Positions 1 through 64,000 of a DNA stretch of 64,000 bases are shown here, piece after piece. Source of the stretch: Candidatus Poribacteria bacterium (GTDB lineage: Bacteria > Poribacteria > WGA-4E > WGA-3G); contig OZ251518.1 in the NCBI GenBank assembly GCA_965242965.1, forward strand, positions 4,768,001 through 4,832,000. The letters are read 5' to 3'. Made by a program: the position numbers and the translations under genes. The notes under the pieces were generated by a model. It did no database searches. It was not told where the DNA came from and was given only the letters and a program-made list of their open reading frames with translations. Every line of letters starts with the position of its first letter. The first letter of the stretch is position 1.

Positions 1-1
1 T

Positions 2-385
2 CCGATATTGGAGAACCTGAACCTCGTTGACTTAGCAAAAGCCGCAAACCTGACGCACCTGCAGGCAGTCAACGCGCTACAGGAACTCAACGAAGTCGAA
101 CTCATTTCTGTTGAAAACTACAACGGTTACAACGGGTTCGCCGGCAGAGACATGCATAACCTGAAATTGGAGTTTGACGTAATCACCTTTGTCATTTACG
201 ACGCGCTGTGCGAAAAAGAGCAAGCGCATCAGTGGCAGGAGATTCAAACCCTTTTCAAGGACAATTCCAAGACCGGGGAAGATCTCTACAGATACCTACG
301 CGAACACTATCATCGCGACATTGTTTACCTCGTCGAGTATTACCGCGTCTTGACGTGGGAGAAACCGCGCCGGCGCGAGTGGTAG
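2..385 (+). CDS. hypothetical protein, probably 5'-truncated by the window edge (possible winged-helix segment)
   Basis: Frame is open from the window start. LVDLAKAANLTHLQAVNALQELNEVELISV resembles an HTH/wHTH. Confidence 0.55.
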   Translation, partial: PILENLNLVDLAKAANLTHLQAVNALQELNEVELISVENYNGYNGFAGRDMHNLKLEFDVITFVIYDALCEKEQAHQWQEIQTLFKDNSKTGEDLYRYLREHYHRDIVYLVEYYRVLTWEKPRRREW

Positions 386-410
386 ACTTCGTCAAGGAAG
401 GGAATCGAAA

Positions 411-833
411 ATGGACATCCGAAAGATGACAGATGCCGAAGTCTATGAACGCGGGCTTGAAGTGCTTTTGAAGGAACTGGGCCCCGATGAAATGCCCCGC
501 TTCCTCCAACAGTGCAAACCGCGCACCTACGATTACACCGCAACGCGGCAGCAATCGCTAAAAAATGAGGAACTTGACACAATTGTCAATTGTATCCGAC
601 AGGAAGAATTGGAGAGACAAGCCGAAGAACAGGTGAAGGCACACCGCATCACCGCATGGCGCAATAACTCGGCGGAACTTACCGAACTGGAACGCTTTGA
701 AATCGGGCATAAAGCACTTGTGGCGAAGTTGGGACTCTCCGGAACATGGACGTTTTTACGCACCATTTTGAGCACGGAAACCACGGTGATTCCGCCGATG
801 CTAAGCCATCTCCACCCGAATCCGAGTTGGTGA
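411..833 (+). CDS. small hypothetical protein with an internally duplicated helical domain
   Basis: RBS-like AAGGAAGGG upstream. MTDAEVYERGLEVLLKELGPDEMPRFL is echoed by LTELERFEIGHKALVAKLGLSGTWTFL. Confidence 0.65.
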   Translation: MDIRKMTDAEVYERGLEVLLKELGPDEMPRFLQQCKPRTYDYTATRQQSLKNEELDTIVNCIRQEELERQAEEQVKAHRITAWRNNSAELTELERFEIGHKALVAKLGLSGTWTFLRTILSTETTVIPPMLSHLHPNPSW

Positions 834-932
834 GTCCTCCACGGCAACAGGTATCCTAGCACCGCGCCGACTCTCTAAAACGGCAAACCGCGAAGATTGA
901 GGCTGAAACGAAATCTAGCGTTCGTTTTTTCC

Positions 933-961
933 TTGTAATTTTATGCATTTTATGGTATCCT
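933..961 (+). promoter_or_regulatory. sigma70-like promoter (TTGTAA ... TGG-TATCCT)
   Basis: The same architecture recurs at 3977-4005 and 5631-5659, each directly before the conserved leader. Confidence 0.6.
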
Positions 962-967
962 ATTAAG

Positions 968-1125
968 ACCGGTTCGTGAACGTTCTTTCAACACTCGGAC
1001 CGGCCGAAGCGCAACTCCGCATCGGTAAGAAACGACGCGCCGCTTACCCGCGCGTCAACCCCCGCAACTCAACGATGGAGGCAGTCAACTTGCAGAAGCA
1101 GACGCTGCAACTCCGGAGAGTTTAT
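968..1125 (+). ncRNA. putative structured 5' leader RNA, copy 1
   Basis: About 92% identical to 4015-4172. Several stems: CCGGTTCG/CGGACCGG, CCGAAGCG/CGCATCGG, GACGCGC/GCGCGTC, TTGCAG/CTGCAA. Confidence 0.55.
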
Positions 1126-1166
1126 GCAGCCCGTTCAGGGCACGCAATCGCTGATACAAAGAGGAA

Positions 1167-3464
1167 ATGATGCTCAAAGAGACTATCGATCACATTTTCG
1201 AGTTCACGGAAACTCTGACATCCAACGATTCTAACAAAGCCGTAACCAAGCATTTTGTCGTTTTACCTATCCTCCGCGACTTGGAATGGAACTGCGACAA
1301 TCTGGAGAACTTAGAGGTTTTTCCAGACAAAAGCACCGAAAGCGGCACCGTTGACTACGCCTTACAACACGATGGAAAATCGCGCGTATTCATTGTGGTT
1401 AAACGCTGGCCCACAGAACTCGACCCTGATGAACTTTACGATGAAACCGCCCTTTACGCTTCTCAAGAAGAGGTTGATTTTGTCGTTCTCACCAACGGCA
1501 AGACATGGGACTTCTATCTGCCTAATCTACCAGACGTTCCATGGGAAACGAGAAGGTTTTGCTCCATCGATCTTGACAACGAGAATGAGGCAGTCTCCGA
1601 TTTTCAGAAATATCTGTCCAAATCTCATGTTCTGGATGCCAGCGCAAGAGAGGCGGCAGAAGCGATTGTCAAAAAACCGGAAAAACCTACCTCCGAAGAA
1701 CTACTCCGCGATGTCCGGAAGATAATCAGGAAAATTGAGGACAAATCCACCAGCGGCGACTATATCTTCCGCGGCGAACCTGAATGCTATCCGAAAGTCT
1801 CCTCAGCTCTTTACCGCCAATACGAAGAAATTCCGATAGATGGATCCAATGTCGAAGATTTCCAAGATAAGATGCTAATCGCGGCGCAAGAGCATCTCCC
1901 CGGAACAACCAGCGACTCTGAAACCCCAGTAAGGAAACCAGACGACTCTTTTGAGACCTTAACCGAACTCCAACACTACGGGGGTAAAACGAACCTCATC
2001 GACTTTACGACCGATTCTCGTGTAGCACTTTTCTTCGCCTGCGACGGTTCGCCCGGCAAGAAGGGGAGGGTTATCCTACGGAAAAGAGGGGACAGAGAAG
2101 ATCTCGTTGAAAACCCGCGCGAACCGAGCAACCCCCTTAATCGTGTCATCGCTCAGAAGAGCATATTCGTTCGACCTCGCCAAGGCTGCGTTGAATTCAA
2201 TCAAAACAAGGATGTTGTTGAGATTCCGGCAGACCTCAAGAAGCCTATGCTGGAATACCTGCAAAAGTATCACAACATTTCTGCGAAAACTATCTATAAC
2301 GACCTGTATGGATTCATCAGAACACAGGATATCCATCTCAGGGCCTACAAAGAACTTTACAGAGGTTTTTCTGCAGCGGATAAAGATGATCTGGACAAGG
2401 CCATCCGGCACTATAACAAGGCGATAGAACTTAAACCCGATTTTTTCGGAGCCTATAACGACCGCGGTATTGCTTATGGCAAAAAGGGCGACTTTGACAG
2501 TGCTATCAAAGACCTTAACAAGGCAATTGAACTCAACCCTAATCTCGCCGAGGCGTATAACAACCGCGGCCTCTCTTACCTCCAAAAAGGCGAGATTGAT
2601 ACCGCCATTCACAACTACAGCAAGGCAATTGAACTCAACCCTAATCTCGCCGAGGCATATAACAACCTTGGCACTGCTTACCTCCAAACAGGCGAACTTG
2701 ACAACGCCATTCACAACTACAGCAAGGCAATTGAACTCAAACCCAATCGCGTCAAAGTCTATAACAACCGCGGCAAAGCCTATGCAGGAAAAGGTGAGTT
2801 TGACAACGCTATCGCAGATTTTAACAAGGCAATCAAACTCAATCCTGTTGATGCCGAAGCCTATTACAATCGTGGTAACGCTTACGCCCAAAAAGGCGAA
2901 CTTGACAACGCCATCAAAGACTTTACCAAAACAATCGAACTCAATCCCGATTTTTTCGGAACCTATAACAACCGCGGTGTTGCTCATAGCGAAAAGGGCG
3001 AATTTGACAAAGCCATCCAGAACTATGACAAGGCGATAGAACTCCATCCTGTTTACGCCGAAGCCTATTACAACCGCGGCATTGCTTATGACACAAAGGG
3101 CGAATTTGACAAAGCCATCCAGAACTATGACAAGGCGATAGAACTCCATCCCGTTTACGCCGAAGCCTATTACAACCGCGGCACTACTTACTTCCAAAAA
3201 GACGAGGTTGACAACGCTATCAAAGACTTTACCACGGCGATAGAACTCAAACCCGATTCTGCCATTGCCTATTGCAACCGCGGCGAAGCGTGGATGCACC
3301 GCCGCGAATGGGACAAAGCCAAAGCAGACCTAACCGTTGCCAAAAACATGGCTTACAATATCATCGTCTCATTTCAGAGCGATTATGAAAACGTCGCGGA
3401 CTTTGAAGAGAAAAACGGCGTTACGGTGCCACCAGACATCAAGGCAATGCTGACCCCGGCGTAG
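1167..3464 (+). CDS. HsdR_N-like + FRG domain + TPR repeat protein
   Basis: N-terminal VDYAL..VVLTNGKTWDFY resembles the type I restriction HsdR N-domain. FRG motifs YIFRGE and LQHYGGKTNLIDFT..ALFFAC. About 10 34-aa TPR repeats (AYNNRG..Y..KG..D.AI..Y.KAIEL.P). Confidence 0.9.
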   Translation: MMLKETIDHIFEFTETLTSNDSNKAVTKHFVVLPILRDLEWNCDNLENLEVFPDKSTESGTVDYALQHDGKSRVFIVVKRWPTELDPDELYDETALYASQEEVDFVVLTNGKTWDFYLPNLPDVPWETRRFCSIDLDNENEAVSDFQKYLSKSHVLDASAREAAEAIVKKPEKPTSEELLRDVRKIIRKIEDKSTSGDYIFRGEPECYPKVSSALYRQYEEIPIDGSNVEDFQDKMLIAAQEHLPGTTSDSETPVRKPDDSFETLTELQHYGGKTNLIDFTTDSRVALFFACDGSPGKKGRVILRKRGDREDLVENPREPSNPLNRVIAQKSIFVRPRQGCVEFNQNKDVVEIPADLKKPMLEYLQKYHNISAKTIYNDLYGFIRTQDIHLRAYKELYRGFSAADKDDLDKAIRHYNKAIELKPDFFGAYNDRGIAYGKKGDFDSAIKDLNKAIELNPNLAEAYNNRGLSYLQKGEIDTAIHNYSKAIELNPNLAEAYNNLGTAYLQTGELDNAIHNYSKAIELKPNRVKVYNNRGKAYAGKGEFDNAIADFNKAIKLNPVDAEAYYNRGNAYAQKGELDNAIKDFTKTIELNPDFFGTYNNRGVAHSEKGEFDKAIQNYDKAIELHPVYAEAYYNRGIAYDTKGEFDKAIQNYDKAIELHPVYAEAYYNRGTTYFQKDEVDNAIKDFTTAIELKPDSAIAYCNRGEAWMHRREWDKAKADLTVAKNMAYNIIVSFQSDYENVADFEEKNGVTVPPDIKAMLTPA

Positions 3465-3545
3465 GTGCAACCTCCGAAATCTGTCACTTCCCGAATGCGC
3501 AACGCTTTTTTCTTGGCACAAATCGCTTCTTAAGGCTAAATTAAC

Positions 3546-3950
3546 GGGGGTGTTTCATATTTCGATGTGTTCGGTAGGAGAGCCCGCCAGGTCTTGATGT
3601 CTTCTCGGTAGGAGAGACCTCTGGTCTCGATTTTCCCGTAGGGCTTTTCTCTGCCCGTAGCGCGGGGGCCTGTCCCCCGCGATCTCCATCGTCAAGAGGG
3701 GCGTTTTAGGTCCTTAATAAAAACACGCGCGGCCCTGGCAAAGACTATTAAGGACCTAAAGGACCTTAGCGTTCTTCGCAGGCGCGCGGGCTATAGACAT
3801 TAAGGTCCTACGGACCTAAGAGAACCAGAGACGTTTTTCCCGTAGCGCGGACAATGGCGAGGGACAGGCCCTCGCCCTACGATGAAGGGGGGCAGCCCTA
3901 TTGCATCGAGACCAGGAGGTCTCTCCTACGGGGATTTATGAAACCCCCTC
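3546..3950. mobile_element. MITE with 14-bp TIR and 8-bp TSD, carrying REP-like hairpins
   Basis: GGGGGTGTTTCATA ... TATGAAACCCCCTC, flanked by the direct repeat AAATTAAC (3538-3545 and 3951-3958). Confidence 0.85.
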
Positions 3951-4014
3951 AAATTAACGTCATCTTCACATTTTTCTTGCAAAGTTTTGCATTTTATGGT
4001 ATTCTATGTTTAAC

Positions 4015-4172
4015 ACTGGTTCGTGAACGTTCGCTCAACACTCGGACCGGCCGAAGCGCAACACCGCATCGGTAAGAAACGACGCGCCGTTCGACCGCGC
4101 GTCAACACCCGTAACTCAACGATGGAGGCAGTCAACTTGCAGAAGAAGACACTGCAACTCCGGAGAGTTTAT
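4015..4172 (+). ncRNA. putative structured 5' leader RNA, copy 2
   Basis: Near-identical to 968-1125. Follows the promoter TTGCAA..TGGTATTCT (3977-4005). Confidence 0.55.
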
Positions 4173-4223
4173 TCGTATTGTCCCTATTAGGGACACATTT
4201 TTGACTATCACTGAAGAGAGAAG

Positions 4224-5585
4224 ATGAACACGCAACAACCAGACGAACTCAACCGCGTGCTGGAAAAGATCTGTGAGATAGCTGAGAAATCGGCTAGCGG
4301 TGACTACGTCTACCGCGGCGAACCTGCCTGCTATTCTAAAGTCTCCTCAACCCTCTATCGCGAATACGAGGAAGAAATTGACGAGGAGAGTTTTGAGATA
4401 GATGTCGTCCAAGAAGAAATTCTAGGCGAGGCGAGAAAGTATACCCGCGAAACAGCCGATGATTTGGAGATTTTGACAGAACTTCAACACCACGGCGGGA
4501 AAACCAACCTGATCGATTTTACGACTGACTACCTCATTGCTCTTTTCTTTTCATGTGATGGAGAGCATGCCCAAGCCGGCCGGGTTATCTTGCTAGAAAA
4601 GGAATCGGCCGACTACAAGGTCGAAAAACCGCCGAAGACGATTAATCGCGTGGAGTCCCAGAAAAGCATATTCGTGCAAGCATCCGAAGGGTTTGTTGAA
4701 CCGGACGAGGTAGTAACTGTTCCCCAAGACCTTAAGCAGGCTATGCTAAACTATCTGCGGAAGCATCACGACATCTCCACCGAAACTATCTACAACGACT
4801 TGCATGGATTTATCACGAACCGGAGTATCCATGAAAGTGCCTACACGCTGTTTCATAAAGGGATGACCTGTCAAAATCGAGGAGATTCAGCGAAAACGCG
4901 GGCAAAAAAACAGGTGTGGTATGATAAAGCCGTGGGCCATTATACCGAAGCTTTGGAACAGAAACCTGATTTTCACGAGGCCTATAACAATCGCGGTGCT
5001 GCTTACAAGGAAAAAGGTGAACTTGATAACGCGATTCAAGACTTTACCACGGTGATAAAACTCAATCCCGTTTACGCTAAAGCCTATAACAACCGCGGTG
5101 CTGCTTACCTTGAAAAAGGCGAACTTGACAGCGCTATCAATGACTTAACCACGGCGATAGAACTCAATCCTGATTACGCCACAGCCTATTACAACAGCGG
5201 CACTGCTTACCTCCAAAAAGGCGAACTTGACAACGCTATCAATGACTTAACCACGGCGATAGAACTTAAACCCGATTCTGCCAATGCCTATAACAACCGC
5301 GGTGTTGCTCATAGCGAAAAGGACGAATTTGACAAGGCCATCCAGAACTTTGACAAAGCGATCCAATTCAAACCCGATGATGCCACAGCCTATAGCAATC
5401 GCGGCAAAGTGTGGATGCATTTAGGCAAATGGAACAAAGCCAAAGCAGACCTAACCGTTGCCAAGGACAGCGGCGTGGATATCATCGCCTCCTTTCAGAT
5501 CGATTATGAAAGCGTCGCGGACTTTGAGAAGAAAAACGGCGTTACGGTGCCAGCAGACCTCGCGGTGATGCTAACCTCTGAGTAG
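4224..5585 (+). CDS. FRG domain + TPR repeat protein
   Basis: YVYRGE and LQHHGGKTNLIDFTTDYLIALFFSC, about 6 TPRs. C-terminus is homologous to 1167..3464. Confidence 0.9.
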   Translation: MNTQQPDELNRVLEKICEIAEKSASGDYVYRGEPACYSKVSSTLYREYEEEIDEESFEIDVVQEEILGEARKYTRETADDLEILTELQHHGGKTNLIDFTTDYLIALFFSCDGEHAQAGRVILLEKESADYKVEKPPKTINRVESQKSIFVQASEGFVEPDEVVTVPQDLKQAMLNYLRKHHDISTETIYNDLHGFITNRSIHESAYTLFHKGMTCQNRGDSAKTRAKKQVWYDKAVGHYTEALEQKPDFHEAYNNRGAAYKEKGELDNAIQDFTTVIKLNPVYAKAYNNRGAAYLEKGELDSAINDLTTAIELNPDYATAYYNSGTAYLQKGELDNAINDLTTAIELKPDSANAYNNRGVAHSEKDEFDKAIQNFDKAIQFKPDDATAYSNRGKVWMHLGKWNKAKADLTVAKDSGVDIIASFQIDYESVADFEKKNGVTVPADLAVMLTSE

Positions 5586-5665
5586 GTTCAACCTCCAAAA
5601 TCGTCTTTTCCAGATTGTTAGGATTTCTCGTTGCAAATTTACGCAGTTTGTGGTATCCTATCAAG

Positions 5666-5732
5666 GGTTCGTGAACGTTCGCTGCCGAAAGGAGCGGAGA
5701 CTTCTCGGACCCGCCAAAGTGCATTACTGCAC
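5666..5732 (+). ncRNA. shorter variant of the conserved leader, copy 3
   Basis: GGGTTCGTGAACGTTC...TCGGACCC retains the first stem. Includes a GAAA-tetraloop hairpin and GTGCA/TGCAC. Follows the promoter at 5631-5659. Confidence 0.4.
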
Positions 5733-5751
5733 GCGCAACGGAGGAAAGAAG

Positions 5752-6546
5752 ATGAACATACAACAAGACCGGATTGACACGGTGCAAGAAATCGTCACTC
5801 GCGGTTTCAATTACCTAGACCAAGGCCATCTGGACAAGGCTGTCGCGCTCTTCACTACCGTGATAGATCTTGAACCGGACCGGGCCGTAGTTTATCACTA
5901 TCGAGGCGAAGCCTACTACACTCAAGGCGCATTTGACAATGCCATCAGCGATTTTAGCAAGGCGATAGCAATTGAGTCCGACTTTGCCGAAGCCTATAGC
6001 AATCGCGGTATGGCTTACGAGGCTAAAGGTGAACTTGACCTGGCCATCCAAGACTATAATACGGGGATAAGACTGAACCCCCATGAGACATTAGCCTATT
6101 ACCATCGTGCCAGGTTCTACAGTTTCGGTGAGGAAGAGGAAATCGCACTTGACCTGGCCATCCAAGACTATAACATGGCGATAAAATTGGATCGCTATTT
6201 TGTCAACGCCTATCACAATCGCGGGCTGAGTTACTTGATGCTAGAAGACTTTGACCGAGCCGTCGAAGACTTTGACATGGCAATAAAGTTGAATCCAAAT
6301 CTCGTCAATGCCTATAAAGGTCGCGGTATGGCTTACACCTTCATGGAAAAGTTTGAGCATGCTGTCAATGACTATAGCAAGGCAATAGAACTCGATCCTG
6401 ATGATGCTGAAACCTATCGCGATCGCGGCAAAGCATGGATGCACCTTAGCAAATGGGAAAAAGCCGCAGCCGACTTGATTGCGGCCGGTGAAATCCCTCC
6501 TGAAGATGTCGTCGCTGCCTTGAGTGCTTCGGAATCTGAGTCGTAA
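5752..6546 (+). CDS. TPR repeat protein
   Basis: GGAGG RBS before ATG 5752. About 7 TPRs. Confidence 0.9.
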   Translation: MNIQQDRIDTVQEIVTRGFNYLDQGHLDKAVALFTTVIDLEPDRAVVYHYRGEAYYTQGAFDNAISDFSKAIAIESDFAEAYSNRGMAYEAKGELDLAIQDYNTGIRLNPHETLAYYHRARFYSFGEEEEIALDLAIQDYNMAIKLDRYFVNAYHNRGLSYLMLEDFDRAVEDFDMAIKLNPNLVNAYKGRGMAYTFMEKFEHAVNDYSKAIELDPDDAETYRDRGKAWMHLSKWEKAAADLIAAGEIPPEDVVAALSASESES

Positions 6547-6640
6547 GACAACCTTGAAGATTCGGGAAATAGATCGGAAATGTTGACGAGGCAGTAGCCC
6601 GAAACTGGGAATGACCGATTCCGAACTCGCTCATTTTTTC

Positions 6641-6670
6641 TTGACATTACGTTGTTTTTTATGGTATACT
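6641..6670 (+). promoter_or_regulatory. sigma70-like promoter of the R-M operon
   Basis: TTGACA-N18-TATACT with a TG extension. Confidence 0.6.
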
Positions 6671-6743
6671 AATTCCATACGAAACTTACGCGAAAACCGT
6701 CTTGGATTTCCATCTGAGACGTTAACATGACGGAGTCCAACTC

Positions 6744-8057
6744 ATGTCGCCGAATGAAATTTTTGACTGGTTTAACCAAACACCCATTGATAAGACCTGG
6801 TCATTTGACGGATGCAAACCGTCAGACACAGGGAAATGGACGCACGGGTACCATCGCTACCCCGCCAAGTTTATTCCTCAACTTGTTGAGCGTCTGATCG
6901 ATACCTACATATCCAACGGGTCCGCTCACGTAAACGATCCGTTTATGGGATGTGGCACAACTGTTGTCACTGCGATATCCAGAGGGTTTCAAGCGAGCGG
7001 CACGGACATTAACAAAGTCGCTCATTTGGTAACCCAAACGAAAGCGTCCCCGATCCAACCCGACTATCTTGACAAAAAAGTTAAGCAATTTTTGTCACGA
7101 ATTTGTCCGCTCGGTGAAGGGCAGAGTTTTTTCGGCACACGCCAGGTCTGCCCCCAAATTCCAGATAAACATCTGGAACGGATTGACTATTGGTTTACAG
7201 AAGAAACGCGTGATGAAATGGGGAAAATCCTAAACGTGATTCTGGACGAAACGGATCAAGCGGTTCGGTGTTTCCTTCTCGTAGCGTTTAGTCACGTTCT
7301 CAAAACCTGTTCGATTTGGAGCCAAGGGAGCACCAAACCGACGCGCGATTTGAGGAAACGGCCGACACTTCCGTACGATGCGATCAAACGGCACCTCACC
7401 AAGATGCTAAAGGGAAACACGCATTTTTATCAAGTCGTGCCATCTCATGTGCGAGACCTGTTGGATGGTTATCTAAACGTCCACGTGGGCTCCGCCGAAA
7501 GACAATCTGTACCCGATGATAGCGTTGATCTGATCGTCAGTTCAAGTCCTTACGTGACAAGTTACGAATATGCCGATCTACATCAACTGTCAACGATCTG
7601 GTTGGATTTAGCCGATGACCTGAAAGAATACAGAAAACAGTTCATTGGAACGTCCTACAAGCACTACGATGACAAACCGCTGCGGAGTCAAATCGCCTCC
7701 GAGATTGTCTCCCAAATGGTGCCCCAAAGTAGGAAAAAAGCGAAAGAAATTGAAGCCTTCTTCATCGACATGCAGGAGGTGTTCAATGAGAGTTTTAGAA
7801 TCCTGAAACCGGGGGGCAGATGTTGCTACGTCATTGGCAACACGAAGCTCAAAGGTGTTGAAATCCTCAACGCCGAAGCCTTCGCGGAGTCCCTGCAATA
7901 CTCAGGCTTCAAACTCGATCGGCTCATTAAGCGGGAAATCCCCTTGAAAATTCTCCCCCAGAAACGGGATGAAAAAACTGGGAGATTTGCCAGTAAGGAT
8001 AAAGCCGACTCCGAAGCGTACCCAACAGAGTATGTCGTGATTGGGTTAAAGGAGTAG
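6744..8057 (+). CDS. DNA methyltransferase (N4-C/N6-A amino-MTase) of a type II R-M system
   Basis: HGYHRYPAKF, DPFMGCGTT (motif I), SSPY (variant of motif IV SPPY), RILKPGG. Confidence 0.88.
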   Translation: MSPNEIFDWFNQTPIDKTWSFDGCKPSDTGKWTHGYHRYPAKFIPQLVERLIDTYISNGSAHVNDPFMGCGTTVVTAISRGFQASGTDINKVAHLVTQTKASPIQPDYLDKKVKQFLSRICPLGEGQSFFGTRQVCPQIPDKHLERIDYWFTEETRDEMGKILNVILDETDQAVRCFLLVAFSHVLKTCSIWSQGSTKPTRDLRKRPTLPYDAIKRHLTKMLKGNTHFYQVVPSHVRDLLDGYLNVHVGSAERQSVPDDSVDLIVSSSPYVTSYEYADLHQLSTIWLDLADDLKEYRKQFIGTSYKHYDDKPLRSQIASEIVSQMVPQSRKKAKEIEAFFIDMQEVFNESFRILKPGGRCCYVIGNTKLKGVEILNAEAFAESLQYSGFKLDRLIKREIPLKILPQKRDEKTGRFASKDKADSEAYPTEYVVIGLKE

Positions 8058-8063
8058 GGAATC

Positions 8064-8762
8064 ATGAATTTTGAAGACCTGAAAAATATGTACTCGGCGG
8101 CGCAGTTAAGCGAAGGCGCGGAAGCCTATCGGTCTGTTTCCCAACTCTTGCAGGATGCCAAGGGACAGCATAAGCAAGATTTTTTGAGGGCTAAGCCGCA
8201 CGGAGACCACGAACAGAGCTGGCGTGCCTTTAAGGGCAAAAACTTTGAGAAATTGATTCGACACATTATCACGGACTCAATTGAAGCCCTCGGAATGAAG
8301 GTAATCGACGGTAATAAATTGGAGAAGAGCAAAAGCGTAAACCTGTCGCAGGAATTAAGCCAAGTGAAGCGAAATTTGGCAATTGATTACGGCGAGTTTG
8401 GTTTGCATCTCCCCGACGTTGATATTGTCGTCTACAACCCTAAAAATTGCAGGGTTATCGCTTTAATCTCCAGCAAAGTCACGTTGAGAGAACGGATTGC
8501 CCAGACAGGCTACTGGAAACTCAAATTGCTGGAAGATAAAACTACCGCTAACATCAAGGTCTATTTTATCACGCCTGACGAAGATGGAACCTTGACGAGC
8601 GCATATCTTCCCAAGAAAGGACGAGCGATTGTTGAGGTCGACCTTGATGGCACCTATGTCCTAACCGAGGCATCGCTTGAGCAGAGTGACAAGGTTAAAC
8701 TGTTTGAGCATTTCATTGATGATTTCAGGCAGTTAATCGAAGAGAGCAAGGCATCTTTATGA
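8064..8762 (+). CDS. type II restriction endonuclease, BsaWI-like
   Basis: QSWRAFKGKNFEKLI, PDVDIVVY and SSKVTLRERIAQ (PD..KxxLRER motif of the CCGG family). Directly follows the MTase. Confidence 0.8.
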   Translation: MNFEDLKNMYSAAQLSEGAEAYRSVSQLLQDAKGQHKQDFLRAKPHGDHEQSWRAFKGKNFEKLIRHIITDSIEALGMKVIDGNKLEKSKSVNLSQELSQVKRNLAIDYGEFGLHLPDVDIVVYNPKNCRVIALISSKVTLRERIAQTGYWKLKLLEDKTTANIKVYFITPDEDGTLTSAYLPKKGRAIVEVDLDGTYVLTEASLEQSDKVKLFEHFIDDFRQLIEESKASL

Positions 8763-8869
8763 AACTTGCTGGTGGCGCGTAGTCCGACGAAGGCTATAAG
8801 CCCCTCACTGAAAAACGGAGTGTTAGGCATCAGAGCAACCGCGCCTAACGAAAGAAAAGGAGGATTCGC

Positions 8870-9457
8870 GTGTCAAAACCAACGGTTAGGGGACTTGTTA
8901 TGGAGTTCTTTGAAAATCACCCCAACCAAGAGATCCCGCACGCTCTTGTCTTGGCTTGGGTGGATCCAAAGTATGAGGAAGCGCACGGCCGCCGCCCTCT
9001 TGATACACGGCGAAGAATCAGAGATCTCTGTAAGGAAAACAAACTCACTAAGATTCGTGACGGTGTCTACAAATATGACCCGAATCGTGCCCAAGGTGTC
9101 AAGTTGCGAGGTTTCTCAGAAACTACAAAGAGAGACGCATTGGAACGAGATAACTACCAATGTGTTCTCTGTGGCCGCGGGCGCGAAGATGGGATTACCC
9201 TCACCGTAGACCACATCATTCCAAGGGATAATGACGGCCCCAACACCCTTGAAAACGCTCAAACGCTCTGTTCTCAACACAATCTGCTCAAGAAGAACTA
9301 CTCCCAAACCGAAGCCGGGAAACGGTACTTCATCAGAATGCATGAAACCGCGGTTGCCAATCAGGACGAGAAGATGATAGCGTTCTGCCGAGCGGTTTTC
9401 GATGCTTACGATGAATACGAAGTGGACTTCCACATCCCGCGACCGGACAGGGACTAA
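8870..9457 (+). CDS. HNH endonuclease with an N-terminal wHTH-like region
   Basis: AGGAGG RBS with GTG start. RDNYQCVLCG..TVDHIIP..NAQTLCSQHNLLKKN. Confidence 0.85.
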   Translation: MSKPTVRGLVMEFFENHPNQEIPHALVLAWVDPKYEEAHGRRPLDTRRRIRDLCKENKLTKIRDGVYKYDPNRAQGVKLRGFSETTKRDALERDNYQCVLCGRGREDGITLTVDHIIPRDNDGPNTLENAQTLCSQHNLLKKNYSQTEAGKRYFIRMHETAVANQDEKMIAFCRAVFDAYDEYEVDFHIPRPDRD

Positions 9458-9501
9458 GCGAATCTCAAGCCACCAAACGTTTGGCTACAAGCGGTTCAGA
9501 T

Positions 9502-9795
9502 ATGAACGTGAAGAAAGACAGGAAACCCTCTCAGCCAGAGCTCAAGTTCCGCGCGCTTTTGGATAAAATATCCGAGCGGACAGGCGAAGGAAGAGGCAAT
9601 TACGCTGTGGACCGGCACCAGCAACCAATGCCGGATATTGATACTATCTTGAAGGAAGCGGAACTGTTAGAGAAAACTGAACAGGCATCTTCAAGTCTTG
9701 TTGAACCGGTATTGCAAGCAACGGCTCAGAGAAAGCGCGTAATCCGAACGCGGACAGCCGATGCGTTGTGTTCCGAGCGCAGTTTCCAGAAATGA
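9502..9795 (+). CDS. hypothetical protein
   Basis: Fills the gap between the HNH gene and thiD on the same strand. No recognisable motif. Confidence 0.4.
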   Translation: MNVKKDRKPSQPELKFRALLDKISERTGEGRGNYAVDRHQQPMPDIDTILKEAELLEKTEQASSSLVEPVLQATAQRKRVIRTRTADALCSERSFQK

Positions 9796-9806
9796 CAGTG
9801 CAAAAC

Positions 9807-10595
9807 ATGAAACAAATCTTAACCATCGCAGGTTCAGACTCCGGCGGCGGTGCCGGCATACAGGCGGACATTAAAGCCATCTCCGCAAACGGCGGATTCG
9901 CAATGTCCGCGATAACCTCTGTCACGGCGCAGAATACGGTGGCGGTGACGAGCGCGTTCGATCTGCCGATTTCGCTCATTGAGGCGCAACTGGATGCAGT
10001 CTTCACCGACTTTGAGGTGGCAAGCGTCAAGACCGGGATGCTTTCTTCATCGGAGATTGTGGCGGCGGTATCGCAGAAGTTGCGTGAATACGCGCCGCCT
10101 GCCATCGTCGTAGATCCGGTGATGATCTCCAAGAGTCGGTTTCCTTTGTTGAAAGAAGAGGCGATTGCGAGTCTTAAGGCGGAATTGATTCCGCTTGCCA
10201 CGCTCATCACGCCGAACGTCTACGAGGCGGAATTGCTGGCGCGACGGGAGATCCAGACTACGGATGATGCCAAAGCCGCGGCGCAGGTTATTGCGGCGTT
10301 GGGATGCGAGGCGGTGCTGGTAAAAGGCGGGCATCTCGGCGGCGCGCAGGCAACGGATGTGCTTTATTTCGGCGGCGAGTGGCACTTTTTCGAGGCGGAA
10401 CGCATTGATACGCAGAATACGCACGGCACGGGTTGCACCTATTCCGCCGCCATCGCGACGCAACTCGCGCACGGCAAGGAACTTACGGAGGCGATCCGCG
10501 CGGCGAAGGCGTATATTACAAACGCCATCCGCCACGCGCTGGACATCGGACATGGGCATGGCCCAACGAATCATTTTTATTCCCTCGCGCGATAA
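9807..10595 (+). CDS. thiD: hydroxymethylpyrimidine/phosphomethylpyrimidine kinase
   Basis: LTIAGSDSGGGAGIQADIK, VTAQNT, VKTGML, VVDPVM, KGGH, THGTGCT. Confidence 0.97.
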   Translation: MKQILTIAGSDSGGGAGIQADIKAISANGGFAMSAITSVTAQNTVAVTSAFDLPISLIEAQLDAVFTDFEVASVKTGMLSSSEIVAAVSQKLREYAPPAIVVDPVMISKSRFPLLKEEAIASLKAELIPLATLITPNVYEAELLARREIQTTDDAKAAAQVIAALGCEAVLVKGGHLGGAQATDVLYFGGEWHFFEAERIDTQNTHGTGCTYSAAIATQLAHGKELTEAIRAAKAYITNAIRHALDIGHGHGPTNHFYSLAR

Positions 10596-10941
10596 TCACC
10601 GTGGCCCGTAGCGCGGGGGCCTGTCCCCCGCGATTCCCTCGCGCGATAATCACCATGGCCCGTAGCGCGGGGGCCTGTCCCCCGCGATCGTTGGCATGGC
10701 GAGGGGAACCCGCTCGCATGCGCGTGTGGCATGCGAGGGCCCAAGCCCTACGGTGAGGGGTGGCGTTTTTTCACCGTAGCGCGGGGGCCTGTCCCCCGCG
10801 ATTCCCTCGCGCGATAATCACCGTGGCCCGTAGCGCGGGGTCTTGTCCCCCGCGATTGTTGGCATGGCGAGGGACAGGCCCTCGCCCTACGGTGAGGGAC
10901 AGGCGTTTTTTCACCGTAGCGCGGGGGCCCTCGCCCTACGG
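10579..10941. repeat. cluster of GTAG-REP hairpins with a repeated thiD 3' end
   Basis: CGTAGCGCGGGGGCCTGTCCCCCGCGAT and GGCGAGGGACAGGCCCTCGCCCTACG units. ATTCCCTCGCGCGATAATCACC(G/A)TGGCC occurs at 10579, 10633 and 10801. Confidence 0.85.
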
Positions 10942-10957
10942 GCCAGCGGCATAAAAT

Positions 10958-11338
10958 CTATAGCCGTTGCCGCCCCGCAAAACCGGTATCTGTCTCGTGC
11001 CAATATCGGATTTTTTGTTCACCGAGCCGCCAGCAGAGGTAGACCTCCTTGCCATCGCGCAGGTGCGGGAAATCGATGAGGCCCGGGTCAAGTCCTTTGA
11101 GGTGACATCCTCGGTTTGCGATGCGTTCGATGATCTGGCGGAATTGCGTGCCGGCGCGGAGATATTCAGGTGAACGCTTATCGCCGCCGTTCAATGAGAT
11201 AACCTCAAACATCGGCGTGAGTTCTGCGTGGAGTTCTGTGAGTTCGCTTTTCAGTGCCTGCAGCGTGAGGATATCCTCGGTTAATTGGGGGATGCACTGG
11301 TTTGCTTCTTCTAGGGTGAAGTATCGTTTTTGTTGCAT
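10958..11338 (-). CDS. DUF2203 family protein
   Basis: RYFTLEEAN, KGLDPGLIDFP, VYLCWRLGE..I.YWH..DTGFAGRQ. AGGAG RBS before ATG 11338. Confidence 0.9.
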   Translation of the reverse strand: MQQKRYFTLEEANQCIPQLTEDILTLQALKSELTELHAELTPMFEVISLNGGDKRSPEYLRAGTQFRQIIERIANRGCHLKGLDPGLIDFPHLRDGKEVYLCWRLGEQKIRYWHETDTGFAGRQRL

Positions 11339-11378
11339 GTTCGGTTCTCCTGTGGCGTTGTGGAAATTGCGTTTAGTT

Positions 11379-12009
11379 GAGGGTGTTTCATATCTCGATT
11401 GCCCCCGGTAGGAGAGACCTCCTGGTCTCGATGTTCCCGTAAGGCTTTTCTCCGCCCGTAGCGCGGGGGCCTGTCCCCCGCGATCGTTGGGCTGCGCGAG
11501 CATGGCGAGGAAAACCCGCTCGCATGCGCGTGTGGCATGCGAGGGCCCTCGCCCTACGGTACCGGATGCCGTTTTTTCTACGCATCGTTTTAGGTCCTTT
11601 AGGACCTACATGTCTATAGAAAAATGTGCCGGTCCCATGTCAAGGTCCTTTAGGTCCTTAATAAAAACACGCGCGGACCCGGTAAAATCTATTAAGGACC
11701 TAAAGGACCTTAGGGTTCTTCGCGTTCGCGCGTGCTATAGACATTAAGGTCCTACGGACCTAAGAAACGTTTTTTTCTAGCGCGAGCGATGGCGAGGGAA
11801 ACCCTCTCGCATGCGCGTGTGGCATGCGAGGGCCCAAGCCCTACGTGAAGGGGCGGCGTTTTCTCACCGCAGCGCGGGGGCCTGTCCCCCGCGATCTCCA
11901 TCGTGACGATGTGTGTTTCCACCTCTGTAGTTTGTGATCGCCTGATCACAAACAGGTCAAGCTCTGGGCACCGGGAGGGCTCTCCTACACGGATTTATGA
12001 AACACCCTC
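11379..12009. mobile_element. MITE with 14-bp TIR and 8-bp TSD, REP mosaic interior
   Basis: Perfect TIR GAGGGTGTTTCATA...TATGAAACACCCTC. TSD GTTTAGTT at 11371-11378 and 12010-12017. Confidence 0.9.
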
Positions 12010-12060
12010 GTTTAGTTGGTAATTTACACGAATTTGGGGAATATGTCAAGATAAATCTGA

Positions 12061-12135
12061 GCAGGATTCACAAGATTCACAAGATTGAAGCAGGATTTAC
12101 AAGATTGAAGCAGGATTTACAAGATTTACAAGATT
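12061..12135. repeat. short tandem repeat (GATT[C/T]ACAA / GAAGCAGGATT units)
   Basis: gcaggattcacaagattcacaagattgaagcaggatttacaagattgaagcaggatttacaagatttacaagatt. Confidence 0.8.
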
Positions 12136-12193
12136 AGAGCATCTTGGAAACCGAGCGTCCTTTGGAAATACATAAGACAACACAGCCCACAGA

Positions 12194-13828
12194 ATGGCAA
12201 ATGAATCCAACACAACGATAAACCAAAACGTCACCCGTGCGGCGGGCATTGTCAGCATCGCCGTGATGGGTTCGCGGATTCTCGGGCTCGCCCGCGAGGT
12301 CGCGATAGCGTTCTATTTTCCTGCGCGGACAGGTGCGGATGCGTTTTACCTCGCGTTTCGCATCCCGAATTTCCTCCGCGATCTGTTCGGCGAAGGCATC
12401 TTGAGCAAGGCGTTTATTACTACCTTCCTCGCAACGGAAAGCGAAGAGGGAGAGGCGGCGGCGTGGCACCTCGCGAACCGCGTCTTTAATCTGACGGCAC
12501 TCATCCTGCTCTGCATCACGATACTCGGTATCGCCTTCGCACCCGCCATCGTTGATGTGTTGACTCGCGAGAATTTTGAAGAGGCGTTGGAACCCGGCGA
12601 GCATTACGGCTTTCACAGCAAGGTTGAGCTCACCATATACCTCACGCAGTTGATGTTTCCTTATCTGCTGTTCGTCTCGCTCGCGGCGATTGCGATGGGG
12701 TTGCTCAACAGCAAGGGGAGGTTTGGGGTGCCGGCGTGCGCGTCGTCTTTTTTTAACCTGAGTTCGCTCTTCATCGGCGTAGGCGGTTACTATGTGTGTC
12801 AACAGGCAGGGATGCACCCGGTAACGGGAATGGCGGCGGGTGTCATCGTCGGGGGCATCGCGCAGTTCGTCATTCAGGTGCCGTCAATGTATCGAGTCGG
12901 CTTTCGGTATCGCCCGCTTCTCAGCCTCCGCGATGCGAGAGTGCGCCAGGTCTTCAGTCTCATCGGACCGGCGGTGTTAGGCGTGGCAGCCGTGCAGGTT
13001 AATCAGTTTACGAACACCTTTTTTATCACGGAAGATTCGGGATGGTTGACATGGATAAACCGCGCCTACCGCGTGATGCATCTTCCTATCGGGATATTCG
13101 GTGTGGCGATTTCCACGGTAGCACTGCCGCAACTTGCGCGGTTCGCCACGGCGGGTGAGACAGCCAATTTCCGCAACGCGCTCTCTTACGCGCTGCGATT
13201 GATGCTGACGTTAACACTCCCCGCTTCTGTCGGGTTGATGGTGTTATCGGCACCCATCTGCCGACTGCTTTATGAACGCGGGCAGACTTTTGAGGTAGAC
13301 ACGCTTGCAACGGCGGGTGCCCTGTTTGTCTACGCCTTCGGGTTGTGCGGATTTTCGGCACTCAAAATCGTGACAGATGGGTTTTACGCCTACAAAGACA
13401 TCCGCGCGCCGGTGATTGTCAGCGTCTGCGCCGTCACGCTCAACATCGCGCTGAACTATCTCTTTATCTATGAAGGATTATTTTTAGACCATCGTGCAGT
13501 CGTATTTTCGACTGTTTTGACGGTGACGCTGAACTTTTCTGTCCTCTTGGTGCTGCTGCGCCGCAAAGTCGGCAGATTGGGACTCTCCTCGCTCATCCGC
13601 CTGACGTTGAAAACCGTCATCGCCTCGGTAGTGATGGGGCTCAGCTGCTGGGTCGCGAACGGGATTATTGAGGGGGATTGGCTCGGCACGGAGGGATTCG
13701 TGACACGAGTTATCGGCGTTTTCCTTCCCATCGGCATCGGCGTTATCGTGCTTGCGGGGATGTATAAAGCGTTGAAAGTGAAAGAGTTTGATGATATTAT
13801 AGAGATGTTCAAGCGGAGATTATCATGA
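12194..13828 (+). CDS. murJ: lipid II flippase MurJ (MviN)
   Basis: SRILGLARE, ADAF.LAFRIPNFLRDLFGEG, many TM helices, R.M.LP.GIFG.AISTV.LP. Confidence 0.95.
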   Translation: MANESNTTINQNVTRAAGIVSIAVMGSRILGLAREVAIAFYFPARTGADAFYLAFRIPNFLRDLFGEGILSKAFITTFLATESEEGEAAAWHLANRVFNLTALILLCITILGIAFAPAIVDVLTRENFEEALEPGEHYGFHSKVELTIYLTQLMFPYLLFVSLAAIAMGLLNSKGRFGVPACASSFFNLSSLFIGVGGYYVCQQAGMHPVTGMAAGVIVGGIAQFVIQVPSMYRVGFRYRPLLSLRDARVRQVFSLIGPAVLGVAAVQVNQFTNTFFITEDSGWLTWINRAYRVMHLPIGIFGVAISTVALPQLARFATAGETANFRNALSYALRLMLTLTLPASVGLMVLSAPICRLLYERGQTFEVDTLATAGALFVYAFGLCGFSALKIVTDGFYAYKDIRAPVIVSVCAVTLNIALNYLFIYEGLFLDHRAVVFSTVLTVTLNFSVLLVLLRRKVGRLGLSSLIRLTLKTVIASVVMGLSCWVANGIIEGDWLGTEGFVTRVIGVFLPIGIGVIVLAGMYKALKVKEFDDIIEMFKRRLS

Positions 13829-13891
13829 GGTGCAACGAACAGGATAGGCGCGATTTGAAAGCGCGCATACCAGACTGATGGACAGACATTT

Positions 13892-14671
13892 ATGCTAACA
13901 AAACGAATTATTCCGTGTTTAGATGTGCGCGCGGGCAAGGTGACAAAAGGGATTGCCTTCAAAGGCAACGTCAATGTGGGGGATCCGGTAGAAATGGCGC
14001 GCTTTTACTATGAAGGCGGTGCAGATGAGCTCGTTTTTTACGACATCACGGCGAGCAACGAACGGCGCGATATCATGATTGATGTCGTCTCCGCTGTCGC
14101 CGCCGAGATTTTTATTCCGTTTTCTGTCGGCGGCGGGTTAAGAACGCTGGAGGATATGCGTCGTGTGCTTCTCGCCGGTGCGGAAAAGGTGAGCATCGAT
14201 TCGGGTGCGGTGCGGCATCCGCCGTTAATTTCGGAAGGCGCGCGTGCGTTCGGCAGCCAATGCGTCGTGCTGAGCATGCAGGTAAAACGCGTGCAGAAAA
14301 GCAAGCAGATTCCGAGCGGCTACGAGATTTATATTGACGGCGGCAGAACCCCGGTCGGCTGGGATGCGCTGGTGTGGGCCTCGCGCGGCGTTGAGTTAGG
14401 CGCGGGCGAAATTGTCGTCAACAGCATCGATGCCGATGGCACGAAAGCCGGCTATGAACTTGCGTTAACGGGTGCGATTGCGGCTCGGGTGCCGGTGCCG
14501 GTGATTGCCTCTGGCGGCGCGGGGAATCCACAACACCTGCGCGATGTCTTCGTCAAAAGCAACGCCGATGCTGCCATCGTCGCCTCCATCACGCACTACG
14601 GCGAGTTCACCATTAAGAATATCAAATCCTATTTGGAGACAGAAGGCGTGAGTGTCAGAGATACGTGGTAA
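13892..14671 (+). CDS. hisF: imidazole glycerol phosphate synthase cyclase subunit
   Basis: [60 protein letters not shown]. Confidence 0.97.
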
Positions 14672-14674
14672 CAG

Positions 14675-15487
14675 GAGAGTGTTTCATAAATCCGTGTAGG
14701 AGAGTCCTCCCGCGTGCTCCCGTAGGAGAGACCTCCTGGTCTCGATGCAATAGGGCGGCGCGCCTCCCGGGGGCGCGGCGGCAGAAGGTCCCCCTTGAAC
14801 AAACGTCTCTTAGGTCCTTTAGGTCCTTAATGTCTATAGCACTCGCGTCCGCGAAGAGCCCTAAGGTCCTTTAGGTCCTTAATAGGTTTTGCCAGGGCCG
14901 CGCGTATTTTTTATTAAGGACCTAAAGGACCTTGCCGTGGGACAGACACGTTTTTCTATAGACATGTAGGACCTAAAGGACCTAAGACTGCCTCTTGCCG
15001 ATGGCCAACGCGGGGGACAGGCCCCCGCGCTACGGGAAAAAAACGGCGTGCGTTACCGTAGGGCTTGGGCCCTCGGATGCCATCCGCGCATCCGAGCGGG
15101 TGTCCCTCGCCATCGCTCGCGCTACGGAAAAAACGTCTCTTGTTCTCTTCAGGTCTGTAAGACCTTAATGTCTATAGCACTCGCGTCCGCGAAGAACGCT
15201 AAGGTCCTTTAGGTCCTTAATAGATTTTGTCATGCTGTGCGTTTTTTATTAAGGACCTAAAGGACCTTGATATGGGCCGACACGTTTTTCTATAGACATG
15301 TAGGACCTAAAGGACCTAAGACTGCCTCTTGCCGATGGCCAACGCGGGGGACAGGCCCCCGCGCTACGATAAAAAACGCCCCCTCACCGTAGGGCTTGGG
15401 CCCTCGCATGCCACACGCGCATGCGAGAGGGTTCCCCTCGCCATCGTTCCCGCTACGGGAACATTGAGACCGGGAGGGCTCTCCTAC
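14675..15487. mobile_element. REP-mosaic MITE-like element with only the left TIR
   Basis: Starts with GAGAGTGTTTCATAAATCCG. Contains an internal duplication of the AGGTCCT/AGGACCT block and several REP hairpins. No right TIR seen. Confidence 0.75.
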
Positions 15488-15508
15488 CCAGATAGCACGG
15501 AGTCTGTT

Positions 15509-17413
15509 ATGAGCATCCGCATCCAATTGACATTGAGTTACATCGGCATCGTGCTTTTGGTGCTATTCGCCATGTATCTCTACCTCGGCACGACGCTGAA
15601 GGCATCCCTCAGCAGCCGCATCACCGGCGAACTAGAAATTCAGGCGGCACTCTCCCGCGAATTCCTGCTGGATGCATTGCCCCAAACCAATCGGTTTACT
15701 TATGAAATCGACGACCTCATCGACCGGCTCGGAAAAATAGGGGGGATGCGGTTGACGTTCATTGACGTTGACGGACATGTCCGGGGAGATACGGAACGTG
15801 ATGGAGCGGAACTCCGCGCAATGGACAACCACCTCAACCGTCCGGAGGTGCAAGATGCATTGGAGAAGGGACGCGGTATCCGCGACAGATATAGCACGAC
15901 AACACAGACAGAATTTCGCTATTTCGCGGTGCCCGTGGAACGCGCCGGGGAACTGCTCGGTATCTGTCGCGTCGCGCTACCGATGAAGGCGGTAAACAGC
16001 GCGATTTTCGATCTCTGGCGCATGCTCCTCCTTGTCAGCGCAGCGGGGCTCCTTTTGGCGATTCTATTCAGCATTTTCACCGCTGGTGCCATCGTGAAGC
16101 CGATTGAAAATTTGACGCAGACGACGCAATCCCTGGCCGCCGGAAAAATTGACTCGCGCGTGCCGGTGAATTCTTCTAATGAATTAGGGCAACTCTCGCG
16201 GAATTTCAACCTGATGGCGAATCGGGTGCAAGGACAGATTTACCGCATCTCTCAAGAGCATCAACGGCTGGAGACTATTTTGACGAATATGAACGAGGGG
16301 GTGTTGCTCCTCAACGGCGCGTATGAGGTTACCTACGCGAATCCCGCCGCTATTGCGATGTTAACGCTTCCCGAAGCACAGCGAGGGACAGGCACTCGCC
16401 AGACGATGGAAGAAGGGGACGAGGCATACATCGGCAGGGCCCTAATCGAAATCAACAGGAAACCGGAATTGCAGGCACTGCTCAAGGAGGCGAAGGAGAC
16501 TGGCAAGGTGGCATTTACAGAGATTCGGCTTGGAAACCTGATGGAGCCGGAGGCAGAGGTTACCGTCGTCCCCATCACCACGCCAGAAAATAGAGGCACC
16601 GCCGATGCGGCTCCCCGTGCTTCAGAACCCGAGTATCTCATCGTCATTCACGATGTGAGTCAGGTGCGGCAGCTAGAACGTATCCGTTCAGATTTTGTGG
16701 CGAACGTCTCACACGAACTGCGCACCCCGCTCACCTCCATTCAGGGATACGCCGAAACCTTGCTGAACGGTGAATTTGACTCCTCAATAGGCTCTGGCCT
16801 TGACACCACCGAAAAAAAACGACGCGAAGAATTCCTCATCAAAATCCTCAATCACGCCGCGCGTCTCTCGCGATTAGTCGCTGATCTACTCGAATTATCA
16901 CGACTTGAATCCGGTGACGTTGAACTCAAACGCGCCCCCTGTCCCCTCAACGCCTTCCACGAAACGATTTTAGACGTGTTTGAGCCGGTGTTAGAAGAAT
17001 CAGGCGTAGTTTTGACATGGAGCACTCCGGAAACGTTGCCGCAGGTGAACGTTGACAAGCAGCTCTTCATGCAAGTATTCGTGAATCTTATTGACAATGC
17101 AATTAAATACACGCCAGATGGCGGCACGATTGAAGTATCAGCGGAAGTATCGGATGCCGAACTCATCGTGCATGTAAAAGACACCGGCATCGGCATCCCG
17201 TCGGAATCGCAGTCGCGCGTCTTTGAGCGGTTTTATCGTGTGGACAAAGGCCGCGCGAGAGAGATGGGCGGCACTGGGCTCGGGCTCGCTATTACCAAAC
17301 ACATCGTGTTGCGCCACGGCGGACGCATCTGGCTGGAAAGCACTTTAGGACAAGGCACCGTGTTTCATGTCGCGCTGCCCAATCCCCTTATGCCCGCGCA
17401 CCTTGCAGCGTAG
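15509..17413 (+). CDS. PhoR-like sensor histidine kinase (Cache-HAMP-PAS-HisKA-HATPase)
   Basis: Two TM segments, DNHLNRPEV, HAMP, FVANVSHELRTPLTSIQGYAETLL, NLIDNAIKY, FERFYRVDKGRAREMGGTGLGLAITKH. The real start is likely ATG 15509. Confidence 0.93.
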   Translation: MSIRIQLTLSYIGIVLLVLFAMYLYLGTTLKASLSSRITGELEIQAALSREFLLDALPQTNRFTYEIDDLIDRLGKIGGMRLTFIDVDGHVRGDTERDGAELRAMDNHLNRPEVQDALEKGRGIRDRYSTTTQTEFRYFAVPVERAGELLGICRVALPMKAVNSAIFDLWRMLLLVSAAGLLLAILFSIFTAGAIVKPIENLTQTTQSLAAGKIDSRVPVNSSNELGQLSRNFNLMANRVQGQIYRISQEHQRLETILTNMNEGVLLLNGAYEVTYANPAAIAMLTLPEAQRGTGTRQTMEEGDEAYIGRALIEINRKPELQALLKEAKETGKVAFTEIRLGNLMEPEAEVTVVPITTPENRGTADAAPRASEPEYLIVIHDVSQVRQLERIRSDFVANVSHELRTPLTSIQGYAETLLNGEFDSSIGSGLDTTEKKRREEFLIKILNHAARLSRLVADLLELSRLESGDVELKRAPCPLNAFHETILDVFEPVLEESGVVLTWSTPETLPQVNVDKQLFMQVFVNLIDNAIKYTPDGGTIEVSAEVSDAELIVHVKDTGIGIPSESQSRVFERFYRVDKGRAREMGGTGLGLAITKHIVLRHGGRIWLESTLGQGTVFHVALPNPLMPAHLAA

Positions 17414-17588
17414 CGCGGTGGTGCATCGAGACTGGGAGGTCTCTCCTACGGACTCGCGATGCCCGCGCCCCTTGCAGCGTAGCGCGGCCGTTCGGGATCA
17501 GGCGATCCCGAACTACGGTCTTGATGCCCGCGCCCCTTGCATCGTAGCGCGAGTTCTGCGTGTTATACCTGTCCCCCGCGATGCCCGC
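17390..17588. repeat. array of three ~29-bp direct repeats separated by different REP hairpins
   Basis: ATGCCCGCGC(A/C)CCTTGCA(G/T)CGTAGCGCG at 17390, 17459 and 17524, plus a partial copy at 17581. Confidence 0.8.
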
Positions 17589-18256
17589 TAAATCTGCCAC
17601 GCTTCTTGCGTCCACGCCATCTCCCAAAAGAGATACTCATAACGGCTGCTGAACAGAAAATGCCGCTTCAGCCGTGCTTTTTCGGCGGAACTGCTCTCCG
17701 CTGTCAACTCGTTCAGGAGGCTGCGCAACCACTTGCCTAAAGCGAGGAATTCCTCGGAGGCATACATCTCTATCCATTCTTGATAGAGCGGTTCGGGAGA
17801 ACCTCCCTGCTGTGCTAGCGTTGTGCCTATCTCGGCGTAACCCCACTGGCACGGCAACACGCCTGCGATGATGTCCGCCAGCGTGCCGCTCTGTGCAACG
17901 CTCAGCAAATGCCGCGTGTAGGCGTGCGTTGTCGGTGCCACCGGTGCTTGCTCCATCTCAGCGGCGGAGATGCCAAACTTTTCACAATACCCGCGGTGTA
18001 AATCCATCTCGGTGTTCAGGGTTTCGTTGAGCAGTTGTGAAAAGAGTGCCATCGTCGCCTCATCGGGTGCCTTGATAACGCCGTGCGCAAATACACGGCT
18101 ATAGTCTAACAGGAACAGATAGTCCTGAACGAGGTAGAACTTGAACTTCTCTGTCGGCAGTGTGCCATCGGCAATGCCGCGGACGAAGGGGTGCCCCAGG
18201 TCTGCCTCCCAAATCGGTGCGGCGGATTGTCTGAGTTCATCGGTAAATTGAGTCAA
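17588..18256 (-). CDS. tenA: thiaminase II / aminopyrimidine aminohydrolase
   Basis: HPFVRGIADGTL, YLVQDYLFL, LPCQWGYAEIG, YQEWIEMY, EYLFWEMA. AAGGAG RBS with TTG start. Confidence 0.95.
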   Translation of the reverse strand: MTQFTDELRQSAAPIWEADLGHPFVRGIADGTLPTEKFKFYLVQDYLFLLDYSRVFAHGVIKAPDEATMALFSQLLNETLNTEMDLHRGYCEKFGISAAEMEQAPVAPTTHAYTRHLLSVAQSGTLADIIAGVLPCQWGYAEIGTTLAQQGGSPEPLYQEWIEMYASEEFLALGKWLRSLLNELTAESSSAEKARLKRHFLFSSRYEYLFWEMAWTQEAWQI

Positions 18257-18345
18257 AAGTTTCGTCTCCTTGAAAGGTTATTTGGTGTCACACCAAATTC
18301 ATTGATGAATTGTGTATGACACCTCAACACAACGAGGTTATCACC

Positions 18346-19230
18346 ATGTTTGAAAAACTTGGAATTGTCACTAATATCTGGAGCGTGGAAATGCAAAACG
18401 GCGCACGCTTTGATAATCTAATGGTTGCATTCGGTGAAAACGGGTTCCGCGACCTGGAGGTGCGCGAAGGTGATTACCTCCGCGATTCCGCCTTTGGTGC
18501 AGTCATTACGCAACTTGAATCGGCAATGCCCGATTACTCCGATGCCGAGTGGAAAACCCTCGCCGAGGCGGTGTGGAACGGAAAACCGCATCCCACTAAG
18601 CATCCCGCGCTCTTTGAAGAGGTAGCCGCCTTCACCCGAAAAGCAACGGGGCTCACCTTGAGTTACGCGATGTCCCACCCGTGGCTTTCGGATTTCGAGG
18701 AGGCAAACACCGAACGGATACTCACGGCGAAGAAGTTGGCGTATCTGCTGTGTCCTTCTCGCGCGCGGCTCCGCCTCGTTGATCTGGATACCGAAGACGC
18801 GATTGACGAAGCTGTCGCTGTCGCGAACCTCCAACGTTATCACACGCTTTTGCCGAATTATCCGATGATTTTCGCCGTGGAGAACGCGCGTCAATCCGCT
18901 TTGCTAACCCTGAAATTAGCCATCGCCGGCGGCGCAAAACTCACCTACGACGAAACGAATACCTATCGTGCCGATGGGACAACGCTGAATTCGCCTGAGG
19001 CATTCTGGGCTTCCGTAGAGATGTCGTATCTCACCTCCGTGCATTTCAAGCAGAAGACAGCGGCCGGCGTGCTATCGGAAGTCGGCGATGGGTTTGTGGA
19101 TTTTCGCGCCATTGCCGCCCATTTGCGCGAGCGCGATTATACCGGTGACCTGCTGCTTGAAAACACCCCGACTTCGCATTCGTTGGCGGATGCATCGCGG
19201 AGCCGGGACTATCTGTGCGGATTAATGTGA
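18346..19230 (+). CDS. xylose isomerase-like TIM-barrel protein
   Basis: FAVEN, LTYD..N, VHFKQ, VGDGFVDF, YTGDLLLE. GAGG RBS. Confidence 0.7.
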   Translation: MFEKLGIVTNIWSVEMQNGARFDNLMVAFGENGFRDLEVREGDYLRDSAFGAVITQLESAMPDYSDAEWKTLAEAVWNGKPHPTKHPALFEEVAAFTRKATGLTLSYAMSHPWLSDFEEANTERILTAKKLAYLLCPSRARLRLVDLDTEDAIDEAVAVANLQRYHTLLPNYPMIFAVENARQSALLTLKLAIAGGAKLTYDETNTYRADGTTLNSPEAFWASVEMSYLTSVHFKQKTAAGVLSEVGDGFVDFRAIAAHLRERDYTGDLLLENTPTSHSLADASRSRDYLCGLM

Positions 19231-19400
19231 GAGGGTTTCATAACTCCGTTTCGGTATTTATTCCCCCTTGGGGAAGGACGAATACCAGAAGCCATCGGGC
19301 CCACCTCTGTAGTTCGGGAGCGCCCGCTCCCGAACAGGTCAGGATCAGGCGATCCTGACCTACAGGGGTGAGGAGGTCTGTCAACTTATGAAACACCCTG
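19229..19400. mobile_element. short MITE (172 bp) of the same TIR family
   Basis: GAGAGGGTTTCATA...TATGAAACACCCTG. Near-TSD ATTAATGT / ATTAATAT. Its first bases complete the upstream gene's TGA. Confidence 0.8.
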
Positions 19401-19506
19401 ATTAATATAACAAAACGGAACTATAAATGCCATATTTCCATCGGTCGGCGCGCTTTTCGGGAACGCTGCGCGGTTGCAAACCGCGCACAGAAGGTTGGCA
19501 TTGGGT

Positions 19507-20625
19507 TCACACGGCGATGGCGTGCTTCCGCAAAACCTCATCGTTCAACGTAACGCCGAGCCCCGGCTTCGTTGAGGGAATGATATACCCATTTTCCCAC
19601 TGCAAGGGCTCCTGCAGAATTTCGGCGTGGAAGCCGTCCCACTTATGGATGCCCTCCTGAATCAGGAAATTAGGGCTACAGACATCAAGTTGGATGTTCG
19701 CCGCGCCGCCGATAGGACCGCCGTAGAGATGCGGCGCGATCTGCGCATAGTGCGCCTCACCCATCGCCGCAATCTTCTTCGCCTCAAGGATGCCGCCCGT
19801 TATCGTCAGATCCATCTGCAAAATAGAGGCGGCTTGTTGTTCCAATAAATCAACGAACTCATACTTCGTGAGCAACCGTTCGCCGGTGGCAATCGGGATG
19901 CTGGTAGACTGCGCCACGCGCGCCATCTCCTTGACATTCTCCGGCGGCACCGGCTCTTCAAACCAGAGCGGTTCGTAGGGTTCAACGCGTTTGGCAAAAC
20001 GGATGGCACTGTTCGTGTTGAATTGCCCGTGCGTTCCGATGAGAATATCGCACCTATCGCCGACGGCATCGCGGATAGCACGGACAACACTTTCGGCGTA
20101 GTTGAGCGTCTCCAATCTATCCACGGCGCGCGCATCCACCGGGTCGAATTTCACAGCGGTGAACCCTTTTTCTACGTAAGCGAGCGCGAGTTCCGCTGTT
20201 TTTTCGGGAGAATCGCCGCGCCGCCATTCTAGCAAATAGGAATAGGCGCGCAGTTTTTCATGGAATACGCCGCCGAGGAGATTGTAAATCGGCTGGTTCA
20301 CCGCCTTGCCGACGATGTCCCAGCACGCCATCTCAATCGCGCTCATCGCGGGAGTCGTCAGTGGGCCGGCGTGGCGCACAGCCGGTCCTTCGTAAAGCGT
20401 ATGCCAGATCTTTTCAATCTGAAACGGATCTGCGCCGATGAGGAAGCGTTCTCCCCAATCCTTGATTAACGCGACGACGACGTGGTTGAGTTGCGTGTGA
20501 TAGGTGCATTCGCCCGCGCCTTCAATCCCCTCATCAGTGATGAGTTTGACGAAAATCCAGCGTCTGCCGCCCCAGTGCGGCGGCGGCACGTCAACGAGAT
20601 ATGTTTGGACTTCAACAATTTTCAT
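19507..20625 (-). CDS. mandelate racemase/muconate lactonizing enzyme family dehydratase
   Basis: FVKLITDEGIEG.GE, SAIEMACWDIVGK, KFD, WFEEPVP, IATGERL, APH. Confidence 0.92.
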   Translation of the reverse strand: MKIVEVQTYLVDVPPPHWGGRRWIFVKLITDEGIEGAGECTYHTQLNHVVVALIKDWGERFLIGADPFQIEKIWHTLYEGPAVRHAGPLTTPAMSAIEMACWDIVGKAVNQPIYNLLGGVFHEKLRAYSYLLEWRRGDSPEKTAELALAYVEKGFTAVKFDPVDARAVDRLETLNYAESVVRAIRDAVGDRCDILIGTHGQFNTNSAIRFAKRVEPYEPLWFEEPVPPENVKEMARVAQSTSIPIATGERLLTKYEFVDLLEQQAASILQMDLTITGGILEAKKIAAMGEAHYAQIAPHLYGGPIGGAANIQLDVCSPNFLIQEGIHKWDGFHAEILQEPLQWENGYIIPSTKPGLGVTLNDEVLRKHAIAV

Positions 20626-20649
20626 GGGGTTTTCTCCTTGCTTGTCCTA

Positions 20650-20896
20650 CAGGCGTGGCGAGGGACAGGCCCGCGCCCTACGATGCGTTTCCAATAGGCA
20701 TGGCGAGGGACAGGCCCGCGCCCTACGAGGTTTAAAGCGGCGTGGTGTGGGACAGGCACTCGCTATGCGATGCGTTTCCAATAGGCATGGCGAGGGACAG
20801 GCCCTCGCCCTACGATGCGTTAAAGCGGCGTGGTGAGGGACAGGCACTCACCCTACGATATGTTTCCCCCGTAGGAGAGACCTCCCGGTCTCGATG
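20650..20896. repeat. tandem GTAG-REP cluster
   Basis: Five GGCGAGGGACAGGCCC(T/G)CGCCCTACG-type units plus GTAGGAGAGACCTCCCGGTCTCGAT. Confidence 0.85.
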
Positions 20897-20939
20897 GGAT
20901 TCCTATGACAGATCCTCGCACTACGAGGTTTAAGATTTC

Positions 20940-23141
20940 TTACGGATTCCACCAATACGTCACCTTCGCGACAAGCGTCGTATCGCGCAAGCCGCTTGAC
21001 AAACTCTCCGTACCGTATGTTTGGTTGAAAACGAAGTAGAAATCGCTGCCGGGCCGATAGATATAGTTGATTAAGAAATTCGCTGTCACCAGTTCTCTGT
21101 CGCTGCTCCACTGCAGATAGAGTTTAGCGAACATGTCTGTAGAAAACGAATAGACTACGCGGCCGCCGAAGATGTTCGTATTGAACGTGCCTTGCTGCAG
21201 CAGGATGCGGTTAAATTCGTAGCGCGGCTCAAGGCTGAAACGTCCCGTCGGCCGAAAGTCAACCCGAAGATCGAATCCGCGACGCGAGCCATCGTAGAAA
21301 TCGCCGAAGTTCAGCGATAGCCGTCCGGTAAACCTCTGGTTTCCTTCCGCATTCAGCGTGAGGCTGTAGTTAGTATAGTGATATTCGCCCGGCGGGATGA
21401 TAACGCCATCTCGGATCTCAAAATCCTCGTCAAGGAACTCAAATTCTCTGCGGATGCGAACGCCGCCCCAGCCGCCCTGTTCCAATTCCAGCCATGTGCT
21501 CCAGATGAATGTCCGCGTTTCCAGTTGATTGTCTGCATTGAGGATAACATCAATCTCCGGTCCAATCCACAACCGCCGGAGCCCGTACCAATGAAGGTAA
21601 GGCGTGCCGCGGGCCTCCGCCCGAAGCCAGCGCGCGCCCGCGCGTTGCACATAGCCGACTTCCGGGTTAAAATCCTCTCCGATGTCCGTGTAGGAGGCGT
21701 TCAGCCGTGCGACGTTGCTTTGCCAATTTCCGCCGAAATACCAAGCGTTCGGACTAGGCGTATTGCGCCCGGTAACCGCATCGGTGCTTTCAAATGTGCG
21801 CGCCCATAATCCACGAAAATTCATCTTATCGGTAGGCCGATAGACGAAATCCACGCCGGTCGCGCTGTTCTGGATGTCAGCACCGCCTTTATGAATCGCT
21901 ATCATGCCGAGACTCGATCCAGTAAAAAGGTCGCGTTTCACGCGTAGCACCGAATAATTAGTCCGCGGAACGTCCACGGCATCTACATCTTCTGTCGCCG
22001 CCGCTGCATATTTATCGGTGAGGACGTTCAGAAACCCGACACCGTAGTTGCCCATCTTGCCGGTAACTTTTCCGCCTGTGAGGATGGGGATGGCGTGCTC
22101 TTCCGCAATGCCGATGCGGCGGCTGTAGAAAAGCAGCAACGGCGGCGGCGCGTTGAAACTGGTGCGCGGAATGCCGAAATCAAAGATGCCGGCACCTTCC
22201 AAGAAAAACTGGCGTTTTTCAGGAAAAAAGAGGCTAAACCGCGTTAAGTTCGCCTGCTCCTGGTCTGCTTCAACTTGCGCGAAATCGGTATTCACCGTGA
22301 GATCTGCCGTTAAATTGGAGGTGAGGCTAATCTTCGCGTCCGCGCCCAAATCCAGCACGCTGTCTGTGCCATCGGTATCTGTGCGTCTCACACCGGGCAG
22401 TAGATAGGGGAGGAACTCGATGTTTCGCCGGGTTGAGATTCCTGAGAGTCCCGTGAGTTTGCCGAGGTTAGTCGTGCGATAGCGCGCCCGCCAATTATAC
22501 GCCGCTGGCACGGGTGCCCAGGTTCCCTCCTCCTGATTTTTCGGCAAGGCGCGCCCGACGTTGAGCCCCCATTCCAGTGTATCTCCCGCCTTAAACCGAA
22601 GTTGGCTGATCGGAATTGCTATTTCTGCTGTCCAATTATCGGCGTTGATTTTCGCTTTGGCATCCCAGACAGCGTTCCAGTTTTCGTTTCGGCTGTCGCC
22701 GCTATCCATGATTGCCACATCTTCGCGTGAGCCGAGAGGGTTGACCCGGAAAAAGAACCCACTACGCCTGTCGTTGTAAGTGTCTAACAGGACGAAGACA
22801 TTGTCATTATCCCACAACATCGTATCGCGGCGCATCTTATTAGCGATAATTTTCGCAGGTTCGGATTCGCTGCAGAGGAACCCGAAATAGAGGTGTTTCG
22901 CATCGTAAAGGACTCGCACCTCTGTCGGTTCAGTCAGCGGCGCGCCTTCATCGGGTTCAAATTGCGTGAACTGCCGAATCGGCATCGCGTGCTGCCAATC
23001 CTCTTCCGAAAGTTCTCCATCAATTTCAACGCTTTGATAGGTGCGGTAGGGGCTCACTTCGCGTTCCGCCGCCGCGCAGACAGTGCCACTCCCGATGCAA
23101 AGAAGAATAAAAAACGTGAGGTATCTACAAAAGTCATCCAT
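20940..23141 (-). CDS. CBM9-like + DUF5916 outer-membrane protein
   Basis: Signal peptide, IDGELSEEDW, DLTVNTDFAQVEAD, RFSLFFPEKRQFFLEG, LFYSRRIG, beta-strand C-terminus ending KVTYWWNP. Confidence 0.85.
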   Translation of the reverse strand: MDDFCRYLTFFILLCIGSGTVCAAAEREVSPYRTYQSVEIDGELSEEDWQHAMPIRQFTQFEPDEGAPLTEPTEVRVLYDAKHLYFGFLCSESEPAKIIANKMRRDTMLWDNDNVFVLLDTYNDRRSGFFFRVNPLGSREDVAIMDSGDSRNENWNAVWDAKAKINADNWTAEIAIPISQLRFKAGDTLEWGLNVGRALPKNQEEGTWAPVPAAYNWRARYRTTNLGKLTGLSGISTRRNIEFLPYLLPGVRRTDTDGTDSVLDLGADAKISLTSNLTADLTVNTDFAQVEADQEQANLTRFSLFFPEKRQFFLEGAGIFDFGIPRTSFNAPPPLLLFYSRRIGIAEEHAIPILTGGKVTGKMGNYGVGFLNVLTDKYAAAATEDVDAVDVPRTNYSVLRVKRDLFTGSSLGMIAIHKGGADIQNSATGVDFVYRPTDKMNFRGLWARTFESTDAVTGRNTPSPNAWYFGGNWQSNVARLNASYTDIGEDFNPEVGYVQRAGARWLRAEARGTPYLHWYGLRRLWIGPEIDVILNADNQLETRTFIWSTWLELEQGGWGGVRIRREFEFLDEDFEIRDGVIIPPGEYHYTNYSLTLNAEGNQRFTGRLSLNFGDFYDGSRRGFDLRVDFRPTGRFSLEPRYEFNRILLQQGTFNTNIFGGRVVYSFSTDMFAKLYLQWSSDRELVTANFLINYIYRPGSDFYFVFNQTYGTESLSSGLRDTTLVAKVTYWWNP

Positions 23142-23269
23142 GATACGCAAAACCTTAGGACTTATCAAGATGGGTATTTTGAAAGTTAATGATATGATAC
23201 CAGATTTTGCAAATTTTTACACGTTTAAAGACAGACCGCGCGCGATGGTGTTTAGCAAGGTTCCTGCTA

Positions 23270-23492
23270 CCGTAGGGCGAGGGCCTGTCCCTCGCCGTGC
23301 AGCAATCACCGTAGGGCGAGGGCCTGTCCCTCGCCATGCCGCGATTTTAACAGAAAACGTCTGTCATCTCTGTCTGCCGGGCGTTTTCTGTCACGTTTGG
23401 AAGATCGCGGGGGACAGGCCCCCGCGCTACGAAAAAAAGAGGTCTTTTCTGTCGCCGATGAAAAATCGCGGGGGACAGGCCCCCGCGCTACG
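23270..23492. repeat. GTAG-REP cluster (inverted pairs)
   Basis: Two CGTAGGGCGAGGGCCTGTCCCTCGCC units and two ATCGCGGGGGACAGGCCCCCGCGCTACG units. Confidence 0.85.
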
Positions 23493-23605
23493 AAAAAAAG
23501 AAGCTTTTTCGTTTAACGTGAACAATTTTTCCCTTGACAAAAACCGGAAAAATAACAAAATTTATCCGCTGATGACAACTTTTTACTAGAAGGAGCGAAC
23601 GGAGC

Positions 23606-24721
23606 ATGTTTAACAAAATCCTGATAGCCTGCGGGTTTGGCATCGTGGTAATGGGAATTGGGATATTTTATTTTCTTACCCAACCCACGGGACAGCGAGG
23701 AATTCCCGCCGAGGCGAAAGCCTTACTTGATAAAATTTACGCCTATTCAGGCACACTCACACTAGAGGAGCAAAGGCAATTTTCTGAATTTCCTTCAATG
23801 TTGGAAGCGATAGATTCGCGTCACCCTCTTCCCAAAAGTGAATTAACCCGGTTAGAGGCGCACTTCCGTGAAGTCTATAGAGACAATCCGGAACTGATGG
23901 CCGCGGGGCATTTACATGGCCACGGCTCGGCTTCCGGGACAAGCAAGCGTGCCATCGGCATCCGGCGATTGATTTCGAAGATTGAAGAAATGGCGTATTC
24001 AGCAGAGAGTAAAGCCATCCTGGTCCGCCAATTGGAAAAACTCTATGCAGCAGCCAACGATGAGCCGCTACAGCAGAAGTTAAATAGACTCCTCTTGGAA
24101 TCTTTGAATGCCCACCCCGAGAATTTCGTCGGATTAGACTACGATGCGAATACAGGACGGGTTTTGAGGCTCTATCGAGACACCGTCTACCTCTATAAAA
24201 CCCGTATTTACGAACCAGATGGGAGTGTCCGGGTGGAAGTCACCGGGAGTCGCAGTTCTCTTGATGAAGAACTTCAAGCGAGTTTTGATGAGTATTTTGA
24301 AAAACTCCAAACGCATCACTTGAACAGCGATGTCCCGCTATCTCCGCCCTCAAATTTACGCATTATTGAGATATACACAGATACGCTGCCCGAGAACGCG
24401 ATCTTAAAGGCAATAGAGGCAGGCGTAGATGAATTGCCCGAAGATTCCCGACAAGGAAAACTTTATGTCGTTGATGACCAGGGGCAAGAACGGGAGTATG
24501 AACCTGAAATGTCCGTGCCTGCAACCATCCGCGAGGAAACAGGCGTGGAAAACAACGACACACCGGAATCCACGACAGAAATCACTCAATTTTTAGAGCA
24601 GCTCACCAACGAAGAGATCGAGAGACTCTTAGAAAAGAGTGACGAGGAGTTAGAAGCCGAACTTGAAAGGTATTTCACGCCAGAGGTTGAGCAACGCCGC
24701 CGGAAACAACGAGGGGACTAA
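23606..24721 (+). CDS. hypothetical membrane-anchored or exported protein
   Basis: AAGGAG RBS, N-terminal hydrophobic helix, acidic C-terminus. Confidence 0.75.
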   Translation: MFNKILIACGFGIVVMGIGIFYFLTQPTGQRGIPAEAKALLDKIYAYSGTLTLEEQRQFSEFPSMLEAIDSRHPLPKSELTRLEAHFREVYRDNPELMAAGHLHGHGSASGTSKRAIGIRRLISKIEEMAYSAESKAILVRQLEKLYAAANDEPLQQKLNRLLLESLNAHPENFVGLDYDANTGRVLRLYRDTVYLYKTRIYEPDGSVRVEVTGSRSSLDEELQASFDEYFEKLQTHHLNSDVPLSPPSNLRIIEIYTDTLPENAILKAIEAGVDELPEDSRQGKLYVVDDQGQEREYEPEMSVPATIREETGVENNDTPESTTEITQFLEQLTNEEIERLLEKSDEELEAELERYFTPEVEQRRRKQRGD

Positions 24722-24751
24722 ATTGCATTGTGTCGTTTTTCGATTGCACCG

Positions 24752-26029
24752 TTACAACCTATCCACCGTATACGCATCCAGCAACTCCTCATCAATTTCC
24801 ACCCCAAATCCCGGTTTCTCATCCAACGTGAAAAACCCATCGCGCGGGACGGGCCGCAATCGATGATACAACTCATTTTCAACGCCTTCGCGGGAAGGAC
24901 CGAATGTCTCCGCCATACACGACATCGGCAGACACGCAGTCAGATGCAACCCCCACGGTGTGCCTGCCTGATGGGGCCACGTCGGAATCCCGAGATCCGC
25001 CGCCTCACGCGCAATACGAAGGCACTCGGTGAAACCACCTGCCCAACTGACATCCGGCTGAATCATGTCTGCCGCTTTCCAGCGCAATAACTCGCGAAAG
25101 CCGTATCGCGTGAATTCATGCTCACCGGAAACAATCCATGTCGGTTGCACCTCTTGCACCAACTGCGCCATGCCGGCGTAGTCGTCAAGCGGAATAGGTT
25201 CCTCAATCCATTTGAGGCGCGCATCGGCTGTTGCCGCTGCAAACCGAAGCGTGTAGTTCACATCCCAGCGGAGATAGATGTCTGCCATCAATTCCACATC
25301 GGAACCGATAGCATCGCGAGCGGCGAAAATCTGCGCCACGTTCTCAGCGAAGCCGTGTTCTCCTTCGGCAAGCCCGTTGCGGAGAGGCAGTTTGCAAGCA
25401 GCGAAACCGTTCTCTGCGTAGTAGCCGACATCAGAGCCTGTGGCATAAGCGGGAATTTCAAGGCGCGGGGTATCGGTGAAAAGGCTGTAGACAGGCGCGT
25501 CAAGAATCTTACCACAGAGATCGACAAGAGCCAACTCTATGCCGCTGAGCGCATAGATAACCACGCCGCGCCGTCCGTAAATAGAACTGATATGATACAG
25601 GTGTTCCCAGAGAACCTCGACATCGAGCGGGTCGCGGCCGTGGACGAAGTGTTGGAGATGTTTTTCAATAATCATTGCCCCGGCGAGCCCGCCGCCGCCG
25701 AGCCCATAGCCTTTCAAGCCTTTATCGGTGGTGATTTCTACCATGAGCGCACCAGCTTGCGTTGCAAAAGGACCGCGCCAATCGACGTGGCGCAACGAAT
25801 TTGCAGCACGTAGCGCGGGGGCCTGTCCCCCGCGATCTTCCGCACGGGGTGAAGATTGGGGGTTATTGGAAGGCATCGAGACCGGGAGGTCGCGCCTACT
25901 CGCGAAGCCCATCGTGGACATGGCGCGTGGGTTCAGATTAATGTGCCACGTGCGGATGCCAGCGACGGTGTGTCGGGTTTTGGCGAGCGTTTTCCATTTA
26001 GCAGAGAGTAGGGTTTCGGTGGATTTCAT
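24752..26029 (-). CDS. enolase-superfamily dehydratase (L-rhamnonate dehydratase-like) with an in-frame REP insertion
   Basis: VEITTDKGLKGYG, YGRRG, PAYATG, CKLPL, LMAD, KWIEEP, GEHEFTRYGF, QPDVSWAGG. Confidence 0.88.
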   Translation of the reverse strand: MKSTETLLSAKWKTLAKTRHTVAGIRTWHINLNPRAMSTMGFASRRDLPVSMPSNNPQSSPRAEDRGGQAPALRAANSLRHVDWRGPFATQAGALMVEITTDKGLKGYGLGGGGLAGAMIIEKHLQHFVHGRDPLDVEVLWEHLYHISSIYGRRGVVIYALSGIELALVDLCGKILDAPVYSLFTDTPRLEIPAYATGSDVGYYAENGFAACKLPLRNGLAEGEHGFAENVAQIFAARDAIGSDVELMADIYLRWDVNYTLRFAAATADARLKWIEEPIPLDDYAGMAQLVQEVQPTWIVSGEHEFTRYGFRELLRWKAADMIQPDVSWAGGFTECLRIAREAADLGIPTWPHQAGTPWGLHLTACLPMSCMAETFGPSREGVENELYHRLRPVPRDGFFTLDEKPGFGVEIDEELLDAYTVDRL

Positions 26030-26139
26030 AAGTTGACATCTGATGTTGAGGTTTTGATGCTCATTTTACACACATTGTGTGCAAATGTCAAGTTAGGTTT
26101 CAAAATCTCTCGCCGCTAGCATCGTTTCTGGCGAAATTT

Positions 26140-26169
26140 TTGACATCAATTGCGAAATTAATGTATAAT
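26140..26169 (+). promoter_or_regulatory. sigma70 promoter
   Basis: TTGACA-N18-TATAAT. Confidence 0.7.
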
Positions 26170-26220
26170 AATAGCAGAAGCTTTCATCAGGAAATTCAGG
26201 ATTATCTACGGGGAGACTCC

Positions 26221-27387
26221 ATGAAAATCAGAGACATTCGCGCCATAGAAATCACGTTAAACCCGAAACCGAAGACACCCCCGCGCACACCGAGCCGCGC
26301 GGGGACGTTTCAACTCAATCGTCCTATTTCTCGCTATCAGACGCTTGATGGCGGGCAGCGTCATATTTCTTCGTCTGAATGGAAACGGCCCGCTTGCATT
26401 GTGACAGCCGAAGATGGGACGTGGGGATTCGGGCTTTCGCTTTACGGCGCGCCTGTGACCCGCATTATTGAAGACCACTTTGCCCCACATCTCATCGGGC
26501 AAAATGGCATGGCGACAGAGAAGTTATGGGATATGATGGTGCGCTTGTCAACAGCCTTCGGCGCGACCGGACTCACCAGTTACGCCATCAGTGCAGTCGA
26601 TTGCGCGCTCTGGGATCTCAAAGGCAAACTGCTCGGCAGACCGGTTTATGAACTGCTCGGCGGACCGCAAAAGGAGAAAATTTTCTGTTACGCCTCCGGC
26701 TTCGATCAAGAATGGTATATGGAACTCGGTTTCAAGGCGACAAAACTCTTTACTCCCTGGGGCCCTGAGCAAGGGCTCACGGGGTTAAGAAAACTTGAAT
26801 CTCTGGTTGCAAGCACACGCGAGACAATTGGACCGGATGTTGAACTTATGCTGGACGCTTGGACCGGGTTTGACGTGGAACACACCGTGCGCGTCGCCGA
26901 AACCATGAAACCTTACGGACTGAAGTGGGTTGAGGATTACATTCCCGCCGATGACTTTGTCGGCTATGAGACGACGCGGCAACGCATTCCGTGGCAAACG
27001 CTTGCGACAGGGGAACATTGGTATCTGCCGACAGTTTTCGCTGCAGCGGCAGGAAGACGACTCGTTGACATTTTCCAACCCGATGTTTTGTGGTGTGGCG
27101 GCATTACCGCCGCAGCCAAAATCTGTCACATCGCCGAGGCGAACGGCATCTCGGTGATTACGCACGCCGGCATGAATTATCCTTATGGACAACATCTTGC
27201 TATGGCGATGCCCGCGATTACGTGGGGCGAACGTTCCGAAGGCGTATCCGCGCCCGGTGTCCCGTTAGAAGAGATGGTGAAACTGCCCGGCACTTCTGTC
27301 ATCAAAGATGGATACGTCGCGCCTTCGGATGCCCCGGGCTTCGGGTTGGAAATCGATGCGGCGTGGATAGAAAACGCTATTTCGTAG
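26221..27387 (+). CDS. enolase-superfamily dehydratase (L-rhamnonate dehydratase-like)
   Basis: GGGAG RBS. AISAVDCALWDLKGK, GFKATKL, LMLD, KWVED, ATGEH, QPDVLWCGG. Confidence 0.9.
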   Translation: MKIRDIRAIEITLNPKPKTPPRTPSRAGTFQLNRPISRYQTLDGGQRHISSSEWKRPACIVTAEDGTWGFGLSLYGAPVTRIIEDHFAPHLIGQNGMATEKLWDMMVRLSTAFGATGLTSYAISAVDCALWDLKGKLLGRPVYELLGGPQKEKIFCYASGFDQEWYMELGFKATKLFTPWGPEQGLTGLRKLESLVASTRETIGPDVELMLDAWTGFDVEHTVRVAETMKPYGLKWVEDYIPADDFVGYETTRQRIPWQTLATGEHWYLPTVFAAAAGRRLVDIFQPDVLWCGGITAAAKICHIAEANGISVITHAGMNYPYGQHLAMAMPAITWGERSEGVSAPGVPLEEMVKLPGTSVIKDGYVAPSDAPGFGLEIDAAWIENAIS

Positions 27388-27415
27388 ATGTCGTAGATGT
27401 CGTAGACGTGCTGAT

Positions 27416-28111
27416 ATGGATTTGCATTACACCGACGTAGTCCCTTGGGGCCGTTCCTTCGAGGAATACCGCGATATGTTTAACCTGTCTACAGCGGAGC
27501 TCGCACTGAAAATCGCGGGTGTCGGCGACGGACCGGCTTCCTTCAACGTGCAGATGTATCAGCGCGGAACACCGATAATCTCCATCGATCCGATTTATCG
27601 GTTTTCCGTGCAGGAATTACGCGCGCGAATCAAGGCTACCTACGATGACGTTATCGCGCAGACGCGCGCGAATCAAGACAAATTCGTCTGGACTCACATC
27701 GCCTCTGTCGATGAACTGGCGAAACGCCGCATGCAGGCGATGCACCGGTTCTGCGAGGATTTTGAACGCGGAAAGCGGCAAGGAAGGTATGTCAACGCGG
27801 CACTGCCTAAACTCCCCTTTTCCGACGGACAGTTCGATCTCGCGTTATCGTCGCATTTTCTTTTCCTCTATTCGGATAACAGAGACTTGGCGTTTCATCT
27901 TGAATCTATACGAGAGCTCCTGCGGATAGCGGCGGAAGTGCGGATTTTTCCAGTGGTTGATTTCAATAGCGAACCTTCGCCGTTTTTATCGCCTGTGCTT
28001 GACGCGCTTGAAACAGATGGGATTCCCTGTGCTGTCGAGCAGGTCACGTATCACTTCCAGAAAACAGGAAATGAGATGCTCAGGTTAAAACACCGGTTCG
28101 CGGGGAAATAA
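27416..28111 (+). CDS. class I SAM-dependent methyltransferase
   Basis: VVPWGRSFEEY..MF, GDGPASF, SIDPIY, LPF.D..FDLALSSHFLFLYS, EVRIFP. Confidence 0.85.
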   Translation: MDLHYTDVVPWGRSFEEYRDMFNLSTAELALKIAGVGDGPASFNVQMYQRGTPIISIDPIYRFSVQELRARIKATYDDVIAQTRANQDKFVWTHIASVDELAKRRMQAMHRFCEDFERGKRQGRYVNAALPKLPFSDGQFDLALSSHFLFLYSDNRDLAFHLESIRELLRIAAEVRIFPVVDFNSEPSPFLSPVLDALETDGIPCAVEQVTYHFQKTGNEMLRLKHRFAGK

Positions 28112-28112
28112 C

Positions 28113-29066
28113 ATGGCTCTCAATTTTGTTGAGGCACTCTCAACCGACAATCTCTCGGCGATAACGGCGATTCCCAAAGCAGACTTGCACTGCCACGCCC
28201 TCTTCGGCACGCGCCTCGAAAATGTGGAACGTTGGTTGGGGCATCCGCTGACGAAACCACCGCCGAAAATGAACGGGTTGGAAGGAATGCTAGCGTATGC
28301 TAGGGAATTTTTACACCCGCATTTTCGGTGCCGTAGGGGATTTGAATTTGTGGCAACATCAGCCGTGCGCGACGCAATCCGTGATGGCGTTGTCATTTTT
28401 GAGATGAGTTTTGACATCCGCATCGCGGAATTTTATTCCGACGGTTTGGCAGGGCTGTGCGTGTTTATTGAGAATTTAGTTGACTGCCACAGAATGCAGA
28501 TAAACCTGCGTCCGGAACTCGGCTTCCCCCGGACGAGTGCGGACAACCGAGAGCATGTTGAATTGGCGCATCACGCGATAGAACTCGGGACATTTCACTC
28601 GCTCGATTTGTATGACGACGAAGCCGCCTGCTCTCCGGAAGCAGTGAAACCGTTGTATACGAAGGCACGCGATGCTGGCATGAAACTGAAAGCGCACGTC
28701 GGAGAGTTCGGCGGCGCGGCGGAAATTAGGCGCACCGTAGAACTCTTGAAATTGGATGAGGTTCAGCACGGCATTGGTGCTGCAGCGTCCGAGGAAGTCA
28801 TGCACTGGCTCGCCGAAAATGACATCCAATTGAACGTGTGTCCGACGAGCAATGTGATGTTGGATGCAGTGTCAGAGCTCGCCGTGCATCCCATCCGAGT
28901 TTTGTATGATAATGGCGTGCGAGTGAGCGTGAACACCGATGATCTGATGATATTCGGGCAGAGCGTCTCTGATGAGTATCGGAATCTTTACCGGGCGGGT
29001 GTTTTCAGCGCGCAAGAATTGGAGGAGATTCGGCGCGCGTCACTTAGAGAATACGTATCACCATAA
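28113..29066 (+). CDS. adenosine deaminase family protein
   Basis: PKADLHCH, AHVGE, QHG, CPTSN, SVNTDD. Confidence 0.88.
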   Translation: MALNFVEALSTDNLSAITAIPKADLHCHALFGTRLENVERWLGHPLTKPPPKMNGLEGMLAYAREFLHPHFRCRRGFEFVATSAVRDAIRDGVVIFEMSFDIRIAEFYSDGLAGLCVFIENLVDCHRMQINLRPELGFPRTSADNREHVELAHHAIELGTFHSLDLYDDEAACSPEAVKPLYTKARDAGMKLKAHVGEFGGAAEIRRTVELLKLDEVQHGIGAAASEEVMHWLAENDIQLNVCPTSNVMLDAVSELAVHPIRVLYDNGVRVSVNTDDLMIFGQSVSDEYRNLYRAGVFSAQELEEIRRASLREYVSP

Positions 29067-29293
29067 AAACGATTTCCCAATGCAGCCTGCGGGGCCGGAG
29101 ATTTGTATGTATGATACCAAACAAGAAGAGCGCGTTTCCGCTCTGTAGTCCGAACTCGCCAGAGTTTGACATGTCTTTCTGGGAGATTTTAATCTGGACA
29201 AGGCATAAATTATCGCCAGAATTCTCTTGCTATTTCCTAAACAATATGATAGACTCAACCTAATAGTTCAAAATCAACAAGGAGGCACGAACA

Positions 29294-30310
29294 ATGCGTT
29301 CTCAGTGTTCCTGTTCTGGGAATTCCTCAGAAAATCCGATTGTGAGGCTATCTCCGCGCAATGAAGAGACGATTTCGTTGCCGCACGTCTTCCGGTGGGC
29401 ACCGGTAGATAACGCTCACAACTATGTTCTCGTGATTAGCGAGATTCGGGGAAAGCAAGCCGTCTGTATCAAAGAGCCGCAGGAGCCGCGGAGCGTCCTA
29501 GAAGCGGCGGATGTAGCGGTGAATCGAAACTACCTCTGGCACCTTGAAGCGATGGACGAAGATGGCCAGACAATCGCTACGACGCAGGGCCCCTGCGGCA
29601 CCGAGATACGCACCTTTGCAGTTCCCAACTCCGATAAGCAAGGTAACGCTCCGCACGGCCGGCGGGTTCTCCTTGATTTCTCTCATCGCCAGTCAGACAT
29701 CAGGGGGCTCGGCGTGTATAACTTCTCGCAGCATACCGTATACACCCTCCTACAAAATAGCGGCTTTGAAGTTGGGAAAAACGCGGACAGAAAGTTGTCA
29801 ACCGCAATGCTTGATGGCTACGATATGCTAATTCTTCACGGCAAATACGCGGGTTCGCTTATTCCCTTTATTCCGAGTGAAGTTGCGGCAGTCACCGATT
29901 ACGTATCCGGCGGTGGAAACCTGTTTGTGCTGTGTTGGGGCAGCGGCGGTGGCGTTGATATGTCCGAACTGTATAACCCTTTGCTCAAGGAATTTGACAT
30001 TGAGTTGAAACCAATGCCGGAACCGCAATTTAGGAAGGCAGAACATCTTGCAGTAGAGATTTTCCAAGGTATCACCGAAATCGCACTACAGTGCCCCGCT
30101 GAAATCCTTGGAAATGGCTACGATGTACTGGCAGGTTCCGTAACCGGTAATCCGTTGTTAATCCGAAGAAACTACGGTAACGGGACGGTTTGGGTTTCCG
30201 CCATGGGCATGGCTTTTCAGGATGCATATATGGCTGGCACCAGTGAAAGTGCTGCTAACAATCGGAACGCTTTTACTGCATTAATGACACATGTTTTTGG
30301 GAATGGATAG
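29294..30310 (+). CDS. hypothetical protein with an Ig-like N-terminus and a class I GATase-like (DUF4350-like) domain
   Basis: AGGAGG RBS. VLLDFSH, L.GYDMLIL, E.AAVTDYVSGGGNLFVL, YGNGTV. Confidence 0.7.
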   Translation: MRSQCSCSGNSSENPIVRLSPRNEETISLPHVFRWAPVDNAHNYVLVISEIRGKQAVCIKEPQEPRSVLEAADVAVNRNYLWHLEAMDEDGQTIATTQGPCGTEIRTFAVPNSDKQGNAPHGRRVLLDFSHRQSDIRGLGVYNFSQHTVYTLLQNSGFEVGKNADRKLSTAMLDGYDMLILHGKYAGSLIPFIPSEVAAVTDYVSGGGNLFVLCWGSGGGVDMSELYNPLLKEFDIELKPMPEPQFRKAEHLAVEIFQGITEIALQCPAEILGNGYDVLAGSVTGNPLLIRRNYGNGTVWVSAMGMAFQDAYMAGTSESAANNRNAFTALMTHVFGNG

Positions 30311-30433
30311 GGCGGTGCCAGCACACCGACAGAGTTGGCAGCCTACATCCACACTGTTTTCGCTCCGTGGGAGCGGCGCAGGTAAATCGGGAGTATCTGC
30401 GAAGTTGCGGCTATTGAACGGAGGCACACAACG

Positions 30434-31723
30434 ATGCTGAAACGTATCAAAATTCAGGGGTTCAAATCCCTTGCAAATGTTGAAGTGAATCTGGACCCGC
30501 TCGCGGTGCTCATCGGCCCGAATGCATCAGGTAAAAGTAATTTCCTCGATGCCTTACAACTGCTCTCCCGGATAACCACTTGCCGGACGTTAAAAGAGGC
30601 ATTTGATTTGCCACACCGAGGGTACCCCCTAGAGTCATTCACTTTTGGACCAGAAGGCATCAAGAACCTGTTGGAACGCGAGACAGTGGCGTTCACTCTC
30701 GAAGTTGATGTTCAGTTATCCCCCCAAATCGTTGAAACCGTCAATCGACGCATTCAAGAAAGGGTGAAAAATAAATCTGTCTCAAAGCAATTCGTGCGTG
30801 AGCAGCATCTGCGGTATCGCATCGAGATTGAAATGCTCCCCAAACTCGGTATTTTGCAGGTAGCAGACGAATATCTCGCTGCACTGAATGCCAAAGGCGA
30901 GGTGAGTCGGAGACGGAAGCCGTTCTTGGAACAGATTGACGGCCAACTGCGTTTGCGGATGGAGGGACAGGCGCATCCACTCTACTATGAGCCGCATCTT
31001 GACTACAGTATTCTTTCCATGTCGCATTATCCGCCGCACTATCCACATGTCGTGGCGATGCAGGAAGAATTGGCGAACTGGTTCACCTACTACTTTGAAC
31101 CCCGAGAGCGAATGCGGATTCCGAATCCTGTCAAGGAGGTCGACCACGTTGGGGTGATGGGGGAAGACCTTGCGGCGTTTCTCAACACCTTACGGGCCCT
31201 CAACGAACCTCAGTTCAAGGCGGTTGAAAAATCGCTGCACGCCATTATCCCATCAATAACAGGGATTGATGTCAGTGTCAATAAGTTGGGCCAAGTTGAG
31301 TTGGATCTTCGTGAAGGCGAAAAATTCGTCTCCACTCGAATCGTATCGGAAGGCACGCTCCGCATTTTAGGGCTTTTAGCACTCAGCGGGGCAAAAAAGC
31401 CGCCGGTGCTCGTCGGGTTTGAAGAACCGGAAAACGGCATCCATCCGCGCCGCATTCAACGGATTGCTCGGCTTTTGGAAACCCGCAGAATTCTCCAAGA
31501 TACCCAATTCATCGTCACGACGCATTCACCGCTTTTGCCGGATCTCGTTCCTATTGACTCTGTATACCTCTGTCGCAAAGTGAACGGGACTACGGAGATT
31601 GAACCTTTTACAAAAACGCATGTGGGGGAGCTTTGGAAGGCACGGGAAATTCAGACAGCGTTGGATGCCGAAGATGATTTGGCTATTTCCGGACGTATCG
31701 TGAGGGGAGATTTTGATGCGTAA
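30434..31723 (+). CDS. AAA/ABC-type ATPase (AAA_15/AAA_21-like)
   Basis: IQGFKSL, Walker A GPNASGKSN, SEGTLR, FEEPENGIHP, IVTTHSP. Confidence 0.92.
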   Translation: MLKRIKIQGFKSLANVEVNLDPLAVLIGPNASGKSNFLDALQLLSRITTCRTLKEAFDLPHRGYPLESFTFGPEGIKNLLERETVAFTLEVDVQLSPQIVETVNRRIQERVKNKSVSKQFVREQHLRYRIEIEMLPKLGILQVADEYLAALNAKGEVSRRRKPFLEQIDGQLRLRMEGQAHPLYYEPHLDYSILSMSHYPPHYPHVVAMQEELANWFTYYFEPRERMRIPNPVKEVDHVGVMGEDLAAFLNTLRALNEPQFKAVEKSLHAIIPSITGIDVSVNKLGQVELDLREGEKFVSTRIVSEGTLRILGLLALSGAKKPPVLVGFEEPENGIHPRRIQRIARLLETRRILQDTQFIVTTHSPLLPDLVPIDSVYLCRKVNGTTEIEPFTKTHVGELWKAREIQTALDAEDDLAISGRIVRGDFDA

Positions 31724-32315
31724 TATCAGCCTATTCGCCGAAGACGAAGCGCATGAAGATTTTCTCTCGGCTTTGGTTCACCGACTCGCTGATGACTACC
31801 ATGTGAAAATCAATCTCAAACCCCGTAATGTCCGCGGCGGACATGGAAAAGTTATCGCTGAGTTGAGACTGTATCAACAAGGTTTACGGGACTACAATGA
31901 ACCTTTACCTGATTTGATTGTCGTTGGAACCGATAGTAATTGCCGTGGGTTTGCGTCACGGAAAAAGGCGATTGATCAGGCAATCTCCACGGATTTTACC
32001 GATTTGGCGATTTGCGCGATTCCGGAGCCGCATATTGAACGATGGCTACTCCTTGACTCGGAAGCGTTCAAAACGGTTTTGGGAAAAGGGTGCCCGGCAC
32101 CAGACCAGAAATGCGAACGAGATCGGTACAAGCGGCTTCTGATAGAAGCAGTTCGTGCCGCGGGATTAGTTCCAATTTCAGGCGGTATTGAGCACACGGA
32201 AGAACTTGTCAATGCCATGAATCTCTCGCGTATGGCACAAATTGATAGAACCATAGACAGACTTTTGAACGCGTTGCACAGAAGGTTTCAGATGTGGCAG
32301 CAAACAGAAAATTGA
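31716..32315 (+). CDS. DUF4276-like (TOPRIM-like) partner of the ATPase
   Basis: Overlaps the ATPase stop. FAEDEAH, VVGTDSN, PEPHIERWLLLD. Confidence 0.7.
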   Translation: MRNISLFAEDEAHEDFLSALVHRLADDYHVKINLKPRNVRGGHGKVIAELRLYQQGLRDYNEPLPDLIVVGTDSNCRGFASRKKAIDQAISTDFTDLAICAIPEPHIERWLLLDSEAFKTVLGKGCPAPDQKCERDRYKRLLIEAVRAAGLVPISGGIEHTEELVNAMNLSRMAQIDRTIDRLLNALHRRFQMWQQTEN

Positions 32316-32326
32316 ATCGGCACGAT

Positions 32327-32890
32327 ATGAAAACGCCTGACATCACAATCATCGGCGAAAAGGGACAGGCAGGAACATACCTCCTGTGCATCCGACTCGC
32401 AGAAGATACCAAAATCCGATTCGGACGCTTCAAAAAGGGAAAACCGATTTTTCTTCCGGCAGGTGACTATGTCTACGTCGGTTCAGCACTCGCCGAGAAA
32501 GGCGCGACATCCCTCGCACGGAGGCTCGTTCGACACGCAACGCGAAGCGGGAATTTACCACCCCATGCAATTCGCTGCGAGATGATACGCCGATTTACCG
32601 AATGCGGCTTGGGCATCGGCAATCTGCTTCCAAGACGCGGCAAAACCTTGCATTGGAACATCGATTTCCTCTTGGAACTACAATCGGCGGAAATTGCAAG
32701 CGTCATTATCCTGCGCTCGCCTGAACGACTCGAAAACAGCATTGCTAAGCGGTTAGAACAAGATGAGCACACGCAAATTATTGAAAAGGGATTAGGCGCG
32801 AACGATGCACCGGGTAGCACGCATCTGTTGCGCGTGAACGCGGACAGTCCGTGGTGGGCATCTCTCGTCGCACAACTGGAGCAACTATGA
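32327..32890 (+). CDS. DUF123 / GIY-YIG nuclease family protein
   Basis: GTYLLCI, GDYVYVGSA, RRLVRH, LHWNIDFLL, GLGAND...THL. Confidence 0.85.
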   Translation: MKTPDITIIGEKGQAGTYLLCIRLAEDTKIRFGRFKKGKPIFLPAGDYVYVGSALAEKGATSLARRLVRHATRSGNLPPHAIRCEMIRRFTECGLGIGNLLPRRGKTLHWNIDFLLELQSAEIASVIILRSPERLENSIAKRLEQDEHTQIIEKGLGANDAPGSTHLLRVNADSPWWASLVAQLEQL

Positions 32891-34329
32891 ACGATAAAAC
32901 TCGACCCAACATTCTTTTTTTATTAACCGATCAGCAGCGATACGACTCGCTCGGTTGCAACGGCGCGCCGGTTTGCAGAACACCCGCTGTCGATGAAATC
33001 GCCGAGCAAGGGACGCGGTTTACGAATGCCTATACGCCCATCGCGCTCTGCTCGCCGGCACGCGGGTCACTGCTCACCGGACTCTATCCGCATAACCACG
33101 GACAGCTCTCCAACATGGGCAATTTCAACGGCGTGTTCGCAAACCAAATTCTTGATAAACCGGCGTACCCGCAACTGCTGAAAAATGCAGGTTATCAGGT
33201 GAGCTGCGTCGGGAAATGGCACCTCGCTAAGGAAGGCGATACCGAATTCTGGGGTTATGATAAATGGCATCCCTATCGTGAGTGGCACCAGTGGCTTCGC
33301 GATGCAGGGATTGACTTCCGAATTGACAGAGACGCTGTGCAACCGCTTGAATGGGGCGGCGATGCACCTTTTTACGGCAGACTGACACTCCCTGCAGAAC
33401 GCACGATGGAGGCGTGGACAGCCGATAAAACCATTGAGTTAATCAACGGATATACGAGTGCCGCGCAACCCTTTATGCTCGCCGCGAATTTCTTCGGACC
33501 GCATTTTCCTTACGCCGTCCCTGCGCCGTATGATACGATGTATAATCCGAATGACGTTGAACGGTGGGGCAACTTTGACGAGCAGTTTGTCAACAAGCCG
33601 TCTATCCAGCAAAAGGAGATGCTCCGCTGGAACACCAGTCACCTTACCTGGCCAGATTGGCAGAAAGTCATCGCCTGCTATTGGGGCTTCTGCACTTTCA
33701 TCGATACCCAGGTCCGGCGCATCCTCAACTGCCTTGAAGAGAACGGTCTGGCAGAAAATACCATCGTGATTTTTTCCACCGACCACGGTGATATGCTCGG
33801 CAGCCATCGACTTTTTAACAAAGGATTCCACATGTATGAGGAGACGCACCACATTCCGCTCGTCATCCGATGGCCGGGTGTGACTGCACCGGGGACGACG
33901 TGTGATGAGTTTGTGAATCTCGTCGATCTGATGCCGACGTTTTTGGAACTAGGCGGCGCGCAGATACCTAATAATTTGGACGGCAGAGCTATCGTGCCGC
34001 TACTGCGAGGTGAAACGGTGCCTGACTGGCCCGATGACGTGTTCGCCGAATTCCACGGGTATGAGCCGACGCTTGCCTCTGTGAGGATGGTGCGCACGCG
34101 CTCGTGGAAATACGTCTACAATCCGTATAGTGAGGATGAACTCTACGATATGCAGAGTGACCCGCACGAATTGCACAACCTCGCGACGCACCTCGGTTAC
34201 AAGCACGTCCTTCGCCGCATGAAGGCGCGCATGGTGAATCGCCTGCGCGAGACGCGGGACAACATCGTCATGGAAGGCGGATGGCAGAGCAATTCGTTTG
34301 ATTTGTTGGTGTCTGAGCGAGAACGGTAG
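32887..34329 (+). CDS. sulfatase (Cys-type, formylglycine-dependent)
   Basis: RPNILFLLTDQQR, CSPARGSLLTG, GKWHL, DHGDMLG, K....YEE. Confidence 0.95.
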   Translation: MNDKTRPNILFLLTDQQRYDSLGCNGAPVCRTPAVDEIAEQGTRFTNAYTPIALCSPARGSLLTGLYPHNHGQLSNMGNFNGVFANQILDKPAYPQLLKNAGYQVSCVGKWHLAKEGDTEFWGYDKWHPYREWHQWLRDAGIDFRIDRDAVQPLEWGGDAPFYGRLTLPAERTMEAWTADKTIELINGYTSAAQPFMLAANFFGPHFPYAVPAPYDTMYNPNDVERWGNFDEQFVNKPSIQQKEMLRWNTSHLTWPDWQKVIACYWGFCTFIDTQVRRILNCLEENGLAENTIVIFSTDHGDMLGSHRLFNKGFHMYEETHHIPLVIRWPGVTAPGTTCDEFVNLVDLMPTFLELGGAQIPNNLDGRAIVPLLRGETVPDWPDDVFAEFHGYEPTLASVRMVRTRSWKYVYNPYSEDELYDMQSDPHELHNLATHLGYKHVLRRMKARMVNRLRETRDNIVMEGGWQSNSFDLLVSERER

Positions 34330-34522
34330 TACATGCTAAAGCGATGCCCTGCTCCTCGCCGCTACACGTCTAGTCTCGCGCGAGCACGAAAAACTCAGCG
34401 TCTTTCGGAGTTAATTTTTCCTTGATTTGACTAAGAAATCATGGTATAATAAACGAAAGCAGCTGAATCAATAGGTTGGATGCGCGAACGAGCTGCCAAA
34501 CGAGCCAATCTCCGTTTCTTAA

Positions 34523-35098
34523 GTGACAGTTATGCTTACATTTAAATGCGCTATTGAGCAAGTTGCAGACTGGCATCCGCGCCTGTTTCTTGATTCACAT
34601 GTTGTTGCATGCGTGGCAGTGATGAGTTTGCATTCGGCTTCACCGGGAGTCTTTGAAGTTGAGTGCGAGAATATCGTATCTGATTGGCTAGGTGAGGAAA
34701 CACGGTTTATGCTTGAGGTTTCGTGGGCAGCAGAAACTGCTCAGAAAGCGGAACGTTTACGCTCTACTATACAACAAAAGCCTATAGTAGAGATGGCTGC
34801 CTCGGCTTTAGCGTTTAGTCTAACCCCTCACATCATCGATCTCGGCGAATTATCTGTCGCGAGTTACGGCGAACGCGCTGATTACCTCTTATTACAAAAA
34901 CCAGCAGTTCTTGAAATCAGTGGCACAGAATCGCCGGCTGAACTCGCAAGGCGGCATCGGGAAAAGGTGGCTCAAGCCCTAGAAAACCCATATAGTCTAG
35001 ATGCGTATATTGTCGTCTGCAGTTTCTCTGCCGCTGGACACCGTATTCGATTTTCTTATCACCGTTGGGAGGACGCGAATGAATCCGCAGAACGTTAA
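34523..35098 (+). CDS. hypothetical protein, possible PD-(D/E)XK nuclease fold
   Basis: E.A...LA..., GERADYLL, VLEISGTE. Promoter-like TTGATT..TGGTATAAT at 34422-34450. Confidence 0.65.
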   Translation: MTVMLTFKCAIEQVADWHPRLFLDSHVVACVAVMSLHSASPGVFEVECENIVSDWLGEETRFMLEVSWAAETAQKAERLRSTIQQKPIVEMAASALAFSLTPHIIDLGELSVASYGERADYLLLQKPAVLEISGTESPAELARRHREKVAQALENPYSLDAYIVVCSFSAAGHRIRFSYHRWEDANESAER

Positions 35099-35477
35099 AC
35101 CTTACCCGGAGGCACTCAAAGAATTAATGGGCAGAAAGTCATACATCCTTTCCAAAGCACACGCCTTGGAAAAATTTGGCATCCCGGAAACTGTGCAACC
35201 TTTCTGGCTGTCCGCTGCCGCCTATGAGGAACAGATCGCGCCTCAACTCGATCTCTTGGGACGCGAATTGGAAGGGGCTGTGCATCGTATTAGTGCCGCG
35301 TCATGTTACCAAAAAGCCGGGCAATTGAGCCGTGCCGTAAACCTCTACCGCGCAGCACTTGCGGGGCCGTTACGTGATAACACGCGGCAGGACGTTGAAA
35401 AAATGCTCAGTGACTGCCTCATCGCGTTGACTCATCAACAAGAAAAACCGGTTACCGCAATACCAGAAATAGCCTAG
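35079..35477 (+). CDS. small helical/TPR-like hypothetical protein
   Basis: GGAGG RBS, overlaps the previous gene. SAASCYQKAGQLSRAVNLYRAAL. Confidence 0.7.
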   Translation: MNPQNVKPYPEALKELMGRKSYILSKAHALEKFGIPETVQPFWLSAAAYEEQIAPQLDLLGRELEGAVHRISAASCYQKAGQLSRAVNLYRAALAGPLRDNTRQDVEKMLSDCLIALTHQQEKPVTAIPEIA

Positions 35478-35520
35478 GGTGAGGGACTGAGGAGAAATCA
35501 CGAACAGTCTCAAACCAACT

Positions 35521-35659
35521 CGGTAGGATAGACCTCCCGGTCTCGATGTTGAGGTATCGGGACAAGGATGTCCCGCCTACCGTGTTCAATCGGTAGGATA
35601 GACCTCCCGGTCTCGATTTTGAGGTATCGGGACAGGAATGTCCCGCCTACCGTGTTCAA
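35521..35659. repeat. two tandem 70-bp REP doublets
   Basis: CGGTAGGATAGACCTCCCGGTCTCGAT..CGGGACA..ATGTCCCGCCTACCGTGTTCAA at 35521 and 35591. Confidence 0.85.
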
Positions 35660-35748
35660 AAATATGAGACGCGCATTGATTAACTTGACAAAGTTTTGTT
35701 TTTAGGTTAACATCTTTGCAGAAACCCTTACCTCCAAAAGGAGAAATC

Positions 35749-36771
35749 ATGAAACAAGCTGCAATCTTAGGTCCTTCTCAAGCCGGGCTCGTTGAAGTGC
35801 CGGATCCGAAACCGAAAGAAGATTGGGTAGTCGTGAAAATTCACGCCGCACCCATGTGCAACGAATACCACGCCTTTGAGCATGGACACAAAACCAATTC
35901 CCTCGGCCACGAAGCCGCCGGCGAAGTCGTTGACATCGCACAGCCCGGCAAAGTGGCAATCGGTGACCGGGTTGTGGTGATGCCGCAATACCCGTGCGGG
36001 AAATGTGTCCTTTGCACCGACGGCGATTACATCCACTGCGAGGATAACTACAATTTCGAGGAGTTCACGGGCTCGCAGTACGGCCGCGCAACGATGGCGC
36101 AGTATATCGTCAAACCGTCGTGGCTTCTCCCGAAGATTCCTGAGCATGTCTCTTACGAACATGCATCGCTTGCGTGTTGCGCTTTAGGACCCTCTTACCG
36201 GGCATTTGATGAGATGGGGCTGAATGCAACGCATACCGTCCTCGTCACTGGCATCGGCCCCGTCGGTTTCGGTGCGATTACAAATGCGCGGTTTCGGGGA
36301 GCGAAAGTCATCGCGGCGGAACTGATTCCGTGGCGCGCTGAACACGCAAAACAGATGGGTGTTGAGGCTGTTATCAACCCCACCGATGAAGACGCAGTAG
36401 AGCAGATTCGCGAACTGACAACAGATGGACGCGGTGTCGATTTCGCGATTGACTGCTCAGGCAACGTCAAGGCGCATCGGCTCTGTATCGATGCAACGCG
36501 TCGCCGCGGCAGAATCGCGTTCGTCGGACAGAGCGGTAGAAACGACACGGTCATCCATGTCAGTCCGGACCTCATCGGCAAGGGGTTGCACCTCGTCGGT
36601 GCGTGGCACTATAAACTCAGCCAATTCCCTGGTTTGCTGCGGGTAATTGAAGGTTCGCCGCTGCTCGATCTGCTTATCAGCAACATTTTTCCGATGAGCG
36701 AGATTCAGAAAGCGTTCGAGACCTCGGCTTCTCACGAAAGTTCCAAGATTATTCTCAAGCCGTGGGAGTAA
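35749..36771 (+). CDS. zinc-binding alcohol dehydrogenase (MDR family)
   Basis: GHEAAGEV, CGKCVLC..G....C, GIGPVG, DCSG. AGGAG RBS. Confidence 0.93.
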   Translation: MKQAAILGPSQAGLVEVPDPKPKEDWVVVKIHAAPMCNEYHAFEHGHKTNSLGHEAAGEVVDIAQPGKVAIGDRVVVMPQYPCGKCVLCTDGDYIHCEDNYNFEEFTGSQYGRATMAQYIVKPSWLLPKIPEHVSYEHASLACCALGPSYRAFDEMGLNATHTVLVTGIGPVGFGAITNARFRGAKVIAAELIPWRAEHAKQMGVEAVINPTDEDAVEQIRELTTDGRGVDFAIDCSGNVKAHRLCIDATRRRGRIAFVGQSGRNDTVIHVSPDLIGKGLHLVGAWHYKLSQFPGLLRVIEGSPLLDLLISNIFPMSEIQKAFETSASHESSKIILKPWE

Positions 36772-36792
36772 TTGAAAAACTGGGAGAGACGA

Positions 36793-37602
36793 ATGACACC
36801 GAGAGAACGTTATCTTTTTGACTTGCGCGGCTATCTGCATCTGGAGAACGTCTTGTCGGCGCAAGAATTGAGCGACGCGCAGTTGGCGATTGAGCGGCTT
36901 GTGCAGTCGCCGCCTGATGCGTTGCCGCCCGGCATCCAGCGCGGCGGGGAAGGGTTTTCCAACGGCTTCTCCGCCGATAAATCACTGGAAGCGTTGACGT
37001 TGCATCCGAGAACCTGGCCGCTTATTAAGGAATTGACTGGGAACAAACCGCGTTTCAATCGTGGTTCGCTCGTCGTCAATACGCACGAAAACCGTGAGAT
37101 GACTCCGCTTCATTGCGCCCGCGAGGGGTTCCGTTGGACGCGCCGTTACGCAGTCAAAAATGGAGAGATCTATACGAACGACATCGTCGTTTTCTTCTAT
37201 TTCACGGATGTCCATCCGGGAGACGGTGGACTGGTAGTCTTGCCGGGCTCGCATAAAAGCAGGTTTGAACGTCCCGAGAAGTTGTTCTTCCCGAACCCGG
37301 ATGACACGGATGCCGCGCTTCATCCCGCGCTTGTCAATGTCACCCCGAAAGCCGGCGATGCAGTGATTATTACCGAGATGTTGACGCACGGTGTGTTGGT
37401 GTGGAAACCGGAAGACAGGGATCGGCGGTTCTTAATTTTGCGGTATAAGCCGCACTATTTTCAGGATGACAGGGGTATCCGCGAGGCTTTTCCACAGGAA
37501 GTCATGGCGCGTCTTTCTCCTGAGACGCAGGCATTGGCGGCATACGGTTCCTATTGGGAAGAGAAGGAGTTAGTCAAACGCGATGTTGTGACGTTGAGTT
37601 GA
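36793..37602 (+). CDS. phytanoyl-CoA dioxygenase (PhyH) family
   Basis: ERYLFDLRGYL, YFTDV.PGDGGLVVLPGSHK, AGDAVI.TE.LTHG. Confidence 0.88.
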   Translation: MTPRERYLFDLRGYLHLENVLSAQELSDAQLAIERLVQSPPDALPPGIQRGGEGFSNGFSADKSLEALTLHPRTWPLIKELTGNKPRFNRGSLVVNTHENREMTPLHCAREGFRWTRRYAVKNGEIYTNDIVVFFYFTDVHPGDGGLVVLPGSHKSRFERPEKLFFPNPDDTDAALHPALVNVTPKAGDAVIITEMLTHGVLVWKPEDRDRRFLILRYKPHYFQDDRGIREAFPQEVMARLSPETQALAAYGSYWEEKELVKRDVVTLS

Positions 37603-37645
37603 ACGTCTGAATCGCGGATTTACCGGGTTAACTTGCAGGTTCATC

Positions 37646-38788
37646 ATGGCTGAAAACATTACAGGGATGAATCCCGCCATCATCAAATGGGCGCGAGAAC
37701 GCTCAGGATATAGCCTAGCAGAGGCCGCGGCAGTTGTGAAGAAAGATGTCGCGATTCTCACTGATTGGGAGTCTGGGGCTAGCGCGCCGACTTACGTTCA
37801 ACTCGAAAAGTTGGCGGATAAATACAAGCGACCGGTTGCGATTTTCTTCTTCCCGGAACCTCCCGAGGAACCGGATATTGCGGGGAATCTTGCGATGCGG
37901 AGCTCTGATACTCAGCCGATTTCCCCGCAGATGCATATTTTGTTGCGTCAGGCTTACGCTCGGCAAATTTCCTTGATGGAGCTGAGTGAGGGCGTGAATT
38001 CGGCGGCAGATCTGATTGTTCGTTCGCTGCGGACAACTCTTGATGTCTCAGCGATAGCGTTCGCGCGAAAAACCCGCGCGTATCTGGACGTAAGCGTTGA
38101 GACACAGATGGGATGGCACAACACGAAAGAGGCTCTCGAAAGATGGCAGGACATCATCGAAGAAAAGGGCATTTTTGTGTTTAAGGATGCATTCCGTGAC
38201 GACACCGTTGACGGTTTTTGTCTTGCCCATGAGGAATTTCCTGTCATCTACCTCAATAATAGCAGACCGGCTGTCCGCCAGATCTTCTCACTCTTTCATG
38301 AGTTAGCGCATCTCCTCCTCGGCGAGAACGGCATTACGCGCGGAAACCGAATTCATGGCGGCGAAAAAGTCGAAAATTTTTGCAACCAATTTGCCGCTGA
38401 ATTTCTCGTTCCAGACCTTGACTTAGACACCCATCTCACTTTTCCGGTTTACGATGACAATGCAATAGAAACCTTGGCAAATCGATACAAGGTTAGCCGT
38501 CCTGTCATTTTACTGAGACTGGTTGACAGAGATATCCTCACGCAAGACGATTATGTTCAAAGCACAGAGGAGTGGGCCGCGGGATACGAATCCCAGCAAG
38601 GAAAAAAGGGCGGGGGCAACTATTACAATACTCTCGCAGCGTATCTTGGCCACAGATTTATGGAACTCGCCTTCAGCAAATATCACCAAGGGCAATGTTC
38701 AATTGAACAACTTGCAGAGCATCTGAATGTCAAAGTCAAAAATCTGCCGAGGTTAGAAGACTGCTTGTCGGGAAGGGCAAACCGCTAA
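37646..38788 (+). CDS. XRE-HTH + ImmA/IrrE metallopeptidase
   Basis: IKWARERSG..WESG...PTY.QLEKLA, FSLFHELAH, ENFCNQFAAEFLVP. Confidence 0.92.
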   Translation: MAENITGMNPAIIKWARERSGYSLAEAAAVVKKDVAILTDWESGASAPTYVQLEKLADKYKRPVAIFFFPEPPEEPDIAGNLAMRSSDTQPISPQMHILLRQAYARQISLMELSEGVNSAADLIVRSLRTTLDVSAIAFARKTRAYLDVSVETQMGWHNTKEALERWQDIIEEKGIFVFKDAFRDDTVDGFCLAHEEFPVIYLNNSRPAVRQIFSLFHELAHLLLGENGITRGNRIHGGEKVENFCNQFAAEFLVPDLDLDTHLTFPVYDDNAIETLANRYKVSRPVILLRLVDRDILTQDDYVQSTEEWAAGYESQQGKKGGGNYYNTLAAYLGHRFMELAFSKYHQGQCSIEQLAEHLNVKVKNLPRLEDCLSGRANR

Positions 38789-39258
38789 TGGCCTATGTAT
38801 TTGACACCAACAGTTTTAGTGTGCTTGGTAACTACTATCCTGAGCAATTCCCATCGTTTTGGCGAGAATTTGAGCAGGCGGTAGCAGCTGGGAAAGTGCT
38901 CTCTGTCCGCGAGGTCTACAGAGAATTGGAACGCTACGCGCGTCATCCCCACTTAACTGATTGGGTAAAATCTCACCGAAGCATTTTTACCCCACCCGAG
39001 TCAGCGGAGATGCGGTTCGTTGGCGACATTTTCTCCGTTCGGCATTTCCAAACGTTGGTGAACAAGAAAGTTCGTTTAAAAGGTCTCCCGGGCGCAGATC
39101 CGTTCATCATCGCTCGCGCAAAAGTCATAAACGGTTGCGTTGTCACAGAAGAAAAGGTAACCCCGAACGCCGCAAAAATACCCAACGTTTGTCGGCATTT
39201 TGGAGTTGACTGTACCAATCTTCAGGGATTTCTGGAGAAAGAACGCTGGACGTTTTAA
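38788..39258 (+). CDS. DUF4411 PIN-like protein
   Basis: YVFDTN, YYP..FPSFW, EVYREL, ADPFIIA, VVTEE, KIPNVC..FGV. TAATG coupling to the IrrE gene. Confidence 0.9.
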   Translation: MAYVFDTNSFSVLGNYYPEQFPSFWREFEQAVAAGKVLSVREVYRELERYARHPHLTDWVKSHRSIFTPPESAEMRFVGDIFSVRHFQTLVNKKVRLKGLPGADPFIIARAKVINGCVVTEEKVTPNAAKIPNVCRHFGVDCTNLQGFLEKERWTF

Positions 39259-39262
39259 CTTT

Positions 39263-40192
39263 ATGAGGACATCAACGATGAGATACGATCGCATCAACCG
39301 AACTTACGATTGTGAGCCAACGCTTACCGATACACAGGTGCTCCAATTTTGCAGAGACGGCTACTTGCAACTCCAAGGAGTCGTCCCTGGCGAGATTAAT
39401 CAACGCACCTGCGATTACCTCAACGGCGATTTGCCGATAAATCCCAGTTACATTCCCGATGGCATGACGTTAGCAGGGCTTGAGCGAATTCGGGATACGC
39501 ATGAACCGAGCTCTATCCTGCTGGAGGACTGGTATATTGAGCATGTCCTCCTCAATCCGCAACTCGCCGGCGCGTTGCGTTCGTTGCTAGGGAAGAATGT
39601 CGGATTACCGGTATTAGTCAGCAATCATCGGGTGGAATGTCCAGCACCGGCGCAAGGGTGGCATCACGATGCAGACCACGTTTTTGGCCCCGAGACTAAT
39701 TTCCTTGAGGTTTTCTACTTCCCGCAAGATACACCTCTGGCACTCGGTCCGACAGAACTTCTGCCCGGTTCGCATCTCCGCTCAACGCGCAGAGATATCG
39801 CCGAGAAAGGCGTTTCAAGCGCGGGACCTGCGGGTTCATTCGTTATTCATTCGCAGAGCATTCTGCATCGACGAGGCGAGTCAACGGCAAAAGGGTTGCG
39901 TCACATGCTGAAATATAGTTATTGGCGCACGGTGCCGCCGACGCGGGATTGGGTGCAGGAGCCGGATTTTGACTTCAGGACAGCGGTATATGGCGGGCAC
40001 GGCGTTGCGCGATATGTAGCGCACATATTCTATTGGCTTTGCGGCAAAGGTGATGAATTTCGCATTATCGGTGGGCAAGCGTGGCCCTGGTCCAGCGATA
40101 ATCAAATCGGTCCCTCCTACGGATTTGGGCATACGGACGGTTACCTTCCAAATTGGCGGAAGGATAACCCTGATGATTATGCCTCGGCATAG
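39263..40192 (+). CDS. phytanoyl-CoA dioxygenase (PhyH) family
   Basis: F.RDGY, QGWHHD, FYFPQD..GPTELLPGSH, AGS...H..ILHR. Confidence 0.85.
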   Translation: MRTSTMRYDRINRTYDCEPTLTDTQVLQFCRDGYLQLQGVVPGEINQRTCDYLNGDLPINPSYIPDGMTLAGLERIRDTHEPSSILLEDWYIEHVLLNPQLAGALRSLLGKNVGLPVLVSNHRVECPAPAQGWHHDADHVFGPETNFLEVFYFPQDTPLALGPTELLPGSHLRSTRRDIAEKGVSSAGPAGSFVIHSQSILHRRGESTAKGLRHMLKYSYWRTVPPTRDWVQEPDFDFRTAVYGGHGVARYVAHIFYWLCGKGDEFRIIGGQAWPWSSDNQIGPSYGFGHTDGYLPNWRKDNPDDYASA

Positions 40193-40224
40193 AAAAAAAG
40201 GCGCGCCCGGACGGCGCGCCTTTT
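40193..40224. terminator. bidirectional intrinsic terminator
   Basis: AAAAAAAGGCGCGCC-CGGAC-GGCGCGCCTTTT between convergent genes. Confidence 0.8.
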
Positions 40225-40257
40225 CCTCAGCGGTTAATAACCACTCGGTGACGGTGC

Positions 40258-40482
40258 TCAGCGTATTCTACCAACGTCGCTCAGCCTCCGTCCGATCAGT
40301 CGGCGATCGGTGGGGACTTTGTTGGACCGGAGTGCCCCCGATAACCGGTAATTCGCGCCTTCTGTCATGCGAATCTTTCCCGCGGCAGTCAGGCGTTTAT
40401 ATTCCTCTAAAAGCCGAAGCGGGCTGTTCTCAGGGACATCCGCTTCCATAGCAGAGATATGAGCGTAGCGTGACTCGTTCAT
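40258..40482 (-). CDS. small protein (74 aa), paralog of 40616..40933
   Basis: GGAGG RBS. Shares GANYRLS..L.SN.VP.D.R..GR.LS.V with its neighbour. Confidence 0.7.
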   Translation of the reverse strand: MNESRYAHISAMEADVPENSPLRLLEEYKRLTAAGKIRMTEGANYRLSGALRSNKVPTDRRLIGRRLSDVGRIR

Positions 40483-40615
40483 TGTGGACCTCCGTTTTCC
40501 GTTGTCAGCGGAAATTTTCTAAGCGTCTTGATGCTGTCCCCACGGTGGCACGCTCCGAAGAGAGCGCCTACGGTGTGGGCGAATTCAGCGGTTAATAACC
40601 GTTCAGGCACGGTGC

Positions 40616-40933
40616 TTAAGACTTCTTGGCAACCCGACTCAGGTACCTCCCGGTGTAACGCGCATCGGAAGGCACGTCATTGGACCCGAGTGGGTGCGAC
40701 AACCGGTAATTCGCACCTCGTGTGATACGGACAGCTCCTTTTGAAGCTGCAGCGAGACGCTCATTTTCCTCAACGACTTGAAGGTCAATCTTCGGGTTAT
40801 TTTCAATGAGCGTCTGGTTATTCCATCTCTTGAGCATTGCAGAAGGCTTAACTCCAGACTCCGAAATTTCGGAAGTCTTGTCTTCTACTTTCGCTTCCAG
40901 AGAGGGAATCGGGAAGTGACGGGAATCATTCAT
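40616..40933 (-). CDS. small protein (105 aa) downstream of the SDH/Clp protease
   Basis: AAGGAG RBS in the 15-nt gap after the protease stop. Paralogous to 40258..40482. Confidence 0.75.
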   Translation of the reverse strand: MNDSRHFPIPSLEAKVEDKTSEISESGVKPSAMLKRWNNQTLIENNPKIDLQVVEENERLAAASKGAVRITRGANYRLSHPLGSNDVPSDARYTGRYLSRVAKKS

Positions 40934-40948
40934 GATGAGTCTCCTTTT

Positions 40949-41821
40949 TTACACATTGAAGTATTCGCGGGTATGGACGACAAACCAGGGAGCCTGGATC
41001 CCTAGGACATAATCCCTGAGCAACCCGAAGTACTCCTCAAGAGCGTTAGACAGATCCGGTGTATCCTCTAACTTCTCTATCTTCAAATTTAACTTCGGAT
41101 CCGAAACCAGGGTCTCCCTGGAAATCATGCGCGCGTGCGAGTGCCACCGCTCATTGTCGCTTAACGCGGCTGCAATCTCCTCTGCTCTTCGCTTCTTATC
41201 GTCCTTGGTAACACGAGTTCCGGTTGAACTGTGCTTGTCCCAATCCTTGAACTTATAGCTGGAGAGCCACTTAATGAGAAATTCATGTGACAACTCGCGC
41301 GCCTGTTCAAATTGGTAAAGTTCGCCCAAGTCAAATTGGTTGAGAAGCGCGTACTCAACCGTGTTCAACTCTCCATCCACGGCTTTTTTGCACAGCCGCT
41401 CATACTGGTTCAAATACGCCAAGGCAGGCACCAGTTTTCCATCCTTCACGATTTGAGGGTCTATGGGCCCCAACCCTGAAAAGTGGCTCATGAAGATGCG
41501 GTTGCCGGCCATCACGAAGACTGTTCCAGCGGACATGGCCCGGTCAGGAATCAGAAAGTCAATCTCGCCGTAGTGGTGACGCATCACTCCTACCATGCGC
41601 TCAACGACTTCAACGGTGCCCCCAGGTGTATCTAGAATAACCGCTATTCTAGATTTCCGGTCGTGGAAAAGTTCAACAGCGTCCTTGACGACATTTTCCA
41701 AACCAAACAGAATTGGACCGAAAATTGTGAGAGCATCTGCATCAAGAACGTTTTCAATTTTGCCCAGATACATGTTGAGCATGGATTTTGTGTGACGATC
41801 AACCGGAGGCAATATTTCCAT
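40949..41821 (-). CDS. SDH_sah-type ClpP-fold serine protease
   Basis: ILDTPGG, P..AMSAGT, LGPIDPQ, W.SH...I. AAGGAGG RBS. Confidence 0.88.
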   Translation of the reverse strand: MEILPPVDRHTKSMLNMYLGKIENVLDADALTIFGPILFGLENVVKDAVELFHDRKSRIAVILDTPGGTVEVVERMVGVMRHHYGEIDFLIPDRAMSAGTVFVMAGNRIFMSHFSGLGPIDPQIVKDGKLVPALAYLNQYERLCKKAVDGELNTVEYALLNQFDLGELYQFEQARELSHEFLIKWLSSYKFKDWDKHSSTGTRVTKDDKKRRAEEIAAALSDNERWHSHARMISRETLVSDPKLNLKIEKLEDTPDLSNALEEYFGLLRDYVLGIQAPWFVVHTREYFNV

Positions 41822-41853
41822 AATTTTCCTCCTTAACCTTAAAGGTTTTTATT

Positions 41854-41882
41854 ATTATACCACATTTTTTATCCACTGTCAA
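41854..41882 (-). promoter_or_regulatory. consensus sigma70 promoter of the protease operon
   Basis: TTGACA-N17-TATAAT on the minus strand with a TG extension. Confidence 0.75.
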
Positions 41883-41975
41883 ATAAAAAACACAAAAAAT
41901 GACCGTTTGTCAAGAAAACTTGACTGCAATTGCCATTTTATGATAGTATTTAACAATCACAAAGGAGGATTAACT

Positions 41976-44950
41976 ATGGCCAGAAAAAAACGAACCGCCA
42001 AAAAACCAAATACCGAAATCCAAGACTACCGACACGATACCAAACGGGTAAATAACCCACCCGCCGGTATCGCCGCACGAGGGAAAATTAACGAACCGCC
42101 GAAGGGGGAATACGCCTATAATCCACACCGGCCACCACGTCTCCGATTTGACGAAAACGGCGACGCAGACAGACTCCCCGAACTGCTCCAAAAGGCAAAG
42201 AACCAAGTCCTCTCCGAAGAGGAAGTGAATCTCCTCAACGAGGCACTCCAGCAACACGAACCTTGGCTGGAATGGAGCGGCAAGCAGGAAACGCAATCGT
42301 TCACCGTAGATCCGGTTGCGTTGCACATCCATGAACGCGTCAGCGCGAAAGCCATTATGAAAATCGCCGCACGCGAAAATGTCCAACGCAATCTCTTCGC
42401 TGATCCGCAACTGGCATACAACGAAGCCGTCCAGTTTTATCAGCACGACGTAGAGTGGGCAAACCGCCTCATCCTCGGCGATAGTCTCGCGGTGATGAGT
42501 TCCCTCGCGCATCGCGAAGACCTCGGGGGAAAGGTGCAGACGATTTACTTCGATCCACCCTACGGCATCAAGTTCGCCTCTAACTTCCAACCCACCGTCT
42601 TTCAGCGGAACGTCACGGACAAACCCGCAGACCTGACGCGCGAACCGGAACAGATTCAGGCATACCGCGACACATGGCACCTCGGCGTGCATTCTTACCT
42701 CGCTTACCTGCGAGACCGGCTGATGGTTGCGAGAGACCTGCTCACCGATAGCGGCAGCATCTTTGTGCAGATTAGCGACGAGAATGTGCATCGCGTGCGA
42801 TGTCTCATGGATGAAGTGTTTGAAGGTGAAAACTTCGTTGGAGAAATCATTTTCAAAACCCGCAGCACTTCTACAAGAAAGCACTTGTCTATATTGAATG
42901 ACTATATCCTTTGGTATAGCAAAGACATTGCTGCTCTCAAATTTCGCAGCGTTTACGAGGAGAAAAGTGCTGATTTGGCACGCTTCAACCTCGCGGATAT
43001 TGATGGACAGATTGCTAGAAGCAGTGACCCAGAAAATTTCTATTCAAAGGATGCGAAACATTTTTCAAGTAGCAGTCTTGCTTCAACTACCGGAGGCGAC
43101 ACGGCTAGACAACCTTTTGAATTTTACGGTAAGGAGTATACCCCACCACCTGCCCGGGGTTGGCGGTGTTCTTCTGAAGGGCTACAGCGGCTTGCATCAG
43201 CAGACAGGATATTTAATCACGGGAAGTCTATCCGTTACAAATACTTTCACAGCGATTTTCCATTTGTTAAAATCGGTAATCTGTGGGGTGAACAGATGTC
43301 CGAGCAAAACAAGTTTTATGTTGTGCAAACTTCTCTGAAAGCCGTCCAACGCTGCATTCTCATGACAACCGACCCGGGCGATCTTGTCCTCGATCCGACG
43401 TGCGGCAGCGGCACCACCGCTTATGTCGCCGAACAGTGGGGCAGACGCTGGATTACGATTGATACCAGCCGCGTCGCCATTGCCCTCGCGCGTCAACGCC
43501 TCTTGACGAGCAGTTTTGACTATTACCAATTCAAAGAGCCATCAAAGGGTATCGCTGGCGGCTTCGTCAACAAAGTTGTGCCGCATATTACCCTCAAAAG
43601 CATTGCGAAAAATGATGCCCTCGATCCGATTTTCGCCAAGCACGAGCCGATTTTAGCGGAGAAATTGGAGAAAATCAATCGGTGCCTTGCAGCAGTAGGG
43701 GGGGGGTCAAGCTTCGGTCCGAACTGCTTGCAAAATTGGCGGCGAAGGAGAAGCGCGAAGGGAAAAGAGCGATTACGGAGGCAGACCGGCGGCGATGGAT
43801 TCTTCCCGAAACTGCATGGCAAGAATGGGAGGTGCCTTTTGACGCGGATGCCGACTGGCCCGAAGCATTGCGCGCTGCGCTAACCGAGTATCGCGAAGCA
43901 TTTCAGGCGAAAATGAAGGAAGTGAACGCGTGCATTGAATCTTCCGCTGAGGGTGAGGAGCTCGTCGATCAGCCGAAAATTGAGCGTGGGAAGTTGCGCG
44001 TCAGCGGTCCGTTCACGGTAGAAGCCGTGCAACCTGCGGAGGCATCGTTAGATACCGAATCGCCTATCGGCGGTGAACCGGCAGAGGCATTGGAGACGTT
44101 TGACGCTGTAGGAGAGACCTCCCGGTCTCGACAAACGCCGGTAGGAGAGACCTCCCGGTCTCGAAACGCCGAGGCACATCTCACTGATATGATTCGGCTG
44201 TTGCGCCAAGATGGCGTGCGGTTTCCGAATAATCAGACGATGCAATTCGCCGCGTTGGATGCGCTGGAGGGAAGTCTCCTTCATGCCGAAGGCAGGTGGG
44301 AAGGGACAGAAAGAACGGTTGCGGTGACTTTTGGTCCGCAGCACGGCCCGGTGACTGCATTACAAGTTAGCCGCTGCTTACGCATTGCATCGCAGCGCGG
44401 TTATGATGAGCTCGTCTTCGCCGGTTTCAGTTTCGATGGCGCGGCGCAAGCGGCTATTCAGGCGGATGCCGATCCTGTTGTCCGCACGCATCTCGCGCAC
44501 ATTAATCCCGATGTGATGATGGGCGATTTACTCAAGGACACGCCTTCGGCGCAGTTGTTCACCGTATTCGGTCTGCCGCGCACCACGCTTGAGGGGCCAA
44601 CCGATGGCAAATACACCGTCACGATGGAGGGAGTAGACATCTACGATCCTGTCAAAGACGCTGTATTTTCTGCGAGTGCCGATAAAGTGGCGGCGTGGTT
44701 CGTGGATACTGATTACGACGAAAGCACCTTCTGCATCTCGCAGGCGTTTTTTCCCGATAAGAAGGCGTGGGAACGGATTGCGCGTGCGCTGAAAGGTGTC
44801 GTTGACACCGAACGTTTTGAGCAGTTCAGCGGGACGGTATCGCTGCCATTTGAGGCAGGGGCTCATCAGCGGGTTGCAGTGAAAGTCATTGATGCGCGTG
44901 GGAATGAAGTGATGCGCGTGCATGATTTGGGGGAAGGCGGATATGCGTAA
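41976..44950 (+). pseudogene. type III-like Mod adenine DNA methyltransferase, frameshifted at a G9 tract (43698-43706)
   Basis: NRLILGDSL, YFDPPYGIKF, GDLVLDPTCGSGTT in frame 1. The C-terminal half (RVSGPFTVE...VAVKVID.RGNEVM) continues in another frame after GTAGGGGGGGGGTCAAG. Confidence 0.85.
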
Positions 44951-45028
44951 TTTCCCCAGATTGACTTGACAAACGCGTCTGCACGTGTTATCATATTAAC
45001 ATATTTGTCAACAACCGAGGTGAACAAA

Positions 45029-45619
45029 ATGGCAGAAACGCAACTGAATCCGCTGGCATCCACACTGCCATCCACGCCGCCGATACTGTTAACGGCAGAA
45101 GAGTTGTGGAAAATGCCAGATAACGGTTATCGGTATGAACTTGTGAAAGGAGTCCTACGGAAAATGCCACCTGCAGGATTTGAACACGGCATCCGTTCGG
45201 TTGAAATTGGGAGCCTACTTCACGTGCACGTTAAAAAGCATGGGCTAGGTTATGTCTGTGCTGCCGAAACAGGTTTCACGATTTCCCGCAACCCTGATAC
45301 GGTGCGCGCGCCGGATGCCGCCTTCGTGCGCCGAGCGGCCATTGAGAGACAAGGTATCGTAAAAGGCTATTGGGAAGGCGCGCCAAATCTTGCCGTGGAA
45401 GTTATCTCGCCTGGCGATACCTACACCGAAGTCGCTGAAAAAGTTGATGAATGGCTAGCCGCCGGTTGCGCGATGGTGTGGGTGATTAATCCGCGCCGTG
45501 AAACGGTGGAAGTCCACCGCCCGGCTGAAGAGCCCATCGTTTTAAGTGGGGATGACATCCTAGAGGGTGGCGATGTCGTTGAAGGGTTCCGGTGTGAGGT
45601 TGACGCGCTGTTTGTGTGA
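45029..45619 (+). CDS. Uma2 family endonuclease
   Basis: LTAEEL, RYELVKG, PDTVRAPDAAFV, APNLAVEVISPGD, VWVINP. Confidence 0.92.
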   Translation: MAETQLNPLASTLPSTPPILLTAEELWKMPDNGYRYELVKGVLRKMPPAGFEHGIRSVEIGSLLHVHVKKHGLGYVCAAETGFTISRNPDTVRAPDAAFVRRAAIERQGIVKGYWEGAPNLAVEVISPGDTYTEVAEKVDEWLAAGCAMVWVINPRRETVEVHRPAEEPIVLSGDDILEGGDVVEGFRCEVDALFV

Positions 45620-45643
45620 AAGCGCGGCTTCGGCTGAATAATT

Positions 45644-46429
45644 CAGGGTGTTTCATAAATCCGTGTAGGCGCGACCTCCTGGTCTCGATGCAATAGGGCG
45701 GCGCGCCTACCGGGACCGCGGCGGCAGAAAGCCCCCTTGAAAAAACGTCTCTTAGGTCCGTAGGTCCTTAATGTCTATAGCCCGCGCAGGCAGTCAAGTC
45801 CTCAAGGCGTTTTTTTTTTGTCGGGATACTATAGACATGCAGAACCTAACAGACCTGAAGAGAGGTTTCGCAGGCGAGATCGCGGGGGACAGGCCCCCGC
45901 GCTACTCAGGATGACCTTTTCACCGTAGAGCCAGGGCCTGTCCCTCGCCGTGCCATCGGGTACACGAGCGATCGCGGGGGACAGGCCCCCGCGCTACGGG
46001 CCAGGAAAGGGTTCTTCTCGCTATGCCCCGTTCGGGATCAGGCGATCCCGAACTACATTCTCCTCAAGGTCCGTAGGACCTTAATGTCTATAGTTCGCGC
46101 AGGCCGCCAAGTCCTCAAGGTCCGTAGGACCTTAATGCTTCTCGCCGCGATGCATTTGCTGCCTATTAAGGACCTAAAGGACCTTAGGTTTTTTTCGGTC
46201 GGCGAGGTTCTATAGACATGCAGGACCTAAAGGACCTGAAGAGGTATTTTTCACGGGTGTGATCGCGGGGGACAGGCCCCCGCGCTACGGGAACATCGAG
46301 ACCGGGAGGGCGCGCTTACCGGGCCATCGCCTGCATCGAGACCAGGAGGTTTCTCCTACCAAGAGGACGCGGTAGTCGCCCGCTCCCCAAGGGGGAATAA
46401 ATACCGAAACGGAGTTATGAAACACCCTG
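45644..46429. mobile_element. MITE with perfect 14-bp TIR and REP mosaic interior (no TSD seen)
   Basis: CAGGGTGTTTCATA...TATGAAACACCCTG. Confidence 0.8.
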
Positions 46430-46497
46430 AGTTAAAATCGTTGCGCGAGCGTTTATCAGAATCGGTAGTCCGCCGCATAACCGGCTGAAATCGCAAT

Positions 46498-46758
46498 ATG
46501 AACCAAAGAGAATCCTTGCTTAACAAAGCAAGACAGAACCCAACTGGCTTGAAATTTAGAGAGTTCGAGAGACTCCTGCGACAATGCGGATGGTCACAAC
46601 GTCGCCAGCGCGGGAGCCATCGCGCTTGGTATTCGCCGACCGGGTATCGAATCATGATTCAACCCGAACGCACCATGGCTAAGGGATATCAAGTCAGACA
46701 ATTCTTTAGACAATACAACCAGGAAATCGAAGATGCTAAAAAATCAAGACGAATTTGA
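46498..46758 (+). CDS. hicA: HicA family toxin
   Basis: NP..LKF.E..RLL...G...R..GSH, K.YQVRQ. Confidence 0.85.
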   Translation: MNQRESLLNKARQNPTGLKFREFERLLRQCGWSQRRQRGSHRAWYSPTGYRIMIQPERTMAKGYQVRQFFRQYNQEIEDAKKSRRI

Positions 46759-47110
46759 TGGCTTCGCAGTCAACCTCTTCTTTGATGAAGATGGTGATTA
46801 TCTCGCGCATCTTGTTGAGATGCCCAATGTCTCGGCTTTCGGGCCGACACCCGCCAAAGCGTTAACCGAACTGAAAACGGCATGGCAGTTAATGAAAGAC
46901 TGCTATCAGGCAGACGGTGAGCCTCTTCCGCAACCTCCAGCGCGGGAAGGATACGCAGGTCCGGTGAATGTTCAGATTGACGAGGAGCTTTACCGCGTCC
47001 TCGCAGACGAAGCCGCGAAGGCGCAGATCAGCCTCTATGCACTCGTGAGGATGAAACTGATGAATAATAAGTCAGAGGAATGCACCTATTATGAACAAAA
47101 ATCAACTTGA
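46733..47110 (+). CDS. hicB: HicB family antitoxin
   Basis: EDGDYLA...EMP.VSAFG.T...AL, G.PLP.P, C-terminal RHH (YAG.VNVQI...LYR.L...A). Confidence 0.85.
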   Translation: MLKNQDEFDGFAVNLFFDEDGDYLAHLVEMPNVSAFGPTPAKALTELKTAWQLMKDCYQADGEPLPQPPAREGYAGPVNVQIDEELYRVLADEAAKAQISLYALVRMKLMNNKSEECTYYEQKST

Positions 47111-50054
47111 AATCCCGATTCAGCCGGTCGAACAGCCGATTCTGTGCAGCCCTTACGAAGAACCCAACGCACACTGGATCTACGATACCCAAACCGGCGA
47201 GGCTGTTAAGAACCCCGGCCGACGCGAGGCGGGATACTGGTTCAAGACAGAACGCACCGGCAGTGAACAGCAGCAGATGCAGTTCGTCCAAGAGGAAGAA
47301 CGCGATGATCTTCCGATAGTCAACGCACTCCGCGCCGATGTGAAACGGTGGCGCGAGACGAATTACCCGAACGTCACGCCTGTCACACGCGAATTGCTGC
47401 GGCATTGGGCAAGCGATAATCTGAAGCATCGGCTCTTTTTCTGTCAACGCGAAGCGGTTGAGACGATTATCTACCTCGTTGAGATTCTCCGGGGCGGCAG
47501 AGGGCCACGGTTTAAACCGCAATTCAGTGCGGCGGAACTGAGTCAATTAGTAGATTCTCCGAATACGCCAGAGCTCCCAGAACTCGTCCGATATGGATGC
47601 AAAATGGCGACGGGCAGCGGCAAAACAGTAGTGATGGCGATGCTCATCGCTTGGGCATTTTGCAACCGCGGGAAGGTGCCATCCGATGAGCGGTTCCCTG
47701 CTGCCGCCCTGATAGTCTGTCCGAACTTGACGATTAAGCAACGCCTCCAGGTCTTGCGGCCGGAGTCCGCGGACAACTACTACGATGAATTCACGCTTCT
47801 CCCGACGAAATTGCGTTCGTTGCTAAACAAGGGGAAGGTGTTGGTTACCAATTGGCATCAATTCGCGCTGGAGTCACCGCATCACGAAGGCGGCCAAACC
47901 TACGATGTTGTCTATAAAGGCGAGGAAACGCCGGACGCGTTCGCGAGGCGCGTGCTAGGCGAACTCTACGGACGCGCCCCGCTCATGGTGCTGAACGATG
48001 AGGGACATCACGCCTATCGGCCCGCGGGTTCTGGGGAAAAGTTATCGGCAGAGCTGAAAAAGGAGCGCGAAGAAGCCACCGTGTGGATTAGCGGCTTGGA
48101 CAGGATGAATCAAGCGTGCGGCGTGCGGTTCTGCGTAGATATGTCCGCTACGCCGTTTTATATCCAAGGCAGCGGGCATTCGGAAGGTTCGCCTTTCCCG
48201 TGGCTGGTTAGCGATTTTGGCTTAGTGGATGCGATTGAGAGCGGCATTACCAAGATTCCGCGGTTGCCGGTGAGCGATAGTACCGGCAGACCGGAACCGA
48301 GGTTCTTTCGACTCTGGAAAACGATTAACGATGAGATTTTGCCCGCCGACAGGCTGAGCCGAGGAAAACCCAAGCCGGAGGCGGTTTATCGGGAGGCGGA
48401 AAGCGCGCTCATCACGCTGGCGAGCCAGTGGAAAGAACGCTTTGAATACATCCAAGAAGCATCCGATGCGCAGGAGAAAACGCCGCCTGTCCTCATCATC
48501 GTCTGTGCCAATACCGATATTGCGGAGTTCTTTTTTCGTAAAATCTCCGGCGAGCAGGTTGATGAGATTGTGGTGCAAAGCGGTGGAAAAACCAGAAAGC
48601 GGAAGCAGACTGTCTATGGACAAGGCGCGCTGTTTCCCGATTTTCTATCAAATCGCGACGGCGTTTTAAGGACGCTGCGGATTGATAGCAAAATGCTGGC
48701 AGAGGCAGAAAACGCCGACCCGAGCAAAAATCGGACGCAAGCCGCGGAGGATTTGCGACGCATCGTCGCCACAATAGGGAAGAAGGGACAACCGGGTGAG
48801 CAGGTGCGGTGTGTCGTCTCCGTGGCGATGCTCAACGAAGGATGGGACGCGAATAACGTCACGCATATTCTCGGGCTGCGAGCCTTCAGCAGTCAGTTGC
48901 TTTGTGAACAGGTAGTTGGACGCGGGTTGCGCCGCATGAGTTATACGCCAGACCCCGAGACGGGACTCCTCACTGAAGAATACGTTGATGTCTACGGCAT
49001 TCCGTTCTCGGTGATTCCGTTCAAGGGGCGGCCTAGCGGTAAACCTGAACCGATTGATAGGCCGAAGAATCACGTCCGCGCCTTGCCAGAACGTTCTGCT
49101 TTTGAGATAAGATTCCCCAACGTTGAAGGATACGCCTTCGCGCTCCGCAAGAATGAAATCAAGGCGGACATCAACGCGATGGAGCCGCTCCACTTTCAGC
49201 CCAATCGGAATCCTGTTGCGACGTTTGTCAAACCTGCTGTCGGATACGAGATTGGAACGCCAAAACTTTCCGGTCCCGGTGATACCGTTTTACAGGACAG
49301 GAGCGAATTTTACAAAGCGACGCATCTGCAGGCGGTTAAATTTACGATTGCGCATCAGATTGTCCAGAAAATCGTCGGCGATAGCAAAACGCCGCCAGAT
49401 GCGAGGGCGAATCCCGCTCTCCGGCTGCAATCTCGGCATCGGCTCTTTCCGCAGGTATTTCGGTTCGTGGATGCCTACGTTGAGAAGAAGGTAGACTTCT
49501 GCGGGGAGAATCCGTTGGACCTGGCGCAACAGAAGTATGTCATGCTTGTCGTGGAACGTCTCTTGGCAGCTATTCAGCCGAATGAGACGCGTGGCGAAGT
49601 CCCGTTACTGCCTATCTTGAACCGTTATGAGTCAACTGGCACGTCGGCGGATGTGGCATTTCTCACGGCGCGTCCCTGCCACGGAACGCAAAAGAGTCAT
49701 GTCAACCAAGTCGTGCTGGATACGGAAACGTGGGAACGTTCTGCTTGTTTCTGGCTGGAGCAGTCCGAAAATGTGGTGTGCTATGTTCGGAATGACAGGC
49801 TTGGGTTGAGCATTCCGTATGAACACGCCGGCGTTTCTCACGTTTATGAACCCGATTTCATCGTCCGGTTCACGAACGGAGTCCATCTCCTTCTGGAAAT
49901 CAAAGGTTTTGAAACCGAACAGGAACCTGCCAAACACGAGGGTGCGAAGCGATGGGTTTCTGCTGTCAATAATTGGGGCAAATTCGGCAAATGGGATTTC
50001 CACGTCTGCCACAATCCACAACGGCTGCGTCATGAATTGGCGCGCTTCCTGTAG
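47091..50054 (+). CDS. type III-like restriction endonuclease Res subunit (SF2 helicase + PD-(D/E)XK)
   Basis: PILCSPYEEP, FFCQREA.ET, KMATGSGKT, NDEGHHAY, SATP, EGWDANNV, QVVGRGLRR, YEPDFIV..LEIKG. Confidence 0.92.
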   Translation: MNKNQLEIPIQPVEQPILCSPYEEPNAHWIYDTQTGEAVKNPGRREAGYWFKTERTGSEQQQMQFVQEEERDDLPIVNALRADVKRWRETNYPNVTPVTRELLRHWASDNLKHRLFFCQREAVETIIYLVEILRGGRGPRFKPQFSAAELSQLVDSPNTPELPELVRYGCKMATGSGKTVVMAMLIAWAFCNRGKVPSDERFPAAALIVCPNLTIKQRLQVLRPESADNYYDEFTLLPTKLRSLLNKGKVLVTNWHQFALESPHHEGGQTYDVVYKGEETPDAFARRVLGELYGRAPLMVLNDEGHHAYRPAGSGEKLSAELKKEREEATVWISGLDRMNQACGVRFCVDMSATPFYIQGSGHSEGSPFPWLVSDFGLVDAIESGITKIPRLPVSDSTGRPEPRFFRLWKTINDEILPADRLSRGKPKPEAVYREAESALITLASQWKERFEYIQEASDAQEKTPPVLIIVCANTDIAEFFFRKISGEQVDEIVVQSGGKTRKRKQTVYGQGALFPDFLSNRDGVLRTLRIDSKMLAEAENADPSKNRTQAAEDLRRIVATIGKKGQPGEQVRCVVSVAMLNEGWDANNVTHILGLRAFSSQLLCEQVVGRGLRRMSYTPDPETGLLTEEYVDVYGIPFSVIPFKGRPSGKPEPIDRPKNHVRALPERSAFEIRFPNVEGYAFALRKNEIKADINAMEPLHFQPNRNPVATFVKPAVGYEIGTPKLSGPGDTVLQDRSEFYKATHLQAVKFTIAHQIVQKIVGDSKTPPDARANPALRLQSRHRLFPQVFRFVDAYVEKKVDFCGENPLDLAQQKYVMLVVERLLAAIQPNETRGEVPLLPILNRYESTGTSADVAFLTARPCHGTQKSHVNQVVLDTETWERSACFWLEQSENVVCYVRNDRLGLSIPYEHAGVSHVYEPDFIVRFTNGVHLLLEIKGFETEQEPAKHEGAKRWVSAVNNWGKFGKWDFHVCHNPQRLRHELARFL

Positions 50055-50153
50055 GAGAGCCCCAACGATCGCGGGGGACAGGCCCCCGCGCTACGGTATG
50101 AATTGGCGCGCTTCATGTAGGAGAGTGGGGAATTGAGACAGGAGGGCTCGCCT
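50032..50153. repeat. REP hairpin between 28-bp direct repeats of the res 3' end
   Basis: ATGAATTGGCGCGCTTC(C/A)TGTAGGAGAG at 50032 and 50098. Confidence 0.8.
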
Positions 50154-50196
50154 ACAAAAGAACGCTGTCCTCGGTAGACGCGGCTCTGTAATCAAA

Positions 50197-51735
50197 ATGA
50201 CAACGCCTCTCCTCCACATGCAGTCTATCACGAAAGATTTTCCCGGTGTCCGCGCCTTGGACGATGTCTCGTTTGAGGTGCGAGCCGGTGAGATTCACGC
50301 GCTCTGTGGCGAAAACGGCGCGGGCAAATCGACATTGATTAAGATACTCGGTGCTGTGCATCCGCACGGCACTTATGATGGGCAAATGCACATTGACGGC
50401 GCAGAACAGCGGTTTCACACCGTGCGGGATGCGGAACGCGCTGGCATCGCTATTATCCATCAGGAATTGGCTCTCATTCCGGAGATGACGGTAGCCGAGA
50501 ATATCTATTTAGGCAGGGAACCGCGTCGGTTTGGCATCATTGACAAACGCCGTTTGCATCGCTGCGCGGCGCAGCTGCTCTCGCAATTCGGATTGACACT
50601 GCCGTTACAGACACCTGTCCACGAACTCGGCATTGGACAGCAACAGTTAGTAGAAATCGCGAAGGCTCTATCGCGCAACGCGCGCCTGCTCGTGCTTGAC
50701 GAACCGACAGCGGCGTTAACCGAAAGCGAAGTGGAGGTGCTCCGCCACATACTGGCGCAATTGCAAGAAAAGGGGGTGGCGTGCATCTATATCACGCACA
50801 AACTCAAGGAGATTTTCCAAGTTGCGGATAGGGTGACGGTGCTACGCGATGGCAAAACGGTGGCAACGCAGTCCATCGCGGAATGCACGGAAGCGATTCT
50901 TATCTCGCAGATGGTAGGCAGGGAATTTTCGCGGGATGCACGTTTTCCAAAGCGCGCAGAAGGCGAGCATCGACATAAACAGGTGGCGTTGCGGGTTGAA
51001 AACCTCAGCACAGATGCGCAGGAACCACCGAAACTTGATTCAATTAGTTTTGAGGTGCGGCGCGGTGAAATCCTCGGAATTGCAGGGCTAATGGGTGCGG
51101 GGAGAACCGAACTCATCAGCGTTATCTTCGGCGCGTATGCGGGGAAATGGAGCGGGGATGTGTGCGTCAATGGAAACCCTGTATCAATTCACTCCCCTCG
51201 CGATGCAATTCGGCTCAAGATGGGCCTTGTGAGTGAAGACAGAAAGCGATACGGGCTCATTCTGGATGCCGATGTTACTCGTAATATGACGCTTGCCAGC
51301 TTAGGTGCCTCCGAAAGAATCATCGATGGCAGGGATGAAGTTAAGAAATGCAATCGCTATGTGGAGTCGCTTCGCATCAAAGCGGCATCGCTTAAAGTGC
51401 CTGTGAGTTATCTCAGCGGTGGGAATCAGCAGAAAGTGGTTTTAGGCAAATGGCTGATGACGCGTCCCGACATCTTATTCCTTGACGAACCGACGCGCGG
51501 GATTGATGTCGGCGCGAAAGCGGAAATTCACTCGCTGATAGCGCAACTCGCGGCAGAGGGACTGGCGATAGTGCTTGTCTCATCGGAACTCCCTGAAATT
51601 TTGGGAATTAGCGACCGGATTTTAGTGCTACACGAAGGTAAACTCACCGGCGAATTTATCAACGACGATGTAACGCAAGAGGACATCTTGCGCTGCGCAA
51701 CTCGGGTGGCATCGCCTGATACCAACAACGTATGA
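50197..51735 (+). CDS. sugar ABC transporter ATP-binding protein (XylG/RbsA-like)
   Basis: GENGAGKSTL, LDEPTAAL, second NBD with LSGGNQQKV and DEPTRGIDVGAK. Confidence 0.93.
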   Translation: MTTPLLHMQSITKDFPGVRALDDVSFEVRAGEIHALCGENGAGKSTLIKILGAVHPHGTYDGQMHIDGAEQRFHTVRDAERAGIAIIHQELALIPEMTVAENIYLGREPRRFGIIDKRRLHRCAAQLLSQFGLTLPLQTPVHELGIGQQQLVEIAKALSRNARLLVLDEPTAALTESEVEVLRHILAQLQEKGVACIYITHKLKEIFQVADRVTVLRDGKTVATQSIAECTEAILISQMVGREFSRDARFPKRAEGEHRHKQVALRVENLSTDAQEPPKLDSISFEVRRGEILGIAGLMGAGRTELISVIFGAYAGKWSGDVCVNGNPVSIHSPRDAIRLKMGLVSEDRKRYGLILDADVTRNMTLASLGASERIIDGRDEVKKCNRYVESLRIKAASLKVPVSYLSGGNQQKVVLGKWLMTRPDILFLDEPTRGIDVGAKAEIHSLIAQLAAEGLAIVLVSSELPEILGISDRILVLHEGKLTGEFINDDVTQEDILRCATRVASPDTNNV

Positions 51736-51807
51736 GACAAACGGCTCAAGAGCGGGCACTCTTGCCCTACTTTTGGGAGCCTGATGCCAACAACGTATGA
51801 AACAAAC
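51714..51807. repeat. REP hairpin between 29-bp direct repeats
   Basis: GCCTGAT(A/G)CCAACAACGTATGA(G/A)ACAAAC at 51714 and 51779, flanking GGCTCAAGAGCGGGCACTCTTGCCCTAC. Confidence 0.8.
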
Positions 51808-52228
51808 ATTTAAGACACACAGCCCCGCGGAGACACAAACGCTCGGCGAGCAACTCGGCAAAACGTTGAAATCCGGCGATGTCATCGCGCTTATCGGTGA
51901 ACTCGGAACAGGCAAAACCTGCTTGACGCAAGGCATCGCGCGCGGTATCGGCATCGCGCCAGACGAAGTCGTCAGCAGCCCGTCCTATATCTTAATCAAC
52001 GAATACGATGGGACAATTCCTATCTACCACATCGATTTGTATCGCTTGGAGAACTCGGCGGAAATAGCGGAACTTGGGTTAATGGAATACATGGATAGCG
52101 ACGGCATCTGCATCATAGAATGGGCTGAACGGATGGCGCATGCTTTGCCAGAGAATCACATGCGAATTGACATCAGGTGGGAAGATGAAAACATCCGACA
52201 CTTCACGGTGCAACATCCTGTATCTTGA
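51797..52228 (+). CDS. tsaE: tRNA threonylcarbamoyladenosine biosynthesis ATPase
   Basis: GELGTGKT, VSSPSY, YHIDLYRL, IIEWAE. Confidence 0.95.
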   Translation: MKQTFKTHSPAETQTLGEQLGKTLKSGDVIALIGELGTGKTCLTQGIARGIGIAPDEVVSSPSYILINEYDGTIPIYHIDLYRLENSAEIAELGLMEYMDSDGICIIEWAERMAHALPENHMRIDIRWEDENIRHFTVQHPVS

Positions 52229-53405
52229 CAGCGGTTCCGGCATCGGCGGTGGGCAACGGAGTCTGCTACTGCTGATAAGCCGGTTAGATAAAAACCGTTT
52301 TCGTCCTTTTGTCGGATGCATGAGTGACAGCCCCTTTTCCGCAGAAGTGGCGAAGACAGATGCGCATGTCGTGCCGTTGTCTCTCCCCGCGGCGCACAAT
52401 AAACTGGACAGAACAGATAGGACGCGGCGGTTTACCTTCCGTGATATTCTGAACGATTTAGGGCATCTCCGGGCGATTTATCAAATTCATCGCGCTGTGA
52501 AAAAGCACGAAATTGAACTCATCCACGCCAACTCACTCTCCGTGGCACTGCTCGGCGGCATCGTGGCGAGATGGCACCGCATCCCGATTGTGATGCATAA
52601 ACGGTATGCCACCTCTTACGGCATTTTGGACAAGGTATGTGAAAGGCTCCTGCATCGCGTGATTCTGGTTTCGGAGGCAACGCGATGGGATTTCGCGCCA
52701 GAAAAAAAGCAGTCCTTAATCTATAACGGGGTTGATTTAGCGGCTTTTCAGGCGACAGAGACAGAGGTGGAAACGCTTCGCGCGGAACTCTTATCCACAT
52801 CCGCAGGCGCGCTTGGGAAGCACGGTGCTACAATAATCGCAGGTGTCGTCACCCGAATTACGCCAGAAAAGGGCATCCACTTTCTAGTCCGAGCAATGGC
52901 GGAACTGAAGCGTAAGGACAGATTTCCACATTTGTCCGACATCAAACTCCTCATCGTCGGCGGCCCCTATTTTCAGAAGGACCGCGGTTATATGGCATCG
53001 CTTGAGCAAGAAGTCGCGGATTTAGGCGTTGCAGACAGCGTCATCTTCACCGGATTCTTACCCGATACGCGCGTCGTCACCTCACTGCTGGACATCGTGC
53101 TGGTGCCGTCTATTATTCCTGAGGCATGCCCGCGCACGATTATTGAGGCGATGGCGGTAGGCAAACCTGTCATCGCTACGCCGCTCGGTGGGAGTAAAGA
53201 ATTGGTTACGCCAGAAACGGGGCTGTTGGTGCCGCCCGAAGATGCCTCGGCGATTGCTTCTGCAATTGCGACGTTGGCAGCCGACCGGGGAAGGTTAACG
53301 GCAATGGGAGAGGCGGCGCGCTTACGTGCAGAGGAGTTGTTTAGCAGTGAGAAGAATACGGTGTTAACGGAGACGGTTTATACGGAATTGTTAATGGGCA
53401 AATAG
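52185..53405 (+). CDS. glycosyltransferase family 4
   Basis: GGGQRS, IHAN, VSEA, IYNGVD, R...KG, E......IEAMA.GKPVIAT..GG..E. Confidence 0.92.
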   Translation: MKTSDTSRCNILYLDSGSGIGGGQRSLLLLISRLDKNRFRPFVGCMSDSPFSAEVAKTDAHVVPLSLPAAHNKLDRTDRTRRFTFRDILNDLGHLRAIYQIHRAVKKHEIELIHANSLSVALLGGIVARWHRIPIVMHKRYATSYGILDKVCERLLHRVILVSEATRWDFAPEKKQSLIYNGVDLAAFQATETEVETLRAELLSTSAGALGKHGATIIAGVVTRITPEKGIHFLVRAMAELKRKDRFPHLSDIKLLIVGGPYFQKDRGYMASLEQEVADLGVADSVIFTGFLPDTRVVTSLLDIVLVPSIIPEACPRTIIEAMAVGKPVIATPLGGSKELVTPETGLLVPPEDASAIASAIATLAADRGRLTAMGEAARLRAEELFSSEKNTVLTETVYTELLMGK

Positions 53406-53488
53406 AGCAGAATCGCCACCGCCTCCGTGGGACGAGGGACAGGCCCTCGCCCTACGAGCCCGGAACTCTCGTCAGAGATGAATTCGCA

Positions 53489-54298
53489 TTAGACAAGCGT
53501 CTTCAGAAAATCGATGCTCCGCTTCGCAATCGTCTTCGGCTCGGGTTTGAAATCAAACACTTCCGTTGAGACATAGCCGCTGTAATTAATCGCCTCCAAC
53601 GCCTCAATGATAGGCGGATAGTCAACGTTACCGGAACCGGGGAGGTAGCCGTTGTCGTCATTGGAGTGGAAGTGCGCGACGTGCGGCGCGCAGTTATGAA
53701 TCTGCGTCGGCATGTCCAAACCTTCCTTCGCAGTGCTGCAGACATCCAGAATCATCTGGAAATTCGGGTGATTGACAGCGTTTACCATCTCCACCGCCGT
53801 GTCGGGGTTCGTGATAAAGTTTGTCTGATCGCTGGATAACGGTTCCATGCAAAGCATCACGTCTTTGTCGCCTGCGAGTGCTGCGCCTTCGGTGAACGTC
53901 TCGCGGGCGTAGTCCCACGCCTCTTCAAAAGAGAGGGGTTCCATGACGTTCCGTTGTTGCGGTGAACCGATTACCATGACGCGGCCGCCTAAATCGGCGC
54001 ACAATTGAATCAGCGCGAGGAAATAGTCCCGCGTTTCGTTCCGAATCTCTGCATCGGGGTGATTGATATAGAGTCCCGGTGGTGAGACGAGCAGCCAGTG
54101 GAGTCCGGCGATTTCTATCTGCGCGGTTTCGGCGGCTTTTCGGATGCGTGCGCGTTCGGTTTGGCTGATGTCTAGCACTGAGTCTGCCAGCGTAAACGGC
54201 GCGATTTCAACTGCTTCGTAGCCGAGCTCAGCGGTGTAGGTAAAAACGTCCTCAATCTTCCAATTTTCAAACATTTCGTTGCATATCGCGAGTTTCAT
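53489..54298 (-). CDS. sugar phosphate isomerase/epimerase (D-tagatose 3-epimerase-like TIM barrel)
   Basis: MKLAICNE, GYEAVEIAP, CMEPL, ILD, HFHSND, PGSG.VDY, YSGYVSTEVF. Confidence 0.9.
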   Translation of the reverse strand: MKLAICNEMFENWKIEDVFTYTAELGYEAVEIAPFTLADSVLDISQTERARIRKAAETAQIEIAGLHWLLVSPPGLYINHPDAEIRNETRDYFLALIQLCADLGGRVMVIGSPQQRNVMEPLSFEEAWDYARETFTEGAALAGDKDVMLCMEPLSSDQTNFITNPDTAVEMVNAVNHPNFQMILDVCSTAKEGLDMPTQIHNCAPHVAHFHSNDDNGYLPGSGNVDYPPIIEALEAINYSGYVSTEVFDFKPEPKTIAKRSIDFLKTLV

Positions 54299-54356
54299 TT
54301 TCTTCTCCTATTGCGGGATGTGAGGCGGCGCGGTGTCGCACCGCGCCGCCGGTGGC

Positions 54357-54590
54357 TTAGTTCAAGTATTCATCCAAAACCTTCTTGAAGTCGTCCGGGG
54401 AACCTGCTAGCATCGCTGCCCGATGCAACTCAGTCAGATGCTCCAAATCTTCAATACGCTCCAAACTCGGTTTGAACCGGTATGCGATTTCAGGGTGCAG
54501 CCGAATCTCCAGCACCTGAAGGATGGCCTCTCGTCCTCCCTCCCTCATGGCGGGCGCGGCCAAGTATTCGTAAAGATCAGATTCGTGCAT
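54357..54590 (-). CDS. free-standing Rpn C-terminal module (RpnS-like), cassette 3
   Basis: 77 aa, MHESDLY...SPDDF. GAGG RBS. Confidence 0.8.
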   Translation of the reverse strand: MHESDLYEYLAAPAMREGGREAILQVLEIRLHPEIAYRFKPSLERIEDLEHLTELHRAAMLAGSPDDFKKVLDEYLN

Positions 54591-54648
54591 GGTGTGCTTA
54601 CCTCAATGAAGATGAGGCGGCGCGGTGTCGCACCGCGCCGCCGGTGGT

Positions 54649-54882
54649 TTAGTTTGAGTGTTCATCCAAAACTTTCTGAAAGTCGTCCGGGGAATCTGCC
54701 AAGGCAGCCCCACGGAGCAGCTTGCTGAGGTGTTCCAAATCTTCAATGCCTTCCAAACTCGGTTTGAACCGGTATGCGATTTCAGGGTGCAGCCGAATCT
54801 CCAGCACCTGAAGGATATCTTGCAAGGCGCGTTCTCGGGCGGCGGGCGCGGCCAAGGATTCGTAGAGATCAGATTCGTGCAT
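54649..54882 (-). CDS. free-standing Rpn C-terminal module (RpnS-like), cassette 2
   Basis: 77 aa, GAGG RBS, mosaic of neighbouring copies. Confidence 0.8.
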   Translation of the reverse strand: MHESDLYESLAAPAARERALQDILQVLEIRLHPEIAYRFKPSLEGIEDLEHLSKLLRGAALADSPDDFQKVLDEHSN

Positions 54883-54940
54883 GGTGTGCTTCCCTCAATG
54901 AAGGCGAGGCGGCGCGGTGTCGCATCGCGCCGCCAACGGT

Positions 54941-55174
54941 TTATTCGCCGGTTGCGTCCAAAACTTTCTGGAAGTCGTCCGGGGAATCTGCCAGAACCGC
55001 TGCACTAAACAATTCGTTTAGGCGTTGCATGTCGTCAATGGGCTCCAGACTGGGTTTGAATAAGCGCGCCGTTTCGGGTTGTAATCGGAGTTCTAGTGCC
55101 CGAAGGATATCTTGCAAGGCGCGTTCGCGGGCGGCGGGCGCGCTCAAGGATTCGTAGAGATCAGATTCGTGCAT
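54941..55174 (-). CDS. free-standing Rpn C-terminal module (RpnS-like), cassette 1
   Basis: 77 aa, GAGG RBS, most divergent copy. Confidence 0.8.
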   Translation of the reverse strand: MHESDLYESLSAPAARERALQDILRALELRLQPETARLFKPSLEPIDDMQRLNELFSAAVLADSPDDFQKVLDATGE

Positions 55175-55232
55175 GGTGTGCTTACCTCAATGAAGGTGAG
55201 GCGGCGCGGTGTCGCACCGCGCCGCCGGTGGT

Positions 55233-55466
55233 TTAGTTTGAGTGTTCGTCCAAAACTTTCTGGAAGTCGTCCGGGGAACCTGCTAGGACAGCTGCACGGA
55301 GCAGCTTGCTGAGGTACTCCAAATCTTCAATGCCTTCCAAACTCGGTTTGAACCGTTGCGCCTCTTCAGGCTGCAGCCGAATCTCCAGCACCTGAAGGAT
55401 GTCCTCTCGTCGTCCCTCCCTTAAGACGTGCGCGCCCACGTGTTGGTAAAGATCGGATTCGTGCAT
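55233..55466 (-). CDS. putative intragenic in-frame small protein (RpnS-like) nested in the Rpn gene
   Basis: AGGAGG-cacacc-ATG inside the Rpn CDS. Same 77-aa length and start as the downstream cassettes. Confidence 0.7.
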   Translation of the reverse strand: MHESDLYQHVGAHVLREGRREDILQVLEIRLQPEEAQRFKPSLEGIEDLEYLSKLLRAAVLAGSPDDFQKVLDEHSN

Positions 55467-56111
55467 GGTGTGCCTCCTAATCATTTCCAAAATTTGCTCT
55501 TTCTCATAATCCAAATTGCCCAACATCGCCATGCCACCGAGGTAGGCTAGCTTGTCCGGCACTTCAAGGCTATCCGCGGTCTGGATGCACCGCCGTAACC
55601 ACTCATCCTTGTCCACATCAGCGGGCCGCTTCATCAGCGGCGTGAAGGGAATTAACCCCGTAGTTTTCGCATCCAAAATTGGCTGGCCGTCCATTTCGGC
55701 GAGCCGAACAACTTCATATTCAACCAGAACCTGATTGCCAGGGAGGTTCTGCTCAAATTTGCCCGGGTCGTTTCGCCCCGCGTCGGGACGAAGATAGACG
55801 ACGGTGGAGTAAACATCCATCCTGTAAGTTTCGATCAGCAGGAGGATGTAGACTGCCATGCGGAGAGCCATCGGCGGATCGAAACTGTCCGCGGTTTGAA
55901 ACTCGATGTGGACTAAGACATATTTGCCTCGGAATTTCACCTTGATGAGGACATCTGCCTGATGCATGACAACATCCGGAATTTCAGGCGAGATGACTTC
56001 AACATCGGTTAAATCCTCCACAGCGAGATTTCGCAGGTTGAAGCAGAGACGCACGAAATCTAGTGGATTTTCTTGCGCCTGCTTTTTAGAGGTGCTATCA
56101 AAAATTGCCAT
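55233..56111 (-). CDS. Rpn/YhgA-like PD-(D/E)XK nuclease
   Basis: FD...K, ADVLI...LVHIEFQT, MALRM..Y, VYSTVVYL, YEVVRL, L.PF.PLM. GGAG RBS before ATG 56111. Confidence 0.88.
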   Translation of the reverse strand: MAIFDSTSKKQAQENPLDFVRLCFNLRNLAVEDLTDVEVISPEIPDVVMHQADVLIKVKFRGKYVLVHIEFQTADSFDPPMALRMAVYILLLIETYRMDVYSTVVYLRPDAGRNDPGKFEQNLPGNQVLVEYEVVRLAEMDGQPILDAKTTGLIPFTPLMKRPADVDKDEWLRRCIQTADSLEVPDKLAYLGGMAMLGNLDYEKEQILEMIRRHTMHESDLYQHVGAHVLREGRREDILQVLEIRLQPEEAQRFKPSLEGIEDLEYLSKLLRAAVLAGSPDDFQKVLDEHSN

Positions 56112-56168
56112 CCTTACTCCTGTTTGGCGGCGCGATTTCCGCACCACGCCGCAATTGTTTCTCTGTTA

Positions 56169-56198
56169 ATTATACACTACGTTCGCGGATAATGTCAA
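56169..56198 (-). promoter_or_regulatory. consensus sigma70 promoter for the Rpn locus
   Basis: TTGACA-N18-TATAAT on the minus strand. Confidence 0.75.
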
Positions 56199-56226
56199 CC
56201 CTTTTTTTATACCTACGAAAAATCCC

Positions 56227-56254
56227 TTGACAATACCCCGAATATCTGTATAAT
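56227..56254 (+). promoter_or_regulatory. sigma70 promoter (divergent)
   Basis: TTGACA-N16-TATAAT. Confidence 0.7.
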
Positions 56255-56289
56255 AAGCACATATCACCCACGAAAAATGGAGAAACAAA

Positions 56290-57138
56290 ATGGGATACAC
56301 TTTCGATCCGAACGCAATGTATCGGATGCCCACGCATTTTGGACCGAGGACTGGCCCCAGATTCGGACCCGAGGGCAGAAAATTTGAGTGTAAGGACAAC
56401 CCAAAGTCCACATCGATTTCGGTGAGTTTCCTGACGAACAGCGAACAACTAGAGGCTTTCCTACCCCCAGGTTTCGCGCTCAATGGCGAACCCGTTGTAT
56501 CGGTGTCAGGCGGCTATATGAAGGAGATCGAGTGGCTGGCAGGCCGCGGCTATAACACACTGGGTGTCAGTTTCCCCGTGGTTTTCAACGGCGAAGTAGA
56601 TCGCGCTACCGGCTCTCTTTTGACGGTGCTCTGGGAGAACCTCACAGACCCGATTTTGACCGGGCGCGAGGAACTCGGCTTCTCGAAAATTTACTGTGAA
56701 CTCCCGGAACCGCTCACGTTCAAAGGCGAGACGCACTGCACCGCCAGCTGGCTCGGTTTTAAGTTTATGGACATGCACGTGCGCGCGATGGAACAAGTGC
56801 CTGTCCCGAATTCGCCATCACCGCCGAAGCAAACCAACGCCGAACAACCGCTCACCGGCACATTGCACTATAAATACATGCCGCGGACGGGGGAATGGGG
56901 CACTGCCGATGTTGCGTATGCGGTGCTAACACCGGCAAGCACGCCGAATCGCGTCGTTAAAGAACATTGGCGCGGCGAAGGCACGGTGCAATTCCATAAG
57001 GCGCGCTGGGAAGATCTGCCGACGCAGTATAACATTGTCAACGCGTTCCACGCTCTTGAAGTTATAGAGTGGCGTGGCGCGTCTATTGTGAAAACAGTCG
57101 GCGGCAAAGATCTACGCGACCAGCGGATTCTGCGGTAA
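56290..57138 (+). CDS. acetoacetate decarboxylase family protein
   Basis: YRMPTHFGP, LEAFLPPGF, WLAGRGYN, VLWEN..DPI.TGREELGFSK. Confidence 0.85.
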   Translation: MGYTFDPNAMYRMPTHFGPRTGPRFGPEGRKFECKDNPKSTSISVSFLTNSEQLEAFLPPGFALNGEPVVSVSGGYMKEIEWLAGRGYNTLGVSFPVVFNGEVDRATGSLLTVLWENLTDPILTGREELGFSKIYCELPEPLTFKGETHCTASWLGFKFMDMHVRAMEQVPVPNSPSPPKQTNAEQPLTGTLHYKYMPRTGEWGTADVAYAVLTPASTPNRVVKEHWRGEGTVQFHKARWEDLPTQYNIVNAFHALEVIEWRGASIVKTVGGKDLRDQRILR

Positions 57139-57154
57139 TGATTTTTTGTTGTTC

Positions 57155-57343
57155 GCGAGGCACTCCTGTCCCTCGCCATCGTTTTGCTGTCAGACCGCAT
57201 CACTCCTGTAGTTCAGGATCGCCTGCTCCTGACCCGTTCGGGAGCAGGCGCTCCCGAACTACAGAGGTGGGCCCAATGTCTTCCGGTATTCGCCTGCCCT
57301 CCAAAGGGGGATAACTACCGAAACGGAGTTATGAAACACCCTC
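57155..57343. mobile_element. MITE remnant with only the right TIR
   Basis: Ends with CCGAAACGGAGTTATGAAACACCCTC. Largely the reverse complement of 19229-19360. Confidence 0.7.
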
Positions 57344-57345
57344 AA

Positions 57346-58182
57346 TCAGTCCATCACGCTGCCGCCCGCGACGGTGACAGATAACCCAGTCAGATACGCG
57401 GCTTCTTCGGAGGCGAGGAATGCGGCCATGTTCGCCACGTCCGCGCCTTCGGCGAGCCGTCCTAACGGCACCGATGCCTCCGCGCGCCGCGCAAACTCAT
57501 CACGTTGCTCATCGGCGGAGAGCGATGCCGACATTAAGGCGGATGCCAGATGGCCGACACGCTCTGTATCTACAAGGCTTGGACAGATGGCGTTGACGTT
57601 CACGCCGTGCGGCGCGAGCTCATACGCAAGCGACTGCGTTAACCCGATAACGGCGAATTTTGATGCACTATAGGCCGCATAGCGCGCCGAACCGCGTTTT
57701 CCGGTCACAGACGAGAGATTGATAATCTTGCCGCCGGTCCCTTGCGAAATCAGGCGGCGTGCTACGGCTTGGCAGCAGAGGAACACGCCTTTCACGTTAA
57801 CGCGCTGCACTCTATCCCATTCTTCTTCGGCGAGTTCAACGATAGGCACCCGGTCCTTCCCGGCGATGGTTCCGGCGTTGTTGACAAGGATGTCGATTTT
57901 CCCGAAGTGCGCCGCAGTCTTGTCTACCATCTCGGCTACCTGCGCTGCATCTGAAACATCGGCGACGACGCTGAGGGCGCGCTGCCCCATCGCTTCGATC
58001 TCGCGGACGACATCTGGCAAGCCTTGCCATTCCGTTTCATTCGCGGCGTAAGGATGCGCGGTGATGTCGTTGACGGCTAGGTCTGCGCCTTCTTTCGCTA
58101 AGCGGGTGGCGATGGCGCGGCCGATGCCGTTTTTGCCGCCCGCGCCTGTCACCAAGGCGACTTTTCCGTTTAGGTTATACAT
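57346..58182 (-). CDS. SDR family oxidoreductase
   Basis: ALVTGAG...GIGRAIA, LVNNAG, YSASK, VNAICP. Confidence 0.95.
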   Translation of the reverse strand: MYNLNGKVALVTGAGGKNGIGRAIATRLAKEGADLAVNDITAHPYAANETEWQGLPDVVREIEAMGQRALSVVADVSDAAQVAEMVDKTAAHFGKIDILVNNAGTIAGKDRVPIVELAEEEWDRVQRVNVKGVFLCCQAVARRLISQGTGGKIINLSSVTGKRGSARYAAYSASKFAVIGLTQSLAYELAPHGVNVNAICPSLVDTERVGHLASALMSASLSADEQRDEFARRAEASVPLGRLAEGADVANMAAFLASEEAAYLTGLSVTVAGGSVMD

Positions 58183-58205
58183 TTGGTTACCTCTTTATTC
58201 GGTAG

Positions 58206-58480
58206 ATCGCGAGGGACAGGCCCTCGCGCTACGGTTAAGGGACAGCATGCAAGGGACAGGCCCTCGCGCTACGGGGAAAAACGCTGTCCTTTCACGGAAC
58301 GATCGCGAGGGACAGGCCCTCGCGCTACGGGAAAAACGCCGTCACGTTACGTAGGGCGGGGGCCTGTCCCCCGCCATGCTGCGGTCCACCGGAAACTCGC
58401 GAGGGACAGGCCCTCGCGCTACCGGAAAAAAACGCTGTCCTTTCACGGAACGATCGCGAGGGACAGGCCCTCGCGCTACG
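58206..58480. repeat. tandem GTAG-REP cluster
   Basis: Five (C)GCGAGGGACAGGCCCTCGCGCTAC-type units and a repeated AAAACGCTGTCCTTTCACGGAACGAT. Confidence 0.85.
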
Positions 58481-58499
58481 CGAAAAAAACGCGCCCCTG

Positions 58500-60428
58500 C
58501 TACGGAGACCAGAGCACATACGTCGGAATACCGAACAACGTGCCGAGTAATGCCCACAACCCAACGAACACATAATCGCCCATGACTAAACCCAAAAAGA
58601 ACGGAATCGCGCGTTGGTGCATCCGCAAACCGAAGATGGTAATAATGATAAACTTCACTAGCCAGCCGAGGAAAACCGAGAACCAGAAATCGGCGAGCCC
58701 ACCCCATGTCGCCGCTGTCATCACATACCCGATCGGATGAAAGGGCCACCACATAAATTTATGTCGCAGGAAATAGAGGAACCCTGTCATCACTGCGCCG
58801 ATGCCCATGGACTGCGTGCCGCCCCAGTCCGGTCCGGTAGGATTGTTGATCCACCGTTCCAAGCGTCTGCCGAAGACTTCTTCGCCGATGCCGACGATAT
58901 AGCCATGCACCGCCAATGCCCCGGTCTCGTATAGCAGGTAAAGGAACGCCCAAAACGAGGCGAGCGTGCCGATGATAATAGCGAACATCATCACCCAGAC
59001 GAGTTTTCGGCTGTTTATTCCGGCGCGTTCGGCGAGTTTGAAACCTTCCAACTGATTCGGCATTGGATGCGAGACGTTCAACCGATTCAGCCAATAGTAG
59101 AAGGAGATTATTGTCAAGTTGCCGGTGCCGACAAAGCGTGGGCCAAACGTGACTGCCATTAATCGGGCCGGGTCCAACGCGAGGATCTCGTGCGAGGGGG
59201 GACCGAATTCGGCGCGCACGCGTGTCACGCCGAGTGCCATCAGCGTGAAGATGACGATAAAACCGAGAACGCCGCCTAATGACATGCCTGCCTGTATTGA
59301 AAACAGCGTTAGCCCGATGCATCCTAGCACGAGCCCGAAGACAGCCGTTCGGTAAGGCATCGGTTCGTCTGAATCGTCAAGCGTTTTCTTGGCAGAGAAA
59401 CAGTTGCGGATAACGTCCCCTAGATGTCGGCGTGTTCCCCATAATGCGAGAATGCCGACAGCGAGCCACGCGCCGCCGGCGCGTTCCGCAAAATAGAGTT
59501 CCCCTTCGCCGAGCATCCCGACGCGGATAACCCGTTCCGCCTTCCCGAATAGGTAGAAAAACCACGCCGACATCGAAATATCCAACGGCACGAAGAACGT
59601 CAAGCCAATGATAAACGGGTAGGCAGATAGCGATATCCACCCGATAGCGTTCCAAGGTTTGTCGGTGAAGAGATGTGTGATTGAGTAGTAGTTGAGTTGG
59701 ATGGATGGCACTTGTGGAAAGAGGTAACTCAGCCCGGAGAGCAGTTCAATAAACCCGGCGACTGCGAACCCTATCCACATCGTGCCGTTTTTGTAAAAAC
59801 TTTTGCGTCCCTCTGCCATCTGAAGTGGGAGTTGGATGATGGGATACGCGAGTTTTTCGCGTTCTGTCCACTGCACCCGGATAATCGTGTTGAGGCAGAT
59901 GAGCGTGAACCACAGCACGGCGACGAAGCCTGTCCAGACGAAAATCGGGATAGCCCACCCGCGCAAATGCTTGGGGAGATGGAACGTGGAATCGCCCTCG
60001 AAATAGGCATCTAACGCGCTGTTGTCCGGGACGAACCACGTTGGAATGTAACGCCAGAAGAGTGCCGCCCATTCATTTTCCGGCGTGGCAAATCGGAAGG
60101 GATGCGCCAGTGTGCCGACGAGGAACGTCATCATGGAATGGCCGCCGATGGTGGATACCATGACAACCATGATATAGATGACGAGCAGTTCCTGCGGTGT
60201 CAACGCGTTGCGAGGCGCGAGGCTCTTCCACAGCATGTTGACAGCGATAATAGCAAACAACGTGAAAATTGCATTGAAGAAGAGCGAGACGAAGTTGAGC
60301 AGGAACTGCGGTTGAATCATCTCCGCGGCATAAGCGAGCCAATAGGCGTTCCCGATGACGAGGAACGTCCCGACAAGCAGCGCGCGGAGAGTGATTCCAG
60401 AGGTGTGGGCGGCCTGGCGTTTTCGCAT
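58500..60428 (-). CDS. polytopic membrane protein (DUF6785/DUF6784-like, putative transporter)
   Basis: Many TM helices. QW...EKL.YPI.QLP, TR.RAE.G, WWPFHPIGY, PFFLGL..G. TAATG coupling. Confidence 0.8.
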   Translation of the reverse strand: MRKRQAAHTSGITLRALLVGTFLVIGNAYWLAYAAEMIQPQFLLNFVSLFFNAIFTLFAIIAVNMLWKSLAPRNALTPQELLVIYIMVVMVSTIGGHSMMTFLVGTLAHPFRFATPENEWAALFWRYIPTWFVPDNSALDAYFEGDSTFHLPKHLRGWAIPIFVWTGFVAVLWFTLICLNTIIRVQWTEREKLAYPIIQLPLQMAEGRKSFYKNGTMWIGFAVAGFIELLSGLSYLFPQVPSIQLNYYSITHLFTDKPWNAIGWISLSAYPFIIGLTFFVPLDISMSAWFFYLFGKAERVIRVGMLGEGELYFAERAGGAWLAVGILALWGTRRHLGDVIRNCFSAKKTLDDSDEPMPYRTAVFGLVLGCIGLTLFSIQAGMSLGGVLGFIVIFTLMALGVTRVRAEFGPPSHEILALDPARLMAVTFGPRFVGTGNLTIISFYYWLNRLNVSHPMPNQLEGFKLAERAGINSRKLVWVMMFAIIIGTLASFWAFLYLLYETGALAVHGYIVGIGEEVFGRRLERWINNPTGPDWGGTQSMGIGAVMTGFLYFLRHKFMWWPFHPIGYVMTAATWGGLADFWFSVFLGWLVKFIIITIFGLRMHQRAIPFFLGLVMGDYVFVGLWALLGTLFGIPTYVLWSP

Positions 60429-61189
60429 TATTGCTTGAGTGCACCCCATGTCAAAGCGAGTTTGCCGGGTGCCGTCACGGCGAGGATTTCATCGTCAAAA
60501 ATGAGATCTCCGTAGAAGAGCCCGTCCCAAGCCCCACCGGGCATCCAACCGATCTGGTGCTCGCGCTTCCCGTTCTCACAATCGTTCATGTGGAAACTGA
60601 GCCCAATCGTCAATCCATCTTTCGCCTTAAAATCCTTTCCCTTCGCCGGATTTGCGAACTGCGGGTTGCCGCGCGGTTTCGTCGGATCTATGGCGACTTC
60701 GTAGATGTAGTCGTTGCCGTTCTTGATAAGCACCCATTCCGTGTTTTCCTCGGATGCGGCGGCGGATAAATCCTCCCCGTTCGCGCCGAGTGTCCACTGA
60801 ACGAGGCTTTCTCGAACCATGCCGTTGTCAAAATCGAACATAAACTCCACGCTATCGTCCTCCCACCACTTGTTATCAGGCGGGAAGATGTCTTGGAGTT
60901 TATCATCGGTGATTTCGACGGCGAAGTAGATGCGGGTTGCGTCTTGCGCGCTCCATGCGACGCGCCCTTGCCCGGTGAAGTCACTCGCCTTCGGGAGGCC
61001 AGCACCGACATCTTTCAGTTCATCAAAAGCGACAATCTCCGCGCGCTTCCACTCATTGAGGTCTCCGTCTACCTTCAGATTGGTAATCTGCTTGGCGACA
61101 TACTGTTTATCGCGCTTGGCGGCATCGGATAGGTTAGCGATGCAAAATATCAGCGCGAATGCTGTTGCAATGATAATAAATTTTTTCAT
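60428..61189 (-). CDS. secreted CBM9-like sugar-binding protein with a C-terminal GKL..TWG motif
   Basis: Signal peptide MKKFIIIATAFALIF, VDGDLNEW, IYFAVEITDD, W.DDSVE, YIYEVAI. Ends AVTAPGKLALTWGALKQ. Confidence 0.85.
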   Translation of the reverse strand: MKKFIIIATAFALIFCIANLSDAAKRDKQYVAKQITNLKVDGDLNEWKRAEIVAFDELKDVGAGLPKASDFTGQGRVAWSAQDATRIYFAVEITDDKLQDIFPPDNKWWEDDSVEFMFDFDNGMVRESLVQWTLGANGEDLSAAASEENTEWVLIKNGNDYIYEVAIDPTKPRGNPQFANPAKGKDFKAKDGLTIGLSFHMNDCENGKREHQIGWMPGGAWDGLFYGDLIFDDEILAVTAPGKLALTWGALKQ

Positions 61190-62613
61190 CGTAAAATTCC
61201 TTCGCTTTTCAGCCGTTGAATCAATTGTTCTTGCGTGCCGCTGCCCTTCATCGAATTGCAAGCACCGCACAACAATTGAAGGTTATCAAAATGATCTGTG
61301 CCACCTTTAGATTTCGCGTGAACATGGTCTACTGTCATATTCCGAAACGGGAACAACACTTGGCAGCCGTTGCATTTCCCTTCTTGTAGTCCAAACAAGG
61401 TGTGCTTATGCGTCCGATACCGCATTGCCCCAACCTGAGTCCGTCCCGCCTCAGAAAAATCGGAACGTTTGGGGACATCCGTTCGGTGGACAACTTCGCC
61501 GAGGATACCTCCCTGTTCAAAAAGCCCTTCTTTTTGAAGACGCAGTTTTACCAATTCAATGGCTTTGGGGCTGATGTCAATGCCTATCCAGCCGCGTTGT
61601 AGCCGCTCAGCGGCGATGCATGTGGTAGCACAGCCACAGAACGGGTCAAGCACCATATCACCGGGGTGCGTGCTTGCGGCAATGAGGCGTTCAAGCAAAG
61701 CGAGCGGTTTCTGTGTCGGATATCCCACCCGCTCCTTACTTGTCCCCGTTAAATTGGGAATATCCACCCAGATGTTGTTCAACATCTTGCCTTTTTGCTC
61801 GTCGAGGTATCGCTTCTCGCGAGGCACATTCCCGGGCCGGGTTTGAACGACACGCCCGGCTTCAATCTCCGCTTGCATCCGTTCTTTTGTCCACCGCCAC
61901 GTTCTGACAACACCCATCACCTCATAGGTGCGATTAGACCGGAGGTCCTGGATAGGTGCTGTTATTTCGGAATAGCGAAAGAGCCTCCCCGTTTCAGGCT
62001 CAACCTGCCGGTACTGCTTTTTCGTTTTCTCGTCCAAATTCGCCAAATCGTAGGGGATGGTGACTGCTTCAGGATTCCATACAAAATCGGCACTCTTTGT
62101 ATAACGCAGGATGATGTCGCAATCCCGCGCAAGCCCCTTTTTTAGGTTTCCCTTTCGGGTTACCGTCCGTTGCCAGATAATCTCATCCCGAAAATTGTCC
62201 TTACCGAAAATGCTATCCATGATCACTTTGAGGTAGTGGACAGCGGCATCGTCGCAGTGGACATAAATGGTGCCGGTAGGTTTCAAGATGCGCCGCATCT
62301 CCAACATCCGAATGCCCATCATGATGAGATACGCCTTCATGGGTTTCCCATGCGTGAATTCGGCGGCACTGATAGCGTGGTAAAGTGCTGGTTCTCTCTC
62401 GGCGAGTTCGCCGTGCCAGGCGTTATCTAAATCGCTCAAGGACCAGGAATCTTTGAACGCCGCGCCTGCTGCATCGCTTCCTATCGGAGCCTCGTAAGTC
62501 CGATTGGAATTGAAGGGTGGATCTTGATAAATCGCGTCAATAGATTCTGTATCCATTCCGCGGAGAATGAGCAGGTTATCGTTTTCAAAGACGGTTCGAT
62601 TTTTGACGTTCAT
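61186..62613 (-). CDS. DNA adenine methyltransferase fused to a C-terminal HNH nuclease
   Basis: DNL, DPPFNS, GYPTQKP, VLDPFCGC.TT, then CNGC..TVDH...KGG.D...NLQLLCGACNSMK. Confidence 0.9.
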   Translation of the reverse strand: MNVKNRTVFENDNLLILRGMDTESIDAIYQDPPFNSNRTYEAPIGSDAAGAAFKDSWSLSDLDNAWHGELAEREPALYHAISAAEFTHGKPMKAYLIMMGIRMLEMRRILKPTGTIYVHCDDAAVHYLKVIMDSIFGKDNFRDEIIWQRTVTRKGNLKKGLARDCDIILRYTKSADFVWNPEAVTIPYDLANLDEKTKKQYRQVEPETGRLFRYSEITAPIQDLRSNRTYEVMGVVRTWRWTKERMQAEIEAGRVVQTRPGNVPREKRYLDEQKGKMLNNIWVDIPNLTGTSKERVGYPTQKPLALLERLIAASTHPGDMVLDPFCGCATTCIAAERLQRGWIGIDISPKAIELVKLRLQKEGLFEQGGILGEVVHRTDVPKRSDFSEAGRTQVGAMRYRTHKHTLFGLQEGKCNGCQVLFPFRNMTVDHVHAKSKGGTDHFDNLQLLCGACNSMKGSGTQEQLIQRLKSEGILR

Positions 62614-62632
62614 TTTTTTTTCTGATGTCCGG

Positions 62633-62660
62633 GTAGGCGCGCTTCCAAAGCGCGCCTATC
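62633..62660. repeat. REP-like hairpin
   Basis: GTAGGCGCGCTT-CCA-AAGCGCGCCTAT. A related copy lies at 13843-13870. Confidence 0.6.
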
Positions 62661-62693
62661 GGATTCGTGCTGCGTCCGTCCCGCTCAACGTGT

Positions 62694-63020
62694 TCAACGA
62701 GAACGACCAAACTTTGCCTTAAGTTCGGTTAAGCCGCTGCTGGTTAATTGATAAACCGCTAGCGGATTGTTATCGACTAGCCAGCCCTTGGCTTTCCAGC
62801 GACTAATCATGGTGCCCACCGTCTTTCCCCAAGCCAAACTGCCGCCGGCATCGAGGCGTTTGATTTCTCCGGGGGGTAAGTTGAGAAGGCAGTCAATCTT
62901 ATCTAGAACGTCTTGTCTGCGATGGCAGCGGCCATCCGACAACAGGTCGTAGAGAATTGGCTCAACCGATGCTTTGCGGTTGATATCTCCGTTATGGTGG
63001 TACTTGATTTCAAAAGTCAT
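62694..63020 (-). CDS. Mrr N-terminal-like winged-helix protein
   Basis: PIL..LLSDG.., W...VG......K.KGWL, YQLT..G. AGGAGG upstream. Confidence 0.7.
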   Translation of the reverse strand: MTFEIKYHHNGDINRKASVEPILYDLLSDGRCHRRQDVLDKIDCLLNLPPGEIKRLDAGGSLAWGKTVGTMISRWKAKGWLVDNNPLAVYQLTSSGLTELKAKFGRSR

Positions 63021-63140
63021 GTTCGGTTTGTAAACCTCCTATGAAAATGGCCGTCGGTATCCGAACCAGACAGCTCATTCAATCTAGAATCATCGGTTAA
63101 TCCTGCAATAGTTATTGCAGGATATGCTACCTAATTAATC

Positions 63141-63680
63141 GAGGGTGTTTCATAATTCGTTCAACGTCGCGGTGACAGGCCCCGCGCGACGGTGAAAAAA
63201 CGCTGCCCCTTCATCGTAGGGCGAGGGCCTGTCCCTCGCCATCGTCCGCGCTACGGAAAAAACGTCTCTTGTTCTCTTCAGGTCCGTAGGACCTTAATGT
63301 CTATAGCACGCTCCCCCGCGAGGAATCCTAAGGTCCTTTAGGTCATTAATAGCTTTTGACATGCCCGCGCGTGTTTCTATTAAGGACCTAAAGGACCTTG
63401 AAAACAGAACGACACGGGCTGCTATAGACATGTAGGTCCTAAAGGACCTAAAACGCCCCTCTTGACGATAGAGATCGCGGGGGACAGGCCCCCGCGCTAC
63501 GGGCGGAGGAACGCATCCCTTTTTCACCGTAGGGCGAGGGCCCTCGGATGCCCCACGCGCATCCGAGCGGGTTTCCCTCGCCAGCATCCGCGCACTCCAA
63601 CGCTCGCGGGGGACAGGCCCCCGTGCTACGGGAACATCGAGACCAGGAGGTCTCTCCTACCGGGAATTTGAAACAGTGCC
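63141..63680. mobile_element. REP-mosaic MITE (perfect left TIR, degenerate right end)
   Basis: GAGGGTGTTTCATA at 63141, TTTGAAACAGTGCC at 63667-63680. Interior modules are shared with the other copies. Confidence 0.75.
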
Positions 63681-64000
63681 TAATCAAAAAAACGCGCAAC
63701 TTGACACGAAAACCCCTCAACGACATCCTCACCGGTGAGGGTGTCATCGCACTGGAGGAGGCGAAAGGCTTTATCGGGACAATACACCGCCACGGTTTTC
63801 AGCACCGGATCGATTACCCAAACCATCCGAGTGCCAGCGTCCAGATAAGCCTGAACCTTATCCGAAACGTCCCACTGCGAGTCTGTCGGAGAAACCACCT
63901 CAACTGCCAGGTCTGGGGGGACAGGCGAACCCTTCGTCTCGTCTTCGGGCAGGCGCGCTGTGGAAACGAACGCAACATCCGGCTTCAATAAACGTTCACC
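63680..64000 (-). CDS. Uma2 family endonuclease (5' part outside the window)
   Basis: KPDVAFV, PPDLAVEVVSP, KV..YL.AG.RMVWVIDP. Confidence 0.9.
   Translation of the reverse strand, partial: GERLLKPDVAFVSTARLPEDETKGSPVPPDLAVEVVSPTDSQWDVSDKVQAYLDAGTRMVWVIDPVLKTVAVYCPDKAFRLLQCDDTLTGEDVVEGFSCQVARFFD

Follow-up and report, generated by a model that had tools for sequence, protein, structure and literature searches.

A divergent Rpn-type nuclease gene followed by tandem free-standing copies of its C-terminal domain in Poribacteria

In this analysis, we describe a divergent Rpn-type locus in a Poribacteria genome, in which the gene for a putative nuclease is directly followed by three tandemly repeated, free-standing copies of its C-terminal coding region. 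Our preferred interpretation, which we hold with moderate confidence, is that this accessory 1.9-kb locus combines the nuclease with tandemly duplicated S genes, which would act as extra or alternative partners of the nuclease and as a source of new C-termini for it. Translation of the small products, their binding to the nuclease, toxicity and its neutralisation, a role in defence, and the function of the hairpins are properties that we infer. All positions refer to the window, i.e. the whole stretch of 64,000 nucleotides that was analysed.

The nuclease gene and its internal start

The main gene (55233–56111, minus strand) was called as an open reading frame of 292 amino acids with an ATG start. 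The predicted protein has the layout of an Rpn-like 'L' form, consisting of an N-terminal PD-(D/E)XK nuclease domain, a helical linker and a helical C-terminal domain, and its AF2 model has a pLDDT of 93.4. Residues 4–137 of this model match NucS (2vld_B; Z 9.2, rmsd 2.9, 101 aligned residues) and the PD-(D/E)XK proteins AF1548 (1y88_A; Z 8.3) and 1xmx_A (Z 7.6). D53 is invariant within a set of 49 homologs, at least 90% of which also have E70 and Q72; in hhalign alignments, D53 is placed on the Rpn Asp and the HIEFQT motif on IEHQS. The N-terminal domain is predicted to fold as a PD-(D/E)XK nuclease that has kept the catalytic D ... E-x-Q residues. A Foldseek search with the full model of the main protein returned no match at E<=0.001, and sequence searches of the PDB with the main protein and with the family profile gave nothing usable.

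The sequence-only reading had labelled this gene Rpn/YhgA-like. The label stands in the sense of distant homology (hhalign Prob of about 92), whereas the curated Pfam and NCBIfam models failed to recognise the gene. By hhalign, the family profile matched RpnE with a Prob of 92.9 and an E-value of 3.6e-7 over 203 columns, which extend from the catalytic core into the C-terminal domain, and it matched E. coli RpnA, RpnB, RpnC and RpnE taken together with a Prob of 92.2 (E 5.9e-7, 95 columns). The match to RpnA alone was weak (Prob 13.8), and a profile of the 58-residue C-terminal core gave no significant match to YpaA (Prob 3.8). No Pfam or NCBIfam model, including PF04754, PF12784 and the NCBIfam Rpn models, matched the main protein or the 77-amino-acid cassettes at E<=1, and 10 paralogs produced no Rpn-type match in the same collections. 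Across the genome, PF04754 scored 14.1 bits at best, below its cut-off of 21, while PF14261 (DUF4351) had no match at E<=1, including the four 77-amino-acid products. When the 49 homologs were searched, DUF4351 was matched by four of them (best E 8.8e-6), and PDDEXK_2 and Transposase_31 by one each; the single PF04754 match among them has an E-value of 0.0082. Where checked, the DUF4351 matches lie at residues 217–274 of distant full-length homologs and reach 20.9–23 bits against a cut-off of 25. PADLOC gave no match for the main protein. The main gene is a distant homolog of the Rpn nucleases that is detectable by profile–profile comparison only, and a large Rpn-like family escapes the current Pfam, NCBIfam and PADLOC models.

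An internal Shine-Dalgarno sequence, AGGAGG (55473–55478, minus strand), which is read as the codons Arg-Arg, is located 6 nt (cacacc) before an in-frame ATG at 55466, just as the sequence-only reading had noted. This ATG defines unit 0 (55233–55466, minus strand), a 77-amino-acid RpnS-like 'S' form that equals the C-terminus of the main protein and, judging from its start signals, may be translated separately. GGAG or GAGG precedes the in-frame linker ATG in 44 of 53 fused family genes, compared with 6 of 339 in-frame ATGs in the N-terminal domain. In other subfamilies, the GGAGG of the internal start is read as Glu-Glu (GAGGAA), i.e. the codon context varies while the signal is kept. In the family consensus, the linker Met is followed by GxxxG repeats of four amino acids. 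These repeats are present in variable number in sister subfamilies and are lacking in the subfamily of the main gene, so the length-matching rule of Rpn proteins is not directly applicable here.

The cassette array and its genomic setting

Three further open reading frames of 77 amino acids follow on the minus strand. Cassette 1 (54941–55174), with its GAGG at 55188–55185, is the most divergent copy and has 37 private sites; cassette 2 (54649–54882) is a mosaic; and cassette 3 (54357–54590) carries a helix-1 block of the unit 0 type. That these frames are intact, have their own GAGG ribosome binding site and recur with an exact 292-bp period had been seen before, and the open reading frame call and Tandem Repeats Finder (period 292, 4.0 copies, 77% matches, score 1339) agree on it; a repeat search gave spacings of 292, 292 and 292. 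In each free-standing frame, GAGG is found 10 nt upstream of the ATG. The similarity between units begins some 18 nt ahead of the internal ATG and runs to about 8 nt past the hairpin described below. The duplication boundary thus coincides roughly with the internal start, as had been proposed, and takes in the internal ribosome binding site as well.

The copies differ from each other at 17–33% of their coding positions, and an assembly artefact was rejected on this ground. Cassette-specific pieces with 0–1 differences are present in short-read contigs from four public runs, the best-matching of which is possibly the source sample. Among the public runs compared, no short-read contig spans the array. 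The 18 public runs listed for the locus include no RNA run. In one contig, X1, cassettes 2 and 3 follow each other in register (288+4 = 292), but the joints X1 and X6 were detected at 88% likeness and have to be read with caution.

All four units are followed by a hairpin, GGCGGCGCGGTG-CGA-CACCGCGCCGCC, which has a GC-rich stem of 12 bp and a loop of 3 nt. The hairpin is perfect after unit 0 (55200–55226, minus strand), where the flanking stretch folds with -32.6 kcal/mol (z -5.3), and after cassette 2 (54616–54642, minus strand; z -4.5). It is also perfect at the end of the array, which it closes (54324–54350, minus strand; z -3.25), 26 nt short of the next gene, whose start codon is at 54298. 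After cassette 1 (54908–54934, minus strand), it contains one stem mismatch (92% complementary; flanking stretch z -1.5). The hairpin noted earlier in the spacers and at the array's end is present at all four places, once with a mismatch, and in three of the four unit-flanking stretches the folding is far better than in shuffled sequences. A degenerate copy claimed upstream of the main gene is real and weak: the corresponding stem-loop in the 5'-UTR (56127–56152, minus strand) is 79% identical and has a centroid stem of 10 bp (-18.6 kcal/mol, z -2.46). Less was left of a proposed CCTCA/TGAGG pairing over the ribosome binding sites, because, of the three spacers between cassettes, only one shows it in the minimum free energy structure from RNAfold, as a stem of 5 bp (ACCUU/GAGGU), a weak signal. 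The spacers are highly conserved, for which recent gene conversion is possible instead of function. A genome-wide REP element was considered and rejected, since the hairpin occurs only at these four places in the 5.7-Mb genome. The hairpins were not scored as terminators on the strand of the gene and have no T tract behind them, and a search of Rfam with positions 54200–56350 gave four chance-level matches, all far under the gathering scores.

A sigma-70 consensus promoter (56169–56198, minus strand; TTGACA, 18 nt, TATAAT), which fits 12 of 12 consensus positions, is located upstream of the main gene. No other promoter-like site was found on the minus strand in 53400–57200, and so none inside the array. 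With a single such site in this interval, main gene and cassettes probably share one transcript. The whole accessory segment of promoter, gene and array (54312–56217, minus strand) lies between two conserved divergent genes and represents a presence/absence polymorphism. In a genome of the same genus (G002), the flanks are 85–88% identical and only 155 bp apart, with an unrelated spacer sequence between them; in genome G001, the array coincides with contig breaks. The ends of the segment show neither a target-site duplication nor a terminal repeat, and the neighbours of the locus are housekeeping-type genes rather than a defence island. The bacterium that carries the locus on its Poribacteria chromosome is a sponge symbiont.

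Coding constraint, mosaicism and recurrence

The cassettes are real genes under purifying selection. When computed on the DNA of the four copies, dN/dS was 0.14–0.42 at dS values of 0.37–1.58, and no copy contains a stop or frameshift. These values do not agree with a neutral evolution of the cassettes, which the sequence-only reading had named as an argument against its own proposal. In pooled searches, 33 of 35 related database proteins were exactly 77 amino acids long; the 34 database proteins matched by cassette 2 comprise 32 of exactly this length and two of 133 amino acids. An alignment of 35 sequences of 77 amino acids is free of indels and has 27 invariant columns out of 77, and the opening seven residues (MHESDLY) vary little or not at all. 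Shine-Dalgarno sequence and ATG are both present in all three free cassettes of this array; among the 41 free cassettes of the fetched loci, 32 have both.

The patchwork nature of the copies, noticed earlier, is reflected in the order of the quartet-informative sites, which run CCACCCCCCCCCCCCCAAABBCBBBBCCAB. This clustering, with 9 switches between patterns, was attained in 0.07% of 10,000 permutations (p=0.0007). Block combinations are also visible in the alignment of the 77-amino-acid sequences. Cassette 2 has the block pattern claimed for it, being cassette 1-like at codons 8–22, cassette 3-like at codons 32–38 and unit 0-like at codons 45–77, and the helix-1 block of cassette 3 differs from unit 0 by 9.5 non-synonymous and 0.5 synonymous differences. 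Cassettes 1 and 2 have an ARERALQD helix, cassette 3 and unit 0 a REGxRE helix. Variability peaks at residues 8–22, with 1.10 bits compared with 0.11–0.86 bits in the other blocks. This position matches the hypervariable site of RpnS, which is described as 4-amino-acid repeats located 8–20 residues after the internal Met (PMC10400941).

C-terminal domains of different types are also found fused to closely similar nuclease domains. In the ortholog P0002, the N-terminal domain is 99.1% identical and the C-terminal domain 71%, and a database protein with 95% identity to cassette 2 (P0272) shares a contig with this ortholog. In two other orthologs, P0005 and P0006, a cassette 1-type C-terminus (78–82% identity) is fused to the N-terminal domain. 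Near-identical N-terminal domains with other cassette types fit the earlier idea of a donor library for the C-terminus of the nuclease, in which the swapping of cassettes into the nuclease gene is itself a step that we infer.

In Poribacteria, the free-standing layout of the C-terminal domain is a trait of the family. This genome contains 32 C-terminal domains, of which 14 are free-standing, behind 9 of the 18 full genes; an orphan cassette lacks a nuclease gene beside it. Of the 61 genomes that represent the family, 60 contain C-terminal domains, with as many as 77 per genome. In the array survey, which covered this order, similar arrays behind rpn-type genes were found in the genomes G004 and G055, and arrays recur in several subfamilies and genera. 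G004 contains 1+3 arrays, whose cassettes vary in how many QGIQ or RGLE repeats they have, as well as at least 7 full genes in 13.5 kb, while the 1+3 array of G055 shows an ABAB pattern. In the fetched best-match loci of other genomes, a free cassette is located behind 4 of 27 full genes.

Known systems and possible roles of the free-standing copies

In E. coli, rpnE-ypaA (rpnE-Ss) and rpnC-Ss contain a separate downstream rpnS gene that is derived from the upstream gene (Zhong et al. 2023, PMC10400941). As these single downstream copies are already reported there, the arrangement as such is not new; the sequence-only reading had been unaware of a described array of this kind. The array is an expanded form of this known arrangement, which the main text of that paper presents with one extra copy in E. 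coli, although its supplements (Fig. S1B, Fig. S3, Dataset S1) may hold longer arrays. As in rpnE-ypaA, stand-alone copies of the C-terminal domain are located directly downstream on the same strand, alongside an internal start. Different from rpnE-ypaA, there are three copies with an exact period, hairpins and block mosaics, the cassettes are intact whereas ypaA is annotated as a pseudogene in K-12, and the proteins fail the curated Rpn and DUF4351 models. The locus also resembles the RpnL/RpnS systems of E. coli (RpnA, B, C and P2) by its PD-(D/E)XK N-terminal domain with D...ExQ, its helical C-terminal domain, its internal SD/ATG and a hypervariable stretch soon after the internal Met, for which 4-amino-acid repeats are present in Poribacteria sister subfamilies. 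The subfamily of the main gene, in contrast, varies by substitution blocks and not by repeat number. RpnA-S in the crystal comprises 49 residues and is described as a three-helix bundle, whereas the cassette of 77 amino acids is modelled with four helices (pLDDT 85.3). The structural matches of the cassette model are generic helical bundles (Foldseek E of at least 0.9, VIA Z of at most 6.9), and RpnA-S (7TH0) is not among the matches listed. Tandem arrays of whole rpn genes have been attributed to tandem direct duplication without flanking target-site duplications (Zhong et al. 2023, PMC10400941). Such whole-gene arrays are also present in Poribacteria (G004), but the array described here repeats just the S-encoding quarter of the gene.

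The orphan toxin-tip/immunity cassettes that follow cdiA and rhs genes and the silent pilS cassettes of Neisseria likewise form arrays of alternative C-terminal modules downstream of a full-length gene, with which they recombine to change its specificity, and they are usually promoterless or startless fragments. In contrast, each copy in the array keeps its SD/ATG and encodes a putative inhibitory partner and not a toxic tip.

In the mechanism that we propose, the long protein is a PD-(D/E)XK nuclease that would act as toxin, and its C-terminal domain would probably also be made alone from the internal SD/ATG and bind the long form as an intragenic antitoxin, as in E. coli Rpn. The 292-bp unit, consisting of the internal ribosome binding site, the 77-codon C-terminal domain, the stop codon and the 3' GC hairpin, was tandemly duplicated into three stand-alone 'S' genes, probably co-transcribed from the one consensus promoter. 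The copies have been kept as coding genes that differ mainly in the first helix, the region setting L–S pairing in Rpn, and they exchange blocks by in-register recombination. Because coding capacity is kept, the first helix differs and blocks are exchanged, the copies are most likely extra or alternative S-type partners of the nuclease. They would also feed new C-termini to the nuclease via gene conversion or unequal crossing-over.

This last step could be taken further. The array would then be a built-in diversification device of a defence nuclease, a library of expressed specificity cassettes for the C-terminus. Repeated in-register copying among these cassettes, and from them to the nuclease gene, would let lineages switch L–S pairing combinatorially. 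We consider this extension possible but rather unlikely. If true, it would provide an analogue of antigenic variation in a toxin–antitoxin system, and the conserved GC hairpin at the unit ends could mark the place of recombination or cleavage, perhaps by the recombination-promoting nuclease itself.

Rpn S proteins are reported to be specific for their own L form (PMC10400941; PMC10400984), and an S protein with a mismatched helix fails to neutralise its L protein (Zhong et al. 2023, PMC10400941). With 18 full-length paralogs in the genome, the free cassettes might thus serve in trans as an antitoxin bank against the 17 paralogs or against incoming Rpn-like nucleases, and not against their own neighbour. 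The orphan cassette would suit such a role, as would the locus L016, where both free cassettes are nearer to a distant tandem pair (L012; 72–83%) than to their own neighbour (69–70%). However, each of the three array cassettes is closest to the C-terminal domain of the adjacent gene (66–81%, compared with 57–62% for the next-best fused domain), and of the 14 free cassettes in the whole genome, 9 resemble their own neighbour most. We regard a bank in trans as improbable; in its earlier form, directed against paralogous Rpn toxins, it has no counterpart for this array, as the C-domain cores of all other full-length genes in the genome are at most 62% identical to the array cassettes.

The block mosaicism and the C-domain turnover beside a 99%-identical N-terminal domain could also be explained if the cassettes mattered only as silent DNA donors for conversion of the C-terminus, their proteins being dispensable. 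In line with this, fusion of the N-terminal region with the small downstream gene has been noted in E. coli Rpn systems, where such genes may also be lost through deletion (Zhong et al. 2023, PMC10400941). Silent donors need neither a Shine-Dalgarno sequence nor an ATG, yet both are kept in this array and in most free cassettes of the fetched loci, and the MHESDLY start is nearly constant in 35 sequences, which makes a pure donor role very doubtful. We are equally sceptical of a function outside toxin–antitoxin biology, in which the long protein would be a recombination or mobility enzyme and the free C-terminal domains regulatory or targeting subunits that form mixed oligomers with altered DNA specificity. 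Rpn proteins were reportedly first described, by Kingston and colleagues in 2017, as recombination-promoting nucleases, and the expansion of the family to up to 77 C-terminal domains per genome and the presence/absence polymorphism of the locus would fit such an activity. On the other hand, terminal repeats or target duplications were not found at the insertion, and the closest characterised relatives are described as a toxin with its antitoxin (PMC10400941). Least probable, and already disfavoured, is a functionless by-product, for which the GC hairpins would be sites of slippage or unequal crossing-over, possibly promoted by the nuclease, and the duplicated gene ends would be drifting: the exact period, the direct repeats, the palindromes at the unit ends and the free cassettes behind only 4 of 27 full genes elsewhere would agree with it, but dS reaches 1.58 at dN/dS of 0.14–0.42 without a stop or frameshift, 33 of 35 relatives have exactly 77 amino acids and arrays exist in several subfamilies and genera.

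Under the preferred reading, in which the copies are extra or alternative S-type partners of the nuclease, several mismatched S genes would be maintained by purifying selection beside one L gene, which is seen more plainly in the G004 arrays, whose cassettes differ in 4-amino-acid repeat number only, and is unexpected under a model of one toxin and one antitoxin. The locus touches on the reason for the hypervariable shared C-terminal domain of Rpn proteins and on the mode of toxin release. Its one L protein and four S proteins form a small natural collection on which pairing specificity, dominant-negative regulation and switching of the C-terminus could be examined. Prediction of a complex between the main protein and cassette 2 lends weak support to such pairing, with a score of 0.37 compared with 0.02 for the best control. 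Of 80 solved complexes, 58 attained the mark applied to these predictions, as did 2 of 110 mismatched pairs; in the range up to 0.60, the passing pairs comprise only 7 of these 80 solved complexes along with both mismatches. The prediction runs agree in at least 94% of the contacts, and the partner is modelled with a pLDDT of at least 82.

Organization of the array and its coding units

On the minus strand, at 54322-56198, an open reading frame of 292 amino acids (56111-55233) contains an internal start signal (AGGAGG-cacacc-ATG, 55478-55464) that opens an in-frame 77 amino acid product, and it is followed by three further intact 77 amino acid frames starting at 55174, 54882 and 54590 (cassettes 1 to 3; unit 0 is the C-terminal 77 residues of the main protein). 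All these elements of the sequence-only reading were recovered, as was its exact 292-bp period: TRF returned period 292 with 4.0 copies and 77% matches, and a repeat search gave inter-copy spacings of 292/292/292. The same search located a 12-bp GC hairpin 3' of all four units, three of them perfect and one with a mismatch, and no further occurrence of it elsewhere in the 5.7-Mb genome; the copy proposed to precede the main gene is present as a weaker relative in its 5' UTR (10-bp stem, z -2.5). A sigma-70 promoter with 12/12 consensus positions (56198-56169, minus strand) serves the Rpn-like gene, and the promoter scan found no promoter-like sites within the array. The array is real, clearly delimited and under selection.

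A second sigma-70 promoter (56227-56254, plus strand), also 12/12, serves the divergent 282 amino acid gene at 56290, so that two perfect consensus promoters stand back to back on opposite strands at 56169-56254; the plus-strand promoter is also kept in G002, a genome of the same genus without the Rpn-like locus.

Pairwise dN/dS of the units is 0.14-0.42 at dS 0.37-1.58. A database search with cassette 2 retrieved 34 proteins, 32 of exactly 77 amino acids and two of 133, and 35 aligned sequences, each of 77 residues, show zero indels and 27/77 invariant columns. The copies are old and have been maintained as coding sequences. The first 36 nt of the spacer, from stop codon to hairpin, differ by only 0-3% among units 0, 2 and 3, versus 29-52% synonymous differences for the same pairs, a similarity that either constraint or a recent gene conversion could explain.

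The 1.9-kb locus (54312-56217) is accessory, because its two flanking genes lie 155 bp apart in G002, with an unrelated spacer sequence, and because the contigs of a second Poribacteria genome, G001, break at the array. Comparison with these two genomes revealed no target duplication or terminal repeats. On either side of the neighbourhood, short intergenic stretches of 25-180 nt (53433-53457 and 57165-57347) recur dozens of times in G001 and G002; they are a REP-like repeat of dispersed type. ORF translations derived from similar repeats (...GTGPRAT..., ...ARDRPSPY...) occur at 58060-58580 and beside several Rpn-like paralogs.

A divergent Rpn-like family with internal start signals

The main gene had been read as Rpn/YhgA-like. 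Pfam and NCBIfam gave no match for the window protein or ten paralogs, and the assignment stands only at the level of distant homology. The confident AF2 model (pLDDT 93.4) resembles PD-(D/E)XK nucleases over residues 4-137 (NucS Z 9.2, AF1548 Z 8.3, VC1899 Z 7.6), followed by Can2/Card1 and restriction enzymes. Phmmer against 1.84 billion representatives returned 795 relatives; 49 aligned relatives contained family-model matches to DUF4351 (4/49, in the C-terminal 60 residues), PDDEXK_2 (1/49) and Transposase_31 (1/49), all below cut-offs. With this 49-member alignment as hhalign query, E. coli RpnE was matched at Prob 92.9 (E 3.6e-7), RpnA+B+C+E at Prob 92.2 (E 5.9e-7) and RpnA alone at Prob 13.8; the Rpn D aligns with D53, and IEHQS with HIEFQT. 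On these scores and aligned residues, the family was named Rpn-like: it is homologous, with the same architecture, but outside the membership of the curated models.

Among the fetched loci, 44/53 fused family genes, in which the C-domain is joined to the nuclease N-domain, carry an in-frame linker ATG with GGAG/GAGG at -4 to -15, compared with 6/339 N-domain in-frame ATGs, the former being counted per gene, among kin, and the latter per ATG. The internal GGAGG codes for Glu-Glu (tcGGAGGAAaccATG) in some subfamilies and for Arg-Arg (AGGAGG) in the window subfamily; its retention under different amino acids argues for selection acting on the RNA signal.

According to Zhong et al. 2023 (PMC10400941), RpnS is made from internal starts and neutralises RpnL, their pairing being set by 4-amino acid repeats 8-20 residues after Met. 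RpnS also occurs as a separate gene, which in some species is DUF4351; downstream copies include ypaA, behind rpnE, and rpnC-Ss. Each of them originates from its own upstream gene and can disappear through deletion or through fusion with the N-terminal region. Koonin's commentary (PMC10400984) speaks of "a second copy of RpnS". The window array is a multi-copy, mosaic version, in a divergent family, of the arrangement that Zhong et al. describe with one extra copy. Among the papers listed by literature searches (RpnS/RpnL/intragenic antitoxin; DUF4351; recombination-promoting nuclease plus antitoxin since 2023), none dealt with multiple free-standing S genes in an array.

Mosaicism and possible roles of the free cassettes

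The patchwork character of the copies was borne out. Quartet-informative sites are clustered in runs (9 switches, permutation p = 0.0007), and in the 35-sequence alignment the variable blocks (residues 8-22, 32-38, 45-60 and 69-77) are combined in many ways. Block 8-22 varies most (1.10 bits per column); it is of the same type in unit 0 and cassette 3, yet differs there by 9.5 non-synonymous versus 0.5 synonymous changes, a pattern that, with such small counts, is no more than suggestive.

The locus is most likely an Rpn-type L/S system (long and small C-terminal form) in which the S-coding unit would have been amplified in tandem. The S genes would be expressed as partners with different helix-1 codes and would also serve as a source for recombination with the C-terminus of the long form. 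For the window locus, we infer toxicity, L-S binding, translation, and roles of the system in defence and of the hairpin. The predicted complex of the main protein with cassette 2 scored 0.37 (best control 0.02; contact agreement at least 94%, partner pLDDT at least 82), weakly supporting that the two may bind; the mark was reached by 58/80 solved complexes and 2/110 mismatched pairs, and a pass at or below 0.60 is wrong in most cases, except where the pairing was already likely beforehand.

The proposed donor library is consistent with the orthologs of the main protein. Identity to P0002 is 99.1% for residues 1-215 and 71% for 216-292; P0005 and P0006 share 86-87% in the N-domain and have a cassette 1-like C-domain (78-82% identity to cassette 1, 58% to unit 0). 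Single contigs from two public short-read runs join 54771 to 54484 with 4 letters between (X1; one period, in register) and 55477 to 54318 with 8 letters between (X6; four periods), and are hints only because both were found at 88% likeness.

The sequence-only reading also proposed an antitoxin bank guarding against paralogous or incoming Rpn toxins. This idea lacks a target at the window array, where the C-domain nearest in sequence to each cassette is that of the adjacent gene. At another locus of this genome (L016, C1:5531800-5533605), however, both free cassettes are 72-83% identical to the fused C-domains of L012 (C1:3435502-3437697), two tandem genes at a distance of 2.1 Mb, versus 69-70% to their neighbour, a pattern that suggests exchange between loci or pairing in trans.

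Distribution across Poribacteria

This genome holds 18 full-length genes and 32 C-domains, 14 of them free-standing: 13 behind 9/18 full genes (three in the window array, pairs at two loci and single cassettes at six) and one orphan. The orphan (C1:21572-21847) is a stand-alone 91 amino acid gene with an MHESDL... start, and its surroundings lack a gene for an Rpn-like nuclease; the best match of its core (61%) is the C-domain of the window gene.

Within the taxonomic family, 60/61 genomes have C-domains, the highest number being 77 (G004); by hand count, about 66/150 among the matches listed lie in open frames below 200 amino acids. At the best-match loci of other genomes, 4/27 full genes have a free cassette beside them. 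G002 and G001 have arrays of one fused copy plus two free cassettes (1+2). In one 1+3 array of G004 the fused copy has 10 QGIQ repeats, whereas the free cassettes have about 3, 6 and 8; a second has 7 RGLE repeats fused versus 2, 2 and 3 free, with periods of 292/292/304. In these arrays a stem-loop commonly follows the stop codon of a unit; its sequence varies, and it is weak in 2/8 arrays.

The 1+3 array L057 (G055:C5:1419500-1420420; period 240-241) alternates cassette types A-B-A-B, as would follow from duplication of a block of two units; only a few nt separate each unit stop from the next ATG, and the copies showed no SD. Single in-frame TAA/TAG codons between or inside domains (L025, G003:C32; L030, G013:C1; G023:C1:387865-388752) may mark broken genes, or a division of the N-part and the C-part between two genes. 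A super-array in G004 (C1:5263500-5277000) has at least seven full-length Rpn-like genes with free C-domain cassettes interspersed, and the 4-amino acid repeat number varies widely among its copies.
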